From sequence record MH560358: a stretch of DNA of 64,000 bases; one strand, 5' to 3'. The DNA comes from Escherichia virus KFS-EC. The notes beneath the pieces were generated by a model. The model saw nothing but the letters and a program-made list of their open reading frames with translations. It was not told the origin of the DNA and made no database searches. Positions 1 to 64,000 of the stretch are shown here, one piece after another. A program made the position numbers and the translations under genes. How positions within the stretch are numbered: position 1 is the first letter of the stretch; each line of letters opens with the position of its first letter.

Positions 1-16
1 GGTTGCAGATGACCTT

Positions 17-2566
17 ATGTGGAGTAATACCGCAAACTATTTCGATGACCCGACCGCACGAAATCTTGATAAATTTGGGGCATTTCGTACTAATGATATG
101 GATGGTCATCTAGCACTTGCTTTGCATATTCCCCATCCTAGCGGTATAAATCATGCTCGTGGGTTTGATTTTACTTATGGTTCTAACGTTGTTCCTACTG
201 TAAAAACCTATGGTTATAACGCTGATGGTGTATTGGCATATTCATATCGCATGTATCACGAAGGTGATAAGCCTAGTCCGTCAGAATTAAATGTATACAG
301 CAAACAAGAAGTAGACCGGATGTTCCAGAAGACCATCAACTTTGGTGTAGAAACTGGATGGTTTAAAATTGCTACCGCCTTTATTCCGCAAAATGATGGA
401 CGTAGCTTGAAAATTAGATTGATTGGTGGAAGTGGGTGGAACGTAGGACAAACTGGACAATGTAATATTATTGAACTTGTTATAAGGACTAGCAACGGTT
501 CGCCTAAAGGAATTAACTTTGTTGCGTATCATCATGTTTCTGGTTACGAAAATCAATTTTGTGCCATTAATACAGGTGATGACACTTATGATATCTATGC
601 ATATTACTTCGAATTTACTAATATGGTAATGGCTGAATATCAAGCGTCCAGCGGTGTTAATTTAACTGTACTTGATCGACCTGAATATGTCGGCGAAAAA
701 CCTGTAGCTGATCATATCTATGATGCATATACAATATACTCCTTTAACAGTTTCAGTAACCGTGGAACGTTAAATTTTGCTGGAAACCCTCAAGGCCAAT
801 ATGACATTGAGCATTTGAACGTGCAACAAACTAACAGCAAAAAGATGTTGCGTCGCTTCCGTAGTTCTGGTCCTGCCACTATCTGGCATGAGACAGTTGA
901 TGATAACCAGTATCGTCTTGCTACTGGATACGAAGATACAAATCAGGAATTATTGCTGACAGCAACATCCGGGTTACATGTCAAGAAATTAACATTGGAT
1001 GGCGGTGTCACTGGAAATTCTGGTATTGATATTCGTCGAGGACCAAACGAATCAAGCCATTTTAATTTCATGGATTATCGCACTGGACAAGATGTTCGTA
1101 ATGGTTGGTTTGGTTTTGGTGATGGAACAACCAAAGATTTTATTTGGTGGAACGATAACGGTCAAAACTCTATAAACCTGATTGAAGACGGTGAATTACA
1201 TATTACTGGCGGTAGAGGCCAGAAAATTGTAATGAATAGCGAAGTTGCATTATCTGAAAATGCTCGTTTGGCTGTTAAAGGTGGCAATTATGGCTTAATT
1301 TTTAGAAATGATGGCGTTGGCTTCCATATTCTTACCACAGATCTCGGTGATTCATTTGGACCGTGGAATACTCGTAGACCATTCAGCTATGATTTTGCGG
1401 ACGGTGGATTGTATTTAGGTGGTACTGCAACCGCTCGTTGTTTGCATCTGGGAATTGATGGTAGCACTCGTCTCGAAGACAACCTTTTCTTTAAAGCTGG
1501 TTCTCGTCAATCTATGGACTATATGGAACTAGTCCATTGGGGGGCAAGCAATACAGGTCGAAATAACGTTTTAAGTCTTCGTGACTCAAAAGGATTTTTC
1601 GCAGAATTTGAACGATTGGGTGATGATACCATTAAAAACACCTTCTTCGGGAAACTTAAAGTTAATCGTGGTTCTGACGCAATCGTCATGAATGCCGAAA
1701 CGGGTGATTCGTCTATATATTTGCTGGGTACTTGTGCTGATAATAACAACTGGTATATCGGTAAAGGTGGTGCTGATAATGGATTAGCGTTCTATAGCTA
1801 TGCTACTAATGCTGCTATCAATATTACAAACGCTGGTGATATCGCGCTAAGTCCAAAAGGTGTCGAAATGACTCATGTCAATAACGTTCGATTCTATGTT
1901 CATGGTGAACGTTGGACTGCTAGCCAATCTGGAGGCTGGGGCGATCAATGGGGATTAGAAGCGCCGATATTTGTCGATCATGGTTATGTTGGACCAGATA
2001 GCTATTATCCAATTATTAAAGGAAGAAGTTTAATCACCAATCAAGGGTATACAACTGCCGTCGATTTTGGTCTTCGTCGTGTTCCTCAAAATTGGGGGCA
2101 AGCTATTATTCGTGTTGGATCTGCGGATGCATCGCCAGCGGCTGGTCATCCTCAAGCTGTATTCGAGTTCCATCATGATGGTACTTTCTATTCTCCTGGT
2201 AATGGTAACTTTAACGATGTTTATATTCGTTCCGATGGTCGTCTGAAAATTAATGTTGAAGATTACGAAGAAAATGCGGTGGATAAGGTAAATAAACTCA
2301 AAGTTAAAACCTACGATAAAGTTAAATCTCTTAATGACCGAGAAGTTATAGGTCATGAGATTGGTATTATCGCACAGGATTTACAAGAGGTATTACCGGA
2401 AGCTGTTAAAACCGCAAAAATTGGTGGTCTTGATAACCCAGAAGAAATTTTAACAATTTCAAACTCCGCAGTGAACGCGCTTTTAATTAAAGCGGTCCAA
2501 GAAATGAGCGAAGAAAATAAACTTCTTCGTGAACGTCTTGCTGCAATTGAAGCTAAATTAGGGTAA
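17..2566 (+). CDS. tail fiber protein, 3' portion (gp37-like long tail fiber distal subunit) with C-terminal intramolecular chaperone domain; 5' end lies outside the window
   Basis: 849-aa ORF open to window start; last ~130 aa (DKVKSLNDREVIGHEIGIIAQDLQEV... then coiled coil) fit the tail-fiber/endosialidase intramolecular chaperone pattern; sits just upstream of holin t as gene 37/38 does in T4. Confidence 0.6.
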   Translation: MWSNTANYFDDPTARNLDKFGAFRTNDMDGHLALALHIPHPSGINHARGFDFTYGSNVVPTVKTYGYNADGVLAYSYRMYHEGDKPSPSELNVYSKQEVDRMFQKTINFGVETGWFKIATAFIPQNDGRSLKIRLIGGSGWNVGQTGQCNIIELVIRTSNGSPKGINFVAYHHVSGYENQFCAINTGDDTYDIYAYYFEFTNMVMAEYQASSGVNLTVLDRPEYVGEKPVADHIYDAYTIYSFNSFSNRGTLNFAGNPQGQYDIEHLNVQQTNSKKMLRRFRSSGPATIWHETVDDNQYRLATGYEDTNQELLLTATSGLHVKKLTLDGGVTGNSGIDIRRGPNESSHFNFMDYRTGQDVRNGWFGFGDGTTKDFIWWNDNGQNSINLIEDGELHITGGRGQKIVMNSEVALSENARLAVKGGNYGLIFRNDGVGFHILTTDLGDSFGPWNTRRPFSYDFADGGLYLGGTATARCLHLGIDGSTRLEDNLFFKAGSRQSMDYMELVHWGASNTGRNNVLSLRDSKGFFAEFERLGDDTIKNTFFGKLKVNRGSDAIVMNAETGDSSIYLLGTCADNNNWYIGKGGADNGLAFYSYATNAAINITNAGDIALSPKGVEMTHVNNVRFYVHGERWTASQSGGWGDQWGLEAPIFVDHGYVGPDSYYPIIKGRSLITNQGYTTAVDFGLRRVPQNWGQAIIRVGSADASPAAGHPQAVFEFHHDGTFYSPGNGNFNDVYIRSDGRLKINVEDYEENAVDKVNKLKVKTYDKVKSLNDREVIGHEIGIIAQDLQEVLPEAVKTAKIGGLDNPEEILTISNSAVNALLIKAVQEMSEENKLLRERLAAIEAKLG

Positions 2567-2573
2567 TTGGAAA

Positions 2574-2591
2574 GCGGGGAGAAATCTCCGC
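2574..2591 (+). other. stem-loop (GNRA-type loop) just after tail fiber stop; no T-tract
   Basis: gcggggagaaatctccgc forms a 7-bp stem with GAAA loop 8 nt after the stop codon; not followed by a U-run, so probably an RNA stability/processing structure rather than a terminator. Confidence 0.3.
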
Positions 2592-2604
2592 TAAGGATTC
2601 TTAT

Positions 2605-2928
2605 ATGGGATATTGGGTAAGTAGTGAAATTAATACTAAAATCGATGCTTTAAAATGGCATGTATTTGATATTCCTAACGGCTATGGTACTGCTCGTGCT
2701 GGTGTCGCTGTAATGCGTCATAATGCTGGTGGTGGGTGGTCTGATGCACATATTAACGTAGATGGTTTGACCGTTGCTCGTCGTCGTGGTGGGACCAATT
2801 GGGGATCTACTATAAATTCGTTTGTTCCTGCTGGCTGCACCGTCTCCTTTGGTTTAGGGGGTGAAGGTGGTGACTCAGAATTGCTTTTGCATGGCTTTTG
2901 TGTGTCTGGAAGTCATAAGGGGTCATGA
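2605..2928 (+). CDS. hypothetical protein, Gly-rich, in the position gene 38 occupies in T-even phages
   Basis: 107-aa ORF with AAGGA 8 nt upstream of ATG; co-directional with tail fiber gene. Confidence 0.4.
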   Translation: MGYWVSSEINTKIDALKWHVFDIPNGYGTARAGVAVMRHNAGGGWSDAHINVDGLTVARRRGGTNWGSTINSFVPAGCTVSFGLGGEGGDSELLLHGFCVSGSHKGS

Positions 2929-3087
2929 TTGGGGACAGATCCATTCTTGTATTGTGCCGCAGGGAGTAACGATCACGGTAACTACAAACAGGGGTATTTC
3001 CCATCTTCGTTATAGACGCTTGAGCAACCGTTAAAAAAAGAATTAAGGAAAACTCCCAGGGAAGGGAACTACTAAGGAGAAACGGCT

Positions 3088-3306
3088 ATGGTCTATAATA
3101 TCGTCATTGGTGCTTTGTCTAATTTCGGAATGAAACTATTGTCAAAGTTAATTAGTGAAAAGATGCTCACTAAAATTTTCTTCTATTGCGCTCGTCGTCT
3201 TGCGGCTTATACCAATACGCCAATTGATGATCGTTTTGTGGAAGAACTTTATAAGGAGTTTAATAAAGATCAGTCAGAAGATAGCAACGAGCAAAATAAA
3301 AAATAG
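3088..3306 (+). CDS. hypothetical small protein
   Basis: 72-aa ORF with strong RBS (AAGGAG, 7 nt spacing). Confidence 0.45.
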   Translation: MVYNIVIGALSNFGMKLLSKLISEKMLTKIFFYCARRLAAYTNTPIDDRFVEELYKEFNKDQSEDSNEQNKK

Positions 3307-3361
3307 TGATAGTCAAGTACCTAAATAAGAGTACACTGTCATAGTTATCTTAGGGCATTAT

Positions 3362-4018
3362 ATGCAAGTTTCTGAAAAAGGGAAAGACTTTTCTATCTCA
3401 AATGTCCTGCGCGCTATTTTCACAACTAAAAGCACGGAGTTGCTCGTACTTCGTGTTTTTGCTGCCGTCGTGTTGTCCATATTAGCATTTGTCGTTTATA
3501 GTAAAAACGAGTTATTTGCGCTTTATAAAGAGACTCGTTATGAGACTTATGCTCACGTTCTCCAGGTAGAGAAAGACCGCAATTTTGATAATGCAGCACA
3601 GGAGCAGTTACAGATAGTTCATGTGTCGGCTGATGCCGATTTTTCTGCTGTTTTTAGTTTTCGTCCGAAAAACCTAAACTATTTTGTTGATTTGGTGGCA
3701 TATGAAGGAAAGTTACCGCATACAATCGATGAAAAAAATTTAGGCGGATTCCCTATCAATAAAACGAGTGAAGAATATCGTAGGCATCTTTTAGGTAAAT
3801 CCTATTTTACCGATAAAGATTTCCAGTATATTCCATCAAGAGAAAAGAAATTAGAGAGTATCGATATAGGGGTTATGTATTCTTGTCCTATATTCAATCT
3901 CGACAATGTCTATTCTGGTAGTATCTCCATTGCATGGAAGAATAAACCGGATATTGACATTGAGAATTTAGATACTCTTTGCAATCAATCTGCCAGAATC
4001 CTCGGAAGGATTAGATAA
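3362..4018 (+). CDS. t: holin (T4 t-type, class III holin)
   Basis: 218 aa, same length as T4 T; single N-proximal TM segment; extended identity to T4 holin (EQLQIVHVSADADFSAVFSFRPKNLNYFVDLVAYEGKLP, SCPIFNLDNVYSGSI, ARILGR). Confidence 0.92.
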   Translation: MQVSEKGKDFSISNVLRAIFTTKSTELLVLRVFAAVVLSILAFVVYSKNELFALYKETRYETYAHVLQVEKDRNFDNAAQEQLQIVHVSADADFSAVFSFRPKNLNYFVDLVAYEGKLPHTIDEKNLGGFPINKTSEEYRRHLLGKSYFTDKDFQYIPSREKKLESIDIGVMYSCPIFNLDNVYSGSISIAWKNKPDIDIENLDTLCNQSARILGRIR

Positions 4019-4024
4019 CTTAAA

Positions 4025-4056
4025 GGGGAAGCCTTTCGGCCTCCCCTTCTTTTTAT
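4025..4056. terminator. bidirectional rho-independent terminator between convergent late (plus) and early (minus) units
   Basis: ggggaagcc-tttc-ggcctcccc hairpin followed by ttctttttatt; sits between holin stop (4018) and end of minus-strand ORF (4053). Confidence 0.65.
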
Positions 4057-4301
4057 TGGCGCATAGAAGCCCCTGAATCACATTTTGACGCTGTATGATG
4101 AAAACAGGTAGCGTACCAGTCATCGGCTTGTTTGTCTTCGTCAGAAAACGCGTAATTGCGTTGTATGCCGTTTTCTACTTTGACCAGTGCAATAGCTGTT
4201 TCTGGAAGATCAATCAATCGGACAAAATCACCATCTTCCCACTCTACACGAGCAATATCATAGCCCATCTCAAAGTATACAATCGCTTGTTCTAATTTCA
4301 T
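4053..4301 (-). CDS. hypothetical protein (82 aa)
   Basis: ORF in track; start overlaps stop of upstream gene (4298); last gene of minus-strand unit before terminator. Confidence 0.5.
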   Translation of the reverse strand: MKLEQAIVYFEMGYDIARVEWEDGDFVRLIDLPETAIALVKVENGIQRNYAFSDEDKQADDWYATCFHHTASKCDSGASMRQ

Positions 4302-4627
4302 TCTGGAAACTTCCCGTAAACATTCTCTGCCAGCTTACGTGCATCTTTTACAATATCTTTCATATAATGACTATAATTTTTAGCTAGATCAATGATGCAA
4401 TCAACAAAGAAGTAATAGCGTCGCAGTGCTACCAGCTCAACATCTTCAAGATGACCATTTTCTCCAATCGCTGAAATATGTTTAAATTCCTTTCGGATCG
4501 CGTCCATCGCTACATTAACTTCTTTTATAATATCTTTCGTATTATATGCACCTCGACTAATCAAAATTTTGGTTAGGTCTTCTGCTTTTTCGTGAAAGTT
4601 GTCAATTTCAAACTCGATCATAATCAC
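4298..4627 (-). CDS. hypothetical protein, paralog of 4736..5068
   Basis: 109-aa ORF; C-terminal ...KDIVKDARKLAENVYGKF resembles ...TKIVDEARIMTENIFGKF of the neighbouring gene. Confidence 0.5.
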   Translation of the reverse strand: MIMIEFEIDNFHEKAEDLTKILISRGAYNTKDIIKEVNVAMDAIRKEFKHISAIGENGHLEDVELVALRRYYFFVDCIIDLAKNYSHYMKDIVKDARKLAENVYGKFPE

Positions 4628-4735
4628 CTCTCATAATTTCACGCTGTTGTTTCAACATTTTTTCGTGGTTTGCTAATTCTATACCTTGTAATAGCATAAC
4701 CAGTGCAATTTTCAATGATTCATCATCTTTCATAA

Positions 4736-5068
4736 TCAAAATTTACCGAAAATATTCTCTGTCATAATTCTTGCTTCGTCGACTATTTTCGTCATGTTCA
4801 TGGTGTAGTTATGATCATTTAGTGCCTTAATGACAACGAGCAAGGAATCTAAAAACACTCGATATCGGGTATATTCTACGCTATTTGTGAATACCGATGT
4901 TTTCTCTACTTTATCGATCAGATAGCCTAAAGCCGATAGCGCCTCGTTTACTTCCCTTGTTACTTTATCGGCGCTAAACAACACCGGATAAAGACGCGGT
5001 GTGATTAACCGCGCTGCCTCTTTCAATTCGGTCGCTTTCCATGATTCATATTTGTCATAGTTAAACAT
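4736..5068 (-). CDS. hypothetical protein, paralog of 4298..4627
   Basis: 110-aa ORF; shared C-terminal motif with the adjacent gene. Confidence 0.5.
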   Translation of the reverse strand: MFNYDKYESWKATELKEAARLITPRLYPVLFSADKVTREVNEALSALGYLIDKVEKTSVFTNSVEYTRYRVFLDSLLVVIKALNDHNYTMNMTKIVDEARIMTENIFGKF

Positions 5069-5080
5069 TGTATAGTCTCC

Positions 5081-5413
5081 TTACAGATGAAAACCTGTTA
5101 CGATCACCGCGTCGATCATACCGCTAGGAATAAACGGTTCGCCCTCTTTTATTTCAACTTTGAATTGATGCCATTTCGCTAATACTTCTTCCGGTACACC
5201 CAGCGATTCGGCGTCTGCTTTAGTTTCATCCATAATCCAACTAGGCTGCATGAGAGCATAGTTTACATAGTCCATTTCTGGGGTCATGTCATCAATGTTA
5301 ATATATTTGCAGTTGACGCGTTTCAGAATTTCAAATTCTTTATTATCAACCTGTACCATGTATAATTCAGTAGTTTCTGGAATCAGTTCCCACACAATCA
5401 GTACATTTTTCAT
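5081..5413 (-). CDS. hypothetical protein
   Basis: 110-aa ORF, tightly packed co-directional. Confidence 0.5.
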   Translation of the reverse strand: MKNVLIVWELIPETTELYMVQVDNKEFEILKRVNCKYINIDDMTPEMDYVNYALMQPSWIMDETKADAESLGVPEEVLAKWHQFKVEIKEGEPFIPSGMIDAVIVTGFHL

Positions 5414-5421
5414 AGTTCACC

Positions 5422-5790
5422 TCACTTAACAAAGATTTTCTTTAATGCTTTCAGGATCGTTGCTTCCGGCGCTTCTTCCGGTGGAGGAAGCAATTCTACC
5501 ACTTCCTCTTCCAACTCGATATAGTCTACCAGATATTCTACATAGAATGCAAGTGCTTCCATGAAATTAGATGCTACATCCGATTCACCACACGCGCCTA
5601 CATGCATTGTATAAACATCACTGCGATCAAGTTTGTGGATGCTTCCAAGATAGTTTCGGTTATACCAGACTTCCCACACTTTCAACTTTCCGGTTTTGGT
5701 TGCTGTTTTATAATCGGTTTCGTAATGATGCAATTGACGTTGCAAATCATTGATAATAACACATTTTTCGTAATTGTTTTGAATTTCCAT
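5422..5790 (-). CDS. hypothetical protein with acidic Pro-rich C-terminus
   Basis: 122-aa ORF. Confidence 0.5.
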   Translation of the reverse strand: MEIQNNYEKCVIINDLQRQLHHYETDYKTATKTGKLKVWEVWYNRNYLGSIHKLDRSDVYTMHVGACGESDVASNFMEALAFYVEYLVDYIELEEEVVELLPPPEEAPEATILKALKKIFVK

Positions 5791-5800
5791 GATGTAATCC

Positions 5801-5992
5801 TCACTTATCGTTAAGAAGTTCTAAAACTTTCTGTCGTACTTTGTCAATATTAGTTGATTCAAAAACTGTACGGTATCCCCAGCTTTGACCGTATGAGCGG
5901 TTGCAATCTCCATATCCCCATTGTTCAACCTGATAGTATTCAAGGAATGGGTGCTGCCGAACTATGATACCATCGCGATTAAAAATTACCAT
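5801..5992 (-). CDS. hypothetical small protein
   Basis: 63-aa ORF. Confidence 0.4.
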   Translation of the reverse strand: MVIFNRDGIIVRQHPFLEYYQVEQWGYGDCNRSYGQSWGYRTVFESTNIDKVRQKVLELLNDK

Positions 5993-6015
5993 AATATAAT
6001 CCTCACGTCAACAAC

Positions 6016-6297
6016 TTATTTTCGGTTGTACTTCTGCCACTTTCGGTAATACTGCTTGTAAAATTGTTTTGCGTTTTCACCATCTTTACTATACATGTTA
6101 TCTACCATCAAGTCAATAAGACCTCCCGGTGTCTGGTAGTTCCCCGCTCGGATAAGTTCTTTAATTAAATTGTCCTGATGATCTTTGTATACTACGTTAA
6201 TGATGGTCTTTTCTGCTTTCTTCGTCCCGATCATCCGGTGATTAGCTTTCATCGCATCCCACCAATCTTTTGTGATCTTCATGTTATTGAATTGCAT
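6016..6297 (-). CDS. hypothetical protein
   Basis: 93-aa ORF. Confidence 0.45.
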   Translation of the reverse strand: MQFNNMKITKDWWDAMKANHRMIGTKKAEKTIINVVYKDHQDNLIKELIRAGNYQTPGGLIDLMVDNMYSKDGENAKQFYKQYYRKWQKYNRK

Positions 6298-6308
6298 AAT
6301 TTAACCTC

Positions 6309-7067
6309 TTACTTGCAAACGTATTGATCTACATCAATTGCGCCACCGAATGTAGGATGACGTTTTTCGAATCGAATAGTTCCGTCGTTTGGTTCGAAAA
6401 CGGAGTATTCATATAGATCTTTCTTGCCAACATTCTTATAAAACCCGCCTTTAGTCATAACGGTTTCTTGTACGTTTGCTTTGTGTACGTTGTATTCATC
6501 AATGTATACAAAATCAACCATCTTCCCATTTTTAATTGTTACTTTAAGATCTCCTGGTTGGTTTCCATATTTTGCATACAGTGGGGCTTCTTTAATTTTG
6601 GTGGAAATTCCATCTTTCATACTCCACTCATAACGAACGGTGCATTGATAGGTAAAAGTTTCGACCTTCGGTTCTTCTACAACTTTTGCTTCCTGTTTCG
6701 GTTGTTCTTCGTCAACCTTCGCAGAAGTCTCTGAATCGCTTTCCGACGCAGTTTCTTCTTTAGGTAATACATTCATCAAGTTTTGAATTTGAGCGTTATA
6801 TACAGCCTCCAGTGGCTGAATCTGCCCGATATTGATCATTGTATCACGAACAGTTTTATTCCAGTTGCGTTGCTCTTGTTTAAGCGACAGATCAATCTTA
6901 ACAGCCTTAACATATACTTCATGAAGTTTAGAATCCAGTGCGGAGATTGACTCATTGGCACAAATAAACTTCTCTGATTTGGTAGTGGCTTTAGCGCAAT
7001 CAAAGGACGCAGCATTAGCACCGAAAGCAGTAGCAGAAAGAACGATAGCAGCGATAATGTTTTTCAT
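6309..7067 (-). CDS. secreted two-domain protein; N-terminal domain resembles the LprI/DUF1311 lysozyme-inhibitor-like fold
   Basis: Signal peptide MKNIIAAIVLSATAFGANA; then FDCAKATTKSEKFICANESISALDSKLHEVY...QRNW (CxxAxT...E..IC...LD..L..Y...Q..W pattern), acidic linker, ~110-aa C-terminal domain; RBS GAGGAA. Confidence 0.6.
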   Translation of the reverse strand: MKNIIAAIVLSATAFGANAASFDCAKATTKSEKFICANESISALDSKLHEVYVKAVKIDLSLKQEQRNWNKTVRDTMINIGQIQPLEAVYNAQIQNLMNVLPKEETASESDSETSAKVDEEQPKQEAKVVEEPKVETFTYQCTVRYEWSMKDGISTKIKEAPLYAKYGNQPGDLKVTIKNGKMVDFVYIDEYNVHKANVQETVMTKGGFYKNVGKKDLYEYSVFEPNDGTIRFEKRHPTFGGAIDVDQYVCK

Positions 7068-7095
7068 AATATATTCCTCAATGTTTTGTCTTGAT

Positions 7096-7130
7096 GGGAG
7101 TATCTTACTACTCCCTTAATCCGGTGTCAA
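7096..7130 (-). promoter_or_regulatory. early sigma70-type promoter with stem-loop over -10 (PeSL-like)
   Basis: minus strand TTGACA-17 bp-TAAGAT; GGGAGTA/TACTCCC inverted repeat encloses the -10; upstream of 6309..7067. Confidence 0.55.
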
Positions 7131-7137
7131 CTACTTT

Positions 7138-7293
7138 TTAAATTTCTTCTACAGTAAAGTCTTCAATGTTGTTGTGCTCGGAGAACGTTGCCAGACCAGC
7201 ATTCCATGCATCATCCTCAGAGAAGAATACACCGTAACGTTCATATCCTTTAGCGCCTTCAAATTTAATCATTAATTTGTGAGTATGTTTCAT
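7138..7293 (-). CDS. hypothetical small protein (51 aa)
   Basis: ATG at 7293 preceded by GGAG RBS; longer track ORF (to 7356) runs through the promoter so the internal start is used. Confidence 0.45.
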   Translation of the reverse strand: MKHTHKLMIKFEGAKGYERYGVFFSEDDAWNAGLATFSEHNNIEDFTVEEI

Positions 7294-7324
7294 TTTGATT
7301 CTCCTTCGTTGTCTTGATGGGTTT

Positions 7325-7354
7325 AGTATAGGGGATCGCCGATCCCCTGTCAAC
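7325..7354 (-). promoter_or_regulatory. early sigma70-type promoter with palindromic spacer (PeSL-like)
   Basis: minus strand TTGACA + GGGGATCGGCGATCCCC (17-bp perfect palindrome) + TATACT. Confidence 0.6.
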
Positions 7355-7363
7355 ATCTATTTT

Positions 7364-7576
7364 TTAATTTTTACCCGCTCGTGCATTAATACGCATTTTC
7401 TGCATAGCCATGATCTGGCTTACTGCTTCTTCTTTACGTTCTTGCGTGATAACGTGACCAGATTCCGCAAACTCTCCCGCAACTTCTTCTACGATCTCGC
7501 GAACTTGAGAACGTCCAAAGATGCGGTTTCCTTCGTAGCTCATAAATTCAGTCACTACTTGCTCAATAGATTTCAT
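7364..7576 (-). CDS. hypothetical small protein (70 aa)
   Basis: ATG at 7576 with GGAG RBS; track ORF N-terminus overlaps promoter. Confidence 0.45.
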   Translation of the reverse strand: MKSIEQVVTEFMSYEGNRIFGRSQVREIVEEVAGEFAESGHVITQERKEEAVSQIMAMQKMRINARAGKN

Positions 7577-7595
7577 GTGATTCTCCTTTCGTTTG

Positions 7596-7634
7596 GTATG
7601 GGAGTATAATACTACTCCCATTTCTTTACGTCAA
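7596..7634 (-). promoter_or_regulatory. early sigma70-type promoter with stem-loop over -10 (PeSL-like)
   Basis: minus strand TTGACG-17-TATTAT with GGGAGTA..TACTCCC inverted repeat around -10. Confidence 0.55.
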
Positions 7635-7637
7635 CAA

Positions 7638-7799
7638 CTATTTTAAATTATTTTCGACCTTCACCCATTCCGCGTATTCTTGCGCGGCTACTTTCGGATT
7701 TAGTCCGTCTTCGTACATTGCATCAAGTAATTCTTTGTCGGTGGGCTTATACCCTAGATAAGCCTCCACCTGATTTTTCCAAATTTTATACCAGTTCAT
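7638..7799 (-). CDS. hypothetical small protein (53 aa)
   Basis: internal ATG at 7799 (MNWYKIW...) chosen because the upstream gene ends at 7804. Confidence 0.4.
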   Translation of the reverse strand: MNWYKIWKNQVEAYLGYKPTDKELLDAMYEDGLNPKVAAQEYAEWVKVENNLK

Positions 7800-7803
7800 A
7801 TTA

Positions 7804-8076
7804 TCACCAATCAAGAGCGCGTGTCTCTGCGTCTTCCCATGCTTGATCCATAACAGCCTTGAAAACATATTCTAGAGTATCATCTTTAGAGAATCCGAAG
7901 ACTTTAGACGGAATATCTTCGATTGCTACTCCCGCAACTTCTGCATTACGCGCTTGGCAATAATGCAACTCTAAGTTATCGAGATAGCGACCGCCTAATT
8001 TCTCCATATCATCCCAGCATTTCCAGTAACCTACTTTATTTGCAATTGCTAACACTTTGCTGTTTTCGTTGCTCAT
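7804..8076 (-). CDS. hypothetical protein (90 aa)
   Basis: ATG at 8076 downstream of promoter at 8107..8136. Confidence 0.45.
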   Translation of the reverse strand: MSNENSKVLAIANKVGYWKCWDDMEKLGGRYLDNLELHYCQARNAEVAGVAIEDIPSKVFGFSKDDTLEYVFKAVMDQAWEDAETRALDW

Positions 8077-8106
8077 CTTTGATTCTCCTTTTGTTTGGTA
8101 TGTGTG

Positions 8107-8136
8107 TATTATGCGAGGCTGGATTCGTGAAGTCAA
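8107..8136 (-). promoter_or_regulatory. early sigma70-type promoter
   Basis: minus strand TTGACT-18-ATAATA directly downstream of terminator hairpin. Confidence 0.5.
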
Positions 8137-8139
8137 CAA

Positions 8140-8176
8140 CTTTTTAAAATAAAAAAGCCGACCACAAGGATCGGCT
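8140..8176 (-). terminator. rho-independent terminator (minus strand)
   Basis: AGCCGA tccttgtgg TCGGCT hairpin followed on the minus strand by TTTTTTATTTT; after stop of 8187..8582. Confidence 0.6.
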
Positions 8177-8186
8177 TAATAATCAG

Positions 8187-8582
8187 TTACTTACTAAATT
8201 TCTTTTTGGCTTCGTCTACCGCATGAGATGCCAGTACCGCAGCCGCATGTGCACTTTTATCTGTGTTGCAGAGAACGCCCAGATAAACATCACGCCAAAG
8301 TTTAATCATCTCGTAGATCATATCAATATCATTTTCTTGTTTGTTGGCGATGCTATTCGTCGTTATCTGGTAAGGTAACGGCTTGATCTGTACTGGTTCC
8401 GCCATCGGGCTAATCGGTTTCGGATCAGTCATAATAGGTGCTGTTGTGGGTGGTGTTTTCCATACATCATTATTCCACGGTTTAATCGTTGTGTCGTAAA
8501 GTTTATAAGGATTTTTGTCTGGGTCAACCATCCATGCATGATGAGTACCCAAACCATTTGAAGTGATGCGTCGTTCAGTCAT
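8187..8582 (-). CDS. hypothetical protein, Pro-rich central region
   Basis: 131-aa ORF. Confidence 0.5.
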   Translation of the reverse strand: MTERRITSNGLGTHHAWMVDPDKNPYKLYDTTIKPWNNDVWKTPPTTAPIMTDPKPISPMAEPVQIKPLPYQITTNSIANKQENDIDMIYEMIKLWRDVYLGVLCNTDKSAHAAAVLASHAVDEAKKKFSK

Positions 8583-8784
8583 ACTTTCCCTCCAAAAATT
8601 CTTTCATCAAATAGTCTATCGTTGCTCTGTGTTCTGGTGTGTTTGTTATCTCTGCTAACTTATTCAGAGATTCAATAGTGATCCGGTTGGCTTCTTCCAT
8701 AGTCTCAACGACCATTGGCACAATCTTTTTATTGTTGTACACAAATGCAATATAACCGCCTTCTGGATATTCTTTCATAATCAA
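8575..8784 (-). CDS. hypothetical small protein
   Basis: 69-aa ORF overlapping both neighbours by 4-8 nt (translational coupling). Confidence 0.45.
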   Translation of the reverse strand: MIMKEYPEGGYIAFVYNNKKIVPMVVETMEEANRITIESLNKLAEITNTPEHRATIDYLMKEFLEGKYD

Positions 8785-10142
8785 CCCTTCTTAAGTTCTT
8801 TAAGATCTTTCTTATATTCCTTCATTGCGGTCGTCTTTGTCCAATACTCATATTCACTATGATGTTTATCGGCATCTTTGACCAGTCGATCATACTCTTC
8901 TTGAGTAACGCTATATAATGGCATAGAAACTAGCTTATCGGCGTATGGACGCAGTTTTTCATGTCCATTTATGGATTGCATTACCTCGGCCTTTTTCTTG
9001 CCCTGTAGCTCGATTTCGCCCTTAATTACGCGATCGATAAATTCGGCTTTAGCCATTGCATAATTGTATGCTTCCAGCGTTTCCGCTTGCATCAATTCAA
9101 TGCGTTTATCGACATACCCTAATCGGATTTCGACGAATCGACGGATCAGATCGCTCGCTTTCTCGAATACTTCTACTAAACCACGTTCGTTAACTACTAC
9201 GATATTCTGGGCTACTAACTGCGTTAGTTTAAAATCCTTCATGATTTGCTCATGTCGAGCGGATTCATCTTCGCTTTTGAAATAATCGCGTTTCAGTGTT
9301 ACTTCAAATCTGAATCCGTCCTTAGAGCAACGGTCATTATACGATACAATCAGATCTTTTTCTTCCAGTGCATCCAGTACCGCTACATATTCTTCACGGT
9401 CGAACTTATAAGGAACTTCTGATATTGTCAGTTTAGTCTTGCCGTTTAGTTCATATGTACCCTCAAGAATCACACCATCGCGATCATCTCGCGGGATAAC
9501 TTTACCTGTGAATTTCGGGAATTGAACACTAGGTTCTTTATCCAGTTTTCCGGCAAGTGCTAGCTCTGTGCATTCAATAAGGCTTTCCAGTGAATGCGGT
9601 AAAATGTCAGTTTTATACCCTGTAGCAATACCACTAATACCATTAGCCAATACCATTGGCACAACTGGCAAGTAGAAAGCTGGCGGGATGTGTTCCAGAT
9701 CTTCGTGCTTAGGTGCGCAATTCATATCTTTATAGATTTTAAAGAAGTTTTCATGCACACGAGCAAAGATATAACGTGCCGCACCTGCTTTCTGGACTAA
9801 ACGCGATCCGAAGTTACCTTGACCGTCAAGCAGTGGAGTATTATTGCTCCATGTATTCGCCATGAGTGATCCGGCTTCTACGGCATTAGTTTCCCCGTGG
9901 TGATAACCCAACTCAGCAACACCAGATCCAATATCTGCCATCTTACGGAATTTCTTACGGTCGCCTTTACTCTTTTGCAAAGCACATTCCATAACAAAGC
10001 GTTGCACTGGTTTAAGTCCGTCTACCAATTGAGGAATCCCGCGTTCCTCGGCAGAATAGATCGCATATTCCTTAGCTTCATTATGTACAATGCTTTCAAG
10101 GCTGCGGTAAGTAACTGATTTATTCATCTTCACCTCATACAC
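8781..10142 (-). CDS. 52: DNA topoisomerase II medium subunit (GyrA-like), T4 gp52 homolog
   Basis: 453 aa (T4 gp52 about 442); GyrA-type N-terminal motifs (LKPVQRFV, active-site region); conserved position near rIIB. Confidence 0.88.
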   Translation of the reverse strand: MYEVKMNKSVTYRSLESIVHNEAKEYAIYSAEERGIPQLVDGLKPVQRFVMECALQKSKGDRKKFRKMADIGSGVAELGYHHGETNAVEAGSLMANTWSNNTPLLDGQGNFGSRLVQKAGAARYIFARVHENFFKIYKDMNCAPKHEDLEHIPPAFYLPVVPMVLANGISGIATGYKTDILPHSLESLIECTELALAGKLDKEPSVQFPKFTGKVIPRDDRDGVILEGTYELNGKTKLTISEVPYKFDREEYVAVLDALEEKDLIVSYNDRCSKDGFRFEVTLKRDYFKSEDESARHEQIMKDFKLTQLVAQNIVVVNERGLVEVFEKASDLIRRFVEIRLGYVDKRIELMQAETLEAYNYAMAKAEFIDRVIKGEIELQGKKKAEVMQSINGHEKLRPYADKLVSMPLYSVTQEEYDRLVKDADKHHSEYEYWTKTTAMKEYKKDLKELKKG

Positions 10143-10497
10143 GCTTACAAATCACATTCTTTACTTTATCAGATTTATCAGCCCAATCCAATAGCCATTT
10201 TAACGGAAGGATTGAAACAATAAACGGGGCAGCAATCAAAGCAAACATGATACACCGGATAATCAGGAAAGCGCAAGTAACAAAGCTAGCGATACTGATC
10301 CCGACAAAACAAAATACCATAGAAAACAGAGTAATGATATAGAAAGGCCAGAATACCCACTCCCGCATCTTAACGCCTTTGTATTCTCTGAATTGCTTAA
10401 AATCTACAAACAACTCTCGGATAGACGCATACAGGACCGAAAAATCATCTTTCATTGCTCTGAATGAGCAATCTTCTATTTTAGAATGACCTAGCAT
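10135..10497 (-). CDS. hypothetical membrane protein
   Basis: 120 aa with two strongly hydrophobic segments. Confidence 0.5.
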   Translation of the reverse strand: MLGHSKIEDCSFRAMKDDFSVLYASIRELFVDFKQFREYKGVKMREWVFWPFYIITLFSMVFCFVGISIASFVTCAFLIIRCIMFALIAAPFIVSILPLKWLLDWADKSDKVKNVICKRV

Positions 10498-10499
10498 TA

Positions 10500-10793
10500 T
10501 TAACCGCCTTTCATCATTGATACTGGAATTGTTTTCTGATTTGTGTATAATTGGCCTACTTCAATTTTTTCTTGAATCACCACGACGTTACAATATCCAC
10601 TGTCTTTAAGTTTTCTGATAATGACTCGCTTTTGTTCGTCGGTAATAGGATTGACTGTTCTCACCAATTCACCGCAAATAATAGCACCATCTTTACAATT
10701 ACCAGTAACTTTCATGCTACGACCGTGAACAACAACCACGTCACCGTAAATCACATTTTCGTCGTCGTATTTGGTAATAACCGTTACCGTCAT
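10500..10793 (-). CDS. hypothetical protein
   Basis: 97-aa ORF; RBS AGAGGGAA; preceded by hairpin ggccgcgcaaagcggcc (10814..10830). Confidence 0.5.
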   Translation of the reverse strand: MTVTVITKYDDENVIYGDVVVVHGRSMKVTGNCKDGAIICGELVRTVNPITDEQKRVIIRKLKDSGYCNVVVIQEKIEVGQLYTNQKTIPVSMMKGG

Positions 10794-10838
10794 AATGTAT
10801 TCCCTCTAAGAAAGGCCGCGCAAAGCGGCCTATGTTGA

Positions 10839-11165
10839 TTATTGTTCTACAGTATAGCCGTTGTTTTCAAGCCATGCAATAACAATCTTTTCACCAATTT
10901 CATCGAGCATTTCATCAGCGCCATATTCTTTGATGAAAATCGATGGATCATTATTGCTTACTACGTGCTGGATCACAACATGTTCAGGAATTGCGTCTAG
11001 CAGTTCGCTATGATCATACTCATTAACGATATCTTCAACACTAACACTATTAACCAAATCAACATCATCCATAGTCACAGTAACGCGACCGGACGGACGA
11101 AGTGAATATTGGCTACTTTCAACTTCAACATGTGCACTTTCGCAAGTAACTTTCATATCAACCAT
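10839..11165 (-). CDS. hypothetical acidic protein
   Basis: 108-aa ORF. Confidence 0.5.
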   Translation of the reverse strand: MVDMKVTCESAHVEVESSQYSLRPSGRVTVTMDDVDLVNSVSVEDIVNEYDHSELLDAIPEHVVIQHVVSNNDPSIFIKEYGADEMLDEIGEKIVIAWLENNGYTVEQ

Positions 11166-11179
11166 AATTAATTCCTCTG

Positions 11180-12172
11180 TTAGTAATGGCTAAAACCTTC
11201 GGTTACATCTTCAACCACATAGTAACGATGACAGCGCATTTTGGCATTCGCATAATCTTTCGGAATACTTACAACATGACGCGGATCAACTTTACATTTA
11301 ATGATTCGGCCTCTTCCACCGCCATAGTGCGGAATATAGTGTTTCGCTGCAACGTGGAGGCCATTAGAGCAAGTGCGATCATCATCTGGGTCCACGTCTT
11401 TACGCTTCATTTTAACCGTGCGCCCTGGGCTATTATCAAACGTATGCGTAAAGAAATCTTTATAATCAACATCAACACGTTTCCATGCATAGAAACAACC
11501 ATCTTCCCCGATCTCAATGTCGTTGTGCTCTAAGAAGTCAAACAGACGATCTACGGCCTTACGGCTAGGGTTTTTCTTGCACTTCTCAAAGAAGTTCAGA
11601 TAGTGCGTATATGGCTTATTCTCTTTAATCGACTCCACAACTCGACGAGTCAGATTATTATCAAGAACAATATTATGATAATACACAATACCATTTTCGA
11701 TACGGAAAGCGCCGTGATAATATACTTCAACCGCTTTCTTAATGTCAATCAGCGTAATTGCTTTAATAAAATCATTCTGCTTAACCGCTTCCAGTGCTTC
11801 ATTAAAGTTAACATGTGATGGATCAGCAGTATAAACAATGTCACCACATGTAATAGTAATAAACTTAGTTGAGGCTATGGCTACGATTTTTGAGGAAGTA
11901 GTCACGGGCTTTTTTGCGCGTTCACCGCCTTTTCCTTTACTGGTTTTACGGCGTGCTTTACGTTTTTCTAGTGCCTTGCGACCTTCCGCTACTGCGTCTT
12001 TCTGAATCAGTAATACGCGGGAAGCAGTACGACGAGATACACCAAATGCTGCCGCAAGTGCTTCGCGGGTAGTAAACTTACCTTCGCCCCACTGTTTAGC
12101 CAGTTTGATTTGTTTTTCAGAATCCAGGCATTGAACGTTACGGTCAGAGACGGTGATTTTTGCTTTAGTCAT
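11180..12172 (-). CDS. rIIB: rIIB protein
   Basis: Strong similarity to T4 rIIB (SRLFDFL, FDNSPGRTVKMKR.DV.PDDDRTCS.GLHVAAKHYI.HYGG.RGRI.KCKV.PR.VVSIP.DY.NAKMR); start taken at ATG 12172 with AGAGGA RBS 9 nt upstream. Confidence 0.92.
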   Translation of the reverse strand: MTKAKITVSDRNVQCLDSEKQIKLAKQWGEGKFTTREALAAAFGVSRRTASRVLLIQKDAVAEGRKALEKRKARRKTSKGKGGERAKKPVTTSSKIVAIASTKFITITCGDIVYTADPSHVNFNEALEAVKQNDFIKAITLIDIKKAVEVYYHGAFRIENGIVYYHNIVLDNNLTRRVVESIKENKPYTHYLNFFEKCKKNPSRKAVDRLFDFLEHNDIEIGEDGCFYAWKRVDVDYKDFFTHTFDNSPGRTVKMKRKDVDPDDDRTCSNGLHVAAKHYIPHYGGGRGRIIKCKVDPRHVVSIPKDYANAKMRCHRYYVVEDVTEGFSHY

Positions 12173-12234
12173 AGTATTCATTCCTCTATTAGTTGGGCGA
12201 CTATCGCCGCCCGATTCACATCATTATACCAGAA

Positions 12235-12366
12235 TTATTTTGCTTCGACAACCTTGCGGATTGTGCGGTCTGATACATTATAGATTCGTGCCAGTTCGCC
12301 TTTAGTCAAGCCGCGAGCGTATTGTTTACGGATGGTTTCTTTCTGGATAGCGGTCAGTTTAGTCAT
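12235..12366 (-). CDS. unannotated small helix-turn-helix protein (43 aa) between rIIA and rIIB, resembling the rIIB N-terminal segment
   Basis: MTKLTAIQKETIRKQYARGLTKGELARIYNVSDRTIRKVVEAK; GAGGTGA RBS 4 nt from ATG; aligns with rIIB residues ~20-60 (EKQIKLAKQWGEGKFTTREALAAAFGVSRRTASRVL); below the 60-aa track cutoff. Confidence 0.5.
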   Translation of the reverse strand: MTKLTAIQKETIRKQYARGLTKGELARIYNVSDRTIRKVVEAK

Positions 12367-12377
12367 AATATCACCTC

Positions 12378-14486
12378 TTAAAATTTAACATTCTTAACCA
12401 GTTTCATAAAGTCTTGTGCGCGTTTGTCATTATGCAGAATACGATACCAGTTATCTACAATATCATACAGTAACGGGCTATTCTCTTTAAACTTCGCACA
12501 AACTGCTTTAATTCGTTCGTTTGCTACCGTGAATTTTTCATCACAAATCTTTTTAGTTTCTTCGTCCATAATCCAACGAGTACGAAGGAGTAACTTGGAA
12601 ACCTCTTTATTATAATGACGACCGTACAGTCTGTCAATAAATTCTGGAACACAGCGTTCTAGTTCATCGTCATGAAACAACATAGTGATCACACCCAGAT
12701 ATTCGCCATACCCCAGATGATTGGTCTTAACCTTCTTAGCCAGACCAGCCAGCTTACCGCAAACAAATTCTAGCGCACATTCCAATTGTTCGTCAACGAG
12801 ATATTTTTGTGTCTCGTTTCGAGTAATAATATACTTTGTTACCCCGAAGTAGTCAAGCGCCGTGTGTAATGTATTTTCACTATGGATCGATTTACGACTA
12901 CGGCTTTCGAATGCATCACCTACGCGGAACATGTGCAAGCCTGATAACTCGCGAATCTCTGCCGCTTTCATGTGATGGCTGGTTTTATGCCAATTGTCAC
13001 CAATCTTTTCCATAATATACACGTTAGGCAGCTTGGGAGTAGCTTCACGTTGTGTACGCTCGGTCTTTTCCGGTTTAACTGCTTTAGCACGCAGATCATC
13101 GGCCTCAGACACTTTAATCACGGTCATTTCAGAATCATCATAATACTGTTTGATGTACTCGAAAGTCTCCATATGTTTTTCGTTGTTCTGACGGAACACC
13201 AGTACCTTTTTATTGATTCCGTATTCCTGGACCATGCCGTTAAGAGTCAGTGCACGCAGTTTCGGTTTATCTGTATCATCAATAAGACACGTAATATCTT
13301 CTTTATGCATCCATACAAAATGCGTAATGTTGTATTGACTGCTAACGAAAGCAGGGCGCAATTTACTGATTGTGTGACGAGTACGATACAGAGTATACAC
13401 CTGACCTTCTACGTCATTTGGCGAATCTTTACCAGCATTCACAAACTTATTATAGATTGCTACCGGATCATCCCACTGACCGATCTTACCCATCTTGCTA
13501 ATAATATTGCGTTGCGTCGATGAATACTCGCTCATAAATTGAGCAAGTTTACGCTCTGTTTTAATGTTGGCGATCTTTTCTTTAACCTTTTCCAACATCA
13601 TTTCATTGATTTCTGCAATGCGTTTTTCGATGTTCGCTTTAGTCTCAATTGACAAGTGAACTTCTTCACGCGATGGCATAAGGTCCAGATCACCCAACTC
13701 AAAATTAATGTAAATGGTCTGGTGCTGGCGGTTTACAGCTTCTAACCATGTTCCGCGAACATATTCATACGGGATCGGATACTGGATCTTACCCATGATT
13801 GCATATACTACATAGGAATCGTTATCACGCCCATTACAAACATAATAATTATCAAAGCTAGGGAAATAATTAATTTCGATTGCATTGATATTAGGTTTGT
13901 GTTCCCCAAAATGACGCAGTACAAATTGCGCTTCTCGATGCCATGTCTGAATGTCTTTTTCTTTCACCGGAATAGTGATTTTCAGACCATTGTCTTCATA
14001 GGTCGGTTCGTCGAAAATCTGCACCATTTTCGGCATCGAGTTTTGCACAAATGCCGTAAAGCCATAAGCGCGACCATTGTAATAGTTTACGATTGTAAAG
14101 GTGTCGGTATAGCTATAAGCAGATTTCGCACCTAAACCAAAAGATCCGATATAATCATTAGTCTGGTCTTTTGTTGATTCAAAGTAAACCGTAAACAGTT
14201 GTTCTAATTCTTTCTTAGACGGAATACCAGTACCATAATCACGCACAGAAAAATACGGTTCGATTGCAGTCGGTAAATGAATATCAAACGGACGATCTAA
14301 GGTTCCGGCTTCTTTGTGAGTGTCGGTAGCATTGCACGAATACTCACGGACGCAAGCACGCTCACAATATTGATAAGTGTTCTTAGAAAGCACCATAAAA
14401 GCCTTGCTACTTGCTTTCAGTGAAAAATCAACCGCACCGCTCAAGTCACTGCCAAATACTTCTTCATTATCAATATGCATTTTCAT
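12378..14486 (-). CDS. rIIA: rIIA protein (GHKL-type ATPase domain)
   Basis: 702 aa (T4 725); N-terminal histidine-kinase-like ATPase motifs (DYGTGIP, GSFGLGAKSAY); adjacent to rIIB in T4 order; RBS GAGGA. Confidence 0.92.
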   Translation of the reverse strand: MKMHIDNEEVFGSDLSGAVDFSLKASSKAFMVLSKNTYQYCERACVREYSCNATDTHKEAGTLDRPFDIHLPTAIEPYFSVRDYGTGIPSKKELEQLFTVYFESTKDQTNDYIGSFGLGAKSAYSYTDTFTIVNYYNGRAYGFTAFVQNSMPKMVQIFDEPTYEDNGLKITIPVKEKDIQTWHREAQFVLRHFGEHKPNINAIEINYFPSFDNYYVCNGRDNDSYVVYAIMGKIQYPIPYEYVRGTWLEAVNRQHQTIYINFELGDLDLMPSREEVHLSIETKANIEKRIAEINEMMLEKVKEKIANIKTERKLAQFMSEYSSTQRNIISKMGKIGQWDDPVAIYNKFVNAGKDSPNDVEGQVYTLYRTRHTISKLRPAFVSSQYNITHFVWMHKEDITCLIDDTDKPKLRALTLNGMVQEYGINKKVLVFRQNNEKHMETFEYIKQYYDDSEMTVIKVSEADDLRAKAVKPEKTERTQREATPKLPNVYIMEKIGDNWHKTSHHMKAAEIRELSGLHMFRVGDAFESRSRKSIHSENTLHTALDYFGVTKYIITRNETQKYLVDEQLECALEFVCGKLAGLAKKVKTNHLGYGEYLGVITMLFHDDELERCVPEFIDRLYGRHYNKEVSKLLLRTRWIMDEETKKICDEKFTVANERIKAVCAKFKENSPLLYDIVDNWYRILHNDKRAQDFMKLVKNVKF

Positions 14487-14500
14487 AATATAATCCTCAC

Positions 14501-14758
14501 TTAATTAAAATCTTCTTTGTCCATCTCTGCGTAGATTACATCCCACGCCCATAAATCAATAAACGCATTATATGTCACGGTGCAATCGTTGTCAATCACT
14601 TCTTTCGCATATTTCTTGATGTTTTCGTAGGAAACTTGCGGATCAATTTTGTGTTTACGAAGGTGTGCATATTCATACCTCAAACATTTCATAAACAGGT
14701 CCATCGATTTCTTTTCTCGATGACACTTGGCGATCAGAAAATCAAAACTTCGACTCAT
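14501..14758 (-). CDS. hypothetical protein (rIIA.1 position)
   Basis: 85-aa ORF directly upstream of rIIA. Confidence 0.5.
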   Translation of the reverse strand: MSRSFDFLIAKCHREKKSMDLFMKCLRYEYAHLRKHKIDPQVSYENIKKYAKEVIDNDCTVTYNAFIDLWAWDVIYAEMDKEDFN

Positions 14759-14768
14759 TTTCTACTCC

Positions 14769-14963
14769 TTATACATTTTCAATCACCCATTGCAGATGGG
14801 CTTCTGCGTCAACCAGTTCAGCGCGGCTTTTCTCTAAACACTTGCTGTATTCTTTACGTTCCCAATCAGCAATTTCGTTTTTCAGGACTTCTTCATAGTA
14901 AGCAATTACGCCTTTCAGGTCTGAAACTTTACGGCTTGCCAGTTCGATGTAATGGTTACGCAT
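14769..14963 (-). CDS. hypothetical small protein
   Basis: 64-aa ORF. Confidence 0.4.
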   Translation of the reverse strand: MRNHYIELASRKVSDLKGVIAYYEEVLKNEIADWERKEYSKCLEKSRAELVDAEAHLQWVIENV

Positions 14964-15159
14964 TTTGATTCTCCTTTGTTACTAGATAACGAATTTGGTC
15001 TTGCATTGCGATCAGTTCCCAGCGTGCTACTTTCATCATGGAAACCGACTCTTTGAACATAATATTAGCTTTTTCCTTATTCCCTGTCAAGTAGATTTCT
15101 GCAATTTTTTCACAAAATTTTTGAGTTTCTTCATTCTTAAACGGTTTCATATAAGTCAA
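14956..15159 (-). CDS. hypothetical small protein
   Basis: 67-aa ORF; first codon in track is TTG, true start may be ATG at 15150. Confidence 0.4.
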   Translation of the reverse strand: MTYMKPFKNEETQKFCEKIAEIYLTGNKEKANIMFKESVSMMKVARWELIAMQDQIRYLVTKENQNA

Positions 15160-15174
15160 CCTTTTGTTTTCGAT

Positions 15175-15209
15175 GGGGACATTATGATATATCCCCGATC
15201 CAGTGTCAA
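15175..15209 (-). promoter_or_regulatory. early sigma70-type promoter with stem-loop over -10 (PeSL-like)
   Basis: minus strand TTGACA-17-CATAAT; GGGGA...TCCCC inverted repeat spans the -10. Confidence 0.5.
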
Positions 15210-15216
15210 CAGATTT

Positions 15217-15597
15217 TTAATCTTTTTTCAGTACATCCATTACTCGCTCTGCGATCAGTTCTCGTAAGCACTGATAACCATGATATTTGATGGCAATGTC
15301 ACGCAGATCATTAACCAGTTCCCGTACTTCATGGTCTTTCAGATCGTCTCTGTATTTCGATTTAACCGTGTCTTTAGGTGGACTGTGGATAACCTGAAAA
15401 CCTTGTTCTGCAATCACTGCGGCTTCTCGCTGGCGTTCATGTTGTACTGTATTTTTGATCAGGTCTGCTTCCATGAACTTTGCCATACTCATCATCATGT
15501 TATTCTTTTTGCTCATTATTAAATCCTCATAAAAGAAAAGGGAGACTCCCATTATAGAGAATCTCCCTTGTATGTCAAGTGTTATGATTGCATCCAA
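15217..15597 (-). CDS. hypothetical protein
   Basis: 126-aa ORF immediately downstream of topoisomerase gene; start may be internal (MSKKNN...). Confidence 0.45.
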   Translation of the reverse strand: MDAIITLDIQGRFSIMGVSLFFYEDLIMSKKNNMMMSMAKFMEADLIKNTVQHERQREAAVIAEQGFQVIHSPPKDTVKSKYRDDLKDHEVRELVNDLRDIAIKYHGYQCLRELIAERVMDVLKKD

Positions 15598-17405
15598 ATT
15601 TTGCGTTGATCTGCATCTTCACTATAGAGCAAATCGAATAGCTCTTTATAGTTTTCCGGCAACGTGATGATCTCCATGACAGGATCGTTGATCACGCGAT
15701 GATAGTCTGATTCTGTGAGCGATGCTAAACCTTTGATATATCGAATGTTGTAACCTTTGATATTATCTCGGTCGTTCTCGAAATCTTCTAGGTCATAATA
15801 CCATCGAACATCATCACCTTTCTTTGGTTCCGCAATGATAATAGGTGTTTTGATAAACCGGATTCGTCCATCTTCGAACAATTCAGGCCAACGTGCAAAG
15901 AAAGAGATCAGACTAGGTTTAATAGACCCGATGCCGTCAGTATCAGCGTCAGTCATAATCGCAATATTTTTGTATTGCATAACTTCCAATGCATCAACAC
16001 CAAATTGCAAGCCAGTGATCGCCATGATGTTAAAAATTTCGGCGTTCTTAACGATCTTTGCCTCCGGTTGTTCCCACGTTGTAAGAGTTTTGCCTCGCAA
16101 CGGGAAACCGCCATGTAAATCTTGGTCACGTACAGAGATCAGATAGTTGATCGCGGAATCACCTTCCGTCAAAAACAGGGTAGTTTCTGCGTCAGTTCCA
16201 ATAAGGTTAGCTTTAACGTGTTTTGACACCTTAGCCCGTTTTGCTGCCTTTGCTGCCTTAGTCGCTGCCGCTTTATCTGCTGCCTCTTTGCGTGCCAGGA
16301 CTACAGCAATAATAGGCATGATAATGTTTTCTTTCTTCGCAATGACTTTAGCCAGCTTTTTAAAATCAAGATCAATATGACGCTTGATATCACCAGTCGG
16401 GTTAGTCAAGCGTTCTTTTGTCTGTGAATCAAAACGAAGGTTAGGCAATTCACGAACAATAAGAATACAGGTCAATCCAGATTTAACCGCAGCTTTAGTA
16501 ACATCAACCTTATATTCTTTCTTGATTCGTTTTACAATCTCTTCACAAAGATCATCTGTCACATAATCAACGTGTGTTCCCCCGTTTTTGGTAAACAGAC
16601 CGTTAGCAAAGGATACTGATTTAAAACCTTCTCCCTCGACCGCCGGAACTAGGGCAAGTGAAAAGTTTTTATCTTCAATGACAAACGGATCATCATTGTA
16701 TAGTTTAGCATAATCCTTGAACTTACTAACAATACGTTTACCATTAAACTTAAACGTGATCTTAGGAAATATTACGCTCAATGATTGCAGACGATCATGA
16801 ACAATATCTAAAACAGAGTTGTCCATCATATAACCTTCGAAGTGGTCGAAGTCTGGACAAAATGTAACCTTCGTTCCCTTCAATTTTGATGGTTTTGATG
16901 ACCATGTGACATTTTCAGCACCGTTTGTGCATTGAACGGTCATTTCTGTTTCGCCGTCACAGGTCACACCAGTAAACCAATCGCTAAAGAAATTTGATAA
17001 CGACGACCCAACACCGTTCATCCCTTGCGTTAATCGATTGGTATCATCAAAGTTAGACCCTGCTTTTGTTCGTGTCCATGCGGCTACAGGTTGCGGAATC
17101 TGCGTACCCTCTGGGGTAGTAACCATATGTTGAGGAATACCGCGACCATTGTCTGTTACCGTAACAATATTGTTTTGGATATCGACGCTAATCACATTGG
17201 CAAATTCAAAGTTAGTGCGGATCGCCTCGTCTACAGAGTTGTCGATGATCTCATCAATGATTTTAACCAGTCCTGGAACATATGAAATTTTTGTCCATTT
17301 ACCGAACAGGAAACGTTGATGTTCTTCGTAAGTTGTTGATCCTATATACATTCCTGCACGCTTAAGGACATGTTCACGATCAGATAAAATGCGAAACTCA
17401 CTCAT
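15582..17405 (-). CDS. 39: DNA topoisomerase II large subunit (GyrB-like), gp39 with the gene-60 segment fused in one ORF
   Basis: 607 aa; near-colinear with T4 gp39 (ILSDREHVLKRAGMYIGS, VPGLVKIIDEIIDNSVDE, DNGRGIP, GMNGVGSS) and continues through the region that is separate gp60 in T4; RBS GAGG. Confidence 0.93.
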   Translation of the reverse strand: MSEFRILSDREHVLKRAGMYIGSTTYEEHQRFLFGKWTKISYVPGLVKIIDEIIDNSVDEAIRTNFEFANVISVDIQNNIVTVTDNGRGIPQHMVTTPEGTQIPQPVAAWTRTKAGSNFDDTNRLTQGMNGVGSSLSNFFSDWFTGVTCDGETEMTVQCTNGAENVTWSSKPSKLKGTKVTFCPDFDHFEGYMMDNSVLDIVHDRLQSLSVIFPKITFKFNGKRIVSKFKDYAKLYNDDPFVIEDKNFSLALVPAVEGEGFKSVSFANGLFTKNGGTHVDYVTDDLCEEIVKRIKKEYKVDVTKAAVKSGLTCILIVRELPNLRFDSQTKERLTNPTGDIKRHIDLDFKKLAKVIAKKENIIMPIIAVVLARKEAADKAAATKAAKAAKRAKVSKHVKANLIGTDAETTLFLTEGDSAINYLISVRDQDLHGGFPLRGKTLTTWEQPEAKIVKNAEIFNIMAITGLQFGVDALEVMQYKNIAIMTDADTDGIGSIKPSLISFFARWPELFEDGRIRFIKTPIIIAEPKKGDDVRWYYDLEDFENDRDNIKGYNIRYIKGLASLTESDYHRVINDPVMEIITLPENYKELFDLLYSEDADQRKIWMQS

Positions 17406-17504
17406 TATTAAACCTCTTCATAACATAACCATAACTTACTGCAACCGCCACAAAGACGGCTGCAACAATCATATTAAAAATTGAGTGATTGTCAAGTATA
17501 TGAC

Positions 17505-17678
17505 TCATGACACGCGCACATTTTTATCATAGTACCCGCCATTAATCCCGCGCGGGGCAGTTAATCCCTGTTTGCATTCTTTACCACATTCAGGGCATTC
17601 TGCCTTTTCACGCTCGGAAATTTTGCGGATTTTCTGAAATTGACCGTGTTCTTCACAAGAATAATCGTATAATGGCAT
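17505..17678 (-). CDS. FmdB-family zinc-ribbon protein
   Basis: MPLYDYSCEEHG...CPECGK: two CxxC pairs in the FmdB arrangement; ATG 17678 with AAAGGGGA RBS; track ORF start (17759) overlaps dexA. Confidence 0.5.
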   Translation of the reverse strand: MPLYDYSCEEHGQFQKIRKISEREKAECPECGKECKQGLTAPRGINGGYYDKNVRVS

Positions 17679-17679
17679 A

Positions 17680-18348
17680 TTATCCCCTTTGTTTCTTAAC
17701 TGAATTTGGATCTGGATTTTCTGGTAGGTCTTCCAGACCCATAGCATAACGTTGTGCATAGATTAGCATAAGAATATCGCGAGCGCAATCATGAATTGCA
17801 TCATGTGCGATAAAACCATCTAGCGTACCCATTGGTAACGGACACTCACACATCCCGCGATGCATCAATGTACGCTCAATGGCGGTGCGAACATCTCGGA
17901 TATTCCAGAATCGCACAGGTTCAAGGCTGAACGTCTCTCGTGTATTGTGTGCACGGCGGATCATATCAACTAGTAACGGAATATCAAACGCATTACCGCG
18001 TGACCACAATACGGATTTAACCGGATCTACTCCTACGGCTTCATAGAATGCGTTAAAACGCGCTAAACCTTCTTTAGTTGATACTTCCGTACCATTTGTG
18101 ATTAATTGCTTTCTCATGCCTTCTGAGGCGGTATTCTTCCACCATTCAACCACACCATGATCAAACACCCTTACACCTTTCTGGGAAGGAATATCAAATT
18201 TTACCAGAAAGGAATTGTCAACCAGTTCTTTAAATGTAGGTGGATTGTGCGGATCTTCTTTAAATCCGATTGCCGCCATATTGATAACCGCCCCATCAGG
18301 CGGATAACCTAAACTTTCAAAGTCAATCATTAAATCCACTGGAAGCAT
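17680..18348 (-). CDS. dexA: exonuclease A (DnaQ-like 3'-5' exonuclease), DexA homolog
   Basis: 222 aa (T4 227); N-terminal MLPVDLMIDFESLG exonuclease motif I; position between 39 and dda; GGAGG RBS before ATG 18348. Confidence 0.8.
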   Translation of the reverse strand: MLPVDLMIDFESLGYPPDGAVINMAAIGFKEDPHNPPTFKELVDNSFLVKFDIPSQKGVRVFDHGVVEWWKNTASEGMRKQLITNGTEVSTKEGLARFNAFYEAVGVDPVKSVLWSRGNAFDIPLLVDMIRRAHNTRETFSLEPVRFWNIRDVRTAIERTLMHRGMCECPLPMGTLDGFIAHDAIHDCARDILMLIYAQRYAMGLEDLPENPDPNSVKKQRG

Positions 18349-18349
18349 T

Positions 18350-18589
18350 TTAAATATCCTCCGCGATGTGCCGGAATAACTCCAGATCATTTTTATCTAA
18401 CACTAGATTGCATTTGGTTGACCGATAATTGCAAACATTAATCAGTAAACTTTCCATCGCCTGTACCGACTGTACTTTATGTCGAAAAGACATTACATGT
18501 TGTGCATAATCAGCGTGAATTTTATCACGATGGAATGTTACGATGGCATCTAAACATAACAGTTTATCAATTTCATCAATAATCATCAT
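18350..18589 (-). CDS. hypothetical small protein
   Basis: 79-aa ORF between dda and dexA. Confidence 0.4.
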   Translation of the reverse strand: MMIIDEIDKLLCLDAIVTFHRDKIHADYAQHVMSFRHKVQSVQAMESLLINVCNYRSTKCNLVLDKNDLELFRHIAEDI

Positions 18590-18590
18590 A

Positions 18591-18773
18591 TCAGTAACCC
18601 CGCTTAGTGAAGTGATCTATCATGGAATTAATACAATCGGCCTCGCTGATTCCAGATATACCCCATCCGTAGTTACCCCACCTGAAATGCATGTATACAC
18701 ATTCGCCATGATACGATACTTTCACTTCGTCAAATTCTGGGATACTTCGCATAATCATAATAATATTCCTCAA
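18591..18773 (-). CDS. hypothetical small protein
   Basis: 60-aa ORF overlapping dda stop. Confidence 0.4.
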   Translation of the reverse strand: MRNIIMIMRSIPEFDEVKVSYHGECVYMHFRWGNYGWGISGISEADCINSMIDHFTKRGY

Positions 18774-20161
18774 ATATAGTCTACACGATACCGAGCACGG
18801 GTAACACCAACATATAATAACTGCATTGCCAATTCAAAGTCAACATTGTCTGTACACATGCAAGGGGTATACAGGAACACGCGGTCTACGCTGATCCCTT
18901 GTGACTTATGAATGGTGCAAGCTGGTAATGCTTTTACATTCAAGAACATACGCCTCATCGTCCAGAAGGAATCCCAATCTGGTTTAAATTTTGGATTCTC
19001 TTTCTTCATTTCGCGATATTGTCCGGCGACCGTATTCAGATAGATAGAGAAAATGTTCTTCTGACGTTGTTCTGTCAGAATGTTGATTTCTACTAAATCC
19101 GGTTTATCTGTAGTGATTCCGACTGCATCTAAACCGACTTTCTGATTTAGGATTTCTTTGTCTTCGTCATCATCGACGCTTTCCACTTTCAGAGTATAGC
19201 CTAAAACTGGTTGCGGATCTACCCCCGTGCAACGTAATGTAAATTCGCGCGGGATGACCTCTTTAACTCGGATCATCTCACCATTGTTAAAAATAACATT
19301 GGGAATCTTCTTCCCGCGTTCATCTCGCAGATATTCGATCAACGGTTCCTGAGTAACCAGAATTTCATCTACAATCACTGGTTCATCGGTGTTATAAACG
19401 CGCTTACGTACAATTTCATTGAGTTTTTCGACGCTCTTGTTAGTGTAGGCCAGAATACGGTTTTCTAGAAGGTCTTCCGGCGTTTTAACGGTTTCGAAAT
19501 AATGCTTCATAAACTCCGGCAGAGTTGAGCTATGGAATACACCCTCGTTACCGCACTGCTTTTCGAATACCCATTTACCGTTACGGACAGCGGTCGCCAC
19601 ATCAATTATTGGCGCATTAGATCGTTTAATCTCTGTAAGTTCTACATTCTGGAACCTTTCATCGGTGAAGAAAGGAGAGATCGACGTTGCACCGCTCGTA
19701 TCAACTGGTCGTAACTGGTACAGATCACCCACAGCAATAATAACAATTCGACCGTTAATACTCTTCATGAGGATATCAAATAGTTTCTTATCGACCATAC
19801 TCGCTTCATCAACAATGATGATCTGAACATCATCAAGTTTAGGAGTATCTTTTTGCTCAAATACTTGAGTGTCTTCATAGTTGGTCGGATTGAGTCGCAG
19901 AAGTGCATGTAAGGTAAACGCTTGACGGCCTACCGCCTTACTCAAAACTTTTTTAGCCTGGTGGGTAGGCGTTGCCAAAACCACACCAGTTACACCACGG
20001 CGGACCATTTCCTGAACAATGAATTTCATCATTGCGGTTTTACCAGTACCCGCCGCACCACGGACAGTTGTATGCTTCTTTTGTTCAATACGTTTCATTA
20101 GAACATCAAAAGCATGTTTTTGCCCGTCTGTTAACATATCGAAAGTTAATACTCTGCTCAT
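18770..20161 (-). CDS. dda: Dda DNA helicase (SF1)
   Basis: 463 aa; Walker A GAAGTGKT, Walker B IIIVDEASM, SF1 motifs; T4 order dexA-dda. Confidence 0.9.
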   Translation of the reverse strand: MSRVLTFDMLTDGQKHAFDVLMKRIEQKKHTTVRGAAGTGKTAMMKFIVQEMVRRGVTGVVLATPTHQAKKVLSKAVGRQAFTLHALLRLNPTNYEDTQVFEQKDTPKLDDVQIIIVDEASMVDKKLFDILMKSINGRIVIIAVGDLYQLRPVDTSGATSISPFFTDERFQNVELTEIKRSNAPIIDVATAVRNGKWVFEKQCGNEGVFHSSTLPEFMKHYFETVKTPEDLLENRILAYTNKSVEKLNEIVRKRVYNTDEPVIVDEILVTQEPLIEYLRDERGKKIPNVIFNNGEMIRVKEVIPREFTLRCTGVDPQPVLGYTLKVESVDDDEDKEILNQKVGLDAVGITTDKPDLVEINILTEQRQKNIFSIYLNTVAGQYREMKKENPKFKPDWDSFWTMRRMFLNVKALPACTIHKSQGISVDRVFLYTPCMCTDNVDFELAMQLLYVGVTRARYRVDYI

Positions 20162-20475
20162 TATCCTAAAATCCTCACCTTGCGAACACAGATAGTATTG
20201 AGTTCTCGCCGTACCCGTTCTTTTTCATATTCAGGAATTTTATATTCGATACCATCCCGAACAATTTCAGAAGACCGGATTATGCCAAATTTTCGTTTAG
20301 GTACAACCTTGTATTTCGGTTCACCCGCCAATAGACTCTCACAATAATCTATCTGATCACACATTGACGCTAACGCAGCATCATGTGTTTCGCAAGTTAG
20401 GACGCGACCCTTCGCGTCCACTGAGTATTGAAAGAATCCGTCTTTATCACGATAACATATAGCAAATACATGCAT
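20161..20475 (-). CDS. hypothetical protein
   Basis: 104-aa ORF, start/stop overlaps with neighbours. Confidence 0.5.
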   Translation of the reverse strand: MHVFAICYRDKDGFFQYSVDAKGRVLTCETHDAALASMCDQIDYCESLLAGEPKYKVVPKRKFGIIRSSEIVRDGIEYKIPEYEKERVRRELNTICVRKVRILG

Positions 20476-21230
20476 TATAAACCTACCTTCGCTTTCATCA
20501 ATTCAATCCACGACGCATCAATCGGAAGCCCGTATTTCACGCGTTCTTTTTGTGCTGGCGTTAAGTTCTCATACTTAGAAAGAGATTCAATCAAAACGCT
20601 GGTATATTTTAGCACGATTTCGGTATTGTTTGCAATAGCCTTAAGTTTTTCTTCTTTCTTGTTGATTTCGCTAAGGGCTTGCTTGAGATCTGCAATTTTC
20701 TGATAACGTTCTTCCATACGGAAGAGAGTATTTTTAATCGCTCGCTCGGCTGCCTCTGCTTTCTCCGGTTCGTTGTGCTTTTTGTGGCGCTCGATTGCTA
20801 ATTTCTTTTCTTCGATTGCTATTTCCTGATTTTTGATGCGATTCTCGTTAAGTTCGATCCACTCGATGTACTTCGCACGTAGGGTAATTTCATCATCAGA
20901 AAGTTTACCGTTAGTTCCTAGTTCCTGGATCTCTTTAAGAGATTCGATAGTGTGATTGCCACGGAAAGAATTGTATTTCCGTTTAACCGGAATTACATTG
21001 CCATCAACATATCCTAGATTGCAATCAATGCGCTCTAAGGAGAGTCCATCATCACCTTCACCGAACGCTTCACCTGAATATGCGCAATGAGTCTGACGGT
21101 AAATGTTACGCACAGTGACTAAGCTCATAGAGAAGTCTTTGTTGCGACGTGAAGCGCCAGTCATGATAGAGTTCAGACGGAAAACAACCAGCGCCAATTC
21201 TTCGTTAGATTTAAAAGCAAACAGTTTCAT
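20475..21230 (-). CDS. hypothetical protein with degenerate HNH-like N-terminal motif and C-terminal coiled coil (occupies the srd-like position)
   Basis: 251 aa; HCAYSGEAF..DGLSLERID..GYVDGNVIPV resembles an HNH core lacking the catalytic His; Lys/Glu-rich C-terminal half. Confidence 0.5.
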   Translation of the reverse strand: MKLFAFKSNEELALVVFRLNSIMTGASRRNKDFSMSLVTVRNIYRQTHCAYSGEAFGEGDDGLSLERIDCNLGYVDGNVIPVKRKYNSFRGNHTIESLKEIQELGTNGKLSDDEITLRAKYIEWIELNENRIKNQEIAIEEKKLAIERHKKHNEPEKAEAAERAIKNTLFRMEERYQKIADLKQALSEINKKEEKLKAIANNTEIVLKYTSVLIESLSKYENLTPAQKERVKYGLPIDASWIELMKAKVGL

Positions 21231-21258
21231 AATTGATTCTCCTTAGTTGGTATGTGTG

Positions 21259-21289
21259 TATTATTGTCTATCTGGTTTGTGCTGTCAAC
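21259..21289 (-). promoter_or_regulatory. early sigma70-type promoter
   Basis: minus strand TTGACA-18-ATAATA, followed by conserved leader and AAGGAGAATC RBS of 20475..21230. Confidence 0.5.
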
Positions 21290-21291
21290 AC

Positions 21292-21795
21292 TTAAATTAA
21301 AGAAAATTTGTAAATCTCTATCAGATCGCCATTACACGCGTAAACTTCCTCGATCTCATCAAGGATCATGGTCGTCCCTGTCTTGTATATGCACTCGCGC
21401 TCATCTGCCAACATAGCATACAAAGACAGTCGAGTAGTTGGATTGTCATACTCTTTAGACACCACTCGGTCAATAGCATGTTCGTAATAATTCATGCAAG
21501 GCTTGGTAGGTTTTATTGCAATAATCTTTCCTGTTGCATAAACATCGGTTGCAAAGTCCTCTGCTGTTGATTGCAGTGGCGTAAAGCTCATAGGACGCTC
21601 TACAACGAAAGAATCACCCACAATTAAGGTATCCAGCTTACGGCCTTCTCTTTTGCTCACACCGCGATACAAGGCTTCATGATGCACTAACCGCTCAGTC
21701 TTTTCGATCAATCCATTAAGGATCGACATATCGATATTTTCTTTAGAGTTCATCACTTCATCAATGATGTTAAGTTCTTCTGGTGTAAATTGCAT
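21292..21795 (-). CDS. ADP-ribosyltransferase, ModA/ModB-like (R-S-E class)
   Basis: 167 aa; motifs in order YRG, STAED (S-T-S-like) and ERE; located between dda and gene 56 as modA/modB in T4. Confidence 0.55.
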   Translation of the reverse strand: MQFTPEELNIIDEVMNSKENIDMSILNGLIEKTERLVHHEALYRGVSKREGRKLDTLIVGDSFVVERPMSFTPLQSTAEDFATDVYATGKIIAIKPTKPCMNYYEHAIDRVVSKEYDNPTTRLSLYAMLADERECIYKTGTTMILDEIEEVYACNGDLIEIYKFSLI

Positions 21796-21802
21796 AATAA
21801 AA

Positions 21803-21857
21803 AAGCCTCCAATCTTTCGACGGGAGGCATAATAAAACCATTATAGAGTAGTGTCAA
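21803..21857 (-). promoter_or_regulatory. early promoter followed by leader hairpin that includes the RBS of the ModA-like gene
   Basis: minus strand TTGACA (21852..21857)-17-TATTAT (21829..21834), then GCCUCC-12 nt-GGAGGC hairpin (21805..21828) and UUUUUUAUU immediately before the ATG at 21795. Confidence 0.45.
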
Positions 21858-21864
21858 CTAATTT

Positions 21865-22383
21865 TTAGTAGCCGCGTTCTTGACGGGCGAAGTTTTCAGC
21901 ATTTTTCAGATAGTACAGCTTGAAGATATCCTTAGCGGTTAAACCTAAGCCCAGCATTTTAATCAGCACAAAATGCCAGATATCGATCAATTCCATCGAA
22001 ATTTCGGTTTTATCGTCATCTGACAGGTCAGCAAATTTACGCGATCGTGCTTCGCCGTGGTTTTTCTTCCACACTTTAGTAATTGCGCTTGCATCTTTGC
22101 CATTTGACATGCCACCCAGGGCAACATAAAGTTCTCGTGTCTCGTCGTCGATTGCGTCATCCCACAACTTCATCCAGTCAAGGATTTCTCCACAAGTTTC
22201 CAGCTTATCAGGATGCGGCACCCACTCAAATTTATCAGCTAGTGCGACCTGTAATCCTTTTTGCATATCTAACATTACTTGCAGCGGATCTTTGCCGCTA
22301 GTGATTGCCTCGGAATACGCAATACCAGCTTTAGACATAGTTTCATCATTAACAAGACCAGCACAAGAATTAAATTCACTCAT
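21865..22383 (-). CDS. 56: dCTP pyrophosphatase (MazG-like), gp56 homolog
   Basis: 172 aa from ATG 22383 (T4 gp56 171 aa); MazG-type EExxE motifs (ELIDIWHF); longer track ORF starts upstream. Confidence 0.8.
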   Translation of the reverse strand: MSEFNSCAGLVNDETMSKAGIAYSEAITSGKDPLQVMLDMQKGLQVALADKFEWVPHPDKLETCGEILDWMKLWDDAIDDETRELYVALGGMSNGKDASAITKVWKKNHGEARSRKFADLSDDDKTEISMELIDIWHFVLIKMLGLGLTAKDIFKLYYLKNAENFARQERGY

Positions 22384-22393
22384 AATAAACCTC

Positions 22394-22957
22394 TCAAATA
22401 ACATTAAACACTGCAAATTCACCGTGATACTTATACGCATAGTCATTATATACTATTGCGGCGTCTATTTCTAGGTCAAATTGTCCTATATAGACTTTAT
22501 TTCCTTCATTGTCCCTTATCTGGGCGACCCATTTACCCGAACGACTATTATAATGCACTCCTTTAAAATTGCTAGTTTTAGTTTGGTTATTTCTTCTCAT
22601 ATTTTGGGTATTCTGTTTTTGTGTCGCCTCTCTTAAGTTTGGAGGGTCGTTGTTTTCTGGATTCCCGTCAATATGGTCAATGACAGGTGGGCAATACCCA
22701 TGCTCTAAGAAGAATACTATTCTATGCACAAGCTCAAAATATTGTTTTCCTTCAAAAGAAAACGAGACTTTTAGGTGTCCGGCTGTGACTTTAGATACCT
22801 TTACTATATCACCAACCTTATAAAACTGGCCTTCTTTCGTCGTTCGGCTTGCTTTGCTGTTTGTTTTATGAATCAATATACCACTTTCGTGTCTATATCT
22901 TCGACGTATTTCATCCTTTAGTTCATCGCTCCATTCTTTGGCTTTCCTTACCCTCAC
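22394..22957 (-). mobile_element. free-standing homing endonuclease gene, HNH nuclease plus AP2 DNA-binding domain
   Basis: 187 aa; HNH core IDHIDGNPENNDPPNLREATQKQN; AP2-like FKGVHYNSRSGKWVAQI...YIGQF; GTG start with GAGGG RBS; inserted between genes 56 and 61. Confidence 0.75.
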
Positions 22958-22974
22958 AATACAACCCTCATTAA

Positions 22975-24003
22975 TTAAAATTTACAATATTTCATAAACC
23001 GCATTTTAGCCATCAGACCTTGTACGGTGTTCTCTTTGATATATTCCATGATCTGGTCGCGTGTAGCGCCCTCGTCCTGAATCATGGCGTTAACGTCTTT
23101 AGAATGCCACGGGCAACGGTCCCACAATACAATCTTTTCCCCTGCATTGATAAACTTTTCCAGTCGGTGCATTGTATCGGCAGACCGTGGTTCCGCATCA
23201 AGTACAAACACTCGCTGGTCTGGGAAAGGGATTTCATCTAATCCCAAAGTACCGCCAGTAATTGCACACCCGTTATCAATAAACAATGAATCGATCGGAC
23301 CTTCTAAGAAATACACTGGTTTACTCGGATCGGCGCGTTCAAGACCATAGACCTTACTCGCTAACTCGTGAGTTTTAATCGTCATATATTTGGTCTTTCC
23401 GTAATCCTTTCTCAATGCTCGCCCCTGAATGGATTCTATCTTGTTCTCGCGGTTAAAGATAGGAATCACTAAACGTGGTTCAGGTTGTGGATTCTTGAAA
23501 GTATCAGCCTTAATGTGATTTGCTACCTTTTGCCATTCTCTCGTGAAATACAGAAGATCCCATTTATCGTGAGGGATGCAACGATCACTGACATACTTTA
23601 TTATAGGATGATTAGCCGGAAGAGTATCTAATCTCTCGCAGAAAGGCAATGTTTGCACTTTCTTAATCTCCGACTTTTCTACCTTTTTCAGTGGCTTGAA
23701 CGTGGTGTTCTTGTGGTCGCCTTGTTCCTTCCGTCGTTCCATAAGCCATTCCCTGAATAGGTCCGGCTTATACTGTTTGAGAAATTCACCTAACGGCTGA
23801 TTGTAGTTACAGTTGAAACAGCCGCAACGCAAACTATCCTTATAGGTATAGATACGGAATCGCGCTTGAGTATGATTTTTCTTTGAGTCACCGCAGATCG
23901 GACAACTACAGACCAGCGTAAATGAGCTAGTATGCAACCGTTTAAAATTTCGTTCGCCGTATATGGCTTTTTCCGCTATTTCATAATCTGCGTAGTAAAT
24001 CAT
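22975..24003 (-). CDS. 61: DNA primase, gp61 homolog
   Basis: 342 aa (same as T4 gp61); N-terminal zinc ribbon CPICGDS...CFNC; TOPRIM region. Confidence 0.88.
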   Translation of the reverse strand: MIYYADYEIAEKAIYGERNFKRLHTSSFTLVCSCPICGDSKKNHTQARFRIYTYKDSLRCGCFNCNYNQPLGEFLKQYKPDLFREWLMERRKEQGDHKNTTFKPLKKVEKSEIKKVQTLPFCERLDTLPANHPIIKYVSDRCIPHDKWDLLYFTREWQKVANHIKADTFKNPQPEPRLVIPIFNRENKIESIQGRALRKDYGKTKYMTIKTHELASKVYGLERADPSKPVYFLEGPIDSLFIDNGCAITGGTLGLDEIPFPDQRVFVLDAEPRSADTMHRLEKFINAGEKIVLWDRCPWHSKDVNAMIQDEGATRDQIMEYIKENTVQGLMAKMRFMKYCKF

Positions 24004-24012
24004 AATAACCTC

Positions 24013-24216
24013 TTATAGCTCAAATTTCATGAAAGTTCCTACACTTTCATTTTCATTCTCTCCGTTTTCATCTAAGCCAAATTTGTAGACACTACCATCT
24101 GGCGATGTGTAAGAGAATACACGAAAACGGCCTACCGAATCAAGTTCTGTAAATTCATATTCTTTTCCGGCTTCAAAAAGTGCATATGTGCTTTTAAGAC
24201 ATTTCATCGTAATCAT
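24013..24216 (-). CDS. hypothetical small protein
   Basis: 67-aa ORF; ATG overlaps the stop of the small membrane ORF upstream (ATGA). Confidence 0.45.
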   Translation of the reverse strand: MITMKCLKSTYALFEAGKEYEFTELDSVGRFRVFSYTSPDGSVYKFGLDENGENENESVGTFMKFEL

Positions 24217-24371
24217 TTAAGCGCCACCGACAACAGAATGAGAACTACACCAACATACATTGTGATCTCGGATAACTTTTCTGTTTTTGTTTTGTGTCCA
24301 GATAATCCGAAAACAACAACACCGATAATAGCGGACAGCAAGCCAACGATAAACATGATGATACTAAGCAC
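24213..24371 (-). CDS. unannotated small membrane protein (about 52 aa, two hydrophobic segments)
   Basis: GTG 24371 (AAGGAG 7 nt upstream) or ATG 24356; VLSIIMFIVGLLSAIIGVVVFGLSGHKTKTEKLSEITMYVGVVLILLSVALK; stop overlaps next ATG; the overlapping plus-strand track ORF 24238..24594 is antisense. Confidence 0.4.
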   Translation of the reverse strand: MLSIIMFIVGLLSAIIGVVVFGLSGHKTKTEKLSEITMYVGVVLILLSVALK

Positions 24372-24536
24372 CGTCTTTCTCCTTTTTGCGTTTTTCTTTA
24401 CCCGCTACACTAGGTCCACGATTGGTAATAGATCCGCTCGTTTCACCTGCTGCGATCTTCTCAGGATTGCCGCCAGCATCGCCAGTGGTCATATCTTCTT
24501 TGAGTTTATTTTCTTCAACAAACTGTTTAAATCCAA

Positions 24537-24914
24537 TCATAGAATAATCTCTTTCAGTAAGTCAACAATCTGGTCTTTCGTCAGTTTATCCTGATTCTCT
24601 ACAATCTTGATAACACAAGCATTAACATCTTTTCGAGTCACGCGGGAGATCGTTTTAATACGATGAAACGGTTCGTAGAAATATACTGCTTCATTATAGA
24701 GCGCAGCAATTTTTCGACGCATTTGATCTTTATCTGACAAGAAAACAAGTGCTGTTTTATGACCTTCTACACCCGCCACGTTATATAGTTCAGCAACACC
24801 CCAGCGACCTTCCGGTTCAATCATTCCGGCGTGTTTACCGTCGATAAAAATAAGAATATCTCCGTTGAATGCGGTTTTGAATGCTACATCTTCCGGCGTA
24901 ATCATATTTTTCAT
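24537..24914 (-). CDS. hypothetical protein
   Basis: 125-aa ORF. Confidence 0.5.
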   Translation of the reverse strand: MKNMITPEDVAFKTAFNGDILIFIDGKHAGMIEPEGRWGVAELYNVAGVEGHKTALVFLSDKDQMRRKIAALYNEAVYFYEPFHRIKTISRVTRKDVNACVIKIVENQDKLTKDQIVDLLKEIIL

Positions 24915-24944
24915 AATATAGTCTCCTTAGAGTTTCATTATAGA

Positions 24945-25580
24945 TCAAGCGAATGTAGAAAGCAAATGTTTTGTTTCTTTCAGTTGTCGTTCAAGATCTT
25001 TGCGTTTCTCTTTAAGTTGCATTTTAGCATTATTTCGCTGTTTTTCAACATCTTTATCAATACTCTTATTCCAGTTATCAATATCAGAATAAGTTGGCAT
25101 ACCCAATTCTAGACCTAATGCGGTTGGATACAAGGTAACAGTCCATAAACCGCTAATCTTCTTAAATAGGTCGGGGTGTAGTGTACTATCTACATCTTCC
25201 GGTGTCAACTCTTTTTCTTCTTTCAGTGGTGGGATCTCGTCATATGGTTCCAGTGCATTTACTTTAATGTCAGATACCTCATCAAAGAATCCGCGTACAT
25301 CCGCAGGAAATACACAAGCAATTTCCCAACCGTGATCACGCAGAGAAGTAATATTTTTCACTCCCCCACCATGTGTGATGATTGATGTGACATTGCCATC
25401 AAGGTCCACCGAATTTACGAGAAATGGCTTATCGTCTGTCAGATCATTATAAAACTGTGCTTCGGCTGTAGTCATCTCCAGAAACAGATCTCGGATCGGA
25501 CGACCATCAGGTGCGTTACCTTCCTTGAGAGTATAAAAGCGACTTACGATCCATTTTGGCGGTAAAGCATTAGCGATCAT
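24945..25580 (-). CDS. hypothetical protein with C-terminal coiled coil
   Basis: 211-aa ORF directly downstream of gene 41. Confidence 0.5.
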   Translation of the reverse strand: MIANALPPKWIVSRFYTLKEGNAPDGRPIRDLFLEMTTAEAQFYNDLTDDKPFLVNSVDLDGNVTSIITHGGGVKNITSLRDHGWEIACVFPADVRGFFDEVSDIKVNALEPYDEIPPLKEEKELTPEDVDSTLHPDLFKKISGLWTVTLYPTALGLELGMPTYSDIDNWNKSIDKDVEKQRNNAKMQLKEKRKDLERQLKETKHLLSTFA

Positions 25581-25630
25581 GTTATATCTCCTATCAAATC
25601 ATTCACCAGCGCCCCGCAGGGCGCATTTTA

Positions 25631-27043
25631 TTAGAAAGTCATGTTATTTGCTAGCTCGTCGAGTTTTTCTCGTTTCTCGGCTTGCTGTGCGCTTTGTGGT
25701 TTAACCTGTGCATTCTCCTGATCTGCGATCTGGTTTGGGACTTCATACCAACGCTGATTGCCTTTTTTCACACCAACGTTAAACCGTGAATAATAGTTCT
25801 TATCACCGTAACGAGACTTGATCTGCTTCATGAGTTGGACGCCCATTTTAGCCAGGTCTTCGGTTTCGATAACACCCAACATAAAGTCGGCAGTAGCCGG
25901 AAGACCTGCCGATTCAGCGGTATCACTCATGTTAAGGTCGGAAGCATCCCAACCCGCGCGGGTAGTCTGTGCCGCAGTCCAACCAACAACATCCCACTTA
26001 ACAAAAAATCCTCGCAGTTCTTCCGCAATCGCCTTAACTAGTGTGTAACTATTTTCAGAGTATACACGCAAGCGAGACGATGCGCAAATCCCAAGATAGT
26101 CAACAATCACAACATCAGGTTTAAACTGTTTCTTGAGTCGCAATTCATTCATTAACGCCTCAAAGTGATTGGAGTTCGCGCCACCAGTCGGATACTGCTT
26201 GATCATCAATTTTCCAACCGGACGATCTCCGTTCTTCTTATTCTTAACCCGCTTCATACGTGCGGAATATTCCGCAAAAGAAACATTACCATTATCCAAT
26301 TCATCTAATGTAATGTCAAGCAAGTTTGCGTCAATACGTTTGGCTACGACATGCTCTGCCATCTCCATTGAGATATACAATACATCATAACCACATTCCA
26401 TATAATCCGCAGCAAGAGAACACAGTCCAAGCGATTTGCCAACGTTTACACCAGCAAGCAACACATTTAGCGTTTTTCTTTCCGCCCCTCCTTTCGTGAT
26501 TTTATTCAACATCGGCAGCTTAAATGGGATCTTATTCGCCTTAGTCTGATATAACAGGAATCGTTTTTCAAAGTCATTAAACCAGTCATGACCTACATCA
26601 GAATCAAACGTAATGGATAGTGCTTCCTGCATAATTTCAGGAATAGCGCCCTCACTAGGCAATTTCTTATTCTGTTTCTCTTTTGGTAGTTGTGCGTTCG
26701 CCTGAATCTCTAGCGCCCGTGACATTGCATTGTACATAGCACGGTCACGAATAAATTTTTCGGTTTCCTTCATTAACCAATCAAGGTCTTCCGGTGTATT
26801 CTCCAGCGAATCGAGAAGAGTTTTAGCCCCTTCATATGTTGTCTGATTGCCTCTCTCCTTGTCTAAAGCAATCTGTAATGCAGTTGGCGTAGGAATATTG
26901 GAATATTCGTCTACGTGCTTTTTAATCAGCTTATAAATCAGTTTTTCTTCGTCTTCGGTGAAGTAGTCCGCTTTAAGGTGAGGCCATACATTCGTAAAGA
27001 ATGCGCCATTGTAAATCAACTGTGAAAAGATAGTTTTAATCAT
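25631..27043 (-). CDS. 41: replicative DNA helicase (DnaB-like), gp41 homolog
   Basis: 470 aa (T4 475); Walker A GVNVGKS, RecA-fold helicase motifs; position between uvsX/40 and 61. Confidence 0.9.
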   Translation of the reverse strand: MIKTIFSQLIYNGAFFTNVWPHLKADYFTEDEEKLIYKLIKKHVDEYSNIPTPTALQIALDKERGNQTTYEGAKTLLDSLENTPEDLDWLMKETEKFIRDRAMYNAMSRALEIQANAQLPKEKQNKKLPSEGAIPEIMQEALSITFDSDVGHDWFNDFEKRFLLYQTKANKIPFKLPMLNKITKGGAERKTLNVLLAGVNVGKSLGLCSLAADYMECGYDVLYISMEMAEHVVAKRIDANLLDITLDELDNGNVSFAEYSARMKRVKNKKNGDRPVGKLMIKQYPTGGANSNHFEALMNELRLKKQFKPDVVIVDYLGICASSRLRVYSENSYTLVKAIAEELRGFFVKWDVVGWTAAQTTRAGWDASDLNMSDTAESAGLPATADFMLGVIETEDLAKMGVQLMKQIKSRYGDKNYYSRFNVGVKKGNQRWYEVPNQIADQENAQVKPQSAQQAEKREKLDELANNMTF

Positions 27044-27357
27044 ACGTAGCCCCCAACTACACGCATAACAAAGGTCTTGAGTTTATACCAGAAAGTTTCT
27101 TTTTTCAACTTTTCTTCTGCTTCTTTGATCTGCGCGGTTAACGCCTTAATGACGTGTGGATATACCACATCACGATCTGACGGCGTGGAGTAGTCGACCA
27201 CAATACCTTTAGTGTCTGGATCGTATTCAACATTATGAATATAGACAATATGATGTTCTCCCTCTTCATCAACAATTATCAGTTCCTGAATAACTGTCTT
27301 CATTGCTTCTTGAATCAAGCTGTGTGCTTCTTCTAAACTTGTTGGTTTCTTATCCAT
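27040..27357 (-). CDS. hypothetical protein in the gene-40 position
   Basis: 105-aa ORF, ATGA overlap with gene 41; called by position only. Confidence 0.45.
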   Translation of the reverse strand: MDKKPTSLEEAHSLIQEAMKTVIQELIIVDEEGEHHIVYIHNVEYDPDTKGIVVDYSTPSDRDVVYPHVIKALTAQIKEAEEKLKKETFWYKLKTFVMRVVGGYV

Positions 27358-27398
27358 AATATAATCCTCTCAGTCAAAATATCATTTTACTACTTTAA

Positions 27399-28148
27399 TT
27401 ATTCTATGTCAACAAATTTCCAATTTGGAAAGTCTGGACTCATACAACGACGCCGAACGGTTCCGCGCTCGTTTCCTAGTACCTTAGATACTTCCGATAC
27501 AGATTTATAAATCACACCATCAACAAATACAGCCTTTCGGTCTTTCCTGTTTTGGTTTTTGCTCTTTTCTCTTCTGGCTTCTACGTTATCCGAATCATTC
27601 CATTGTCTCTTTGCTGTCTCTCTGGAAGATATTGCCTTTTGTTCTTTAACAATATCTTTAACGAGTTGTTCTTGTCCTGTTATCTTCGCCCACACATTAA
27701 CAGACTGGATAGCATTAGCCTCACTCATTCCCCAGCGTTTGCCGGATATATTCTTACGACGCACGCGTAGAAATTCGTTAAAGACTTCTTCGCATTGGTG
27801 CATATAATCACGAAATCCATATTTCTTAGCCCATGCCTCTTTAATTGCATCAGACATATTTTCGGCAATACGTCTACGCATCCATGCATACTCCTTATTA
27901 TTGCGACCGTGACTGGTCATGCACATCATACGCGAAGCCATAATAAGACCCACATGTTTAGGATACATTTTAGCTAAAAGTAGATGTGCTGTAAAGTGTT
28001 CCTCTGGAGTCAATGGAACGAGATTTTCGTGGTCATCGGTTCCACCCATACAACGTGGTTTAACGTGATGGATCTCTACATATCCGGTCGGCTTCTCGCG
28101 GGTTCTTGCTCGTTCAATCAATTTTTCGTAATGTGCTTTGTAGTTCAT
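27399..28148 (-). mobile_element. free-standing HNH homing endonuclease gene
   Basis: 249 aa from ATG 28148 (GGAGGA RBS); HNH core YVEIHHVKPRCMGGTDDHENLVPLTPEEHFTAH; basic C-terminal DNA-binding tail; inserted between gene 40 position and uvsX. Confidence 0.75.
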
Positions 28149-28163
28149 GTGATCCTCCATATG

Positions 28164-28183
28164 AAAAAGGGGCATAACGCCCC
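28164..28183 (-). terminator. rho-independent terminator after uvsX
   Basis: minus strand GGGGCGUUAUGCCCC hairpin followed by UUUUU, 16 nt after uvsX stop. Confidence 0.55.
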
Positions 28184-28199
28184 TTAACTGTCACTGATA

Positions 28200-29270
28200 T
28201 TATGCTAACATATCTTCGATTTCTTTGTCAACTGCTTCGTCGCTGATAATCTGGCCTAACTGATAATGATCGTTGATTGCTTTCTGGAAGTGCTCATTGG
28301 TCAGTAGAGGTTTCCAGAACTCCACACTGTCAGTGTCTTTTGCACGCACCTTGCGGTCTTCAACTTCCATTTCTCCGGTCTCCTCGTTAAGAATAGCGCG
28401 AGAATACCAGCCATTTGATGGTTTAACTACCCAACCCAACTCCACCGCAAGATCCAGCAATCCAGAATAAGGATCGATGCCACCACTAAACGTTACGCTA
28501 ATCGGGAACTTTGATCCCTCTCTAACCGTTCGTGATTTCTCGGCTTTCAGAATAAAGTCATAACCCGTAACCTCGGTTCCTTCTTTCTGCTGGCGACGCC
28601 CAATGATGAAAATTTCATTGGAAGAGTAAACGCCACCAGTACCGCCACCCATGATATCTTTCGGGTAAAGATCCATTGAGCTATAAACGTGGTTAATCGC
28701 AATGCACGGAATATCATTCATGGTCAGATACGGCGTAATCATACGGAACAAGCCTTTAAGTGCTTTAGCTCTCGTCATATCCTGCGCCGATTTCTCATTA
28801 ATCGCGTCTTCAACTTCTTTTTTACTTGCCAAGTTACCGATTGAGTCAATAAAGATGATCACTTTATCTTCACGGGTAATTTGCTCAAGCTGGTTCATGA
28901 TCTCAAATTTAAGTTCTTCGATGTTCTTGATTGGAACGTGCACCACTCGATCAGGATCTACACCCATAGATGACAGATACGCGGAAGTAATGCCAAATTC
29001 TGAATCAAAGAACAAACAAGCCGCATCTGGATTCTGTTTCATGTATGCACTAACACAAGTTAATCCCATGTTTGATTTAAAGTGCTTAGACGGACCAGCA
29101 AAGAAAATCAGACCAGATTGAAAGCCTTTTTTAAGATCACCAGAAAACGCAATATTCAGCATCGGGTTCTTAGTGCGAGTATTTGTTTTTTCGTTAAAGA
29201 AGCTGGATTTAGACAGTACCGCAGTAGTTTTCAGGGTAGAGTTCTTTTTCAGTTTTTCCAGTACAGACAT
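28200..29270 (-). CDS. uvsX: UvsX recombinase (RecA-like)
   Basis: 356 aa; RecA-fold Walker A (GPSKHFKSN) and conserved core; T4 order 41-40-uvsX. Confidence 0.88.
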   Translation of the reverse strand: MSVLEKLKKNSTLKTTAVLSKSSFFNEKTNTRTKNPMLNIAFSGDLKKGFQSGLIFFAGPSKHFKSNMGLTCVSAYMKQNPDAACLFFDSEFGITSAYLSSMGVDPDRVVHVPIKNIEELKFEIMNQLEQITREDKVIIFIDSIGNLASKKEVEDAINEKSAQDMTRAKALKGLFRMITPYLTMNDIPCIAINHVYSSMDLYPKDIMGGGTGGVYSSNEIFIIGRRQQKEGTEVTGYDFILKAEKSRTVREGSKFPISVTFSGGIDPYSGLLDLAVELGWVVKPSNGWYSRAILNEETGEMEVEDRKVRAKDTDSVEFWKPLLTNEHFQKAINDHYQLGQIISDEAVDKEIEDMLA

Positions 29271-29281
29271 TATTAATACCT

Positions 29282-29509
29282 CTATTCAGTTAATCCGTAA
29301 TACTTTAATTGCTTCATTGTTATTCGATCTTTGTAGTGCTCTTGAATTAACTTTTTCATCACATCAACATCGATCGTCACAAATACTTCGTTGCTGTGAT
29401 TTCCGTGAACTTTCTTGAAATGCTCTATGCCTTCCTCACGTTCACGTTTAATCTTTTCAATGTCTCTCATAATATATTTCTCACATTGGCGGGTATCGTA
29501 ACCCAACAC
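29282..29509 (-). CDS. hypothetical small protein
   Basis: 75-aa ORF between DNA polymerase and uvsX (where beta-gt/42/imm sit in T4). Confidence 0.45.
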   Translation of the reverse strand: MLGYDTRQCEKYIMRDIEKIKREREEGIEHFKKVHGNHSNEVFVTIDVDVMKKLIQEHYKDRITMKQLKYYGLTE

Positions 29510-29531
29510 CCGCCATTATACACACTTTATC

Positions 29532-32210
29532 TTAAATGTCAAACAGGTCCGTAAGCGATGCCACCTTTTCATATTGCAGCTTTGCAGCCGTGGTAATGTT
29601 CTCCAGTGGTTTGACGAAAGTCTTATTAAACAACAAAGGCCAGTCCAACCACTTCAACACCTCTGATTCAATTTCTGGAGGAATACGAGTACCAGACAAC
29701 CAACCAAAACAGATTTCTCCAAACGGATTTCGATCTTTAAGCGGTACAATCATAACCTTCTCGCCTTCACGAATCGGATCTAGTCCGAATTTTCGAGCAT
29801 TACGATTATAACACAATACACTCTTAACCGCATACGGACAACCCTTAATCGGATACCCGTTTGAATCGCTGTATTTCTGTAGGTTGTTTGCAGATGATAC
29901 CGCAGCAACATCAAGATAGTCAAGTTTTCTAAATTCTTGCTCAAAAATACCGTAGTATTCCTGCAATGACTCTTCACCTTCCTGCAACATACGGCGAATA
30001 CATTCTTTCAGTGATTTCTGACATGCTTTAGGGGTGGAGCTACGTTGCGTTTCCAAGCCCATGATTTTTAGCTTAGGTTCAGCAAAGCGCGTTCCTTCCA
30101 TATCCCAAACATTAAGAGCATAACGCTTTTTGCCAGTCCAGAATCCACCGATACCCGCAGATTTCAACGGAGGACCAGCAATTGCCTCACGGTCCATAAA
30201 CATCAAGTGCTCATAGTTATTCATGTACTCGCATAACTCGCGATATCCCTTGTCGATAATAGGTTCCATCCGATGTTTACCGAAATTATCAAGGAAGTCA
30301 ACAAGTTTTTCGGTATCGTCGAAACGATCTTCCCCGCCAACCTTATCAACAACATTGTTAACCAGCACATAAACGGAGTCAGTATCACAATAACGAACAT
30401 ATGCAAAATCGGTTGTTCCGCAAAGCTCGTTTAAGTATTCGTTAATCTTACGCTCAATCCACTGAATTGCAAGCTGACCAAACAAGGTGATCGCACTAGC
30501 GTTACGGAGATCATAAAAACGGAATTTAGGATTCCCCAACGCACCATAAAGGGAGTTGATCAAAACTTTTCGAGAAAGCTGGTTTGTATTGCACAAGATC
30601 GACTCGTCTTTACATTCTTCCAGCAATTTCTCTAAGGCATCTTTACTTAATTCAGAAAGCATCGATTTAAACGCTTCATCAAAGTCGTGACGCACTTCAA
30701 CGCTATAGCTAATGGTTCCCCCATAAACATGATTTTCATCGTGTAGAATCGCTTTACAGAGTTCAGCATTGCGATCACATGCCAGCATCATATTTTTGTA
30801 CTGCTTGCGCTGGTCGAATACCTTTTTAATCTCAATCGGTACGATACCATGAATATCTTTTCGATACATCCACCCGTTAGGCGAGCAAGAATACTCATCG
30901 CTCGGACGCGGGGCAGTTTTATTGATATACTCGTGCATCGGTGCAGCATCAAAAGATCCAGCGATTGTTTCCGGCGAAATGTTAACCTGACGGATGATTG
31001 ATGGATACAGACTTGTTAAGTCAAAGCTCATCATCCAGCGATAAGCATTAGGTACAGGTTCTTTTACAAAAGCACCTGGATAAGTCTGCTTAGGCTGTAT
31101 CTTGTTCTCCGGTACTACTTTACCCTCAGCTTTCAGAGATCCGAAAATAATAGCATCCCATACTTTCATCGGGTTATAAACATGGTTAAATTTAATCTTT
31201 GCATAGAAACATAGGCTATACACCAGATCGATAAATCCGCGCTTTTTATCAATCGCCAGCACACGATCAACGTCGCCGATGTTATAATCGATGTAAAGTT
31301 GATGGTTGTCATCACGCAATTTCTTTAACGGACCGTCATAATCAACCTTACCGATTCCTGTCTCATATTCAGCAACATAATCTAATGCATATGTTGGTTG
31401 AGTCGTAAAGCTAAATTTCTTGTACAGGTCAATATAATCAAGGCTTTCGATCCCCATGATCGTAAATGCTTCACGCTCGTTGCCAAAATCATCCTGTGAG
31501 ATTCGGGATTTAATCTTACCGCACGGGCTTAGACGGGTAGCGGTTCTACTTCCGAACTTATTACTGATACGCTTAATGATATATGGAATATCGAATGTTT
31601 CTGTGTTCCAGCCAGTGAAACCAACTGGTCGGTTTTCCTCAAAGAATCGGATGTATTCTAACAGCAATTCATCTTCTGTATCATAGACATTATAAACAAC
31701 GCGCTCTACAATATCTGGACGAAGAATGGATTTGCTTGCTTCCCAAGATTCACCGTTTTTTCCTTTCAAGTCAAATACAAAGAAACGATCATGTACGGAA
31801 TCATAATGCGTAATTGCATCGATAGGATATTTCGCTTCTTCTGGTTTAGGAAATTCCGGTGCAGTGACCTCAATATCAACCCAGGATACACGGATTTTAT
31901 TTCGGTCATATCGAATCTCACCTTTATATGTATCGGACAGATAGGAGATGATAAAATCATCCATCCCTAGTGCCTCCTGCCCCATTTCTCCCATCTTTTT
32001 ACGCCATTTGTTGGCCTCGTTCATAGATGGGAATTTTTTAGCAATGCAAGGCTTGCCATAGATATCTTTATAATTCGTAACCATACCAGGCGCGGCATGA
32101 TGAAATAAAGTTGGCGTATATTCAACGTAACGCTCTTGTTCTTGTCCAGCATCATCAATATAACGCTCGTAGATCTTATCACCTACTCGCTCACATGACA
32201 GAAAATACAT
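29532..32210 (-). CDS. 43: DNA polymerase (family B), gp43 homolog
   Basis: 892 aa from ATG 32210 (AAGGAG 8 nt upstream); extensive colinearity with T4 gp43 (FPSMNEANKW, DIEVT, YSCSPNGWMY, SLYPSIIRQVNISPET, NSLYGALG, CDTDSVYV). Confidence 0.95.
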   Translation of the reverse strand: MYFLSCERVGDKIYERYIDDAGQEQERYVEYTPTLFHHAAPGMVTNYKDIYGKPCIAKKFPSMNEANKWRKKMGEMGQEALGMDDFIISYLSDTYKGEIRYDRNKIRVSWVDIEVTAPEFPKPEEAKYPIDAITHYDSVHDRFFVFDLKGKNGESWEASKSILRPDIVERVVYNVYDTEDELLLEYIRFFEENRPVGFTGWNTETFDIPYIIKRISNKFGSRTATRLSPCGKIKSRISQDDFGNEREAFTIMGIESLDYIDLYKKFSFTTQPTYALDYVAEYETGIGKVDYDGPLKKLRDDNHQLYIDYNIGDVDRVLAIDKKRGFIDLVYSLCFYAKIKFNHVYNPMKVWDAIIFGSLKAEGKVVPENKIQPKQTYPGAFVKEPVPNAYRWMMSFDLTSLYPSIIRQVNISPETIAGSFDAAPMHEYINKTAPRPSDEYSCSPNGWMYRKDIHGIVPIEIKKVFDQRKQYKNMMLACDRNAELCKAILHDENHVYGGTISYSVEVRHDFDEAFKSMLSELSKDALEKLLEECKDESILCNTNQLSRKVLINSLYGALGNPKFRFYDLRNASAITLFGQLAIQWIERKINEYLNELCGTTDFAYVRYCDTDSVYVLVNNVVDKVGGEDRFDDTEKLVDFLDNFGKHRMEPIIDKGYRELCEYMNNYEHLMFMDREAIAGPPLKSAGIGGFWTGKKRYALNVWDMEGTRFAEPKLKIMGLETQRSSTPKACQKSLKECIRRMLQEGEESLQEYYGIFEQEFRKLDYLDVAAVSSANNLQKYSDSNGYPIKGCPYAVKSVLCYNRNARKFGLDPIREGEKVMIVPLKDRNPFGEICFGWLSGTRIPPEIESEVLKWLDWPLLFNKTFVKPLENITTAAKLQYEKVASLTDLFDI

Positions 32211-32242
32211 AATATAAACTCCTTCACTTACGAAAGACACTC

Positions 32243-32281
32243 ATTATAGGGGAATCGACCTAGTTTGTCAATACCCCTATC
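32243..32281 (-). promoter_or_regulatory. early sigma70-type promoter for gene 43 with inverted repeat enclosing the -35 box
   Basis: minus strand TTGACA-17-TATAAT; ATAGGGG ... CCCCTAT arms flank the -35 and spacer. Confidence 0.55.
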
Positions 32282-32292
32282 CCATCAGTATC

Positions 32293-32655
32293 TTATCGCC
32301 CGATTTGATATTTCTCTATCAGTGTCCATTCTTCTTTCTGTTTGAAAGACAGTACACGGAAATTATTAACTTCGGTCGTTTCAAAATCACTATCAATCAG
32401 GGTACACAGATTCCACTGCGCCAGAAGTTTTGCAATGTTATTGCGGCGTAATTCATCTTCCCACGTCATTTTAACACTACGACCATCTAATTTCAACAAC
32501 TCCTTGAAATGAACGATGTAATAGCGCCCCTTCTTCTGGAGAATATGACAAGACTGATACAGTGTCTTGTCTCGATTGTTGGCAATGCCGCAGCGGGTTA
32601 AAGTCTCCTTAATTTTAAGGAAGTTTTCAGGACTAATCAAATTAATTTCAATCAT
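32293..32655 (-). CDS. regA: translational repressor RegA
   Basis: 120 aa; high identity to T4 RegA (KETLTRCGIANN.DK.LYQSCHILQKKG.YYIVHFKE, NNFRV.SFKQK). Confidence 0.93.
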   Translation of the reverse strand: MIEINLISPENFLKIKETLTRCGIANNRDKTLYQSCHILQKKGRYYIVHFKELLKLDGRSVKMTWEDELRRNNIAKLLAQWNLCTLIDSDFETTEVNNFRVLSFKQKEEWTLIEKYQIGR

Positions 32656-32656
32656 T

Positions 32657-33235
32657 TTACCACCTTTCTATAATCTTTTTAAGTCGTTTCCTTTCTGTCT
32701 GATTCTTAGTAACACCCGCCAAAAGTTCATCGGTCGCATACGGTTTAATGTGCTTCAATAACTTGTCCATATATCCCTTTTCATTAGCCAAATCGAGATA
32801 AAACCGGGCGTCATCCATATTTACACAATATGCTTTCGCCACTGCCATTAAAACCAATTTTTGGTCCAATTCTTCTGTTAGTTTAGCCCATTTACCGTAT
32901 CGTTTCCCCTTAGAAATACTCTGTAAGAGATAATCAAAATGCATTTGATCTGGGAGGCCATGACCGATTAAATTCATCACATACGCGCTATATAGGCAAT
33001 CTGCGTGCTGGGAAAGAGCGGTGTTAATCCATCTCTGGTTATATGCAGAATTGTTTCCCACATTAACGCGCTGTTTATCTAAGGTGATATGATCCATCAG
33101 AGCAAATAATGCATTGTCGGTTTTCTCGGTGAATGTGTCAGCTAATTCAGACACCTTTTCCCAATCACGAGAGCGCCATGCAATTTCATGCTCGTTTAAT
33201 TGTGTATCATCTTCACCGAAAAATTGACCTAACAT
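32657..33235 (-). CDS. 62: clamp loader small subunit, gp62 homolog
   Basis: 192 aa (T4 187); conserved position between regA and 44. Confidence 0.75.
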   Translation of the reverse strand: MLGQFFGEDDTQLNEHEIAWRSRDWEKVSELADTFTEKTDNALFALMDHITLDKQRVNVGNNSAYNQRWINTALSQHADCLYSAYVMNLIGHGLPDQMHFDYLLQSISKGKRYGKWAKLTEELDQKLVLMAVAKAYCVNMDDARFYLDLANEKGYMDKLLKHIKPYATDELLAGVTKNQTERKRLKKIIERW

Positions 33236-34224
33236 TATACGAACTCCAATTCAACCATTAATTGCATTAACAAAAAGACAATGTGAATCTCTTTATCAGC
33301 CGCGTGCGCAAACATCTGATTATTTTCACCGATAATCTCAGTGAGACGAATAATAGAAGCTGGCTTAACTTGAGTATACAACTCAGTATAAAGTTTCTTG
33401 ACAAATTGAGCGTATGTATTGGTATATCGCGGTGCAAGTTTACGCACATTAGCAAACTGTTTAGTTTTAAGTGCTTCCACCACATCGGTTACTTCGGTAT
33501 TGCTACTTTCGATAACCATGCTCAATACGCCAGCATCAATTTTACCGTGTTTAGCGTAGCGGTCCAAAAGTTTCATTACGCGTCGGAAGTCTGGGAAGTT
33601 CTGCTTAACCAGTTCCGCTAATACGCGCATTTCTTCGACTGGCACACCTTCTTTATCAAGAATTGCTTTACACCGGACGATCATTTCTTTCATCATGCGA
33701 AGCTGATCATCTTTAGTCGGAGATCCAAACGTGATGGGGTCAAATCGAGATCGTAACGCTGGGATAATACCTTCTAGATCGTTTGCTGTGATAATGAATG
33801 TCACGTTGTTTGAGTATGCCTCAGAGAAACTACGCAAGTGTCTTTGAGCGTCAGCCAACCCAGCTCGGTCATACTCATCGATAATAACAACTTTGCCTTT
33901 TTCTCTTTTTTCTTCATCGAGTGATACACTCTGCGCAAAGCGTGTAATCTCATCGCGGATAAAATCAATCTTACAATCTGCGCCGTTAACAAACAGATAA
34001 TCAACACCCACATCTTCGCAAAGCGCCTTAGCAACGGTTGTTTTACCAGTACCTGGCGATGGGCTATGCAGGATCATAGAAGGGATTCGGCCTTGCTTAA
34101 CAATCTGCGCGAAGATCTTTTTATCTGCTTCCGGCAGAATACATTCAGAAATTGATTTCGGACGGTATTTCTGTTCCCACTGAAACTCATTTTCATTAAC
34201 ACTCAGCATATAATCACCTCTCAC
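33235..34224 (-). CDS. 44: clamp loader ATPase subunit (AAA+), gp44 homolog
   Basis: 329 aa; Walker A SPGTGKTT, Walker B IIDEYD, SRF-like arginine finger region. Confidence 0.9.
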   Translation of the reverse strand: MRGDYMLSVNENEFQWEQKYRPKSISECILPEADKKIFAQIVKQGRIPSMILHSPSPGTGKTTVAKALCEDVGVDYLFVNGADCKIDFIRDEITRFAQSVSLDEEKREKGKVVIIDEYDRAGLADAQRHLRSFSEAYSNNVTFIITANDLEGIIPALRSRFDPITFGSPTKDDQLRMMKEMIVRCKAILDKEGVPVEEMRVLAELVKQNFPDFRRVMKLLDRYAKHGKIDAGVLSMVIESSNTEVTDVVEALKTKQFANVRKLAPRYTNTYAQFVKKLYTELYTQVKPASIIRLTEIIGENNQMFAHAADKEIHIVFLLMQLMVELEFV

Positions 34225-34274
34225 AAATTACATCATTAAAACGGGGAGTATTTACACTCCCCACAAACATTATA

Positions 34275-34964
34275 TTAGTCGGTGTAGCTGGAGTCAAGGT
34301 CACACGCGATCATATAAGATACGGTTTCACTTGCCAGCCATACAGCCTTACGGCGAGTGAAGCTCAGTTTGTAATCGCCGAAGTCAGTAGCAACCAGTTT
34401 CATGTTATCTTTACGAATAAAGAAATGGAAGTCGGCGGTTCCGGCATATTCGCCCATGTCAAGACAAAACATCTCATTAGGATTATTTTTGTCAATCTCT
34501 TCCCAACCTTTGATCATCAGACGACCATCAATCGGTAGAAATTCAAGGCGATCCACTTTAAGCTGATTGCTCATTTTCATAAGCTGTTTCAGATCGTCGT
34601 TGCTCAGTTCGTAATCTACATCGCTTGCAGGTGGAGTAACTCGGCCTTTCGGTGATACGATAGCAGCAGAACTAGCACCAGGATAATTAATTTTCAGACG
34701 ATCATTAGACACACGAATGTTTCCGGTGCGGTTATCAACCGTAATATCTGCTTCATCGCCCACCAGATTCAGAATGCCCAGGAAAGAGTTAAGATCATAG
34801 ATCCCGATTTCGTGTTCCAGTTCTTGATTCAGAGTCGCTTCACCATATACAACGTTTGTCATGTTTTTGGTGATTAGGACGTTTCCTTTTTTCAGGATGA
34901 TACCTGGGTTAATAGCGGAAAAGTTTTTCAGGGTAGCAATGGTTTCTTTAGTCAGTTTCATCAA
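34275..34964 (-). CDS. 45: sliding clamp, gp45 homolog
   Basis: 229 aa (T4 228); N-terminal MKLTKETIATLKNF..INPGI matches T4 gp45 MKLSKDTTALLKNF..INSGI. Confidence 0.88.
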   Translation of the reverse strand: MMKLTKETIATLKNFSAINPGIILKKGNVLITKNMTNVVYGEATLNQELEHEIGIYDLNSFLGILNLVGDEADITVDNRTGNIRVSNDRLKINYPGASSAAIVSPKGRVTPPASDVDYELSNDDLKQLMKMSNQLKVDRLEFLPIDGRLMIKGWEEIDKNNPNEMFCLDMGEYAGTADFHFFIRKDNMKLVATDFGDYKLSFTRRKAVWLASETVSYMIACDLDSSYTD

Positions 34965-34991
34965 ATCACCTTTATCATGTTAATCAATTAA

Positions 34992-35390
34992 TTACGGGTT
35001 TACTTCGTGCTCATTTTGAATCTTTAGCATTCTTTCGATAAATTTTTTCTCGGCTTCCTTATCGGATGAGTGAGTATACTTCAATCCAATGTAAGCTGTC
35101 AAGTATTGTTGCAGAGCATAGACAGTAACAGGATTCTTTGCGGTCTTTTTTCCGTCGAGATATACCAGATCACCACGAACATCAAACGCAAGTTTACGAC
35201 GAATCACATTATCAACAAATTTATCTAGGACAAAATACCACTCAATACACTCTATCCCGTGACGGTAGTTCATTACATCATTATCTTTGATATAGTCAAA
35301 CGGAATATGACATAATTTACTATTTTGTAGGATGAATAGCATTTGTTCTTTTAAGCTCATACGTTTCATTCTATCACTTCCCATCAGCAA
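34992..35390 (-). CDS. hypothetical protein in the rpbA position
   Basis: 132-aa ORF adjacent to gene 45; assignment by position only. Confidence 0.45.
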   Translation of the reverse strand: MLMGSDRMKRMSLKEQMLFILQNSKLCHIPFDYIKDNDVMNYRHGIECIEWYFVLDKFVDNVIRRKLAFDVRGDLVYLDGKKTAKNPVTVYALQQYLTAYIGLKYTHSSDKEAEKKFIERMLKIQNEHEVNP

Positions 35391-35766
35391 TTGCGATCAG
35401 ACGAGTTACTACTACGCTAGCGGCTTCAATCAGCAGTTCATCAGTGTCAATCTGATAACCCTTTTCGAGAATATCTTTACCTCGAATAGTTTTAGCGCCT
35501 TTAGCAATTGAATCATCGTAATACTTGCGCATTGCCGCGATCCATTCTTTTTGCACCATATCATCAATATGCGCGTACAGTTCAAAGCGTGCTTGCTGTG
35601 GGATAACCTTCATTTTAGCTTTCTCGCTTTCCGGCATTTGTAGTACCCACGCTTTACGGATCTTGTTCATTGCTCGGTCAAATTCGAGACTGGTTTTCTT
35701 GTTCTGAATGTCTGCTACAGTAATTTTAGCCAGGTTTGCGGAAGTAGTCATAATATTAATCTCCAA
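35374..35766 (-). CDS. hypothetical protein
   Basis: 130-aa ORF. Confidence 0.5.
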   Translation of the reverse strand: MEINIMTTSANLAKITVADIQNKKTSLEFDRAMNKIRKAWVLQMPESEKAKMKVIPQQARFELYAHIDDMVQKEWIAAMRKYYDDSIAKGAKTIRGKDILEKGYQIDTDELLIEAASVVVTRLIAIADGK

Positions 35767-35781
35767 AATAAAATCAGTATA

Positions 35782-36012
35782 TCACGTTCTAAAGTTTGTT
35801 GCAACCCCAGCATCAGGGTAATCAAGTTTATCAAAGTTGGGGACCAGCATAAACTCATGATGACGACAAGACAACATTTTTGTTATGTCTTCATCGCTGT
35901 ATATGCTGTTTTTCATATCCCCCATACTAACTACATATTCTTCACCGGAATATAGATTGATTAATGTATACAATTCTAACTCCGGCTGCGTTACTCTGTC
36001 AAATGTTAACAT
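35782..36012 (-). CDS. hypothetical small protein
   Basis: 76-aa ORF. Confidence 0.4.
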   Translation of the reverse strand: MLTFDRVTQPELELYTLINLYSGEEYVVSMGDMKNSIYSDEDITKMLSCRHHEFMLVPNFDKLDYPDAGVATNFRT

Positions 36013-37696
36013 TCATTTCAGTGAATCGCCCACGTTTAACCATCTTGAGATGACGGCTAAAATCATCAGGGTTATGGTCACGATGGCTGATAATATACAC
36101 GTTATCATCTAACTTGTCAATGATGGAATCAAGTGCTTTTACGCCCTGAACGTCCGTAGCCCCATCATAAATTTCGTCGAGTACCAACAAAGAAATATTA
36201 GTACCAGATACTTTACCAGCAACATCACGCCATGTAAAGAGCATCGCAAGGTCAATACGTGCCTTTTCGCCTTGACTGAACGATGTATACGAAAACGATT
36301 CACGCCCCCGTGATTTGATTGTTTCGTTAAACTCTTCATCTAGCGTAAAGATATAATCCGCTTCCATGATATCAAGATAATACGCAATCCGATCATTGAA
36401 ATATGGAATATATTTCTTGACGATAGACGCCTTAACACCGGAATCCTTCAACATTTCTGTTACAAATCCACGGTGATATTTTTCAAGAACTAGCTTTGAT
36501 TTTTCATTAGTGATCTCTACCAGTTCGTGTTCCAGTTTAGCAAGTTCTTCGGAATTGTCAACCCTTTCTTTTTGTAATTCCTGAATTGCTTTCTGGATCT
36601 GTTTAGCCCGACCGACAGATGCCGTTAAATTCGCTCTCTGTGACTCTATAGCGCGTTTAATTTCCAAGACCTTAGTTTGTGCTGTCTGGAAAGAATTTGC
36701 TTTCTCTGCGTATTCTACGCGTTTCTCGTCAATAAGAGACAGTTTATGTTCCGCTTGTGCTTTTTGTTCGCGTACAGCCTGATCATTACCCTGAATGATC
36801 GGTTGTGTGCACGTAGGACAGATCCCGCCTTTCTCGTGCATATGGATAACACGGTCAAAGTTCTGGATCTGCGCACCAATCTGTGCGATAGCAGTATTAA
36901 TTTTAGCCAATGCCGCGCTAGGATCTTCCGGCATAACAACAGCCAATAGCTCATCTGTCAAGCGTGTTTCTTCGGCTTTAAATGCTTTAGCCGATTCTAC
37001 CTCTTTATCATACATATTCTGTAAACGCTGTAGATTCTCGGCACTCGCCTTGCTAGCGTCTTCGATGTACTTTTTATGAGTATTGATTTGTTGCTGAACG
37101 TGATTAGCTTTCATTTCCTGCATTTGGATATTCTGGGTAATCTCGCGCACATACGCTTTATTCAGTTTATCCATTTCGCCTAGAGTAGCAATATCAAGCA
37201 AATCCTCGACCAGTTTACGGCGACCCGCTGCCGGAAGACTCATAAACGGAACATAACCAGCAGTGCCTAAAACAACGATCTGTTTAAAGCTGGCTAGGTT
37301 CATTCCTATGATACCTTCAAAATATTCCTGAAAGTCTTTGGTGCTTGCGCTCTCGTCGATCTTTTGACCGTCGCGATGCACTTCGAATACTTCCGGTTTT
37401 TGACCACGTTTGATATAAAACTCTTTCCCGTCCAGATCAAACCAGACTTCGACTAACAGTTTCTTTTTGTTGACGCTGTTAATCAATTGGCCTTTCTTGA
37501 TACTACGAAACGGTTTACCGAACAACACAAAGCAAAGCGCCTCGATCATTGTTGATTTACCAGCACCGTTAACACCAGTGATTAGTGTCTTTTTGAATCC
37601 GTCTAGCTGAATCTCAACAGGTTCAGCACCCACGCTCATTATATTTTGATAGCGCAAGGTTTTAAAATTTAACTTTGCCATTAATCCACTCCGCAA
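35999..37696 (-). CDS. 46: recombination endonuclease subunit (SbcC/Rad50-like), gp46 homolog
   Basis: 565 aa (T4 560); Walker A GVNGAGKST, long coiled-coil with CPTC zinc hook, C-terminal signature/D-loop. Confidence 0.9.
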   Translation of the reverse strand: MRSGLMAKLNFKTLRYQNIMSVGAEPVEIQLDGFKKTLITGVNGAGKSTMIEALCFVLFGKPFRSIKKGQLINSVNKKKLLVEVWFDLDGKEFYIKRGQKPEVFEVHRDGQKIDESASTKDFQEYFEGIIGMNLASFKQIVVLGTAGYVPFMSLPAAGRRKLVEDLLDIATLGEMDKLNKAYVREITQNIQMQEMKANHVQQQINTHKKYIEDASKASAENLQRLQNMYDKEVESAKAFKAEETRLTDELLAVVMPEDPSAALAKINTAIAQIGAQIQNFDRVIHMHEKGGICPTCTQPIIQGNDQAVREQKAQAEHKLSLIDEKRVEYAEKANSFQTAQTKVLEIKRAIESQRANLTASVGRAKQIQKAIQELQKERVDNSEELAKLEHELVEITNEKSKLVLEKYHRGFVTEMLKDSGVKASIVKKYIPYFNDRIAYYLDIMEADYIFTLDEEFNETIKSRGRESFSYTSFSQGEKARIDLAMLFTWRDVAGKVSGTNISLLVLDEIYDGATDVQGVKALDSIIDKLDDNVYIISHRDHNPDDFSRHLKMVKRGRFTEMNVNI

Positions 37697-37925
37697 TCAC
37701 ACATTCCATAATATTAAATGCTAACACATCTTCATCAATGTTGTAAACACTTGCTGCCTTCACTTTAACTAATGTGTCTCTGCGATCTGGCAGCATGATC
37801 ACATAATCCAGTGTCGCAGGATCATATGTCATAAAGGGATCAACATAAATCCCTTTATTCAATGCCAGATATTCGCGAAGACCTTCTATAACCCTGTGTC
37901 TAAGGTAGGTCATCGATAGAATCAT
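37662..37925 (-). CDS. hypothetical small protein
   Basis: 87-aa ORF. Confidence 0.4.
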   Translation of the reverse strand: MILSMTYLRHRVIEGLREYLALNKGIYVDPFMTYDPATLDYVIMLPDRRDTLVKVKAASVYNIDEDVLAFNIMECVIAEWINGKVKF

Positions 37926-38518
37926 TTTAGTTTATGTTCCTCTAAAAATTCTTCAATTTCACCTTGCAGGTCTTCCGCTTGTTGTTCCAGAATATCGCGA
38001 AATTCACCTACAGTCAAGCGATAATCACACTTCACCAGTCGATGTGGGAGAATATACCCTTTATACATTGTCTCTGACGCTTCCAGGAATACCCCACTAT
38101 GCATGACAGAGATCCAACCTGTTAACGTCAATGGAGTATTCGGAAAATAATACTTGCTGGATTGTTTCCACTGTACGAAAGCACCATATACAATCGGATT
38201 ATATTCACCAACCACACTCTTAATAATGGATTCTACTTTGTCTTTTACAAAGTCGCCAATGCCCATAGTCACCATCAATTCTTGTGGGTGAATCACTTTA
38301 AGGTAACGACGGTAGCCGTCATCATACCACAGCTTAACCACTGGCTGACCCCACATTTTAGCAATACGCGCTTTCAGATAACCATAGATCGGATTCTTGT
38401 AATATGATTGTTTTAGTGTGTACGCGTGCACCAATTCAATAAAATATTCCATTGCTATCGAATCAGGATCAGCCGCGACCATAGTCGTATTCATAATATG
38501 TTCCTCGTTCAATTTCAT
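37922..38518 (-). CDS. hypothetical protein
   Basis: 198-aa ORF. Confidence 0.5.
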   Translation of the reverse strand: MKLNEEHIMNTTMVAADPDSIAMEYFIELVHAYTLKQSYYKNPIYGYLKARIAKMWGQPVVKLWYDDGYRRYLKVIHPQELMVTMGIGDFVKDKVESIIKSVVGEYNPIVYGAFVQWKQSSKYYFPNTPLTLTGWISVMHSGVFLEASETMYKGYILPHRLVKCDYRLTVGEFRDILEQQAEDLQGEIEEFLEEHKLK

Positions 38519-38786
38519 ATTGTTTCAGGTCTTCTAAAAGTTCATCCACTGCTTGTTTCAGCACATGACGCAGCGTAAAGTAATAGCTTTCATCAAATTC
38601 TATTTCCTCGCGAGGAATAGAGCGAAACTTGCACTTAACGGTAGTATCAGTGAGTCGCTTTTCGACCATCATCCGAACTTCTTCATGCTCTTTGGAATAC
38701 CATACATCAACGGAGATCCCCTTGCGTCGAGCAAACATAGGCAATGCCGCATTAAATTCCATTACCTTTTGTGCAAGTGTTTTCAT
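38469..38786 (-). CDS. hypothetical protein
   Basis: 105-aa ORF. Confidence 0.45.
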   Translation of the reverse strand: MKTLAQKVMEFNAALPMFARRKGISVDVWYSKEHEEVRMMVEKRLTDTTVKCKFRSIPREEIEFDESYYFTLRHVLKQAVDELLEDLKQYEIERGTYYEYDYGRG

Positions 38787-39046
38787 CGTACAGACTCCAT
38801 AGACCCACGAGCAATAACATTCTGGGTAATATCAGCAACCTTACGGGATACGATGTTTGTTAGCCCCTCTTTGGTGATATTTTCACGATCAAATGGGATT
38901 TCGTCATGAGTCCACAAACCATAGTTAGACCGAAATGATAGCATATACTGACCATCTCGCACAACCTCAAATACATGAATCTTAGTGAATTTCGATAAAC
39001 CTTCGTTGATTTCTTTCAGTGCATTAGTAATCATAACAACCTCCAA
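38783..39046 (-). CDS. hypothetical small protein
   Basis: 87-aa ORF. Confidence 0.45.
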   Translation of the reverse strand: MEVVMITNALKEINEGLSKFTKIHVFEVVRDGQYMLSFRSNYGLWTHDEIPFDRENITKEGLTNIVSRKVADITQNVIARGSMESVR

Positions 39047-39088
39047 TCAATTTTTAGAGAGTATAACGGGGATTTCTCCCCGCGTCAA

Positions 39089-40114
39089 CTAACTTTTTGC
39101 GTTATTTACTTCGGCTAAAAGTTCATCAGAAATACGCTTGACCGCCGCAAGTTCTTCCGGTTCTAGGTTTTGTTCTTCCAGATATTCATAGACCATCTGA
39201 ATAGTGCTTTTAACTTCAATAACACCTGTTTCCTGTGATGCGCTACTCTCCAGTTTATGGACCACTTTTAGCTTGTGTACAACGGCCTCTAACGCGCTTT
39301 CTAACTTAGTTAATCCATTATCAGCGACCGTTGCGATAAGACGCACACTAAGCCCTTTAAATCGTTCTACATCGATTTTATCGTCTGACGGGTAAGTGAT
39401 ACGCACATGATAAGTTTTGTCATTCTGGATAAACTCTTTTTTGTGTGTATCGGTATCGAATACCCAAAAACCACGCGGATCGTTTTCGTCACCCGCCGTT
39501 AGTGTGTATGGTGTACCAATATACGTTACGTTACCGCCATCACTAATAGTATGAAAATGACCAGAAAACACTTCACGGTATTTCTTGAGGAAGTCCGCGC
39601 TATAACCTTCGGATTTTAGCCCTTTATAGAAATAGTAACCGGACAATTCCCAATGGCCTACACAATATTCGCTGAATGAGTTTTGAATAAACTCTAAAAT
39701 CTCTGATTTATTGTCATCACAAAACCACGGGAACAGATCAAATGATACACCATCAAAGGTAACTGTTTCAGGTTTATCAATGACCTTAATGCAATCATAC
39801 TGGCTTAACACTTCACGCGGTGCGTTAGGCTGGATCTTGTTTCGTTTAAACATATCATGATTCCCGACCGTGGTATAACAAGTAATACCAGCCTCTTCCA
39901 GTAACGGGATGACCTTAGTACGGTTAAATTTCATGGTTTCATGGGTAATTGCTTTTCGGCAATCAAACCAATCCCCTGTTTGAATCCATGTCTTAATATT
40001 ATGCTCTTTGGAGTATTCAACCGCTTTCTTGATGGTATCAAGAATATACTCATGCACCCACGGATCATCGCCACCGATACCAGTATGCAGATCACCTAAA
40101 AGCAAAATTTTCAT
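39089..40114 (-). CDS. 47: recombination endonuclease subunit (SbcD/Mre11-like), gp47 homolog
   Basis: 341 aa (T4 339); calcineurin-like phosphoesterase motifs (LLLGDLH, GDWFD, GNHD, GHFH). Confidence 0.9.
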   Translation of the reverse strand: MKILLLGDLHTGIGGDDPWVHEYILDTIKKAVEYSKEHNIKTWIQTGDWFDCRKAITHETMKFNRTKVIPLLEEAGITCYTTVGNHDMFKRNKIQPNAPREVLSQYDCIKVIDKPETVTFDGVSFDLFPWFCDDNKSEILEFIQNSFSEYCVGHWELSGYYFYKGLKSEGYSADFLKKYREVFSGHFHTISDGGNVTYIGTPYTLTAGDENDPRGFWVFDTDTHKKEFIQNDKTYHVRITYPSDDKIDVERFKGLSVRLIATVADNGLTKLESALEAVVHKLKVVHKLESSASQETGVIEVKSTIQMVYEYLEEQNLEPEELAAVKRISDELLAEVNNAKS

Positions 40115-40154
40115 AGTCTCTTCCTCTCTTCGTTTTCGATGCTCTCACTATATC

Positions 40155-40182
40155 ACAGAAAAATAAAAAGGGAAACCCTTTT
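40155..40182 (-). terminator. candidate rho-independent terminator upstream of gene 47
   Basis: minus strand AAAGGG-uuu-CCCUUU hairpin followed by UUUAUUUUU. Confidence 0.45.
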
Positions 40183-40204
40183 CAGAGTCTCCCTTATAAA
40201 GCCA

Positions 40205-40492
40205 TTACAGCATACTTAATACCGTTTGCCGTGTACTAATCCACATAGCAGAAAGCAGTTCTGGCGTGTGTGGCTGTTTGTAGATATCACGTAATTTTCC
40301 GATAGCGTAGATATACGCATCACGGTTATCATCGATGATAGCTTGTTCAGCCCACCGCTTAAGGCGTGCAATCTCTCGCGAGTTCTTACGCAAGATCTTT
40401 TCCGCTTTCTTAGCGGCTTTAGCCTCTAGTTCTGCTTGTACTTTGTCTACTTCATTCACCGCAATCTGGTCATGCTGTTCATCGTAAGTCAT
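40205..40492 (-). CDS. hypothetical protein
   Basis: 95-aa ORF. Confidence 0.45.
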   Translation of the reverse strand: MTYDEQHDQIAVNEVDKVQAELEAKAAKKAEKILRKNSREIARLKRWAEQAIIDDNRDAYIYAIGKLRDIYKQPHTPELLSAMWISTRQTVLSML

Positions 40493-40728
40493 GTTATTTT
40501 TCCTTCTGGGATATAGTCGATGATTAAAGAAAATTCATCTTCTGATACATTATAGCTATGTGAGATTGTACCCGTCAAGACCTCAAGATCCGGTGATTTG
40601 ATATTGCACGGATCGATAATCACCGGAACGCCGCAATCTCTCAAAAATAATTTGGCGAAATACGGCACGAGGTCAGTTTCAAACTCTGCTTCTTCCAGCA
40701 AACGGGAAATGTTAATTTTCAATCTCAT
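40489..40728 (-). CDS. hypothetical small protein
   Basis: 79-aa ORF overlapping gene 55 stop. Confidence 0.45.
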
Positions 40729-41245
40729 AAAATTGGTCCAGGCTAGGCAATTCCTCGGTCAATACATCTTCAACCTTTGGCGCTTTCGGTTTATTGACCG
40801 ATTCCTCGTAGTTGTTGATTTTATCGTAAATGTCCTGTATGAATGCCTCATCAGCAATCTGGCACATATCAGCGTCGCGTTCGTCATATACATGATGCAC
40901 AAAATATTTGTATTTTGCGGCTGTCGCTGTTCTCTCTTTTTTAATGCGCTGTACAAAAGCATTAAAGCACGCTTGCGTGATGTAAGCATGAGGATTTTTA
41001 TACTTTGTCTCGTCAAAATTAATCAAACCCTTGACCGCCGCTTCGATTCCGTCGTCGATCATTTCTTCGCGCCATGTTTGACTATAACCAGAAAAGTTAA
41101 AACGACGTGATAGATTTTTAGAGATTTGCATAATTGCTAGGCCGATTTGATCGCTCATTGGAACTTGCCGACCTTCTGCTGCAATTTGTTGTTTCCAACG
41201 GCAAATTTCTTCGTAAAGCTCTTTATTGTTTACATAATCAGACAC
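40712..41245 (-). CDS. 55: late-transcription sigma factor gp55
   Basis: 177 aa; near-identity blocks with T4 gp55 ([80 protein letters not shown]). Confidence 0.95.
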
Positions 41246-41285
41246 TTCGCACCCTCGCTATTATTTAGGAAATAACCCTTTCGGG

Positions 41286-42755
41286 CTATTCCCCATTGCC
41301 ATTATACTTTCTTTGCTTAGTTATCCACACTCTAACCATCTCTACTGATTCACCGTCAGACGGATCAAGAGTTTTTCCCTTTTTCTTCATGCGGTACTTA
41401 AATCCGTTAAATCTTGCATTCTCTTGCTCGTTAAAATCGAACATCTTTTTAAATGATTTTCGCCCTTTACGCTCACCACATTCTAGCGGAATCATTCGGT
41501 CTGTTATTACATTGGCATTAGGTAGAAACGTTTTTAGATAATCTACCAACGCCCAATCAGGAACATATAGATTAACATTCTCCTTGCTCTCGTTGTCTCT
41601 CAGGTTACAACGCAAACATAATTGAAATGCTGGTTCCAGATAATCAGACACATGACGCGCTTTCAAAAACTCATTTGTCGGGAGATCACAACTATTAGCA
41701 AGACCTTTTAAAATATCAATCTCCCATCGTTGAGGGTTAAAGCTGAACATCACAGCAACATTTTTATGATGAATGTAAGAGTTAAGACCATAAGACCCGT
41801 AAGGTATCCGCTCGCCAATACCATTTGTGCACGCTTCACGGTCCCGATTCACGGTATAAATGAAGTCATCACCACATTCATTTTTAACCATATCAACAAG
41901 ACGTTCAAAGGTATTGTTTGTTTCTGACTGGTGACGCGACCATCGTTCGGAGTCCGTCATAAGGATGATGTTAACTCTATCTGTATTTTTATACTCTTTG
42001 AAATATAGTCTGGATTCTAGCGCACTCGGAACAAAATCGCAATTTGCATAGTATCGTAGATACTTCCCGCTATATGTATCAAAGAGATTTGCACATGCTA
42101 TCGTAACCTTTTTAAAGTCTCCCCACGTACCGTGTTTGTTATCGTTCAAGAAAACAATTTTCGACCCATTCTTCCGGTGTCCTTCGTTATGTTTTACCAT
42201 AACGTTGATTTTCTTCTCTAATAACGCCTCATAAAGCCCTCTAAGAGAAGAATCGATCATATCAGTACCATCCTTTGCACTTTCTATCTTTTCTTTGATA
42301 GCGGCCTTCTCAGAGTCTTTTAGAACTAAGTTCTGTAGGCATTCCGATTCGTCGGCGATTGGTTCGCAATGCTTCGTGATAAGTTCAAGATTAGACTTAA
42401 ACGGATACTCATTAAATTCAACCAGTTGAGGAACTTCATCAATGTAAAGAGCATATTCACCAAACATTTTTGAACGTTCCATATTAGATAACGCTGTATG
42501 TGTAATGAATATCACATCAGCACCGTCTTTAACTGATTGCATTATCGACGCTTGCACTGTCTTAAGGCTTCTTAGTCTGGTGCTATCAATCAAGACAGCA
42601 CGACCGCCCATTCTTTTAAACTTATTGTAAGATTGTTCACTTAAAACACGAGATGGCGAAGCAATAACCGCTTTTTCTTTTGTCTCTAGGACGTGGGAAA
42701 GTATAGCATCAGTTTTCCCCGCCGCTGGCAATGCGATTAATGTTTCAATCTTCAT
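41286..42755 (-). CDS. P-loop NTPase of unknown function
   Basis: 489 aa; N-terminal Walker A ALPAAGKT (res 8-15) and Walker B-like LYIDEV (~res 103); remaining ~370 aa Cys/Trp-rich without recognised motifs. Confidence 0.55.
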   Translation of the reverse strand: MKIETLIALPAAGKTDAILSHVLETKEKAVIASPSRVLSEQSYNKFKRMGGRAVLIDSTRLRSLKTVQASIMQSVKDGADVIFITHTALSNMERSKMFGEYALYIDEVPQLVEFNEYPFKSNLELITKHCEPIADESECLQNLVLKDSEKAAIKEKIESAKDGTDMIDSSLRGLYEALLEKKINVMVKHNEGHRKNGSKIVFLNDNKHGTWGDFKKVTIACANLFDTYSGKYLRYYANCDFVPSALESRLYFKEYKNTDRVNIILMTDSERWSRHQSETNNTFERLVDMVKNECGDDFIYTVNRDREACTNGIGERIPYGSYGLNSYIHHKNVAVMFSFNPQRWEIDILKGLANSCDLPTNEFLKARHVSDYLEPAFQLCLRCNLRDNESKENVNLYVPDWALVDYLKTFLPNANVITDRMIPLECGERKGRKSFKKMFDFNEQENARFNGFKYRMKKKGKTLDPSDGESVEMVRVWITKQRKYNGNGE

Positions 42756-43060
42756 TAGAAACCCTTACGTCGTGCTTTCTGGCATTTCTTGATCATTTTA
42801 TCAGAAATTTCGCGCTTAGGTGCAATCTCTTTCACACCGAAAGCACTAATGCCAAATTCAGAGAGAATATATTCAACCAACAATTCACGCACACGCGATT
42901 TACCGATATTCACGCCGTTATTTTTCAGATATGTCTGGCCTTCGACTTGCATCAGATCTAAATCTGCGTCGGTAATATTGATTTCTTCCATGCGCCCAAA
43001 TCGAGAATAAACCATGTGTGCGATTGCATTGTGTACTAACATAATATATTCCTCACTCAA
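42755..43060 (-). CDS. hypothetical protein
   Basis: 101-aa ORF coupled to the NTPase gene (ATG/stop overlap). Confidence 0.45.
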   Translation of the reverse strand: MSEEYIMLVHNAIAHMVYSRFGRMEEINITDADLDLMQVEGQTYLKNNGVNIGKSRVRELLVEYILSEFGISAFGVKEIAPKREISDKMIKKCQKARRKGF

Positions 43061-43063
43061 GAA

Positions 43064-43222
43064 TTACTTAATGATACTTACTTTACCAGATCCATGACAA
43101 TGAGCGCAACACCCATCACCACGCAATCCTGTTCCGTTACAGTGTTTACACTTCTTCAACGGTAAAGTCATTATAGCAAATAAAGCAATAATGAACACCG
43201 AAACTAAATTCTCAATAATCAT
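43064..43222 (-). CDS. unannotated small protein: N-terminal hydrophobic segment plus DnaJ-type zinc finger (2 x CxxCxGxG)
   Basis: 52 aa: MIIENLVSVFIIALFAIMTLPLKKCKHCNGTGLRGDGCCAHCHGSGKVSIIK; ATG 43222 overlaps nrdH stop; below track cutoff. Confidence 0.45.
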   Translation of the reverse strand: MIIENLVSVFIIALFAIMTLPLKKCKHCNGTGLRGDGCCAHCHGSGKVSIIK

Positions 43223-43481
43223 AAATCGCCCTCAGTTCTTTATAGCCTCCAATGTGCTCGTTGTCAATGAATATCTGGGGGTATACAAACCGGAGGCTCT
43301 TTGAGTTTAGCCTCCCCGCCAGTTCTTCAATCATATCACGGTCGGGAATAATGTCAACCCCGACCTGCTTGAATACTGGTTTAAGTGTATACGGAATACC
43401 CAGATCATCCAGTAGCTTCATTGCACTAATACAACCATAACAATGATAAGCCTCTTTCGGTATACCGTATATCTCGATCAT
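43212..43481 (-). CDS. nrdH: glutaredoxin-like protein NrdH
   Basis: 89 aa; CYGC redox motif near N-terminus; adjacent to nrdG/nrdD. Confidence 0.7.
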   Translation of the reverse strand: MIEIYGIPKEAYHCYGCISAMKLLDDLGIPYTLKPVFKQVGVDIIPDRDMIEELAGRLNSKSLRFVYPQIFIDNEHIGGYKELRAIYDY

Positions 43482-43978
43482 TTCTCAGCCTTTAATCTTT
43501 CTAGTTCTTCTTCCAGTTCCTTGATCCGTTGGTCACGTTCAAAGTCACGCTGCAACTTAATGGCGAATACTCGTTTAAACTGATTGTAATCATCGATTTT
43601 AAACACTTCTTCTTCGCCATAGCGACGCACAGAAACTTCGTAGTTATTGAAGAATTGTTGCATCATTGCTTCGGATGATAGCTCTGCTGATACCACTTTA
43701 AAATATTGATCTTCTGTAGGCGAAAACCAATTACAAGCATAAAGATAAACCTTTTCATTGTCTGGACACTGGTAAGCCTTACCATCGATTTCAATCACAG
43801 AAACATATTCAGGTATACTAGATGAATCAATAGCTAAGACTTTAAACGCACGGTCCCCGATAAACTCGGAGATCACACGATTCGCATCACTGGTTGCAAA
43901 TGCTTTACGCGCTTGTTCGTTTTTCCACTGATAGGTCATACCAACAACAAACATATTACCAACCTCGCTCTTTACCAA
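43478..43978 (-). CDS. hypothetical protein, one copy of the WxxGKTYxWKD/IEIDG repeat module plus coiled-coil tail
   Basis: 166 aa; shares module with 43956..44780, 44793..45266 and 49663..50841. Confidence 0.55.
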   Translation of the reverse strand: MVKSEVGNMFVVGMTYQWKNEQARKAFATSDANRVISEFIGDRAFKVLAIDSSSIPEYVSVIEIDGKAYQCPDNEKVYLYACNWFSPTEDQYFKVVSAELSSEAMMQQFFNNYEVSVRRYGEEEVFKIDDYNQFKRVFAIKLQRDFERDQRIKELEEELERLKAEK

Positions 43979-44780
43979 TCAAAAATTCAACTTCACGACG
44001 TTTAATGTCTTCTTGAAGGTCTTTAATCTTCTGGCGATCTTGCATTATTTCGTCCATCTTGTCAAGTGCTGCGATGAAATCATCGAAACGTTCAAAGGTT
44101 TTACCTTCATTTGCTTCGCCAAATTTAACCATTGTCAGGCCGTAACGACTACTAAACAGACGTTTCAACTGTCCAACGATTTTAGAATCAGTGGTTATAA
44201 CTTCCAATTCTTCTACTTCACGAAAGAATTTTCTATCAGAATCAATAAACCAGCTAGTTCCTTTATGGTCTCTATCTTCGGTTGCGCTCATTAGAGTATG
44301 GTCTTTACCATCAATTTCAATTACATCAATTTGCCCACATGGACTAACATTTTTAACAGTAAAAGGTCTATAATTTATTGCTCGTGCAATAACATAATTA
44401 AGGTTAGATACGTTTTCAGCATAATGGCAGAAGTCGGTCATAGCATTCGCATCTTTCCAAGTATAAGTTTTACCAACTTCCCATTTCTGGGGAACTTCTT
44501 CAACTTCACGAAAGAATTTTCTATCGAATGGACTAAAGAAATATGTTGCAGTCCAAATGTCTTTTCCTGTAGCAGTTTTCGCCGTATGATAAACACCGTC
44601 TAGCTCTATTGCATTAATCCAACCGTTGCCATCAATCTCGATGATGGTAAATGGCTTGTCACCAATAGCTGCACTAATATCGCTGTTAAGTGGAGAAAGA
44701 ACACCTTCTCCGTTAGTAATAAACTCAGTTTTAGCGTTTTCGTCTTTCCAGGTGTAAGTTTTACCAATTTCCCATTTCAT
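43956..44780 (-). CDS. hypothetical protein, two tandem copies of the repeat module plus coiled-coil tail
   Basis: 274 aa; internal duplication (WEIGKTYTWKDENA...DRKFFREVEE and WEVGKTYTWKDANA...DRKFFREVEE). Confidence 0.55.
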   Translation of the reverse strand: MKWEIGKTYTWKDENAKTEFITNGEGVLSPLNSDISAAIGDKPFTIIEIDGNGWINAIELDGVYHTAKTATGKDIWTATYFFSPFDRKFFREVEEVPQKWEVGKTYTWKDANAMTDFCHYAENVSNLNYVIARAINYRPFTVKNVSPCGQIDVIEIDGKDHTLMSATEDRDHKGTSWFIDSDRKFFREVEELEVITTDSKIVGQLKRLFSSRYGLTMVKFGEANEGKTFERFDDFIAALDKMDEIMQDRQKIKDLQEDIKRREVEFLIGKERGW

Positions 44781-44792
44781 AATATATTCCCC

Positions 44793-45266
44793 TTAACCGA
44801 TTTTATCAAGTTCGTTTAATGCTTTCTCTGCTTCCTGTATAGCTTGCACCCTTTCCGGCATTTTGTCAAGAAAATCTTTCAACTCTTCAAAACTGGAGAT
44901 ATGACGCAAGGCGTTAGCACCGATAGCCGCATGTGATTTGCATTCAAAGCGGATTTTATAATTATCCATCGCCAACTTGAGAAGATCAATTAATTTAGAT
45001 TCTTCTGGAATAATAATTTCTTCAAATCTGCTACGGTCATGATCCAGAAACCAACAAGATAGACCTACATCGGTTGAACTCATATAAGTTCCATCATGAA
45101 GATAAACAGACCGCACGTATCCTTTTTTCGCATCAACCGACGCAACTTTAAACGGTAATCTCAGATATTTCAAATAATCAACATCATACCATTTAAAAAA
45201 TTGGTTTGCATCTTTTACATCTTTCCACGCATAGGTCTTACCAGCTTCCCATTCCATAATAATCAC
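44793..45266 (-). CDS. hypothetical protein, one copy of the repeat module
   Basis: 157 aa; MEWEAGKTYAWKD... same module family. Confidence 0.55.
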   Translation of the reverse strand: MIIMEWEAGKTYAWKDVKDANQFFKWYDVDYLKYLRLPFKVASVDAKKGYVRSVYLHDGTYMSSTDVGLSCWFLDHDRSRFEEIIIPEESKLIDLLKLAMDNYKIRFECKSHAAIGANALRHISSFEELKDFLDKMPERVQAIQEAEKALNELDKIG

Positions 45267-45267
45267 C

Positions 45268-45777
45268 TCAAATAATTTTCACTGGAATACTATTAACAAT
45301 CTTGTATTGTACTTGATTGTCAGACCCCCGCCACGGCTTCTTCGTTGGCATATCTTTAATATAACGCCCATCGATGAACACGTCAACTGATTCTACAATT
45401 TTTCTTTGCTCATCATTCAATTGGTCAAGGGTATAACCAGACCATAGCCAAATATCTTTATTTGGCATCCATGATTTTACTTCATCGATGATCCGCTGTA
45501 CACCCTTTAAATTGCGTTTATACAGTGGATCGCCACCTAAGAATGTTAGCCCCTGAATAAAATCAGGTCTAAGCAGATCCAGAATCAATCCCATTGTATC
45601 ATCGGTGAATGGTTCCCCGTTCTTAGGATTGAGTAGGCTAGCATTAAAGCAACCATCACATGCGTGTGAACATCCGGTAACGTAAAGGGAGACTCTCACT
45701 CCCTCACCGTTAACCATATCACAATCTTTAATATCGGCATAGCGTAGTTTGCCGTATGTATCAGAACTCATATTCAA
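45268..45777 (-). CDS. nrdG: anaerobic ribonucleotide reductase activating protein (radical SAM)
   Basis: 169 aa; radical-SAM cluster CSHACDGC; adjacent to nrdD. Confidence 0.85.
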   Translation of the reverse strand: MNMSSDTYGKLRYADIKDCDMVNGEGVRVSLYVTGCSHACDGCFNASLLNPKNGEPFTDDTMGLILDLLRPDFIQGLTFLGGDPLYKRNLKGVQRIIDEVKSWMPNKDIWLWSGYTLDQLNDEQRKIVESVDVFIDGRYIKDMPTKKPWRGSDNQVQYKIVNSIPVKII

Positions 45778-45913
45778 TTACCCCGAACTCGTTTACAATC
45801 TGCGCTTTATAGTAACCACCGCGAGATGCCAATAGATAAGCTGGGCTTAGGTATTCGTATTCACGGATTTCTACTTGTGCGTTTTCAGTTTCCCAAATCA
45901 GTAAAGTCCACAT
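45761..45913 (-). CDS. hypothetical small protein (50 aa)
   Basis: ATG 45913 with GGAG RBS downstream of promoter 45955..45984; track ORF N-terminus is read-through of the promoter. Confidence 0.35.
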   Translation of the reverse strand: MWTLLIWETENAQVEIREYEYLSPAYLLASRGGYYKAQIVNEFGVIEYEF

Positions 45914-45954
45914 ATTTGATTCTCCTGTAAAGTTGTATCTCGTCTTGATGTGTG

Positions 45955-45984
45955 TAGTATAGGGGATCTCGCGATCCCCGTCAA
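45955..45984 (-). promoter_or_regulatory. early sigma70-type promoter with palindromic spacer (PeSL-like)
   Basis: minus strand TTGACG + GGGATCGCGAGATCCCC + TATACT. Confidence 0.55.
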
Positions 45985-45988
45985 GCAT

Positions 45989-46555
45989 TTATTTAAATTT
46001 TTCGAGAGATTTCAACCACAGGCGGCCTGGTAGGTACTCTCCGGCAAACATGAAATTGTCATCTGGATAAGAACGCAGCATATTCAAAATAAACTTCCGG
46101 CACTCTTCGTAATCTTTACGTTTAAGATAAATCACATTCTCGCCAGTACCGATCACACCTTTGCTGTATCCATGCTCTTTACGCACAGACCATTGTACAG
46201 TATCCTTTTTAACCCGAATCACAACAGGTTCCCAATACCCAGCGCATCCGGCTACACCACACGAACAGGTGAGGAAGTATTGACCTTTTGCTTTGTTTTC
46301 CTCCCACCCGATATTAACCGGATGCCATTCGTGAAACAAGGCTAAAGCATCGTGTGTCTCTTCGATCTGTTTATTGTCAATTCTTACCGTAACCATCCAT
46401 ACAGGGATCTTATTTGTTGGTTCATCATCATAACATGAATCATCATAACATGAATCATCATCAATATGTTCTAATGTCATATCAACATTAATTGATTTTG
46501 CGTGTTCCAGGTGTCGTTGTGCTTTACGTTTACGGTTTAATGATTTCATAGTCAC
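45989..46555 (-). CDS. hypothetical protein (Cys-rich), contains in-frame 15-bp tandem duplication
   Basis: 188-aa ORF; DSCYDDSCYDD encoded by catcataacatgaat x2 at 46426..46455; true start may be internal. Confidence 0.45.
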   Translation of the reverse strand: MTMKSLNRKRKAQRHLEHAKSINVDMTLEHIDDDSCYDDSCYDDEPTNKIPVWMVTVRIDNKQIEETHDALALFHEWHPVNIGWEENKAKGQYFLTCSCGVAGCAGYWEPVVIRVKKDTVQWSVRKEHGYSKGVIGTGENVIYLKRKDYEECRKFILNMLRSYPDDNFMFAGEYLPGRLWLKSLEKFK

Positions 46556-46566
46556 CTCACATTATT

Positions 46567-47106
46567 TCAAAGATCGCGATATTGTACATTATGAAAATGA
46601 GAACTTGCATTACCAATATTGTAGATAACAAATTCTTCATCCGGCGCTTGCGCTACAAATTGAGTATGAGCAACCGCTACGACTTTAAAAATACGATCCG
46701 TGATCTTGTGCTTAATTTCTGCCCCTACTTCCATAGGAACATATTCATTTGTTTCTGTTTCAGTCGCAAAACAGCCATCTTCTTCATAAGCACGAACAAA
46801 TCGGTCGCAATCAGTACGCTTAACAAATTCAAGAGTATATAATTCTCGTGAATTGTCGGTATAGACCAATACAGAATTATTATGATAGCGAATCACATAC
46901 AGGTTATTATCATCGTCAATTACGCAAAAGCTACGGATTCCTTCGCCTTGACTCCAGCAGATATTAACCACCGTTCCTCTAATAAAAAAACTTTCCTTTA
47001 AATTAAAACTAGTCAATGTGCTAGCGTGCATTTTAACAACAACACCATCACCAATTTCCAGTTTACGAAGTTTAACTTCTTTGCTCAGTACACAAAACAT
47101 CATCAT
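46567..47106 (-). CDS. hypothetical protein
   Basis: ATG triplet at 47100-47106 with AGAGAGGA RBS downstream of promoter; track ORF extends to 47154. Confidence 0.5.
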   Translation of the reverse strand: MMMFCVLSKEVKLRKLEIGDGVVVKMHASTLTSFNLKESFFIRGTVVNICWSQGEGIRSFCVIDDDNNLYVIRYHNNSVLVYTDNSRELYTLEFVKRTDCDRFVRAYEEDGCFATETETNEYVPMEVGAEIKHKITDRIFKVVAVAHTQFVAQAPDEEFVIYNIGNASSHFHNVQYRDL

Positions 47107-47134
47107 ATTGTCCTCTCTTTGTTTCGATGTGAGC

Positions 47135-47162
47135 ATTATACATGAGCTAATCATGTTGTCAA
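47135..47162 (-). promoter_or_regulatory. early sigma70-type promoter
   Basis: minus strand TTGACA-16-TATAAT immediately after terminator hairpin. Confidence 0.55.
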
Positions 47163-47169
47163 CACCCCA

Positions 47170-47200
47170 AAACGAAAAAGCCGACCCTTTCGGATCGGCT
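47170..47200 (-). terminator. rho-independent terminator after nrdD
   Basis: minus strand AGCCGA..TCGGCU hairpin followed by UUUUUCGUUUU, 6 nt after nrdD stop. Confidence 0.6.
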
Positions 47201-47205
47201 AAAAA

Positions 47206-49068
47206 TTACATGTGCTTAACGCGGTTTACCATCTCGGAGTGTTTCCCGTGGTTAAATGGACGCAGATCAACAGATCCAAGATATCCACTAACGCGACGGA
47301 TAACATTCATCTTTTCCAGATTGTCATTTCCGCAATCAGGGCAAACAAAACCAGACTCGGTCGCTCTCATTTCCTTATTAGATCCGCATACATGACATAC
47401 ATCAGAAGGAGTATTAACACCGAAGTAGTGCAATTTATCCATTGCATAGTCTACTACAGTTTCAAGACCTTTCAGGTTGTTTTTCATGTCTGGGAACTCA
47501 ACATAAGAGATCATGCCACCGGACGCCAGCCAGTGATAATCTTTCTCAAAGTCGATTTTCTCAAATGGAGTGACTTTCCGGTCTACGTCAAGGTGGAATG
47601 AGTTGGTGTACCAGTCTTTATCGGTAGCACCCTTAACAATACCAAATTGCTCTCTGTCCAGTCGATTAAATCGATAGCAAAGGCTCTCGGCTGGCGTACC
47701 GTAAAGACTAAACCCAAGTCCGGTTTCATCCTTCCATTTTTCAGTATAATGACGCAAGATCTTAAGAATATGTTTACCGTATCGCTGCGCATCTTCCGAA
47801 TCAAACGGATGAACACCAAACAGGACGCTCAATACCTCATGTAAACCAATATATCCAATAGAGATACTAGCGCGACCATCTTTCAACACTTCCAAAATTT
47901 CATCGTTTTGATGAATACGGAAAAATGCACCTTCGGTATACAGTACAGGAGCAACATTGGCTTTAGCGCCTTTTAAAGCGTCTACGCGACTCATGAGCGC
48001 ATCAAAACAAATAGGCATACGATTAGCTAGCTCTTGTTCGAATAGCTCAATTCTGCGCATTACAGACGCTTTACCAGCACGACGCGCGGCAATAAGAGCA
48101 ATACGCGGAAGATTCAGAGTCACAACACCCAAGTTATTACGTCCGTCTAATACTTCTTCGCCTTTCTCATTATGCCACACACCCAGGAAGCTACGACAAC
48201 CCATCGGGCTAACCGGAACACTAGATCCGGTGATACTACGGTTATTCTTCGCAGAGATATAATCAGGGTAAAGACGCTTACTAGAACATTCCAATGCAAG
48301 TTGCTTAATGTCGTAGTTCGGATCTTCCGGTTTAAGGTTTAATCCTTCTTCTAAGAACATCACCAGCTTAGGAAACACCGGAGTGATACCATCTTTACCT
48401 AAACCTTTAGTTCGAACTTTCAGGATCGCTTTCTGAATCAGTTTTTCTTCCCAGCTAGTCCCCATACCAAATGTTAAAGTCACAAAAGGTGTTTGACCGT
48501 TGGTGGAGAACAAAGTGTTGATTTCATATTCCAACGCTTGATACCCGTCTAGCGTTTCTTTTTCTGTCTTCTCTTGTGCATAGAGAGTATCCGCTTTGAT
48601 TCCGTAGGTTTCGGCATCAGCAAGGTGTTTATGATATGTTTTCTCAACGTATGGCGCTAAAACCTGATCGATGTTTGCAATTGTGGTCCCGCCATATTGA
48701 TGACTTGCCACCTGTGCGATAATTTGAGCGGTTACAGCACAAGCAACGCCGATTGATTTCGGACTTTCGATTTGTGCGCTACCCAATTTAAAACCATTCT
48801 CTAACATGTCTTTGAGATTAACAAGACAGCAGTTAGTAAACGGCATAGCGGGTGCATAATCCATATCATGATAATGAATGTCACCGTCTACATGCGCTTT
48901 ATAGATGTGCTCAGGTAACACGGTTTTAGCAATCTGTTTAGACACAGCACCAGCAATCAGATCTCGACGTGTCGGGAATGTTCGCGCGTCTTTGTTCGCG
49001 TTCTCTTTGCTTACTTCGTTTTCTTTACCCGTTGCGATCTCTGTAATGTCTTTGATTAGTTTTTCCAT
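47206..49068 (-). CDS. nrdD: anaerobic ribonucleoside-triphosphate reductase
   Basis: 620 aa (T4 605); C-terminal glycyl-radical motif RVSGYLGS and zinc-ribbon CPDCG...C; uninterrupted (no intron). Confidence 0.92.
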   Translation of the reverse strand: MEKLIKDITEIATGKENEVSKENANKDARTFPTRRDLIAGAVSKQIAKTVLPEHIYKAHVDGDIHYHDMDYAPAMPFTNCCLVNLKDMLENGFKLGSAQIESPKSIGVACAVTAQIIAQVASHQYGGTTIANIDQVLAPYVEKTYHKHLADAETYGIKADTLYAQEKTEKETLDGYQALEYEINTLFSTNGQTPFVTLTFGMGTSWEEKLIQKAILKVRTKGLGKDGITPVFPKLVMFLEEGLNLKPEDPNYDIKQLALECSSKRLYPDYISAKNNRSITGSSVPVSPMGCRSFLGVWHNEKGEEVLDGRNNLGVVTLNLPRIALIAARRAGKASVMRRIELFEQELANRMPICFDALMSRVDALKGAKANVAPVLYTEGAFFRIHQNDEILEVLKDGRASISIGYIGLHEVLSVLFGVHPFDSEDAQRYGKHILKILRHYTEKWKDETGLGFSLYGTPAESLCYRFNRLDREQFGIVKGATDKDWYTNSFHLDVDRKVTPFEKIDFEKDYHWLASGGMISYVEFPDMKNNLKGLETVVDYAMDKLHYFGVNTPSDVCHVCGSNKEMRATESGFVCPDCGNDNLEKMNVIRRVSGYLGSVDLRPFNHGKHSEMVNRVKHM

Positions 49069-49112
49069 TGTATCACCTATGAAAAAGCGGGATTTCTCCC
49101 GCTCGTTGATAG

Positions 49113-49607
49113 TTATTTTACCAGTTCTGCTAATTCTTTTTCCGCCGCTTCCAGTTCAGCTTTCAGTTGTTTGATCTCTTGTCGCTTCTTATTAGCGGCT
49201 TCCTGCTTACTATTTCGGATAATCTGATCTAGATATGAATCCCACTCCTGAATATTTTTGATAATGTAACCGTCAACATTAATTGGTCGTAGATTCAGTA
49301 CAGCTTCCAGTTTAGTCGCAAAAACTTTAATTGCTGGGGTGAAGTATTCATATTCGTTATCTTCAAACCAATAACCTAGACTTGCATTCTCAATACGAAG
49401 ACGAAGTTTAAGATCAAGGTCTTTATCTTCGGTGTAAAGATCTTTCACCTGCCCCATCGAGCTAACAACAACTTTAAAACGAATTTTATCTACACCGCCA
49501 AAAACATCTTCAAGAATATCAGCAATTGAGCTATTAGCGCAAGATTGGTCGCTGAATGCGTCAAGATTTTCTTTAGTTACAGTATACCAAATATCTTGTT
49601 TCCACAT
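49113..49607 (-). CDS. hypothetical protein with C-terminal coiled coil
   Basis: 164-aa ORF downstream of promoter 49633..49666. Confidence 0.5.
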   Translation of the reverse strand: MWKQDIWYTVTKENLDAFSDQSCANSSIADILEDVFGGVDKIRFKVVVSSMGQVKDLYTEDKDLDLKLRLRIENASLGYWFEDNEYEYFTPAIKVFATKLEAVLNLRPINVDGYIIKNIQEWDSYLDQIIRNSKQEAANKKRQEIKQLKAELEAAEKELAELVK

Positions 49608-49632
49608 AATATAATCCTCTCGTTGTTAAGTT

Positions 49633-49666
49633 GGGAGTATTATAGCATACTCCCTTCGCATGTCAA
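49633..49666 (-). promoter_or_regulatory. early sigma70-type promoter with stem-loop over -10 (PeSL-like)
   Basis: minus strand TTGACA-16-TATAAT inside GGGAGTAT..ATACTCCC inverted repeat. Confidence 0.55.
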
Positions 49667-50841
49667 GCACTAACTTTTTTCTTTACTGCTTTCACCTTCT
49701 GGCGAATTGCTCGAATCTCTTCGATCTCTTTTTCAGTCTCTTTAACAATTTCTTTGCGATTCTGAATATCTGTATCTAGATTCTCATCGAGTTTAGGAAG
49801 CATGTCGATCAAGAACTTTTTAAAGTCTTTCAGGTTTCGGATAACAGCACCTTCACCCATTACCGCAACACCCACACCATCCGGCAGATCACCAAACAGC
49901 TTAACCAGTTCAGACAGATGATCATAGTCTTCTAATGCTTCCTCCGGTTCAGATGGCAGTTCAACAAAGTTATAACGTTCATCATTGCTGATCAAGTGAT
50001 ACCAGCAAAGCCCGAAAGATTTCGGTGTATATTCTACACCATCAATTTCAACCGCGTCAACACTTCCATAATCATCTACTTTAGTTACCTTAAATCCTTG
50101 TCCCAGCTTTTGAACAATTTCAACAACATGACTTGATACAGTTTCAGCGGTAAACCAATATGGCAAATTATGCTGATTTGGCTTGTAGCGTTCACCTACT
50201 TTAAATCTCTGACCATCCGCTTGCATAGCATGAAATTGTTGTTTCGTGATTTCCGCGAAGTATTCAAATTCGCTACCGTCAAACAAGCAATTCCATTGAC
50301 CACAAAAACGGTCCGCCTTGACGGTTTCACCTTTCGCGGTGATCATGGTAGCTGATCCGTGCAATTCTTCTTCAACTAAAAAGCCATATTCGACAAAATC
50401 AACAAGTTTCATAGCTTCTTTGTGATCTGGATCATGCTCTCCCCAGAATCTCTTAAATTCTTGCAAACCTTCTGGTGTAAACGAATAACATTTACCTTTT
50501 TCAAAGTAAGTCGGCATTGCATCCTCTTTCTTGTTCATCGCTTCGTATGCCTCTTTTGATATACGTTTAAAGTATTTGCGCTCATTGTGCATAATCATAG
50601 TAGACCAATAATAAACGATATCCTCAGCGGAATAAACTACATCTCCAGCTTCAATAGTAATAACATGACCGTGGTCATCTTTTTCTAATACTTTAAAGCC
50701 CTTTTCGACGATTTCAGCAACCCGAATATGACCACGGCGCGAAGCATCGGTCAGAATAATTGAATAGCGAGAAAAGTCTAGAAACTCATCTTTACCGCCT
50801 TCACGGAATGCATAGTAATGACCTTCAAAGAATTTAGCCAT
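49663..50841 (-). CDS. hypothetical protein with three copies of the repeat module and a coiled-coil tail
   Basis: 392 aa; modules related to those in 43478..45266; GAGGA RBS. Confidence 0.55.
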   Translation of the reverse strand: MAKFFEGHYYAFREGGKDEFLDFSRYSIILTDASRRGHIRVAEIVEKGFKVLEKDDHGHVITIEAGDVVYSAEDIVYYWSTMIMHNERKYFKRISKEAYEAMNKKEDAMPTYFEKGKCYSFTPEGLQEFKRFWGEHDPDHKEAMKLVDFVEYGFLVEEELHGSATMITAKGETVKADRFCGQWNCLFDGSEFEYFAEITKQQFHAMQADGQRFKVGERYKPNQHNLPYWFTAETVSSHVVEIVQKLGQGFKVTKVDDYGSVDAVEIDGVEYTPKSFGLCWYHLISNDERYNFVELPSEPEEALEDYDHLSELVKLFGDLPDGVGVAVMGEGAVIRNLKDFKKFLIDMLPKLDENLDTDIQNRKEIVKETEKEIEEIRAIRQKVKAVKKKVSA

Positions 50842-50866
50842 AATAGAATCCTCTCGTTGTTTATAT

Positions 50867-50901
50867 GGGAGTATCTTACTACTCCCATTTCATGCTGTCA
50901 A
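50867..50901 (-). promoter_or_regulatory. early sigma70-type promoter with stem-loop over -10 (PeSL-like)
   Basis: minus strand TTGACA-17-TAAGAT inside GGGAGTA..TACTCCC inverted repeat; near-identical to element at 7096..7130. Confidence 0.55.
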
Positions 50902-50904
50902 CTA

Positions 50905-51378
50905 CTATCTTAATCTTTGTATAAATTGTTTCTTATACTTCTTCGTGATCTCTTCTCTTGTATCAGCGTCACAATAATCGAAACCTTCTGCGTCCATAAT
51001 AGCAAGCATCTCCGCGCGTGTCAAGCGTGAAAATCGTTTTACTTTATCAACAGCATATTGAGGATGTAAATGATTGTCGGTGTAGTCTCCTTTGATGTAA
51101 TTAACATAGTTTGTAGCCCAAACAACGAAATCAGCACCTAAAGCACCAACACCAAACCGTTTAAAGTCTCCGGTCAACGATCCTTCTAGGCGGTTGCAAC
51201 ACGAATGAAGCAATCCCCTTACGCGGCCTTGCCCTTTACCATCGAGATCGTGGTCGTGGTCAAGATGGTTTTTGCTCATATCCTCAAAAAGTGGCAATTG
51301 ACAAAGGGGGCAAATGCCCCCCTGTTTTTCGAATAGTTCTTGTTTGTACTCTTTAGCACTCTTAGCAGTCAGTAACAT
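50905..51378 (-). CDS. 49: recombination endonuclease VII (Holliday junction resolvase), gp49 homolog
   Basis: 157 aa from ATG 51378 (GGAGGG RBS); CPLC...NHLDHDH...GKGQGRVRGLL...CN motif block as in T4 Endo VII. Confidence 0.88.
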   Translation of the reverse strand: MLLTAKSAKEYKQELFEKQGGICPLCQLPLFEDMSKNHLDHDHDLDGKGQGRVRGLLHSCCNRLEGSLTGDFKRFGVGALGADFVVWATNYVNYIKGDYTDNHLHPQYAVDKVKRFSRLTRAEMLAIMDAEGFDYCDADTREEITKKYKKQFIQRLR

Positions 51379-51402
51379 AAATTCACCCTCCAAAGAAGGT
51401 AT

Positions 51403-51696
51403 TTAACCATTAATCTTGTTTTTGACTACAAAGGATCGGAACTCATCAAAACCACCGATATAATCACCATTATAGAAAATCTGCGGCATGGTGGCAATAA
51501 CTTCTACCCCTGCGCGATCCTGAATATCGGCAATGATATAATCAATCTTTACCGGACGACCGTTTTCGTCCACACCATCATTAACCGGAATGTAGATGTA
51601 AGGGATCTTACGCGCTTCACAAAGGCGCTTTGCATTCTGGCAATACTTACAGTTGTAACCTTCAAAACCAAAAATTTCTACCATGTTATACCTCAA
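51403..51696 (-). CDS. nrdC: thioredoxin/glutaredoxin NrdC
   Basis: 97 aa; CKYCQNAKRL redox motif and TMPQ.F..G..IGGFD as in T4 NrdC. Confidence 0.8.
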   Translation of the reverse strand: MRYNMVEIFGFEGYNCKYCQNAKRLCEARKIPYIYIPVNDGVDENGRPVKIDYIIADIQDRAGVEVIATMPQIFYNGDYIGGFDEFRSFVVKNKING

Positions 51697-52505
51697 TCTA
51701 CGTTAGTTACATAAACTTCTTGCGTATCAGAAGACTTACCACCTGAACGATCTAGGCAATAGGTCTTATTCAACAGGACGCAGTTTAAATCATTCCGCTT
51801 GATAAAGTCAAGGAGATGATCATTTACCTTTCCCTTATGATGTGTGACATTACTGATACCAAACCGAAAACCACGCTCCATAATAGATTCTACCCACTGA
51901 TAGAATTTAATCTCTTCCTCGTCACTCCAGAACTTATTATATTCCGCAGAAGTGATAAGGTACGGCGGGTCCAAATAAACGAAATCACCTGGCAAGATCT
52001 CGATCTCGTCATAGCGACCAGACGTAAAACTGATTCGACCGTCTTTGTTTTCTTCCTTAAAATTCAGGACACGCTCTACCGCGTTTTCGTTAAAAGTCCG
52101 GCGACCAAAATTAGCATTAAATTCTCCCTTCCTGTTATGGCGGTTAATGTTGCTAAAACTGTGCTGAATCAGAACAAACAGAGATAGCGGATCTGGATTC
52201 TCGTTATACTTCTTGCGGAATGCCATATAAGAATCTTTATCATCACGAGACAAACCATTTTCGGCAATGATACGCTTGATCGTAGAAACCGGATCAGGAC
52301 ACTCGTCAATCTCTTTGTACGCGTCAATTAAGCGGTGATCATAGTCATTAGCCAGAACATCCCCTTCGACGTACAGAGACACGCTCAAGCCGCCACAAAA
52401 GGCATCAACAAAGCGGTTATAGTGCTTAGGGAAATACTTACTAACACTAGGCAATAACTTTTCCTTATTGCCAGTATAGGGAATTAAACCTAATGCTTTC
52501 TTCAT
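51693..52505 (-). CDS. dam: DNA adenine methyltransferase (Dam)
   Basis: 270 aa from ATG 52505 (TAATG coupling with upstream gene); motifs YTGNK, FVD.FCGGLSV, DFVYLDPPY, YNKFWS.EEE as in T4 Dam. Confidence 0.9.
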   Translation of the reverse strand: MKKALGLIPYTGNKEKLLPSVSKYFPKHYNRFVDAFCGGLSVSLYVEGDVLANDYDHRLIDAYKEIDECPDPVSTIKRIIAENGLSRDDKDSYMAFRKKYNENPDPLSLFVLIQHSFSNINRHNRKGEFNANFGRRTFNENAVERVLNFKEENKDGRISFTSGRYDEIEILPGDFVYLDPPYLITSAEYNKFWSDEEEIKFYQWVESIMERGFRFGISNVTHHKGKVNDHLLDFIKRNDLNCVLLNKTYCLDRSGGKSSDTQEVYVTNVD

Positions 52506-52936
52506 TATCCCTTCCTCAAATAAGTTCTCTCGATCTCTACCAGTTCGAAAAATTCTTGCCAATCACACGGAAAATTGCAGTTTCCGAAATGATCCTCTTT
52601 GTAAAGTTCTTTACCGGATGGCAGCTTAATATCTGTTACGCTGTAGTATCCGCAACAATCGCAATCACCATCTGTATATTCTGTTTTAGTCGGAATATCC
52701 ATCATTGCCAGATACAAAGGTACATCGTCTTGCTCAAAGTTCATGTAACCTTCATGGTCGAATGAAACAAAGTTATCATCGCCACCGAAAGGGATATAAT
52801 GGTCATAATCGGTTACAGGTTGACCGTGCAATTCCCATTCTACAATTTTAACATTACCACTAAACTTTATACCCATAATTTCAACAAGAAAATGAGTATC
52901 GTCAATGTAAATCTTACTAGGGGTTGGATAAACCAT
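52505..52936 (-). CDS. hypothetical Cys-rich protein
   Basis: 143-aa ORF translationally coupled to dam. Confidence 0.5.
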   Translation of the reverse strand: MVYPTPSKIYIDDTHFLVEIMGIKFSGNVKIVEWELHGQPVTDYDHYIPFGGDDNFVSFDHEGYMNFEQDDVPLYLAMMDIPTKTEYTDGDCDCCGYYSVTDIKLPSGKELYKEDHFGNCNFPCDWQEFFELVEIERTYLRKG

Positions 52937-52946
52937 TATATAATCC

Positions 52947-53243
52947 TCATATCTCAGAGAATAGAATCTCTGTTAGCTTCACTGACTGCTCTCTGAATGT
53001 TAGCGTATACTCGAAAGGAAAGTCAACACCCAACTTCAAAAGAGAATAGCCTACATCCTCTTTATGCTTATCGGTTAGGGCAATCCTAACCAATTCCCGT
53101 TGAATCTCTTTAGGCGGTGAATGGATAGTAACACGGGTATCATGCAATGTCCAGTCACCATTACGAATCAAGATTAACGGTTTATCGTCATTGAAGATCA
53201 CCGACCCCTTTCCGGTCGGTGAGTGTTTTATACTAATCATCAA
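52947..53243 (-). CDS. hypothetical protein
   Basis: 98-aa ORF. Confidence 0.45.
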   Translation of the reverse strand: MMISIKHSPTGKGSVIFNDDKPLILIRNGDWTLHDTRVTIHSPPKEIQRELVRIALTDKHKEDVGYSLLKLGVDFPFEYTLTFREQSVKLTEILFSEI

Positions 53244-53454
53244 ATTCTAAGAAATATTCTGGAACGATATACCCGTTAAAGTCATTGCACTTATAAAAAC
53301 GTGGTGCATTCAATGCTGAATGAGCATTAGTAAAGAGTTTACCCTCTAGAAACAGAATGTAATTAATAGGTCTAATACCGACAGAATCAGGGTCTAAACC
53401 TTTTTCTTTCAGTTCAGCCAGCGTTAAAACTCGGCCAGATCGTAACTTAGCCAT
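53233..53454 (-). CDS. hypothetical small protein
   Basis: 73-aa ORF. Confidence 0.4.
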   Translation of the reverse strand: MAKLRSGRVLTLAELKEKGLDPDSVGIRPINYILFLEGKLFTNAHSALNAPRFYKCNDFNGYIVPEYFLEFDD

Positions 53455-53740
53455 GATTTACCCCTAATTCATCAAGATTATGTCGCAGCATTTCAGAGTA
53501 TTTTTCTACTTCCTTGATCTTAGTGTGGATCTCCACGATCTCATCTTCACTATCAGAAAGTTTAATGGCAATTGCTAGCATGCTTTTACCAGCTTTCATA
53601 GTCTCTTTCCGTTCAACCAATAGATCCGCGTGTTTCAGTAGCAGTTCTTCACGTCGAACATAAGCAACAGTTAGAGCTTCATCAGCGATTTCTAAAGCAT
53701 TTTCAGCGACACCAACAACCATTTTACGAGTAGACAGCAT
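53447..53740 (-). CDS. hypothetical protein
   Basis: 97-aa ORF. Confidence 0.45.
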   Translation of the reverse strand: MLSTRKMVVGVAENALEIADEALTVAYVRREELLLKHADLLVERKETMKAGKSMLAIAIKLSDSEDEIVEIHTKIKEVEKYSEMLRHNLDELGVNHG

Positions 53741-53754
53741 AAATTCACCTCACA

Positions 53755-54063
53755 TTATTTCACGTTAACGCCGTCATCAATCCAGCCGACGCTATTTGGT
53801 TTAACAGTTTTACCATAGGATGCATACTTAATCAAGCATGGTTTAACATCATTATCAAATCTTCCTAAACGTACTCCCAAATCAGGAATATCCATGTATG
53901 CGGCTTTATATCCCCATGTGCCATATTCAGAATCAATCTCAACCGGACGGCCTTTAAAAGCATACACTACACCGTGACGGTCAACGATAACATAACAATA
54001 ACCAGCCGGAAGATACACAGTTTCGCCGTAAACTTTAACTGGAGTAGCAGAAGAGATAAACAT
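53755..54063 (-). CDS. hypothetical protein
   Basis: 102-aa ORF. Confidence 0.45.
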   Translation of the reverse strand: MFISSATPVKVYGETVYLPAGYCYVIVDRHGVVYAFKGRPVEIDSEYGTWGYKAAYMDIPDLGVRLGRFDNDVKPCLIKYASYGKTVKPNSVGWIDDGVNVK

Positions 54064-54132
54064 AATATAATCCTCACATCGTTCATTTGATGCGGTTATT
54101 ATATGATAACCGCATTTTCATGTCAACAGTTT

Positions 54133-54441
54133 TTAAAAATCTTCTTCCGGTTTATATCGACCGTCATCGACTGGTTTTGGACTGAATCCTTTATGCGTGC
54201 GCGGCTTCGCTTCCGGTTTACCAGCAATCATCAAACCAAAACATTTCAGCCCCTTATAACACATAACAATATCAACCACGGTCCACGTTATAGGCCATAC
54301 GATTGCAGCAATACAAAATGCTCCTGTATCGACCTCTTTGGTGTCCTTGTCGAATCTGGCGTACAAGCAGAATACTAGATACGAGATCATTGCACCAGTA
54401 GTCCAGATATAAAGCACATTAACAATATCTTGTGTTGTCAC
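54133..54441 (-). CDS. hypothetical membrane protein
   Basis: GTG 54441 with AAGGAGG RBS (5-nt spacing); two TM segments; track ORF (to 54555) would overlap the upstream gene by 100 nt. Confidence 0.4.
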   Translation of the reverse strand: MTTQDIVNVLYIWTTGAMISYLVFCLYARFDKDTKEVDTGAFCIAAIVWPITWTVVDIVMCYKGLKCFGLMIAGKPEAKPRTHKGFSPKPVDDGRYKPEEDF

Positions 54442-54451
54442 ATTATCCTCC

Positions 54452-54730
54452 TTACATGTCTTGCAGTGCATAAAAGCATTTTTCTTCATAGTCATAGAAA
54501 ATGTCAAAGTATGCTTTTTCCACATACTCGCCATTAATCCAAGCGGCAGTAACAATCAGAGTGGTCCAGTTAGATCCGCTCTCAACGGTAAAGGTTTTAA
54601 TACCCAGCTTCGCTGCCAAGTCGAACGCAAACCGGACGCAACCACGGCAGGAAGTGATATTGGAAGTTTTGATTTTAAAGCCACCGCGAGTTTTAGAAAT
54701 TTCTACTTTAGCGAAAGACAGGTTGATCAT
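54452..54730 (-). CDS. hypothetical protein
   Basis: ATG 54730 with GGAG RBS downstream of promoter 54772..54801. Confidence 0.45.
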   Translation of the reverse strand: MINLSFAKVEISKTRGGFKIKTSNITSCRGCVRFAFDLAAKLGIKTFTVESGSNWTTLIVTAAWINGEYVEKAYFDIFYDYEEKCFYALQDM

Positions 54731-54771
54731 TTTGATTCTCCTTAAGAAAGTGTGTTTCGTTTTGATGTGTG

Positions 54772-54801
54772 TAGTATAGGGGATCACCGATCCCCTGTCA
54801 A
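54772..54801 (-). promoter_or_regulatory. early sigma70-type promoter with palindromic spacer (PeSL-like)
   Basis: minus strand TTGACA + GGGGATCGGTGATCCCC + TATACT. Confidence 0.6.
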
Positions 54802-54810
54802 CAACTTTTT

Positions 54811-55140
54811 TTATGATTTTAGTGAATTAACCACTACATCAAAATGATGTACAGAGCACACCTTACGAAACACATATTCATCATGTTTCGGAATCGCCCC
54901 CAACCGCTTTATTTCGCTCGCCGACACGATAAACCGTTTATCAGGTGCATTTACCTTATATGCTTCAACAACGCACGGAAAACGCGTTTTAGAGAGTTCG
55001 GGATAGTTTTCTGACTCCATCAGGACAATGAATACCCTATTACATTGATTGTAGAATCCGGTTTTTGATTTCATCAAGTTTTCTTCTCTGTGAAATTCGT
55101 GCAATCTTCCTTTCATGATTTCGTTGGTTCTCGTCTTCAC
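54811..55140 (-). CDS. hypothetical protein (start uncertain)
   Basis: 109-aa track ORF; overlaps upstream ORF by 100 nt, so a later in-frame start (55074 or 55020) is likely. Confidence 0.4.
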   Translation of the reverse strand: MKTRTNEIMKGRLHEFHREENLMKSKTGFYNQCNRVFIVLMESENYPELSKTRFPCVVEAYKVNAPDKRFIVSASEIKRLGAIPKHDEYVFRKVCSVHHFDVVVNSLKS

Positions 55141-55381
55141 AGTTTACCCACTCAACAAGGTCTTTACCTAACTCGAAAGCCCATTCTCGGTCCTGCTTTA
55201 CGTTTTGTAGGTATGGACTTTCCGACACTCGACGAAGTGATCTTGTCGTAACAAGAATGATCCCAGGAATGTTCGGATGTTCCTTTCCATATACAATAGG
55301 ACGCGAGTCACTATCAATACCCTGTAAGAAGGTGTATCCCGAATCACTTAGGATCATATACATTTTCATTTCATCCATCAC
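55040..55381 (-). CDS. hypothetical protein
   Basis: 113-aa ORF. Confidence 0.45.
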   Translation of the reverse strand: MMDEMKMYMILSDSGYTFLQGIDSDSRPIVYGKEHPNIPGIILVTTRSLRRVSESPYLQNVKQDREWAFELGKDLVEWVNCEDENQRNHERKIARISQRRKLDEIKNRILQSM

Positions 55382-55638
55382 AGTTTCCTCAACCAGTTAT
55401 TAAAGCGAGTAAACCATGATGCTTTTCGTGCTTCTTCTTCGGCTTTGCACGCACGCAAACCACTGAAACACCATTCATAATCATCACTGAAACATGATTC
55501 AACAGGAACACCCGCATTTCGTAGTTCTCTGGTCGTTATCATGAATCCTTGACATAATGGGCGACCTTCAACAATGATAGGAAGTTTAACTTTTTCCATG
55601 AAAGTATACCCAGCACGGTCAATAATTTCAATCTTCAT
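55378..55638 (-). CDS. hypothetical small protein, MKIEIID family member 1
   Basis: 86 aa; MKIEIIDRAGYTFMEKVKLPIIVEGR...; paralog of 55657..55854 and 57973..58194. Confidence 0.5.
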   Translation of the reverse strand: MKIEIIDRAGYTFMEKVKLPIIVEGRPLCQGFMITTRELRNAGVPVESCFSDDYEWCFSGLRACKAEEEARKASWFTRFNNWLRKL

Positions 55639-55656
55639 AATATAATCCTCAATTAG

Positions 55657-55854
55657 TTATACCGCCCAGGCTTCATTTGCACGAAAACACCATTCATACT
55701 CAGGAAAATAACCTTTAATTGGTACGCCAGCTTTTTGTAGTTCCTGCGTTTCTACAAGATAATCAAGCCCATATCGACGACCTTCCACGATGATAGGAAG
55801 TTTAACGCCATTCATGAAAGAAAATCCACCATCATCAATAATTTCAATTTTCAT
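55657..55854 (-). CDS. hypothetical small protein, MKIEIID family member 2
   Basis: 65 aa; MKIEIIDDGGFSFMNGVKLPIIVEGR... Confidence 0.5.
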   Translation of the reverse strand: MKIEIIDDGGFSFMNGVKLPIIVEGRRYGLDYLVETQELQKAGVPIKGYFPEYEWCFRANEAWAV

Positions 55855-56099
55855 TTGACATTATCTCCATAGATCTTTCCATCAATATCAATTTCACCAG
55901 CGCGAACATCTAGGATAAGATGTGGTAGGTGTATGCAGTTTTCCCACCCTACGCGCTTCATTTCTTCTACGGTAACGTAAGCCCATCCGTTCGCTGTAAT
56001 AAAGTCTACTTCAACCTTGAGAGGAAAGCAAGACTTTTCTATGTCTTCGAATCCGATAATGTGTTTTGTCGTTGAATATGGAATATATCCGGTGATCAT
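55851..56099 (-). CDS. hypothetical small protein
   Basis: 82-aa ORF. Confidence 0.4.
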   Translation of the reverse strand: MITGYIPYSTTKHIIGFEDIEKSCFPLKVEVDFITANGWAYVTVEEMKRVGWENCIHLPHLILDVRAGEIDIDGKIYGDNVK

Positions 56100-56557
56100 T
56101 TTGTGATCTCCTTATACTCAACACACCATAAGCGGGTAGCCCATGATAAACGCTCATAACGCTGGCAGAAATCGGACCATAGATATTGTGCACCGTTCGG
56201 CATAGTTGAAATATGCGTTTTCTCACCTACTTTCACGAAAGAAGTATTCGATTTTGTGATCTCGACCGGAGTATATCCGAAAGCTGGTTCCAAGTCAACA
56301 TCTGAACTAAATGCTAATTTAACAGAATTTGTTTTTCTGACCGCTGTCCTGTTTCCTTCCGGGTATAACACAGCAGGTTTAGCGCCTAAGCGGATAAACT
56401 CAGTATTTTTAATGAACAGAATATCATGATAACCGTCATATTCCGACACTTCCATAGTAACAGGAAAATCGATATGTGCTAAACCTGGTAGATCTCGCAT
56501 ATCATGAAATGTAGCCATAAGCTTTTTCATTCTATATTCCTCACTCTTCTGTTTCAT
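56096..56557 (-). CDS. hypothetical protein
   Basis: 153-aa ORF. Confidence 0.5.
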   Translation of the reverse strand: MKQKSEEYRMKKLMATFHDMRDLPGLAHIDFPVTMEVSEYDGYHDILFIKNTEFIRLGAKPAVLYPEGNRTAVRKTNSVKLAFSSDVDLEPAFGYTPVEITKSNTSFVKVGEKTHISTMPNGAQYLWSDFCQRYERLSWATRLWCVEYKEITK

Positions 56558-56738
56558 TTCTTTTATATGGTACTATAACAGGATTAATACAGCAAGCACC
56601 AATTACGTTATGAGCACCACAATTTAAACATTTATAGTCATGGAACTTATTAAGGAATCGACCAAACTCATAGCCGACTAACGCCGCATGTACTTGAGTC
56701 TCGATCTCATCCATATCAGCCAATGTTTTAACCTTCAT
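56541..56738 (-). CDS. hypothetical small Cys-containing protein
   Basis: ATG 56738 with GAGGA RBS; track ORF start (56777) overlaps upstream gene. Confidence 0.4.
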   Translation of the reverse strand: MKVKTLADMDEIETQVHAALVGYEFGRFLNKFHDYKCLNCGAHNVIGACCINPVIVPYKRNETEE

Positions 56739-56748
56739 AATATAATCC

Positions 56749-57039
56749 TCAAATTGTAGTTTTGCGAAGATGGTCATTACATGCTTTTAATGCATCGGTC
56801 GCGGTGTCATAGCGAGTATTATCATAGCACCAATAACCATCTGTCAACTGATAAATTAATCCATCCTTTTTAGCTTCGATGAAAGACAATTCTTTGAAAG
56901 TTTCTACTTTCTTTGCTGATACTCCACGGTCACGGCGCTTATAGAGTTTAGCCAAAATGCGTTCAGCTTGTTCCTCTTTATCACCAGACAGATCCCAGAT
57001 GATGTTTCGGATATGCTTGATTAATTGTTCAGTGGTCAT
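56749..57039 (-). CDS. hypothetical protein
   Basis: 96-aa ORF downstream of promoter 57069..57096. Confidence 0.45.
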   Translation of the reverse strand: MTTEQLIKHIRNIIWDLSGDKEEQAERILAKLYKRRDRGVSAKKVETFKELSFIEAKKDGLIYQLTDGYWCYDNTRYDTATDALKACNDHLRKTTI

Positions 57040-57068
57040 CTTTGATTCTCCTTAGTTGGTATGCGTGC

Positions 57069-57096
57069 ATTATAGCATTGTGATTATCTTTGTCAA
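57069..57096 (-). promoter_or_regulatory. early sigma70-type promoter
   Basis: minus strand TTGACA-16-TATAAT, followed by leader ...AACTAAGGAGAATC and ATG 57039. Confidence 0.55.
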
Positions 57097-57097
57097 C

Positions 57098-57133
57098 ACC
57101 CAAAAACAAAAAAGGCTACCCCGAAGGATAGCC
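57098..57133 (-). terminator. rho-independent terminator after the gp38-like gene
   Basis: minus strand GGCUAUCC-uucg-GGGUAGCC hairpin followed by UUUUUUGUUUUUG. Confidence 0.55.
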
Positions 57134-57140
57134 CATAAAA

Positions 57141-57917
57141 TTACACGCGAGCACCGTAGATCGTGCCTACTTTATCCCAGCGTGGAGCATTACCAGTAAC
57201 GGCTTTACCAGCAGCACCACCGTTATATTCTGTACCGTTACCCTGAGTATTACATCTTCCTCCAGCAGCACCAACGTTACCGCCCGCACCGCCTGTATAT
57301 GCACTAAGAGACCCCTTACCAACAGATCCTTTACCCGGAGCGGAAATGGAGCCAGCGGTTGCACCAGAACCCATATTAGAGGAAGACCCGGCAGCACCGA
57401 ATGGGCAACCACCGCCGCCACCAAATACTAGTCGACCCCTGTTACCGCCGCCACCGCCGCCACCGCCGCCAGCGATAGCACCGTTATTTGTAATTCGTAG
57501 ACGTGTACCGATAGCGTTATTGATTGCGTTTCCACCAGCAGCGCCAGCAGCGTTACTACCACCATTACCCCCACGTCCGTAGACAGTCACACCGGAGTTA
57601 ATGATCAATGTTACATATTCGTTTGTTAACGAGCTAGGGAAGTCAAGACAAGGAACGCCAGTAGATTGGGAAACAATATTACCTGTGATAGTAATTACTA
57701 CCGGAGTAGATCCTTGTGCTTTCATCCAGTTAATAAGAGTGTCTTTATTGTAAGAGTTACTAGCACCAATGCTATAATGAATCTCTTTAGAGCGTCCGAC
57801 CATTGCCGACATATACGCCGGACGACCTAAGCGTACAGCTTGCATTGCGGCGCTCATCCACCGTTGACCAGTCTCGGACACAGCAGATGATCCTACCCAT
57901 CCAGAAGATATTGCCAT
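57141..57917 (-). CDS. glycine-rich gp38-type tail-fiber adhesin-like protein
   Basis: 258 aa; N-terminus GWVGSSAVSETGQRWMS...GRSKEI resembles the gp37-binding region of T2-type gp38 as recalled; then YGRGGNGGSN..GAAGGN, NNGAIAGGGGGGGGG and further Gly-rich blocks separated by short variable segments; GAGGA RBS. Confidence 0.6.
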   Translation of the reverse strand: MAISSGWVGSSAVSETGQRWMSAAMQAVRLGRPAYMSAMVGRSKEIHYSIGASNSYNKDTLINWMKAQGSTPVVITITGNIVSQSTGVPCLDFPSSLTNEYVTLIINSGVTVYGRGGNGGSNAAGAAGGNAINNAIGTRLRITNNGAIAGGGGGGGGGNRGRLVFGGGGGCPFGAAGSSSNMGSGATAGSISAPGKGSVGKGSLSAYTGGAGGNVGAAGGRCNTQGNGTEYNGGAAGKAVTGNAPRWDKVGTIYGARV

Positions 57918-57972
57918 AAAATTTCCTCATAAGAAAAGCCCCAATTAAGGGGGCATTGATTGATAATATTAC

Positions 57973-58194
57973 TTAGATGACCTCTGCTTCACCATCCAGG
58001 AAGAAAGACCATGTTTTGTTAGGATAGCGAAGCGCCCATGATTCAGCAGTTTTAACACCCGCTTCGAACAATTGACGGCTGGTTACTTTAGCCATACCAT
58101 CTTCGATGGCAACGTTTTCAATAATCATCGGGTACTTAGCGCCACGCATGAAACCGAAACCAGCGGAAGATTTGATAATTTTAACAGTTGCCAT
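57973..58194 (-). CDS. hypothetical small protein, MKIEIID family member 3
   Basis: 73 aa; MATVKIIKSSAGFGFMRGAKYPMIIEN...; followed by hairpin GCCCC..GGGGC + U-run (57933..57960). Confidence 0.45.
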   Translation of the reverse strand: MATVKIIKSSAGFGFMRGAKYPMIIENVAIEDGMAKVTSRQLFEAGVKTAESWALRYPNKTWSFFLDGEAEVI

Positions 58195-58234
58195 TTTTGA
58201 TTCTCCTAGAAAGTGTATCTCGTTTCGATGGGTG

Positions 58235-58264
58235 TATTATGCAATAACACCGGATCGCTGTCAA
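58235..58264 (-). promoter_or_regulatory. early sigma70-type promoter
   Basis: minus strand TTGACA-18-ATAATA with conserved leader and GGAGAATC RBS. Confidence 0.5.
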
Positions 58265-58281
58265 CACTTTCTAAGAAATTT

Positions 58282-58566
58282 TTAAACTAATCGAATATAG
58301 CCCAGAATTTCAGCACTTTTAGCCAGATCTAAAACTTCCCATTCAAGGTCTCCATAGTCATAATTTGCAACCATCAACTGACCATTTTTCATGCAGCAAT
58401 CATGAGAGAAAATTTGCCCCGCATAAACTACGATAGTGATAAACTTTCCTGATTCTGGCGGTGTGGAAGACAAAGCGACCATATGACCATTCAGCTTAGT
58501 CACCAGTGATGGAACAATAAAATTCGGGCTTACCTTAATACCGTTAAATTCGTTTGTGTCTTTCAT
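58282..58566 (-). CDS. hypothetical protein
   Basis: 94-aa ORF. Confidence 0.45.
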   Translation of the reverse strand: MKDTNEFNGIKVSPNFIVPSLVTKLNGHMVALSSTPPESGKFITIVVYAGQIFSHDCCMKNGQLMVANYDYGDLEWEVLDLAKSAEILGYIRLV

Positions 58567-58913
58567 GCCAGACCTCGCAAAATACTAATAGCATAATCAT
58601 GCTGGTTATTCATAATATCAATTGCATTGTGATAACGAGCTAAACCATCAAGGATAAATTCTTGTTTATCCTGTTTCAGTTTGGTATCACGCGCAGCCAT
58701 AAGAGCATCAAGAACAGGTCCAAAGTGATTATCTAATTCATCTTCGGTTGCAATGTTTCCTATTGCCTCGTCGATCCGTGATTCTAATGCTTGCTTTTCG
58801 TTGATCACTTGCTGGGTATATTCCAACACATCAAGAATATCGCGGGTAACGTCGCCATGATAAGGTATTCCCGCATGAAGATGATCAATTAGTCGTTGAA
58901 TGTCAATGTTCAT
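58563..58913 (-). CDS. hypothetical protein
   Basis: 116-aa ORF. Confidence 0.45.
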   Translation of the reverse strand: MNIDIQRLIDHLHAGIPYHGDVTRDILDVLEYTQQVINEKQALESRIDEAIGNIATEDELDNHFGPVLDALMAARDTKLKQDKQEFILDGLARYHNAIDIMNNQHDYAISILRGLA

Positions 58914-59248
58914 TTGTAACCCTCCTCTGAAAGCACATCCCAGATCGTTGAGTCAAGGTGCATTAAATTCCACATAATAGAGTCATAACTACCGAAGCCA
59001 GAAGTAAAAATTACATCACACTGGCGATATGTCTTATGAAAATCGGTGGCTGTCTCTGCATCAATAGGCATATCGTCACCTGAAAGCACCAGACATTTAA
59101 GAATCATAACTCTGTTAGCCGTTGGCGCTTGCTTAGTCTTTTCAGCATATTTTTCGATGATCCGTTTTGCCTTTTCTTCTTTGATACGTCCAGACCAAAT
59201 CCGGTTTCTATATTGATTCATAATAATTTCAATCACATCATTTTGCAT
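58910..59248 (-). CDS. hypothetical protein
   Basis: 112-aa ORF. Confidence 0.45.
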   Translation of the reverse strand: MQNDVIEIIMNQYRNRIWSGRIKEEKAKRIIEKYAEKTKQAPTANRVMILKCLVLSGDDMPIDAETATDFHKTYRQCDVIFTSGFGSYDSIMWNLMHLDSTIWDVLSEEGYK

Positions 59249-59447
59249 TCTTCACGGTCTCCATAATTGTTTTGTAAGCCAGTTTAAGATGGTCACCGAA
59301 AAACTTTGCGGTGTTACCCTTCGGATCGCGGAGCATGGTTTCTACGATCTCATCGGCAGTAACAATTTCTCCTTTCTTTGCTGCATGTTCTACCATATAC
59401 TTCAAAGTTTCTTCGGAAGCAAGTGCTGCGGCTACTGGATTAATCAT
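59238..59447 (-). CDS. hypothetical small protein
   Basis: 69-aa ORF downstream of promoter. Confidence 0.4.
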   Translation of the reverse strand: MINPVAAALASEETLKYMVEHAAKKGEIVTADEIVETMLRDPKGNTAKFFGDHLKLAYKTIMETVKNAK

Positions 59448-59475
59448 TTTGATTCTCCTTTGTTGTCGATGTGTG

Positions 59476-59505
59476 CATTATGCTATACCCTATTCCGGTT
59501 GTCAA
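59476..59505 (-). promoter_or_regulatory. early sigma70-type promoter
   Basis: minus strand TTGACA-18-ATAATG, followed by GGAGAATC leader. Confidence 0.5.
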
Positions 59506-59521
59506 CACCTAAAAACGAAAA

Positions 59522-59541
59522 AGCCACCCTTTCGGATGGCT
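59522..59541. terminator. bidirectional-looking hairpin terminator
   Basis: AGCCA ccctttcgga TGGCT hairpin with A-run upstream and T-run downstream. Confidence 0.5.
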
Positions 59542-59775
59542 TTTTGATTATATTTTATTCACGTCCATTTGTATAGTAGTGTTTGAATCGACCTTTGCTA
59601 AACTAGTTAAACATAGTAACCAATTCACCATCCCTTTCCAATGATAACACTTCCTCGTCTTAGACGGGTCTTCTGATTCGGCAGTAATTGAACACGCGAA
59701 AGTATGAGGAAGCCAAATAGTTGTGTTGATGCTAGTATTCTTTTACTTCTGGTATGTATCCCAATGTGACTAACA

Positions 59776-60174
59776 TTAAGCCAATCGAGTGAGTTTATAA
59801 ATTGTTTTAAAGCATAGAGCTTTGATATCGTCTAAAACGCTCTGTAACGAGCTATCAACATCATTATAAATCTCACTAGCCATTTGCGTTAACTCTTGCA
59901 AATAGGCAATTTCGCTCATCTCCTTGCGGACGACCAACGTTGGCTGATAACGACCAGTGATCCCAATATTGGTTTCAGTGAAATCATCAACCAATTCTTG
60001 CATTTCAAGATAGAACTCTTCTAGAGCCTTATGTTTTGCATAAGATCCAGGACCAGTTACTCCAAAATGCGCAGAATGCATATAAGTAACACTCATCAGA
60101 CATTCACCGATAAAGCGGTCAACTTTATTAGCTTTCCCCTCTTCGGACGTCTTTAGAAAATCAATGAATTTCAT
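59776..60174 (-). CDS. ferritin/Dps-like protein
   Basis: 132 aa from ATG 60174 (GGAG RBS); MHSAHFGVTGPGSYAKHKALEEFYLEMQELVDDF resembles the Dps HW.VKGP.F..LHE.FEE.Y helix; start overlaps stop of upstream gene by 14 nt. Confidence 0.45.
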   Translation of the reverse strand: MKFIDFLKTSEEGKANKVDRFIGECLMSVTYMHSAHFGVTGPGSYAKHKALEEFYLEMQELVDDFTETNIGITGRYQPTLVVRKEMSEIAYLQELTQMASEIYNDVDSSLQSVLDDIKALCFKTIYKLTRLA

Positions 60175-60463
60175 GTTCTCTATTCTCCATATTATGCAAC
60201 ATAACAAACTGTTGTGCGGCATATTCCCCCATAATAAAACACTGCTTAGAATCCATACATTTACTACGAGCATACATCTTCATAATATGGGCATGAAATT
60301 TCTGGCTGGTTTCAATGGAAGGAGATATTTTGTTTACATATACTATCATTGCACCGTCGAAATAATCAGTAAAGTCACCAGTTGGATCATATTGATCAGC
60401 ACTGACACTTCCGACCGCAGTCAAGCATATTGCCGCTGTTAGAGTTTTACGAATAAATGACAT
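60161..60463 (-). CDS. secreted/periplasmic hypothetical protein
   Basis: 100 aa; signal peptide MSFIRKTLTAAICLTAVGSVSA. Confidence 0.5.
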   Translation of the reverse strand: MSFIRKTLTAAICLTAVGSVSADQYDPTGDFTDYFDGAMIVYVNKISPSIETSQKFHAHIMKMYARSKCMDSKQCFIMGEYAAQQFVMLHNMENREHEIH

Positions 60464-60531
60464 AAGTCATTCCCCCAGATTTAAAATATTCAGTTATATT
60501 TATAATCTGGGGCTTTATTTATGATTAACTC

Positions 60532-61128
60532 TTAGTTGGTAGTGCCATCAATAAAATGTTTACGGCACACAGAAACATATTTATCCTCTGCACCAACTTC
60601 GATTTGAGCACCATCGCGAATAACATTACCCTCTTTATCTACACGAAGGACCATTGTTGCTTTCTTGCCACAATGACAAATACCCTTCATTTCGACCAGT
60701 TTATCAGCAAATGCCATCAATGCCGCAGATCCTTCAAATAGATTGCCCTGAAAGTCAGTGCGAAGGCCATAGCACAGTACAGGGATATTTGCATCATCAA
60801 CAAGCGCACACAAGCCTAAAACATGCTCTTTAGTCATAAATTGGGCTTCATCTACAAATACAGCATCAGGACGCCAGCGATCTGGTCTACGCTTACCTAA
60901 CGATTCACGATAAACCAAGTCGAAAAGATCATCCGATTCAGTGAAGGTGATCGCTGGAGCACTTAGACCAATTCGGGAAACAACTTCACTTTCTGAATCT
61001 CGATTATCAATCGCTGGCTTAAGAATTAATACTCGCATATCACGTTCGGTATAGTTATAAGCACTTTGTAACAGAGAAGTTGATTTGCCAGCGTTCATAG
61101 ATGCATAGTAGAAATATAATTGCGCCAT
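60532..61128 (-). CDS. tk: thymidine kinase
   Basis: 198 aa (T4 193); P-loop MNAGKST, VDEAQF, C-terminal zinc-binding CHCG...C. Confidence 0.92.
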   Translation of the reverse strand: MAQLYFYYASMNAGKSTSLLQSAYNYTERDMRVLILKPAIDNRDSESEVVSRIGLSAPAITFTESDDLFDLVYRESLGKRRPDRWRPDAVFVDEAQFMTKEHVLGLCALVDDANIPVLCYGLRTDFQGNLFEGSAALMAFADKLVEMKGICHCGKKATMVLRVDKEGNVIRDGAQIEVGAEDKYVSVCRKHFIDGTTN

Positions 61129-61421
61129 TAATTAATCTCCAAAAATCCAGCAAGACCTAAACCGATATAAGTCCAGATACCAATAAAAAAGATGTTAATG
61201 CTCATGGCAAGGATAAACCCTTTTAGCGTTTTAGGATATCCAACCCAATATTCCAGACCATCTTCTAACCGGATCAGTTTATTGCCCTGAGAGTCCATAT
61301 CGACTACAACATGTTTATTTCGAGATTGCAATAGATATTGTTTTACAATCTCTACACCCGCCATAATAACAATAACGAAAATAAAAGTCCACACAACAAG
61401 ATTAATGATAGTCTCAAGCAT
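61128..61421 (-). CDS. hypothetical membrane protein
   Basis: 97 aa with N- and C-terminal TM segments; stop overlaps tk start. Confidence 0.5.
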   Translation of the reverse strand: MLETIINLVVWTFIFVIVIMAGVEIVKQYLLQSRNKHVVVDMDSQGNKLIRLEDGLEYWVGYPKTLKGFILAMSINIFFIGIWTYIGLGLAGFLEIN

Positions 61422-61656
61422 TTTCTATCACCTCCACCCAATCAGGTGTTTCCTGAAAGACTCCTTCACCTTCATGATGGTCGCAACCTTTATTGCTGCA
61501 ATACATCCACCAATCCCACATTCCCCACGGTAAACGCTGCATATCGTCGTTACAGCAAGTGAAGATGATAGGCCAACCACATCTACCACAACGGCAGTTT
61601 TCCTTCATGTGAGCGGTATTAGGCTTCTTCATAGATGACTCCAATATAATCGACAT
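61414..61656 (-). CDS. hypothetical Cys/Trp-rich protein
   Basis: 80-aa ORF; CRCGRCGW and CSNKGCDHH clusters. Confidence 0.45.
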   Translation of the reverse strand: MSIILESSMKKPNTAHMKENCRCGRCGWPIIFTCCNDDMQRLPWGMWDWWMYCSNKGCDHHEGEGVFQETPDWVEVIENA

Positions 61657-61859
61657 TTACATTTAGGGCAATGCGGTTCTTTAATATAATACCCGTCTGT
61701 CTTTGGAACACTAACAGGAGCGGTTTTTATATTGTATTCAATGAAACAACGAAAACAAGTTACGTTTTCTACAGACTGACGTTTCACCCAATCACCGGAA
61801 TATAGATCATTTTTATTTGTCATATTCAACCACCACAATGTTAATGTCTGGAGTAGCAA
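61629..61859 (-). CDS. hypothetical zinc-ribbon protein
   Basis: 76-aa ORF; CFRC...CPKCKC. Confidence 0.45.
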   Translation of the reverse strand: MLLQTLTLWWLNMTNKNDLYSGDWVKRQSVENVTCFRCFIEYNIKTAPVSVPKTDGYYIKEPHCPKCKCRLYWSHL

Positions 61860-62268
61860 TATTAATGATCTCTTCTACACATTCCCACTCAAGGCCACCG
61901 ATACCGCAACCGATTTTAGGAATATAGAAAGGCTGTATAGCACCCTCAAAAACATCATTGAGAGACTCAAATCCTTTCAGGATAGCACCATATTCAGCAT
62001 TTGGACCCGGTCGGAATTGGGTATAGAGATTCACCCCGCACCAGTTATAACCATTAACTTGATGCGTCCAGACACTAAACCCACCCAGCTTTTCGACCTT
62101 ACCGCGAGAAGTTTGCTTGTCAATCTCTAACGCTTGCGGGAACTCTTTCGCGATCTTCGCAGCAATACCAGCGCCCATAGTATGAAAACAATTACAACCA
62201 TGAATTAAATGACCGTTTCCTTGTTTAAACAGGGCGATGAGATCGCCCTTTACAGTATCAATAATCAT
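61813..62268 (-). CDS. macro-domain protein (ADP-ribose binding/processing)
   Basis: 151 aa; HGCNC...MGAGIA...G.....GG matches the macro-domain N-terminal signature. Confidence 0.6.
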   Translation of the reverse strand: MIIDTVKGDLIALFKQGNGHLIHGCNCFHTMGAGIAAKIAKEFPQALEIDKQTSRGKVEKLGGFSVWTHQVNGYNWCGVNLYTQFRPGPNAEYGAILKGFESLNDVFEGAIQPFYIPKIGCGIGGLEWECVEEIINIATPDINIVVVEYDK

Positions 62269-62283
62269 AATATAAACCTCACA

Positions 62284-62643
62284 TTAGTCACGGGAAGACA
62301 ACCCAGCCATAAAACGGCTTAACAGTGTGTCGCGATAAGCAAAGCATAATTGCTTATCAGGGGCAGTATCACACAGGTTACGTTTTGTTTTAGCAAAGCT
62401 GGCAATACTCAGATCCCACGCTCGATTTTTTCGTTTTTCGTCTCGACCTTGTTTGTATGCTTCATCAAGTTCGAGCGCGATAAAATCACTACACATGTTA
62501 TCATCATCACAGAAAGTTTTAATGATCTTTTTGTTGATCTCAAATCCTTTGTATTCGAACTTTGGATAAGGGCGCTCATTACTAGCAAGCGCACCAGCAG
62601 AGAACATCATAGCAATCATAGCAATTATTGTCAACTTTTTCAT
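62284..62643 (-). CDS. secreted/periplasmic hypothetical protein
   Basis: 119 aa; signal peptide MKKLTIIAMIAMMFSAGALA; four Cys. Confidence 0.5.
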   Translation of the reverse strand: MKKLTIIAMIAMMFSAGALASNERPYPKFEYKGFEINKKIIKTFCDDDNMCSDFIALELDEAYKQGRDEKRKNRAWDLSIASFAKTKRNLCDTAPDKQLCFAYRDTLLSRFMAGLSSRD

Positions 62644-62650
62644 ATATTCC

Positions 62651-63241
62651 TCAATAGCGTTTAGTCTTAAGAATGCCTTTACTCTTTAGATGGTTAGCCT
62701 TTTTTAGTACGTCATCAGCATAACCTAATCCGGCTTTATAGTTCCATCCAGCATTGTAAGAAGCTAGCGCGAGTCTGATATTACCGTTTCGAATATCCAG
62801 CCAGTATGCTAACTCATCCATCGCGTAGAATGCAGAAACCTCGCGATTCATGATAAAGTTGATAGTCTGGCGATCACTCATTTTAACACCGCGCTTTGCA
62901 TTTTTCGCTTTCACCGTTTTAAGGTAATTTTGAAATAATCCATAAGCATGATGATTTTTCTTTGGTGCTAAGTTTGCACCCGCGCTTGATTCTTGCCATG
63001 CGATACCCGCCAGGATGTGACCTAAACCCTTTCCGTTATAGCGAATATTCGGATGGTACTTTTTCAACTTACCGCTTTTCTCGAATTGCTCGCCGTATTG
63101 ATAGGCGAAATGTAAATTATCTAGTTGGTGTGCTGTAAAGTTGTCTATCGGCGCTTTTTTGATCGGTGCGCTAGTCGATGCGTGTGTAGCACCAACGGCT
63201 AGTGACAGACTCAATACTATCGCTTTTAGAACTTTTAACAT
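62651..63241 (-). CDS. secreted lytic transglycosylase (SLT domain)
   Basis: 196 aa; signal peptide MLKVLKAIVLSLSLAVGATHA; SLT motifs GIAWQESS, GLFQ, AYNAG. Confidence 0.7.
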   Translation of the reverse strand: MLKVLKAIVLSLSLAVGATHASTSAPIKKAPIDNFTAHQLDNLHFAYQYGEQFEKSGKLKKYHPNIRYNGKGLGHILAGIAWQESSAGANLAPKKNHHAYGLFQNYLKTVKAKNAKRGVKMSDRQTINFIMNREVSAFYAMDELAYWLDIRNGNIRLALASYNAGWNYKAGLGYADDVLKKANHLKSKGILKTKRY

Positions 63242-63326
63242 TAATTTCTCCTGTTTGGCTTAACTTTCTGATTCCATAATATAGCCCTATCACCAGAAAG
63301 TCAAGCATTAATTTAACCAATTTCCA

Positions 63327-63749
63327 TTATTGGTCTACCTTCAAAACAACAGCCGACATTTTACCCGCCAGTCGTTTTGGATTCTCTATAATCATTCGGC
63401 AGCATAGACCGTGATATGGCTTACCATCTTCGATTAGATCTACTGTCATCCCGATCCACATGTTACCGTCAGTAATTTCTAATCGATTAGGTCGGTCTTC
63501 CATTTTCAGGAAGTCGAAGATCTCCGGCAAACGAGTTTCTATCTTATTGAATAGTTCCATTGTCTTATGTTCATCGATATGACGATCGGTTAGACGGTCG
63601 ATCATATGCGGACTAAAGCGAATGAAAATATACTCACCATAACCATCATTCAAGCACTTTTCTTTGATCTGCGCATTGGTTTTGCGCATTTCGGTTTCGA
63701 AGAATCTACGCAGCTTACTACGGCGAACATGTACGTTAATTGTTTCCAT
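63327..63749 (-). CDS. regB: site-specific RNA endonuclease RegB
   Basis: 140 aa from ATG 63749; VRRSKLRRFFE near N-terminus and RLEITDGNMW...CRM...RL.GK block resemble T4 RegB as recalled; T4 order tk-(vs)-regB. Confidence 0.65.
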   Translation of the reverse strand: METINVHVRRSKLRRFFETEMRKTNAQIKEKCLNDGYGEYIFIRFSPHMIDRLTDRHIDEHKTMELFNKIETRLPEIFDFLKMEDRPNRLEITDGNMWIGMTVDLIEDGKPYHGLCCRMIIENPKRLAGKMSAVVLKVDQ

Positions 63750-63753
63750 TTTA

Positions 63754-63981
63754 TTATCCTTTCTTAAACAAATTGCGAAGCCAGTATACAAACGGGATTT
63801 CTTTAAACTTGAATTTCTCTATAGTTAATTCTTTAGTAGCAAGATGAATACCATAAGCATCATGTGTCACGATATGCCATTTTCTATAGTCCAAATGTGA
63901 ACAACCGTCTGGATCTAGGTTAATAAGAGTTTCTCGCTCACTAGGATTATTTTTCCACAATTTTGTAATAGGATCGCACAT
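63754..63981 (-). CDS. hypothetical small protein
   Basis: 75-aa ORF, start close to window edge. Confidence 0.4.
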   Translation of the reverse strand: MCDPITKLWKNNPSERETLINLDPDGCSHLDYRKWHIVTHDAYGIHLATKELTIEKFKFKEIPFVYWLRNLFKKG

Positions 63982-64000
63982 AATTCGACCTAGCGTACCA

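Follow-up and report, generated by a model that had tools for sequence, protein, structure and literature searches.

A conserved SF2 helicase-like ATPase encoded next to gene 55 in non-T-even T4-type phages

What does the 489-aa P-loop protein encoded beside gene 55 in Escherichia virus KFS-EC do? The question arises from a stretch of 64,000 nucleotides of sequence record MH560358 (hereafter the window), which is part of a Krischvirus genome, that of an RB49-like coliphage (~99% identity). The ORF corresponds to RB49p044 of RB49 and to PHROG 2467, and it is labeled "hypothetical protein" in every GenBank record inspected but one. T4-type phages are the reference system for replisome biology, and this conserved motor protein, which recurs in 242 phage records, is an uncharacterized one. 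A first-pass annotation had offered a nucleic acid-modifying kinase, a helicase-like protein and an anti-defence ATPase as candidates. The reality of the gene, its motifs, fold, distribution and synteny, and the fusion of its relatives to primase–polymerases were all established by computation.

The gene, its homologues and its place in the genome

Both ORFs of the first-pass annotation were recovered, the 489-aa ORF at positions 41286..42755 on the minus strand and a 101-aa ORF, opening with TTG at 43060, upstream of it on the same strand (42755-43060). The adjacency to gene 55 was likewise correct, this gene (40712-41245) lying directly downstream of the 489-aa ORF. That the longer ORF is a real gene was substantiated by full-length homologues at 31–74% identity, which form 42 protein clusters, and by the records of PHROG 2467, the profile of which aligned to residues 1–489 over positions 8–502 of 502 (E = 8.8e-175).

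In most records of the family the gene lies just upstream of gene 55, and this slot immediately 5′ of gene 55 is kept in RB49, 44RR2.8t, PM2 and phage 65. The carrier phages infect Escherichia, Aeromonas, Proteus, Morganella, Erwinia and Cronobacter. The family is absent from T4, T2 and T6, and the T4-type replisome therefore does not depend on the gene. A further protein search with a broad profile returned mostly the same set of phages. No plasmid relatives of the phage protein were found, and the plasmid matches to one long relative were only three, partial and located on Sinorhizobium megaplasmids. Pseudoalteromonas phage PH357 also gave a partial match, in a gene context that was uninformative.

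Relative to T4, the gene fills the slot of 55.1, between 55.2 and 55. It had been placed where T4 carries α-glucosyltransferase, but in T4 the gene for that enzyme lies across gene 55 from the 55.1 slot, with a-gt.2/mobB and 47 as its neighbors, so that the proposed link to a DNA-modification neighborhood rests on misplaced synteny. The idea that the gene is present only where DNA is unmodified was rejected, as Aeromonas phages 44RR and 25 have both the helicase gene and a dCMP hydroxymethylase (PMC2993671); because these hmC-containing phages carry the gene, its distribution is not explained simply by a lack of DNA modification. A role as a substitute for Dda or gp41 was rejected as well, since the window encodes both, together with gp61, UvsX and gp43. 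goF-like mRNA-metabolism paralogues are also found near the RB49p044 gene.

The upstream ORF encodes a gp55.2 homologue

The upstream ORF matched Pfam DUF7570 (E = 2.7e-28; 98.3 bits, cut-off 27) and, over its full length, T4 gp55.2 (42% identity; E = 3e-20). It occupies the same position as its T4 counterpart, between nrdH and gene 55, with the helicase gene following 55.2 in the window where 55.1 follows it in T4. Judged by sequence and position, it is an orthologue of T4 gp55.2 and a syntenic neighbor of the helicase gene, not an obligate partner. The corresponding RB49 gene, RB49p045, is annotated as gp55.2 (288 nt) with an ATG start. In the window, a GAGG Shine–Dalgarno sequence lies 8 nt 5′ of the ATG at 43042, and translation probably starts at this codon, giving a protein of 95 aa (42755..43042, minus strand); the 101-aa ORF exists as first described, but its extra length depends on the TTG codon. 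T4 gp55.2 is a DNA-binding inhibitor of E. coli topoisomerase I, an activity shown for the T4 protein only (PMC4396842).

The stop codon of 55.2 and the start codon of the helicase gene share one base in a TAATG junction (42753..42757, minus strand), and an AAGGG Shine–Dalgarno sequence is found 6 nt 5′ of the helicase ATG. The first-pass annotation had described the two ORFs as a coupled pair; the partner is the known gene 55.2, which mostly occurs without the helicase. Overlap is the norm between 38 and 47 kb, where 9/17 same-strand junctions overlap, and because such junctions are usual in the region, the shared base alone is no evidence of partnership. The gp55.2 family comprises 1,090 phage records, about four times as many as that of the helicase, and T4 has 55.2 without the helicase; a dedicated partnership was rejected on these grounds. 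In 44RR2.8t, the ORF that overlaps the helicase gene from upstream is unrelated to 55.2.

RB49p044 carries the motifs of an SF2 helicase

Conservation was assessed in a close alignment of 30 phage homologues at 31–74% identity and a distant alignment of 70 relatives at ~20% identity. In the close alignment, SF2 helicase motifs I, Ia, Ib, II, III-like, IV, V and VI were all present in RB49p044. The Walker A and Walker B sequences reported earlier, ALPAAGKT from residue 8 and LYIDEV from residue 103, were confirmed and correspond to motifs I and II. In motif I (PAAGKT, residues 10–15; 42711..42728, minus strand), P10, G13, K14 and T15 are invariant in the 30 phage homologues. Motif II (YIDEV, residues 104–108; 42432..42446, minus strand) reads DEVP, neither DEAD nor DEAH, and neither alignment shows any variation at its D106 or E107. 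An insertion of ~105 residues (residues 110–215; 42111..42428, minus strand) separates motif II from the motif III-like strand, TIAxAN (residues 218–223). Motif VI (FQLCLRCNLR, residues 377–386; 41598..41627, minus strand) contains the arginine fingers, and here Q378, R382 and R386 are invariant in the 30 close and the 70 distant homologues. G323 and N325, as well as K14 and the motif II and VI residues just named, are unchanged in the distant relatives. Motifs I and II, together with a QxxxRxxxR motif VI in the second RecA-like domain, place RB49p044 among SF2 enzymes.

The C-terminal ~370 residues, in which no nameable motif had been seen, thus contain motifs III-like, IV, V and VI. The same region (residues 120–489) had been called rich in Cys, Trp and Tyr. 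Compared with long ORFs of the same strand, Trp (1.4% vs 1.3%) and Tyr (4.3% vs 4.2%) are at background level, and only Cys is raised, mildly so (2.7% vs 1.4%). Residues 1–119 contain no Cys, C130 and C380 are the only conserved Cys residues of the family, and none is invariant across the 70 distant relatives. The four Cys residues between motifs Ia and II that would mark an XPD/DinG-type 4Fe–4S domain are accordingly absent from RB49p044.

The C-terminal tail (residues 421–489; 41289..41495, minus strand) is basic, with a net charge of +7 (family median, +8), and is predicted to be helical, with helices at residues 435–439, 443–458 and 468–486. It is a possible nucleic acid- or protein-binding module; some short, distant relatives have weak, sub-threshold HTH matches at the corresponding place.

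Among Pfam models, DEAD matched RB49p044 over RecA1 only, with a score just above threshold (27.4 bits, cut-off 26). DEAD, ResIII (seen in relatives) and generic AAA were the only models that matched the protein or its 70 relatives, and neither DEAD_2 nor Helicase_C_2 matched any of them. No match to RB49p044 was obtained in NCBIfam, or with phmmer against PDB sequences. Against the same PDB sequences, the narrower family profile returned noise only, and the broader profile returned matches limited to motifs I–II of assorted SF2 proteins, RNA helicases included. No kinase families were found among the Pfam, NCBIfam or PDB-chain sequence matches.

The predicted fold is closest to XPD and DinG

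The AF2 model of RB49p044 contains two RecA-like domains and was matched by hundreds of SF2 structures. The second RecA-like domain with its motifs IV–VI, and the invariant arginines of motif VI, belong to a helicase or translocase fold; a P-loop kinase, and with it the nucleic acid-modifying kinase suggested at first, was rejected. The helicase-like candidate, in contrast, was upheld by the motifs, by the two RecA-like domains and by the best structural matches, which were to XPD and DinG. The TM-scores of these matches were moderate (0.41–0.49), and ~80 more residues were aligned on the model than with other SF2 enzymes. The ~105-residue insertion sits exactly where XPD and DinG have their Arch domain, between motifs II and III, and is a candidate Arch.

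Several features set RB49p044 apart from the XPD/Rad3/DinG enzymes. Its sequence is only 8–17% identical to those of XPD and DinG, it has DEVP in place of the DEAH box, it lacks the Fe–S domain, its insertion is only ~105 residues long, and it has an additional basic tail. It is also compact, with 489 aa compared with 551–887 aa for the full-length XPD/DinG chains among the top matches, the chain of S. tokodaii Xpd4 having 459. The nearest enzymes within the family are members without an Fe–S domain, namely CRISPR type IV CasDinG and S. aureus DinG. Because RB49p044 has neither of these two hallmarks, Fe–S domain or DEAH box, the polarity of XPD and DinG is not confidently transferable to it.

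Distant relatives are fused to primase–polymerases

Some distant relatives of RB49p044 are fused to an AEP primase–polymerase domain; behind it lies a helical domain, which in one member has a weak PriCT_1 match. In integrative elements, these fusions come directly after an integrase gene and a gene of AlpA or HTH_17 type, in the usual place of the replication protein of such elements. The fusion and the adjacency to integrase genes therefore point to a role in DNA replication. As the phage protein, unlike these relatives, has no primase domain, for RB49p044 itself this role is one of guilt by association.

A related arrangement was described by Kazlauskas et al. (2018), who found SF2-like domains fused to All3500-family AEP primases, with uncharacterized proteins of "some T4-like phages" as the closest homologues, and who, on the grounds of the AEP primase fusion, predicted that these form a new family of viral and plasmid helicases (PMC5862659). 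The phage protein groups of that study are pVOG1685 and its sister group pVOG9714, for which similarity to UL9 was reported (PMC5862659). The relatives found here resemble the published family in that homologous helicase domains are fused to AEP primase–polymerases in mobile elements, but the domain order differs, the helicase being N-terminal to the primase here and C-terminal in PMC5862659. The published prediction apparently covers the same phage family as RB49p044; a search of its supplements for pVOG1685 membership of RB49p044 returned nothing to confirm it. A search of the literature on Krischvirus helicases and phage DinG-like helicases returned nothing specific.

Proposed function and alternatives

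Based on the motifs, the fold and the relatives, RB49p044 is probably an ATP-driven SF2 DNA helicase or translocase of XPD/Rad3/DinG-like architecture that serves as an accessory replication or recombination enzyme in non-T-even T4-type phages. What we infer for the protein is its use of DNA as substrate, its polarity, when it is expressed and what role it plays in the phage. Its RecA1 domain is interrupted by the insertion that follows motif II and precedes motif III; RecA2 and the basic tail come next, and there is no Fe–S domain. ATP would be bound and hydrolyzed at the RecA1/RecA2 interface through K14/T15, D106/E107, Q378 and R382/R386. The enzyme may then move along single-stranded DNA, with the strand passing beneath the arch-like insertion. 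At intermediates of phage replication or recombination, this movement could unwind duplex DNA, R-loops or D-loops, or dislodge bound proteins; the basic tail would help to hold the nucleic acid. RB49p044 would supplement the canonical gp41, Dda and gp61, much as UvsW, also an SF2 enzyme, and Dda of T4 are accessory DNA helicases beside the replicative gp41.

A compact, Fe–S-less XPD/DinG-like helicase with helicase–primase relatives, extra to gp41, Dda and gp61, allows better annotation and provides a testable hypothesis. Though genuine, the finding is fairly ordinary and reveals no new kind of system. It would matter more if RB49p044 provides a separate means of replication initiation or rescue, or acts together with the topoisomerase I inhibitor gp55.2. 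The latter case, which we consider unlikely, would make the helicase and gp55.2 a functional module that governs DNA topology and R-loops when replication begins. By blocking host topoisomerase I, gp55.2 would favor negative supercoiling and R-loop formation; the helicase, via its basic tail, would recognize and open or process R-loop structures or a specific origin, leading to replisome loading. Such a module would be an initiation route of non-T-even T4-type phages that T4 lacks, derived from the helicase–primase replication modules of integrative mobile elements.

Initiation would also be the task of RB49p044 if it were an origin-recognizing helicase, like herpesvirus UL9 or the helicase–primases of satellites and genomic islands. 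Its basic, possibly HTH-like tail would then bind a specific phage site and its motor would open the duplex for loading of gp41/gp61, again by a route that T4 lacks. The fusion of relatives to AEP primase–polymerases, in the replication-protein slot beside integrase and AlpA, is consistent with this reading, as are the weak C-terminal HTH signals in 8 of the 70 short relatives, a weak Herpes_ori_bp match in one relative (E = 0.0014), the UL9 similarity of pVOG9714 (PMC5862659) and the occurrence of the basic tail throughout the RB49p044 family. The HTH and UL9 matches, however, fall under the curated thresholds and are absent from the phage protein itself, and T4-type phages already start replication via R-loops and recombination; we therefore regard an initiator as improbable. 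There is likewise little chance that RB49p044 is, instead of a strand-separating helicase, an Mfd- or Swi2/Snf2-like translocase or remodeler of double-stranded DNA that uses ATP to clear phage or host DNA of proteins such as RNA polymerase or nucleoid proteins. The XPD/DinG structural matches score clearly higher, with the ~80 additional aligned residues, and neither Swi2/Snf2-specific insertions nor a Pfam SNF2 match was seen in the protein or its relatives.

An anti-defence ATPase that neutralizes a host system, for example by clearing the phage DNA of a nuclease or an effector complex, perhaps with gp55.2, would suit a gene that has many host-takeover ORFs around it in an early region, that adjoins the gene of a host-enzyme inhibitor and that is absent from T-even phages, whose DNA is glucosylated hmC. 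This first-pass proposal nevertheless gained no positive support. PADLOC gave no significant match, the sole one (RTasSLATT; E = 0.0088, 13.6 bits) being at chance level. Anti-defence genes are usually patchy in distribution, whereas RB49p044 is conserved in position and sequence across phages of six host genera; a position fixed across distant genera is not the patchy pattern, and the proposal is very unlikely to be correct. Least probable of all is a DEAD-box-type RNA helicase that remodels phage or host RNA, for example in mRNA turnover. The Pfam DEAD score, the best profile-to-PDB sequence matches (Mss116 and DDX proteins, ~1e-6) and the goF-like genes nearby would agree with such an enzyme, but RB49p044 starts 9 residues before the P-loop and so has no room for a Q motif. 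It has DEVP as motif II, neither SAT nor HRxGRxGR, and a motif VI that reads FQLCxRxxxR. The PDB sequence matches are moreover confined to motifs I–Ia, the best structural matches are DNA helicases, and the relatives are fused to DNA primase–polymerases.

Transcription of the helicase gene

The accessory helicase that we favor is probably expressed early, from a σ70-type promoter, as judged by the sequence elements around it. A stem–loop terminator followed by a perfect TTGACA-16-TATAAT promoter lies at 47135..47200 on the minus strand, with the promoter itself at 47162-47135, and resembles the PeSL-type element described for RB49 and phi1 (PMC2839356). The early unit that contains the helicase gene would start here, and we infer that the gene is transcribed from this element. 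No late promoter (TATAAATA) was found near the helicase gene. A consensus scan yielded 36 promoter-like sites, barely above the 29.7 expected from shuffled sequence. The putative end of the unit is an intrinsic-terminator-like hairpin after a-gt.4 (40168..40195, minus strand), consisting of a 12-pair stem followed by a T-run.

Motifs and predicted fold of the 489-amino acid protein

The 489-amino acid ORF (41286–42755, minus strand) matched phrog_2467, a PHROGs family of unknown function, over its full length (E = 9e-175). Pfam returned only a borderline match to the DEAD/DEAH RecA1 domain (27.4 bits; cut-off, 26), and searches of NCBIfam, PADLOC and PDB sequences with the protein gave nothing useful. 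A word-indexed search identified 42 full-length homologue clusters at 31–99% identity, all the named ones being T4-type phage proteins, and 30 of the clusters were aligned. The alignment revealed the full superfamily 2 (SF2) motif set in the protein: motif I (PAAGKT, residues 10–15), Ia (ASxSRxLSxQS, 32–42), Ib (FITHxAL, 83–89), II (YIDEV, 104–108), a motif III-like strand (TIAxAN, 218–223), IV (FIYTxN, 298–303), V (GLN, 323–325) and VI (FQLCxRxxxR, 377–386). The Walker A (ALPAAGKT, from residue 8) and Walker B (LYIDEV, from residue 103) strings of the first-pass annotation were exact. Across 70 relatives of about 20% identity, the invariant residues were K14, D106, E107, G323, N325, Q378, R382 and R386, exactly the catalytic columns, a pattern that marks a working ATPase maintained by purifying selection. 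These invariant helicase-type columns exclude the nucleic acid-modifying kinase proposed at first; the helicase-like alternative gained support from the motif set and from structural matches to XPD/DinG proteins.

AlphaFold2, run on the 30-sequence alignment, produced a confident model (pLDDT 87.9, pTM 0.77), for which structural matches were obtained to Finegoldia DinG (17.9), the DinG of a type IV-A3 CRISPR effector (17.5), yeast Rad3 (17.4) and Xpd4 (17.2). Foldseek independently placed XPD, type IV DinG, Staphylococcus aureus DinG and CasDinG at the top, with E values of 4e-10 to 1e-7 and TM-scores of 0.41–0.49. An insertion of ~105 residues (110–215) separates motif II from the motif III-like strand, at the place where XPD/DinG proteins have their Arch domain. 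Unlike XPD/DinG, the protein has no Cys in residues 1–119, where the 4Fe-4S domain would sit, and its motif II reads DEVP rather than DEAH. Neither DEAD_2 nor Helicase_C_2 of Pfam matched it or any of the 70 relatives. Because the Fe-S cysteines, DEAH and these Pfam matches are missing, the protein was not filed in the XPD/DinG family; it is better described as a predicted helicase working like the XPD/DinG type without the Fe-S cluster. Residues 120–489 had been called rich in Cys, Trp and Tyr, but Trp and Tyr were not enriched and Cys only mildly so, the two Cys conserved in the family being C130 and C380. Residues 421–489 form a helical basic tail with a net charge of +7 (family median, +8).

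Distribution and distant relatives

By tblastn, the helicase gene was found in 242 phage records, including Krischvirus, RB43-like Pseudotevenvirus, Aeromonas phages (44RR, 25, 65 and others), Proteus PM2, Morganella MP1, Erwinia Cronus, and Cronobacter, Citrobacter, Enterobacter and Serratia phages; T4, T2 and T6-type phages were absent from these records. The slot directly upstream of 55 is kept in RB49, 44RR2.8t, PM2 and phage 65. An anticorrelation with hydroxymethylcytosine DNA was rejected on account of the helicase-bearing phages 44RR and 25, both of which encode gp42 (PMC2993671).

When 1.84 billion representative proteins were searched exhaustively with a profile, 1,320 relatives emerged. 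Of these, 758 fell below 1e-10, and many of the relatives were 750–890 amino acids long. The extra C-terminal 300 residues of the long relatives matched no Pfam family and carry the motifs LDFDxG, PRFRV, SGLDxSK and GxGNxxFF. Structural matches to this part were HP0184 (9.0), Prim-PolC (8.2), a CRISPR-associated Prim-Pol (7.7), LigD polymerase (7.4) and RepB' primase (7.3). C-terminal to the primase fold is a helical domain, for which one of 13 members gave a weak PriCT_1 match. The layout in bacterial and metagenomic relatives is an N-terminal XPD-like helicase, an archaeo-eukaryotic primase-polymerase and a helical domain, as exemplified by loci L012 (10001–12445) and L013 (10001–11392) and proteins P0043, P0190 and P0221. 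On metagenomic contigs such a fusion directly follows an integrase and an HTH_17 gene, and a short form follows an integrase and AlpA, ahead of DUF927 genes; this position after the integrase and AlpA/HTH_17 is the replication-protein slot of integrative elements. The fusions appear to form an uncharacterized class of replication protein serving such elements. An island of hypothetical genes contains a Bradyrhizobium copy, and another copy has transposases and a type I restriction-modification system as neighbours.

Kazlauskas et al. described SF2-like domains fused to All3500-family primases, named as closest homologues uncharacterized proteins of "some T4-like phages" (pVOG1685) and of SPbeta (pVOG9714, UL9-like), and predicted from these domains a new helicase family (PMC5862659). 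This description fits RB49p044, the RB49 counterpart of the 489-amino acid protein, as a putative pVOG1685 member. The protein belongs to a distinct uncharacterized helicase family that already has the entry PHROG 2467 and whose helicase nature has probably already been predicted in this literature.

Genomic context and gp55.2

The window comes from a Krischvirus, a coliphage resembling RB49; 57 phage records matched positions 41000–43300 at at least 90% identity, RB49 at 99.3%. On the minus strand the order runs from nrdG to nrdH (43212–43481), a 52-amino acid CxxC ORF (43064–43222), a 101-amino acid ORF (42755–43060), the 489-amino acid ORF, gene 55 (40712–41245, GTG start), a-gt.5, a-gt.4 and 47 (39089–40114). 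The first-pass coordinates of the 489- and 101-amino acid ORFs were exact, and the gene had been assigned to the place of T4 alpha-glucosyltransferase. Since the T4 order is 55.2, 55.1, 55, a-gt.5, a-gt.4, a-gt.3, a-gt.2, mobB, a-gt, it instead occupies the 55.1 slot upstream of 55, with a-gt on the other side.

The first-pass version of the small ORF begins at a TTG; its probable start is the ATG at 43042, which has a GAGG Shine-Dalgarno sequence, agrees with the RB49 annotation and yields 95 amino acids. It matched Pfam DUF7570 (E = 2.7e-28), is 42% identical to T4 gp55.2 and carries that annotation in RB49 and RB43, and by sequence it is assigned as the orthologue of T4 gene 55.2. T4 gp55.2 is a DNA-binding inhibitor of E. 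coli topoisomerase I that raises phage fitness (PMC4396842). The one-base TAATG overlap of the two ORFs was as reported, but is weak evidence for a functional pair, overlapping stop and start codons being the regional rule (9 of 17 same-strand junctions). Nor did a dedicated partner emerge: 55.2 is present in 1,090 phage records, the majority of them without the helicase, and the ORF overlapping the helicase start in 44RR2.8t is unrelated to 55.2. In RB43 the block is rearranged, yet 55.2 still precedes the helicase. 55.2 is a neighbour by synteny rather than an obligate partner; a putative functional link that would connect topoisomerase I inhibition with R-loops and a DinG-like helicase is an appealing candidate.

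Transcription signals

A GC-rich stem-loop terminator (hairpin 47200–47179) followed immediately by a perfect TTGACA-16-TATAAT promoter was located at 47200–47135 (minus strand), matching the promoter-early stem-loop (PeSL) elements described at cassette boundaries of RB49 and phi1 (PMC2839356). This element and a terminator at 40195–40168 (minus strand) bracket the helicase gene block, and no TATAAATA late promoter was found near the block; early expression of the gene is thus likely. The exact T4 late-promoter consensus TATAAATA occurs once in 64 kb, at 60497–60504 (minus strand), against 5.8 expected by chance, consistent with a window of almost entirely early-region DNA in which the motif is counter-selected. 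The 40-nt spacer from the helicase stop to the GTG of 55 (41246–41285, minus strand) contains a small CCC-GAAA-GGG hairpin, sharing its GAAA loop with the 47200–47179 terminator hairpin, and then a T-rich run; it may act as an attenuator in front of 55.

Functional assignment

Dda (18770–20161), gp41 (25631–27043), gp61 primase, UvsX and gp43 are also encoded in the window, and with Dda, gp41 and gp61 present the 489-amino acid protein is an extra helicase rather than a replacement. We consider the protein likely to be an accessory SF2 motor, a DNA helicase or translocase probably expressed early, of XPD/DinG-like architecture without an Fe-S cluster, which would work on replication or recombination intermediates of the phage. 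By analogy, the distant relatives also point to a replication role. An initiator helicase that binds origins seems unlikely, and equally so a motor that translocates on dsDNA or removes proteins. The anti-defence ATPase of the first-pass annotation is somewhat less probable again, and an RNA helicase, set beside structural matches to Rad3-like DNA helicases, is the least probable of the four.

Neighbouring ORFs and differences from RB49

The 52-amino acid ORF between nrdH and 55.2 has an N-terminal hydrophobic helix and two CxxCxGxG repeats, recognizable as a DnaJ-type zinc-finger motif; it matched phrog_3931, carries the label "putative membrane protein" in phage W115, and is predicted to be a tiny membrane-anchored zinc finger. 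Paralogous ORFs at 43478–43978, 43956–44780, 44793–45266 and 49663–50841 (minus strand) matched phrog_5347/goF-like "mRNA metabolism modulator". They share an N-terminal GKTYxWKD... motif, one carrying the module twice, in what looks like a local gene-family expansion just upstream of the helicase block.

RB49 carries an HNH homing-endonuclease gene, RB49p040, between 47 and a-gt.4; it is missing from the window (40115–40204), as is RB49p051 (45232–45269), and positions 46005–46511 had no blastn match in RB49, differences that are typical cassette-level variation among Krischvirus isolates. In this last differing stretch, a 188-amino acid ORF (45989–46555, minus strand) bears a short tandem DDSCYDDSCYDD repeat near its N terminus.

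What the first reader, a model, noticed from the sequence alone, without database searches (positions are those of the whole stretch)
43478..50841. Repeat-module protein family (about seven module copies in four genes) flanking nrdH, nrdG and nrdD
Four genes (43478..43978, 43956..44780, 44793..45266 and 49663..50841) encode one, two, one and three copies of a ~90-aa module (W-E-x-G-K-T-Y-x-W-K-D ... IEIDG ... W-F-x-D-x-D-R-x-F), each followed by a charged coiled-coil tail. I do not recognise the module. Its expansion around the anaerobic nucleotide reduction genes, each copy with its own early promoter or coupling, looks like a diversifying accessory family.
Basis: seen in the sequence. Interest (0 to 1): 0.65.

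Follow-up and report, generated by a model that had tools for sequence, protein, structure and literature searches.

The report
GoF-like barrel-module gene family in RB49-type phage
The repeated ~90-residue module is real, but it is the N-terminal small beta-barrel of the poorly understood phage T4 GoF/Frd.2 protein family, here multiplied into a recombination-prone gene cluster beside the anaerobic nucleotide-reductase genes of an RB49-like coliphage.

Summary
The window is a Krischvirus (RB49/JSE-like T4-type coliphage). The repeat is real but was undercounted. A sixth, distant member, Dc2 (24945-25580), sits next to helicase gene 41.

New here:
- one to three modules per protein;
- a different, highly conserved tail (small segment plus amphipathic helix);
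- cassette-like module swaps between near-identical orthologues;
- copy-number change. All 57 GenBank relatives have eight cluster genes; this window lost three by recombination at a 38-bp paralogue repeat and inside a PeSL promoter cassette.

T4 has no members beside its nrd genes, so the link to nrdDGH is positional. The likely role is a non-enzymatic, oligomeric early binding protein. Interest is moderate to low.

The parts
43478..43954 (-). Family gene 1 (158 aa from ATG 43954; the TTG at 43978 is unlikely to be the start). It has one module (43679-43954) and a tail (43481-43678). Its stop overlaps the nrdH start (ATGA).
   Evidence: leave-out E 9.5e-12; relatives annotate 477 bp.
43956..44780 (-). 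Family gene 2 (274 aa). It has module 1 (44493-44780), module 2 (44205-44489) and a tail (43959-44189).
   Evidence: A protein 100% identical over its full length is named Escherichia virus KFS-EC in the database.
44793..45257 (-). Family gene 3 (154 aa from ATG 45257). It has one module (44991-45257) and a tail (44796-44990). It is chimeric: the 5' UTR and first four codons come from the p051 paralogue and the body from p050.
45232..45269 (-). Deletion junction 1. This 38-bp stretch matches the 5' ends of both RB49 p050 and p051. The 175-aa paralogue p051 is missing here.
49113..49607 (-). It has one divergent module (49329-49607) and a tail with a coiled coil (49116-49328).
   Evidence: (phrog_15067, phrog_3710).
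49613..49666 (-). PeSL-type early promoter for gene 4. It reads TTGACA-16-TATAAT with an extended TG. An 8-bp stem (GGGAGTAT/ATACTCCC) embraces the -10 element, followed by a conserved leader and RBS.
49663..50841 (-). Family gene 5 (392 aa; 'frd.2' in RB49 and JSE). It has module 1 (50551-50841), module 2 (50239-50514), module 3 (49948-50211) and a tail (49666-49917).
   Evidence: (phrog_8944, E 7e-213; phrog_622, three stretches).
50847..50901 (-). PeSL-type early promoter for gene 5 (TTGACA-17-TAAGAT, 9-bp stem). It is also deletion junction 2 (50857-50901). Its 5' part matches RB49 upstream of p060 and its 3' part matches RB49 upstream of frd.2. Paralogues p059 and p060 are missing.
24945..25580 (-). 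Distant sixth family member (211 aa; 'Dc2' in RB49). It has one module (about 25269-25556), a long linker and a coiled-coil tail. It lies immediately downstream of helicase gene 41.
   Evidence: (E 5.4e-5 with a profile that excluded it).
45268..45777 (-). nrdG (context only, not part of the family). Its stop lies 10 nt upstream of family gene 3.
47206..49068 (-). nrdD (context only, not part of the family). It is intact here and is followed by a terminator-like hairpin at 47179-47200.

Best explanation
The region is a lineage-specific expansion of the GoF/Frd.2 superfamily of T4-type phage proteins, in a Krischvirus.

Architecture. Each protein has one to three copies of an acidic ~90-residue small beta-barrel. 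The barrel has five strands with two helices inserted between strands 1 and 2, and is FeoA/SH3-like (called 'LSm-like' in the 2025 T4 paper). Each protein also has a conserved short helix/strand segment and a terminal amphipathic helix.

Expression (inferred). The genes are probably made early. Two have their own sigma-70 PeSL promoter cassettes. Three are packed into the nrdG-nrdH transcription unit.

Evolution (shown). The cluster grows, shrinks and reshuffles by homologous recombination between the repeated 5' ends of the modules and between PeSL cassettes. This window has lost three of the usual eight cluster genes in that way. In relatives, module 2 of the 274-aa protein is swapped or deleted while the tail stays almost invariant.

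Mechanism (inferred, not shown). These are non-enzymatic binding proteins. The constant tail probably oligomerises the protein, and possibly docks it on a conserved partner. That would present several variable barrels that bind a macromolecule during host takeover.

My estimates:
- about 0.7 that they are non-catalytic binding or adaptor proteins;
- within that, about 0.4 that the barrels bind proteins and about 0.25-0.3 that they act on mRNA as mutant GoF(D25Y) does.

Placement beside nrdH, nrdG and nrdD reflects a hyperplastic interval, not a role in nucleotide reduction.
For: Identity of the genome: 96-98% nucleotide identity to JSE, RB49 and Sf20.

Homology to GoF:
- A window-only module HMM hits the T4 GoF N-terminal domain at 31 bits over its whole length.
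- The same profile finds a GoF orthologue at E 2e-4 in 1.84 billion representatives.
- hhalign of the window-only profile against T4 GoF gives 96.2%, E 2e-9, 90 columns; against Frd.2 it gives 77.6%.
- PHROGs annotated as goF are hit.

Fold:
- The AlphaFold2 module model has pLDDT 92.4 and pTM 0.83.
- Foldseek against PDB lists the same protein set, weakly.
- These are the same neighbours reported for the GoF N-terminal domain (PMC12152347).
- BFVD gives 90 hits at E <= 1e-3; those listed are overwhelmingly from T4-type phages, including an annotated GoF (TM 0.72).

Non-enzymatic scaffold:
- The invariant residues are aromatic (Y9, F20, F44, F90), consistent with core positions.
- There are no Pfam, NCBIfam or PADLOC domain hits.

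Constant tail, variable modules: among orthologues the tail is 88-100% identical. Module 1 is 57-99% identical among full-length orthologues. Module 2 is 87-97% identical, 36-42% identical, or absent.

Recombination: junction alignments. PeSL biology comes from PMC2839356.

Dispensability: three paralogues are deleted here, yet they are present in all 57 GenBank relatives. [quoted passage not shown]

No RNR link.
Against: No function has been shown for any wild-type member. In the reporter assay wild-type GoF and MotB.1 had little effect (PMC12152347).

Oligomerisation through the tail is inferred only from amphipathic, heptad-like sequence and from the reported GoF and MotB.1 dimers. The tail is modelled at low confidence. 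It shows no detectable similarity to the GoF or Frd.2 C-terminal parts.

Early expression rests on consensus promoter matches only.

Among close relatives the family genes are only slightly more variable than core genes: 92-100% against about 99%. No positive selection has been demonstrated.
Confidence: 0.75

Rival explanations
1. The modules are Hfq/LSm-like RNA-binding domains. The proteins would be phage RNA chaperones or mRNA stabilisers, and the tandem modules plus coiled coil would mimic an LSm ring.
For: GoF(D25Y) raises gene 41 mRNA stability post-transcriptionally, and the T4 paper places Hfq among the structural neighbours (PMC12152347). The window modules are homologous to the GoF N-terminal domain. 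One member (Dc2) is encoded directly downstream of gene 41.
Confidence: 0.25
2. They are host-takeover or counter-defence proteins. Their variable barrels would bind host proteins, and module number and identity would be selected by the host strain.
For: - They sit in a hyperplastic interval with PeSL cassettes.
- Copy number changes and modules are swapped while the tail stays constant.
- Conservation is confined to a few aromatic residues.
- The nearest folds (FeoA, DtxR SH3-like, Mind bomb repeat, Tudor) are largely domains that bind other proteins or peptides; that functional reading is from general knowledge, while the matches themselves are.
- The family is essentially restricted to T4-type phages.
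Against: There is no hit to any known anti-defence or defence family; the PADLOC matches are insignificant. No target is known. All 57 GenBank Krischvirus records keep the same eight genes, so turnover is slow at that scale. Identity among close relatives is 92-100%.
Confidence: 0.35
3. They are accessory factors of the anaerobic ribonucleotide reductase. FeoA-like domains might, for example, help iron or Fe-S supply to NrdG, which would explain their position around nrdH, nrdG and nrdD.
For: Position: three genes lie between nrdG and nrdH and two lie just upstream of nrdD, and several appear co-transcribed with the nrd genes. The best structural neighbours are FeoA and iron- or manganese-regulator SH3-like domains.
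Against: - T4 has nrdH, nrdG and nrdD with no member in that region. Its members sit at the 39-motB and frd-32 loci.
- Serratia phage PS2 has two members between gene 49 and nrdH, with no nrdD or nrdG annotated there.
- A sixth member lies by gene 41.
- No conserved His or Cys metal ligands are seen. The T4 paper notes that GoF also lacks them.
- Three paralogues are deleted here while the nrd genes are intact.
Confidence: 0.05
4. The genes are functionless passengers: ORFan cargo of PeSL cassettes and duplication debris.
For: T4 homologues are dispensable in the laboratory. Three copies are deleted in this genome.
Against: - The reading frames are intact in all relatives examined.
- The tail is nearly invariant over orthologues whose overall identity falls to 65%.
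- The module folds confidently.
- GoF is estimated at about 20,000 copies per cell.
- The family persists across many T4-type phage genera.
Confidence: 0.05

Closest known systems
T4 GoF (ComC-alpha), 141 aa, 'mRNA metabolism modulator'
   Same: The N-terminal ~90-residue domain is homologous: hhalign 96.2% over 90 columns, HMM 31-38 bits. It is also acidic, comes from a T4-type phage, and has the same predicted barrel with the same FeoA/DtxR structural neighbours.
   Different: GoF has one module and a short C-terminal part that the window tail profile does not match. It sits at the 39-motB locus, which carries no member in RB49. The window proteins have one to three modules and a coiled-coil tail. 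No rho-suppressor or mRNA phenotype is known for them.
T4 Frd.2 (Pfam PF03197 FRD2)
   Same: There is a weaker but full-length profile match to the N-terminal domain: hhalign 77.6%, E 2e-5; HMM 14-16 bits. RB49 and JSE name the 392-aa gene 'frd.2'.
   Different: No window protein hits PF03197, whereas T4 Frd.2 does at E 5e-39. The window gene is not at the frd-32 locus and is three times longer, so the 'frd.2' label is a family label and not orthology.
FeoA and the C-terminal SH3-like domains of DtxR/IdeR/SloR/ScaR metalloregulators
   Different: Sequence identity is about 10% and there is no sequence-level match. Foldseek E-values are not significant. No metal-ligand residues are conserved. 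The module carries extra helices.
Hfq / LSm proteins
   Same: Both are small, bent, five-stranded beta-sheet folds. This is the analogy used in PMC12152347.
PeSL (promoter-early stem-loop) cassettes of RB49 and phi1
   Same: Upstream of two family genes there is a consensus sigma-70 promoter with an adjacent or overlapping stem-loop, repeated nearly verbatim. One is the crossover site of a deletion, as the PeSL shuffling model proposes (PMC2839356).
   Different: Here the stem embraces the -10 element rather than lying beside the promoter. The second deletion used coding-sequence homology between paralogues, not a PeSL.

Membership tests
GoF/Frd.2/MotB.1 'LSm-like fold' family of T4-type phages (PMC12152347) | Sequence-profile similarity of the module to the GoF N-terminal domain | tested here: met
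   Window-only HMM against T4 GoF: 31.4 bits over profile positions 3-90. The same profile finds a GoF orthologue (P0116) at E 2e-4 in 1.84e9 proteins. hhalign gives 96.2%, E 2.2e-9.
GoF/Frd.2/MotB.1 'LSm-like fold' family of T4-type phages (PMC12152347) | Similarity to the other two founding members (Frd.2, MotB.1) | tested here: inconclusive
   Frd.2: hhalign 77.6%, E 1.9e-5, 80 columns; HMM 14 bits. MotB.1: hhalign 5%, with only a 16-column patch; HMM 6.8 bits.
GoF/Frd.2/MotB.1 'LSm-like fold' family of T4-type phages (PMC12152347) | Predicted bent five-stranded antiparallel beta-sheet whose nearest solved neighbours are FeoA/DtxR-type SH3-like domains | tested here: met
GoF/Frd.2/MotB.1 'LSm-like fold' family of T4-type phages (PMC12152347) | Architecture: one N-terminal barrel, a flexible acidic linker and a short GoF/Frd.2-type C-terminal part | tested here: not met
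   The window proteins have one, two or three barrels. The tail profile does not match the GoF or Frd.2 C-termini (E 0.72 and 4.6).
GoF/Frd.2/MotB.1 'LSm-like fold' family of T4-type phages (PMC12152347) | Early, abundant, non-essential phage protein | tested here: inconclusive
   Consensus sigma-70 promoters lie upstream of two genes, and the others are packed with nrdG and nrdH. Three paralogues are naturally deleted in this genome. No expression data exist.
GoF/Frd.2/MotB.1 'LSm-like fold' family of T4-type phages (PMC12152347) | Effect on mRNA level or stability (shown only for the mutant GoF D25Y) | not testable with these tools
   This needs reporter or RNA half-life assays.
Hfq/LSm superfamily | Structural match to Hfq or Sm proteins | tested here: not met
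Pfam PF03197 (FRD2) | Score above the gathering threshold | tested here: not met
   None of the window proteins hits it even at E <= 1. T4 Frd.2 scores 133 bits.
FeoA / SH3-like metalloregulator domains | Sequence membership, or a strong fold match with conserved functional residues | tested here: not met
PeSL regulatory cassettes (PMC2839356) | Repeated intergenic unit combining a sigma-70 consensus promoter with a stable stem-loop, used as a recombination site | tested here: met
   There are two near-identical units. Their stems fold at -14 kcal/mol, z -2.5 and -2.9. The deletion crossover lies inside one of them.

The most novel reading that the evidence does not exclude
The family could be a specificity-switching system. 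In that reading a nearly invariant oligomerising tail acts as a chassis. Interchangeable SH3-like barrels (one to three per chain, many alleles) are swapped, duplicated or dropped by recombination at repeated module starts and PeSL cassettes. This would retune which host or phage macromolecules are bound, for example in counter-defence or control of RNA decay, between otherwise near-identical phages.
Probability: 0.15. Interest if true: 0.6.

Novelty: new variant of a known kind. Interest (0 to 1): 0.35.

Why it matters
GoF has been a genetic puzzle since the 1970s, and its family was recognised only in 2025, from three single-domain T4 proteins.

The RB49-type phages show the same barrel in a much richer setting:
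- nine genes and twelve modules in RB49;
- tandem modules within one protein;
- a shared coiled-coil tail;
- natural module swaps and natural deletions.

That gives ready-made comparisons for finding what the barrel binds. Examples are this three-gene-deletion genome against its 57 relatives, and allele A, allele B and no-module-2 versions of one protein.

The analysis also corrects database labels. 'frd.2' and 'goF mRNA metabolism modulator' describe family resemblance, not orthology or a demonstrated function. It also removes a tempting but unsupported link to anaerobic nucleotide reduction.

Tried and rejected
Searches that found nothing useful:
- Pfam, NCBIfam and PADLOC scans of all six proteins gave nothing significant.
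- PDB sequence-profile searches with the module profile (best E 0.28) and the tail profile (best E 0.013, mostly coiled-coil or designed helical proteins) gave nothing usable.
- The word-indexed homologue search with the module alignment returned only 9 proteins. The exhaustive HMMER search was needed.
- The afdb50 fold library was unavailable, so cellular structural relatives were not surveyed.

Matches set aside:
- About 13 large bacterial repeat proteins matched only part of the profile, typically positions ~30-63 and in several stretches each. I treated them as spurious beta-hairpin repeats. I did not check them individually.

Other dead ends:
- An exact-protein look-up of the chimeric 154/157-aa protein found no public contig, so the source genome of the deletions was not identified.
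- An extra weak member at 46567-47154 (E 0.12-1.4) was rejected as not significant.
- Heptad scoring of the tails was only moderately convincing.
- No dN/dS test was possible because too few substitutions separate the close relatives.

Full report
**What the window is.** The finding region is 96-98% identical in nucleotides to Escherichia phages JSE, RB49, kaaroe and Shigella phage Sf20, all Krischvirus, Straboviridae. All genes in the region read on the minus strand. In transcription order they are gene 49 (endonuclease VII), a 392-aa gene, a 164-aa gene and nrdD. Then come three small ORFs, nrdG, a 154-aa gene, a 274-aa gene, a 158-aa gene and nrdH. Downstream lie a 52-aa ORF, a 55.2-like gene, a DEAD-like helicase gene and gene 55.

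**Check of the observation.** The four named genes do share a ~90-residue module in 1, 2, 1 and 3 copies.
- The repeat is far beyond chance. Profiles built without a given gene still recover it among 1036 six-frame ORFs at E 9.5e-12, 3e-22, 1.2e-7 and 1.5e-9. The best unrelated ORF scores E >= 0.06.
- Independent PHROG profiles hit the same stretches.
Its module is divergent (leave-out E 0.025), but its tail is clearly homologous and phrog_3710 hits it at 2e-5.
- A sixth, distant member lies at 24945-25580, next to helicase gene 41. It was found at E 5e-5 by a profile that excluded it and is named Dc2 in RB49.
- The window therefore holds six genes with nine modules, eight of them in the cluster.
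- The start codons of two genes are better placed at ATG 43954 and ATG 45257.
- All six proteins share a tail that is more than a coiled coil. A conserved ~35-residue segment comes first, followed by a terminal amphipathic helix.

**What the module is.**
- A profile made only from the window copies matches the N-terminal domain of T4 GoF (ComC-alpha) end to end at 31 bits.
- In an exhaustive HMMER search of 1.84 billion representative proteins it gives only 61 hits at E <= 1e-3. About 48 are small proteins with the module at the N-terminus. They include a GoF orthologue at E 2e-4.
- The few named cluster members checked are from T4-type phages of Providencia and Serratia.
- hhalign of the window-only profile gives 96.2% against T4 GoF, 77.6% against Frd.2 and 5% against MotB.1.
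- No Pfam, NCBIfam or PADLOC family is hit. T4 Frd.2 itself hits PF03197, but the window proteins do not.

**Fold.**
- AlphaFold2 on a 47-sequence module alignment gives pLDDT 92.4 and pTM 0.83. It predicts five strands, two helices between strands 1 and 2, and short helices near the C-terminus.
- The 274-aa model shows two such barrels (pLDDT 82-89) and a poorly determined helical tail (pLDDT 45-67).
- Foldseek against PDB lists the same set with no significant E-value. Hfq does not appear in either list.
- Foldseek against predicted viral structures gives 90 hits at E <= 1e-3, overwhelmingly from T4-type phages of many host genera. They include an annotated GoF (TM 0.72) and Dc2.
- This reproduces what Kim et al. 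[quoted passage not shown] They called the fold 'LSm-like', and FeoA-type SH3 domains were its closest solved relatives. That paper does not mention RB49, tandem modules or coiled coils.

**What differs from the T4 proteins.**
- The window proteins have one to three barrels. Their tail has no detectable similarity to the GoF or Frd.2 C-terminal parts or to any solved structure.
- Across the wider family I saw at least three C-terminal types and one-, two- and three-module forms.
- A six-frame scan of the whole RB49 genome finds nine genes with twelve modules. Eight genes lie in the nrdH-gene 49 interval and the ninth is Dc2. None lies at the loci where T4 keeps goF or frd.2.
- The RefSeq labels 'frd.2' and 'goF mRNA metabolism modulator' therefore denote family resemblance, not orthology.

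**Dynamics.** RB49, JSE, kaaroe and Sf20 have eight cluster genes. The window lacks the equivalents of p051, p059 and p060.
- Both deletions have homologous junctions.
- At 45232-45269 the sequence follows RB49 upstream of p051 through the first four codons (ATGGAATGGGAAG). It then continues as p050, making a chimeric gene.
- At 50857-50901 the sequence follows RB49 upstream of p060 into the promoter and the 5' arm of a stem. It then continues as the promoter of the 392-aa gene.
- All 57 GenBank Krischvirus records carry both deleted segments. A metagenomic contig encoding the identical 274-aa protein also has the 175-aa gene. The deletions are therefore peculiar to this genome.
- Among orthologues of the 274-aa protein the tail is 88-100% identical. 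Module 1 is 57-99% identical among full-length orthologues. Module 2 is 87-97% identical, only 36-42% identical (a different allele), or absent.
- Among the closest relatives the family genes are 92-100% identical, against about 99% for NrdD and NrdG.

**Regulation.**
- The 392-aa and 164-aa genes are each preceded by a near-identical unit. It holds a consensus or near-consensus sigma-70 promoter, a GGGAGTA/TACTCCC stem around the -10 element, and a conserved leader with ribosome-binding site.
- These fit the promoter-early stem-loop (PeSL) cassettes of RB49 and phi1, which were shown to act as promoters and terminators and to mediate modular shuffling (PMC2839356).
- The three genes downstream of nrdG are separated by 1-12 nt, and the last overlaps nrdH (ATGA). 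They are probably co-transcribed with nrdG and nrdH. This is inferred.

**Relation to the nrd genes.**
- T4 has nrdH, nrdG and nrdD with no family member in the whole 55-nrdC region, and its nrdD abuts gene 49.
- Serratia phage PS2 has two members between gene 49 and nrdH, with no nrdD or nrdG annotated there.
- The association is therefore with a plastic genomic interval, not with anaerobic nucleotide reduction.

**How it most likely works.**
Shown:
- homology to the GoF N-terminal domain;
- a confident barrel prediction;
- acidic modules, pI 4.4-6.2;
- invariance limited to aromatic residues;
- a constant tail with variable modules;
- recombination-driven copy change.

From the literature:
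- GoF is abundant early and dispensable in the laboratory.
- GoF and MotB.1 migrate partly as apparent dimers on non-reducing SDS-PAGE.
- Only the mutant D25Y stabilises mRNA.

Inferred: these are non-catalytic binding proteins. The tail probably oligomerises them, and the barrels bind a macromolecule during takeover.

I give about 0.7 to this general mechanism. Within it I give about 0.4 to protein targets and 0.25-0.3 to RNA. The RNA reading is weakened by the acidity of the modules, the lack of conserved basic residues, the absence of Hfq among structural neighbours, and the weak effect of wild-type GoF.

**Novelty and verdict.** The module belongs to a family that is known but functionally unresolved. 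The genes themselves have been in GenBank since RB49 was sequenced. Four features appear undescribed: the tandem-module architecture, the shared coiled-coil tail, the size of the Krischvirus expansion, and the documented module swaps and deletions. I rate it a new variant of a known kind, of moderate to low interest (0.35). If module exchange proves to be an adaptive specificity switch, the interest would be higher (probability about 0.15).

Noticed in passing
window 45232-45269 and 50857-50901: This genome lacks three family genes (RB49 p051, p059 and p060) that are present in all 57 GenBank Krischvirus records. Both deletions have homologous-recombination junctions. The exact chimeric protein is not in the public protein collection.
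   Followed up: yes
window 24945-25580: The distant family member Dc2 is encoded immediately downstream of helicase gene 41. In T4, gene 41 mRNA is the transcript whose level the GoF(D25Y) mutant raises. This may be coincidence.
   Followed up: partly
window 51403-51696 (nrdC): The thioredoxin NrdC is 97.9% identical to RB49, but only 31.8% matches were found in the (partly truncated) loci fetched for JSE, kaaroe, Sf20 and a metagenomic contig. This may be an allelic replacement, or the match may be to nrdH instead.
   Followed up: no
window 45989-46555 and 46567-47103: The 188-aa ORF between nrdD and nrdG is about 96% identical to JSE but only about 48% to RB49, kaaroe and Sf20. The neighbouring 178-aa ORF shows the reverse pattern: 71% in JSE and 98-100% elsewhere. 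These are further mosaic replacements in the same interval.
   Followed up: no
window 22394-22957 and 27399-28175: Two putative homing-endonuclease genes lie at positions where RB49 annotates none. One has HNH_3 plus AP2 domains and sits just downstream of primase gene 61. The other has an I-TevI-type DNA-binding domain and sits after the gp40-like gene.
   Followed up: partly
L005 (JSE) 5744-8366 versus window 47206-49068: JSE nrdD is split into two ORFs by a homing-endonuclease gene. The window's nrdD is intact at 620 aa.
   Followed up: no
window 47135-47200: A strong terminator-like hairpin (9-bp stem, T-run) lies directly after nrdD. It is followed at once by a perfect 12/12 sigma-70 promoter for the next ORF, giving another promoter and stem-loop unit.
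   Followed up: no
window 45761-45988: The DUF7170 ORF overlapping the nrdG start is open for 75 codons here. It is annotated as 50 codons in RB49 and JSE, and only residues 26-75 match the Pfam model.
   Followed up: no
proteins P0078, P0081, P0094 and others: About 13 very large bacterial repeat proteins match part of the module profile, typically positions ~30-63 (the strand-turn-strand 'FxV..D..G.V..I' part), in several stretches each. They are probably convergent beta-hairpin repeats, but I did not examine them.
   Followed up: no

Follow-up and report, generated by a model that had tools for sequence, protein, structure and literature searches.

Gene 38 of the Krischvirus KFS-EC: a gp38-type adhesin gene carried in an early-region cassette, 54.6 kb from a mosaic fiber gene

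Gene 38 encodes a full-length gp38 adhesin

We analysed a 64,000-nucleotide stretch of Escherichia virus KFS-EC (sequence record MH560358), referred to here as the window; all positions are those of the window unless stated otherwise. The span from 57098 to 57972 contains one long ATG-to-stop open reading frame of 258 amino acids. It is gene 38, encoding the long-tail-fiber adhesin gp38 (57141..57917 on the minus strand, stop codon included), as defined by the reading frame and its profile matches. A Shine-Dalgarno sequence, GAGGAAA (57922..57928, minus strand), is separated from the ATG by 4 nt. Around gene 38, on the same strand, are small ORFs of unknown function, located between dam/endonuclease VII/nrdD and rI/tk/regB; nrdC was not identified among the neighbours of gene 38 in the window. 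The ORF directly upstream (57973..58194, minus strand) is the homologue of RB49 ORF080c and belongs to phrog_7345, a small-protein family with three paralogues in this region, all on the minus strand (55378-55638, 55657-55854 and the ORF just named). The presumed partner of gp38 is the product of g37, the long tail fiber's distal subunit, which occupies 17..2566 on the plus strand with its 5' end outside the window and matches Pfam Peptidase_S74 and Gp34_trimer as well as PHROG 1699. Gene 38 usually follows g37 immediately, but here the g37 stop codon and gene 38 are 54.6 kb apart, in agreement with an initial annotation, made from the sequence by eye, that placed the gene on the early strand about 55 kb from g37.

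In that annotation the product is read as an adhesin of the gp38 type, in which a gp37-binding N-terminal domain precedes glycine-rich motifs, and profile and structure searches are proposed as checks. Both support the assignment. Pfam GP38 (PF05268) matches with E=5.1e-71, far beyond chance, covering model positions 1-218 of 218, and Gp38_N (PF21721), the gp37-attachment domain, matches with E=3.9e-18, covering 1-40 of 40; the motif GWVGSSAVSETGQRWM is kept. A Pfam scan to E=1 returned nothing beyond these two adhesin-type families and no homology to T4 gp38 or lambda Tfa. PHROG 2056 ('tail fiber protein; host specificity') matches with E=1e-97, and gp38 of Salmonella phage S16 (PDB 6F45_D) with E=1.1e-48 over residues 1-256. 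A 30-sequence alignment gave an AlphaFold2 model with a pLDDT of 93.1. The sole significant structural neighbours of the model in Foldseek were 6F45_D, the best match (E=4e-22, TM 0.79/0.82), and gp38 of PP01 (9v85, E=4e-20). A beta-helix domain joined to a polyglycine-II sandwich is borne out by profile, model and Foldseek. Glycine makes up 23% of the protein and 33% from residue 111 onward, with runs of nine (residues 150-158) and five (166-170), and in the C-terminal half of the alignment the invariant columns are mostly glycine, with variable stretches between them. The dN/dS of gene 38 relative to RB49 is 0.14, and the gene is under purifying selection. The ORF is a full-length gp38 adhesin of the T2/T6/S16 type.

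Gene 38 is at the locus shared by RB49-like phages

The window is from a Krischvirus, an RB49-like phage. The 5 kb around gene 38 shares 98.7% identity with ELT3 and about 97% with RB49, Phi1, Whisky and JSE. Gene 38 is annotated at exactly the same place in RB49, Phi1, JSE, ECD7, GEC-3S and many others, and at least 42 related genome records carry it at this locus; in the RB49-like relatives the same small ORFs surround it, downstream of tk, rI and rI.-1. The initial annotation named a gene carried routinely here by related phages, with a documented role other than that of an adhesin, as evidence that would speak against its reading. Related phages do carry it routinely, but the documented role is that of an adhesin.

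KFS-EC gp38 is 99.2% identical to that of ELT3 and 98% identical to that of RB49. RB49 host-range mutants carry E230K and Y231S in gp38 (Golomidova et al. 2022, PMC9569957), and both E230 and Y231 are retained in KFS-EC. The targets given for RB49 gp38 in the literature are OmpA and certain O-antigens, OmpA being the receptor assigned to RB49 in a recent preprint (bioRxiv 10.64898/2026.04.02.716166). By analogy with this 98%-identical protein, KFS-EC gp38 would be located at the tip of the fiber in the virion and would determine which receptor is used. The earlier suggestion that a glycine-rich fold had been reused for another purpose does not fit so close a relative of a protein with mapped host-range mutations and an assigned receptor.

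Several records carry only 'tail assembly', 'assembly catalyst' or hypothetical proteins at the gene 38 locus. The records of RB49, JSE and GEC-3S name the product 'distal long tail fiber assembly catalyst', and T2-type gp38 also helps gp37 assembly, both of which could be taken to mean that gp38 is mainly a tail-fiber assembly catalyst or chaperone and not an adhesin. However, 'assembly catalyst' is the product name of T4 gene 38, an assembly chaperone, whereas the protein described here matches Pfam adhesin families only, has the S16 adhesin fold and has an RB49 counterpart to which host range was genetically mapped. We find a primarily catalytic role very unlikely. For host-range prediction, the search for gp38 should extend over the whole genome and not be confined to the surroundings of g37.

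Gene 38 occupies a present/absent cassette next to a PeSL-type element

BLAST junctions, an alignment of the junctions and the distribution among records define a 909-bp cassette at 57064..57972 that is either present or absent. In kvi and MIZ4, in which the junctions were mapped, 37 bp stand in place of the cassette, and the flanks are 96-97.5% identical. The upstream junction coincides with the stop codon of the phrog_7345 member that precedes gene 38 (57973..58194). The downstream junction falls within the early promoter of the next gene (56749..57039), a sigma-70 promoter at 57069..57096 on the minus strand consisting of TTGACA, a 16-nt spacer and TATAAT, with TG, and with 12 of 12 hexamer matches. 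Between gene 38 and this promoter is a terminator (57113..57134, minus strand) with a 9-bp stem, a TTCG loop and a T-run (-14.7 kcal/mol). Promoter and terminator together (57096-57069 and 57134-57113) form a PeSL-type element on the downstream side of gene 38; the upstream side has a G/C hairpin and no promoter. The content of the cassette is hence a hairpin, a Shine-Dalgarno sequence, g38 and a terminator, and it abuts a strong early promoter. The empty allele of kvi and MIZ4 reads TTGACA-CGGGGAGAAATCCCCG-TATAAT, with the stem-loop in the promoter spacer, which constitutes one intact PeSL.

PeSLs (promoter-early stem-loops) were proposed as the substrate on which modules are shuffled and mini-circles form in RB49 and phi1 (Arbiol 2010, PMC2839356); gene 38 is not mentioned in that paper. 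Because a PeSL element is present, we regard the hairpins around gene 38 as the standard insulation of the hyperplastic region. The initial annotation had described hairpin terminators bracketing the gene, and they are indeed found, at 57954-57938 and 57134-57113. The GEC-3S record likewise has terminators annotated on either side of its gene 38.

Transcription of gene 38 probably depends on attenuated read-through

The upstream hairpin (57938..57954, minus strand), between the preceding ORF and gene 38, is a terminator-like attenuator, GCCCC-CTTAATT-GGGGC followed by TTTTCTT, with five G-C pairs and a 7-nt loop. Its folding energy is about -9 to -11 kcal/mol, with z=-0.8 against shuffled sequence. 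The hairpin is probably leaky, since its fold is no stronger than that of shuffled sequence. From the stop codon of the upstream gene to the gene 38 ATG we found neither a sigma-70-like site nor, with one mismatch allowed, the T4-type late promoter motif TATAAATA, which confirms the earlier remark that the gene lacks a promoter of its own; a search for the late motif on the gene 38 strand from the ATG to 58607, at the same tolerance, gave no match either. The nearest upstream sigma-70-like promoter on this strand (58236..58264, minus strand; 11 of 12 hexamer matches) serves the preceding ORF, and GEC-3S annotates an equivalent of it. The canonical gene 38 of MIZ4 is also preceded by a G5/C5 hairpin; its sole late-like motif abuts the start codon, leaving it with no usable promoter of its own.

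The only exact copy of TATAAATA in the window is at 60497..60504 on the minus strand, 33 nt before rI and 2.6 kb upstream of gene 38. TATAAATA serves as a late promoter in Krischviruses: between 100 and 150 kb of RB49, four of four exact copies precede the start of a gene on their own strand by 29-44 bp (uvsW, 51, 31 and 34). One copy in the whole window compares with 5.8 expected, and at least one copy occurred in 100 of 100 shuffles; this depletion fits selection against spurious late promoters in the early region. The rI late promoter is within the left half of an inverted repeat, CCCCAGATT...AATCTGGGG (60464-60512, minus strand; -22.9 kcal/mol, z=-6.2), the right arm of which overlaps the rI ribosome-binding site. 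A transcript starting just after the promoter cannot form the hairpin. T4 e, soc and gene 49 are similarly arranged and are translated from late transcripts only.

Being without a promoter of its own, gene 38 is probably transcribed by attenuated read-through. The transcripts would most likely come from the early promoter at 58264-58236 and pass the weak upstream hairpin. The rI late promoter at 60504 could be a further source, but two terminator-like hairpins separate this sole late motif from gene 38, which counts against the late route. Attenuated read-through would suit gp38, because six copies per virion suffice. Searching the literature for transcript or virion data on Krischvirus gave nothing relevant.

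The canonical slot after g37 holds a decayed remnant

The window has one gp38 locus, and the canonical slot after g37 is without gp38. Instead, the slot (2605..3034, plus strand) holds a decayed remnant of a cluster of three small paralogous ORFs, in which ORF1 and ORF3 of the cluster found in G37-3 and G2248 are fused by a deletion at a 16-bp overlap, followed by a frameshift. The intact cluster, with ORFs of about 100 aa each, occurs in 3 of 50,697 phage records, G37-3, G2248 and UPWr_E1; it is located at 2895-3801 of the G37-3 sequence (L008) and 3771-4677 of the G2248 sequence (L009). The family has no match in Pfam, PHROG or PDB and may represent uncharacterised adhesins or accessory proteins of the fiber tip. 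The idea that the three ORFs are mini-adhesins with the gp38 N-terminal motif was rejected (hhalign probability 0.4%).

Nine related records lack gene 38 at the early-region locus, namely kvi, MIZ4, MIZ5, FL15, FL20, G2248, G5211, G37-3 and FL04. Among those examined, the canonical slot (g37 to dc5/t) holds a T6-like gp38 in kvi and MIZ4 and the three small paralogous ORFs in G37-3 and G2248. In FL15, FL20, G5211 and FL04 an adhesin gene is near the holin, according to annotations and Lutz et al. 2025 (PMC12032242). G37-3 and G2248 have gp38 at neither known site, and neither these two nor UPWr_E1 is among the best 60 gp38 matches.

Among the Krischvirus records listed, each has one gp38 locus, and the canonical and displaced sites look mutually exclusive in the examples examined; therefore gene 38 is no spare, contrary to the 'orphan' or 'spare' module first proposed. 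It is true that gene 38 stands apart from the fiber operon and that alternative receptor-binding proteins exist in some phages. Against a second receptor-binding module kept beside a primary adhesin, the window has one gp38 locus and the canonical slot of KFS-EC is empty of gp38. Of the four phages examined that are without gene 38 at the early locus, kvi and MIZ4 have a gp38 in their slot, and G37-3 and G2248 have the three-ORF cluster. We regard a spare module as very unlikely.

A T6-type fiber tip is paired with an RB49-type gp38

The C terminus of KFS-EC gp37 carries a Peptidase_S74 chaperone domain (E=4e-14; about 2216 to 2566). The initial annotation took a g37 ending in an intramolecular chaperone as a sign that gp38 is normally not needed. 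This argument is wrong, because the gp37 proteins of T6, RB49, MIZ4 and S16, which use gp38, all carry the domain; among the phages compared, it is found in gp37 of T6, RB49 and MIZ4, all of which have a gp38 adhesin. The gp37 chaperone cleaves itself, and a gp38 monomer attaches once the chaperone is removed (Golomidova et al. 2022, PMC9569957). Having both the chaperone and gp38 is normal. In KFS-EC, the C-terminal chaperone of trimeric gp37 would first cleave itself off, the conserved N-terminal domain of gp38 would then dock on the gp37 tip, and the glycine-rich C-terminal sandwich would offer its hypervariable loops to the host surface.

KFS-EC gp37 is 83% identical to that of MIZ4 and 39% to that of RB49. 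The tip, taken as the 140 residues before the motif DVYIRSD, shares 94% identity with MIZ4, 79% with T6 and 36% with RB49. From DVYIRSD on, the chaperone and the next 300 bp are of the G37-3 type, with 93% nucleotide identity. When the S16 gp37 construct in 6F45 was included in the attempt to classify tip types, only its chaperone region aligned with KFS-EC gp37. The recombination junction within g37 (2212-2216, plus strand) is exactly at DVYIRSD, the conserved cleavage motif of the chaperone. A T6/MIZ4-type tip joined to a G37-3-type chaperone, as a whole arrangement, is absent from the phage collection, in which no record covers more than 80% of positions 1500-4100 of the window (the g37-to-t region). 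In public assemblies, exact-sequence searches for gp38 and for the remnant ORF gave no match. The window may be a chimeric assembly, but the junction falls exactly at DVYIRSD and the decay pattern downstream looks biological.

Gene t of the backbone is 48% identical to T6, whereas MIZ4 gp38 is 88.5% identical to T6 gp38; for this reason the T6-type distal fiber module looks horizontally imported into Krischvirus. KFS-EC thus pairs a T6-type gp37 tip with an RB49-type gp38, a pairing not found in the other phages examined. In MIZ4 and kvi, the two phages with such a tip that we examined, it goes with a T6-type gp38 N terminus, 49% identical to KFS-EC over the first 100 residues.

In kvi, gp38 (2609-3388 of the kvi sequence, L004) is itself chimeric. 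Its N-terminal 100 residues are of the T6 type, and its C-terminal receptor-binding part is of the RB49 type, 80% identical to KFS-EC, with identical stretches that include NRGRLVFGGGGG and SLSAYTGGAGGNVGAAGGRCNT. This suggests an exchange between the adhesin genes of the canonical and displaced sites.

Could gp38 be a legacy protein, mismatched to the imported tip, with the host recognised by something else? The pairing has no precedent among the phages examined, no record covers more than 80% of the g37-to-t region, T6-type tips are accompanied by T6-type gp38 N termini in MIZ4 and kvi, and the protein carries R171C at a nearly invariant position. On the other hand, gene 38 is intact, with five amino-acid changes from RB49 and the low dN/dS given above, and beside g37 the sole alternative is a remnant marked by a deletion and a frameshift. 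In T6, MIZ4 and kvi, T6-type tips depend on gp38. An N-terminal region of the RB49 type in gp38 already occurs with two unrelated tips, that of RB49 and that of the Pu-Krd-SF3/310Ecol104PP type (83-84% identity), and the extreme N-terminal motif GW(V/I)G(S/E)S..(S/N)ETGQRWM is common to all types. We find a mismatched legacy protein unlikely. A functional pairing is instead assumed here, as the N-terminal region is found with two tips, the motif is shared and an intact gene 38 contrasts with a decayed slot.

Taken together, we consider it very probable that this gene is the Krischvirus (RB49-like) gene 38, encoding the monomeric adhesin at the end of each long tail fiber, which it caps, and carried as an early-region cassette, most likely expressed by read-through. 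Family membership, fold, conservation of the locus, cassette junctions, lack of an own promoter and purifying selection were established in this analysis. The literature supplies the role as an adhesin, the receptor and the sequence of events in which the chaperone is cleaved and gp38 attaches, while the transcription route and the working of this gp38 on the T6-type tip are inferred. Residue 171 of gp38 (57405-57407, minus strand), in the motif GGGGG(R)PFG, is Cys in KFS-EC and Arg in RB49. Arg171 is nearly invariant (at least 90%) in the 30-sequence alignment, and its substitution by Cys counts against this explanation.

To a further proposal we would give an even chance: that a gp38 encoded 55 kb away serves an imported T6-type tip whose neighbouring slot has decayed, and that g38 alternates between two sites as a cassette bounded by PeSLs. 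If true, it would show by a natural example that differing tip types are tolerated in gp38 docking, and g38 would alternate between sites within the genus, as opposed to a single ancestral displacement as in the 2026 preprint. A working pair of T6-type tip and RB49-type gp38 would also support mix-and-match fiber engineering.

Comparison with known systems

The displaced gene 38 is already known, its distance of about 55 kb included. The displacement is reported by Trojet 2011 (PMC3157838), and as relayed there it has been on record since the RB49 genome work (Desplats 2002). The 2026 preprint (bioRxiv 10.64898/2026.04.02.716166) places gp38 'approximately 55 kb downstream of gp37' and suggests that the displacement was fixed once, in the ancestor of the genus. 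Lutz et al. 2025 (PMC12032242) describe gp38 away from the holin in Krischvirus FL37 and FL38 and near it in FL04, FL15 and FL20. As a discovery, the displaced gene therefore matters little, being long reported and having an adhesin role with experimental support. The modest additions of this analysis are the junctions of the cassette, the within-genus polymorphism and the mosaic pairing of gp37 and gp38. Since the gp38 site is polymorphic within the genus, the statement that the gene was displaced in the common ancestor is refined.

The PeSL cassettes of RB49 and phi1 (PMC2839356) resemble the gene 38 cassette in several respects. Both are in a hyperplastic region, both have a GC-rich stem-loop by a near-perfect sigma-70 promoter, and both show present/absent polymorphism with junctions in the elements. 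Unlike those cassettes, the one described here carries a virion structural gene and not an ORFan, and its upstream element is a hairpin only.

T4 gp38 has only the gene number and the fiber context in common with KFS-EC gp38. The T4 product is a tail-fiber assembly chaperone and no adhesin and is not known to be related in sequence. The T6/T2-type gp38 proteins of T6, MIZ4 and kvi belong to the same Pfam families and have the same layout of glycine-rich motifs and hypervariable segments, with N-terminal 100 residues 47-49% identical to KFS-EC, but their genes are directly after g37. S16 gp38 shares the three-part architecture, with 41% identity aligned over the full length (6F45 chain D), whereas the hypervariable loops and the receptor differ. 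In S16, gene 38 adjoins g37.

The closest known system is RB49, in which gene 38 (AY343333 45367-46143, AAL15128) has the same locus, neighbours, length and flanking hairpins; the orthologues of Phi1, JSE, ECD7 and ELT3 share the locus as well. The RB49 and KFS-EC proteins differ at 5 of 258 residues (K4S, A5S, R171C, G176A and E201K). The main difference is in the partner, as gp37 is of the T6/MIZ4 type in KFS-EC and of the RB49 type in RB49.
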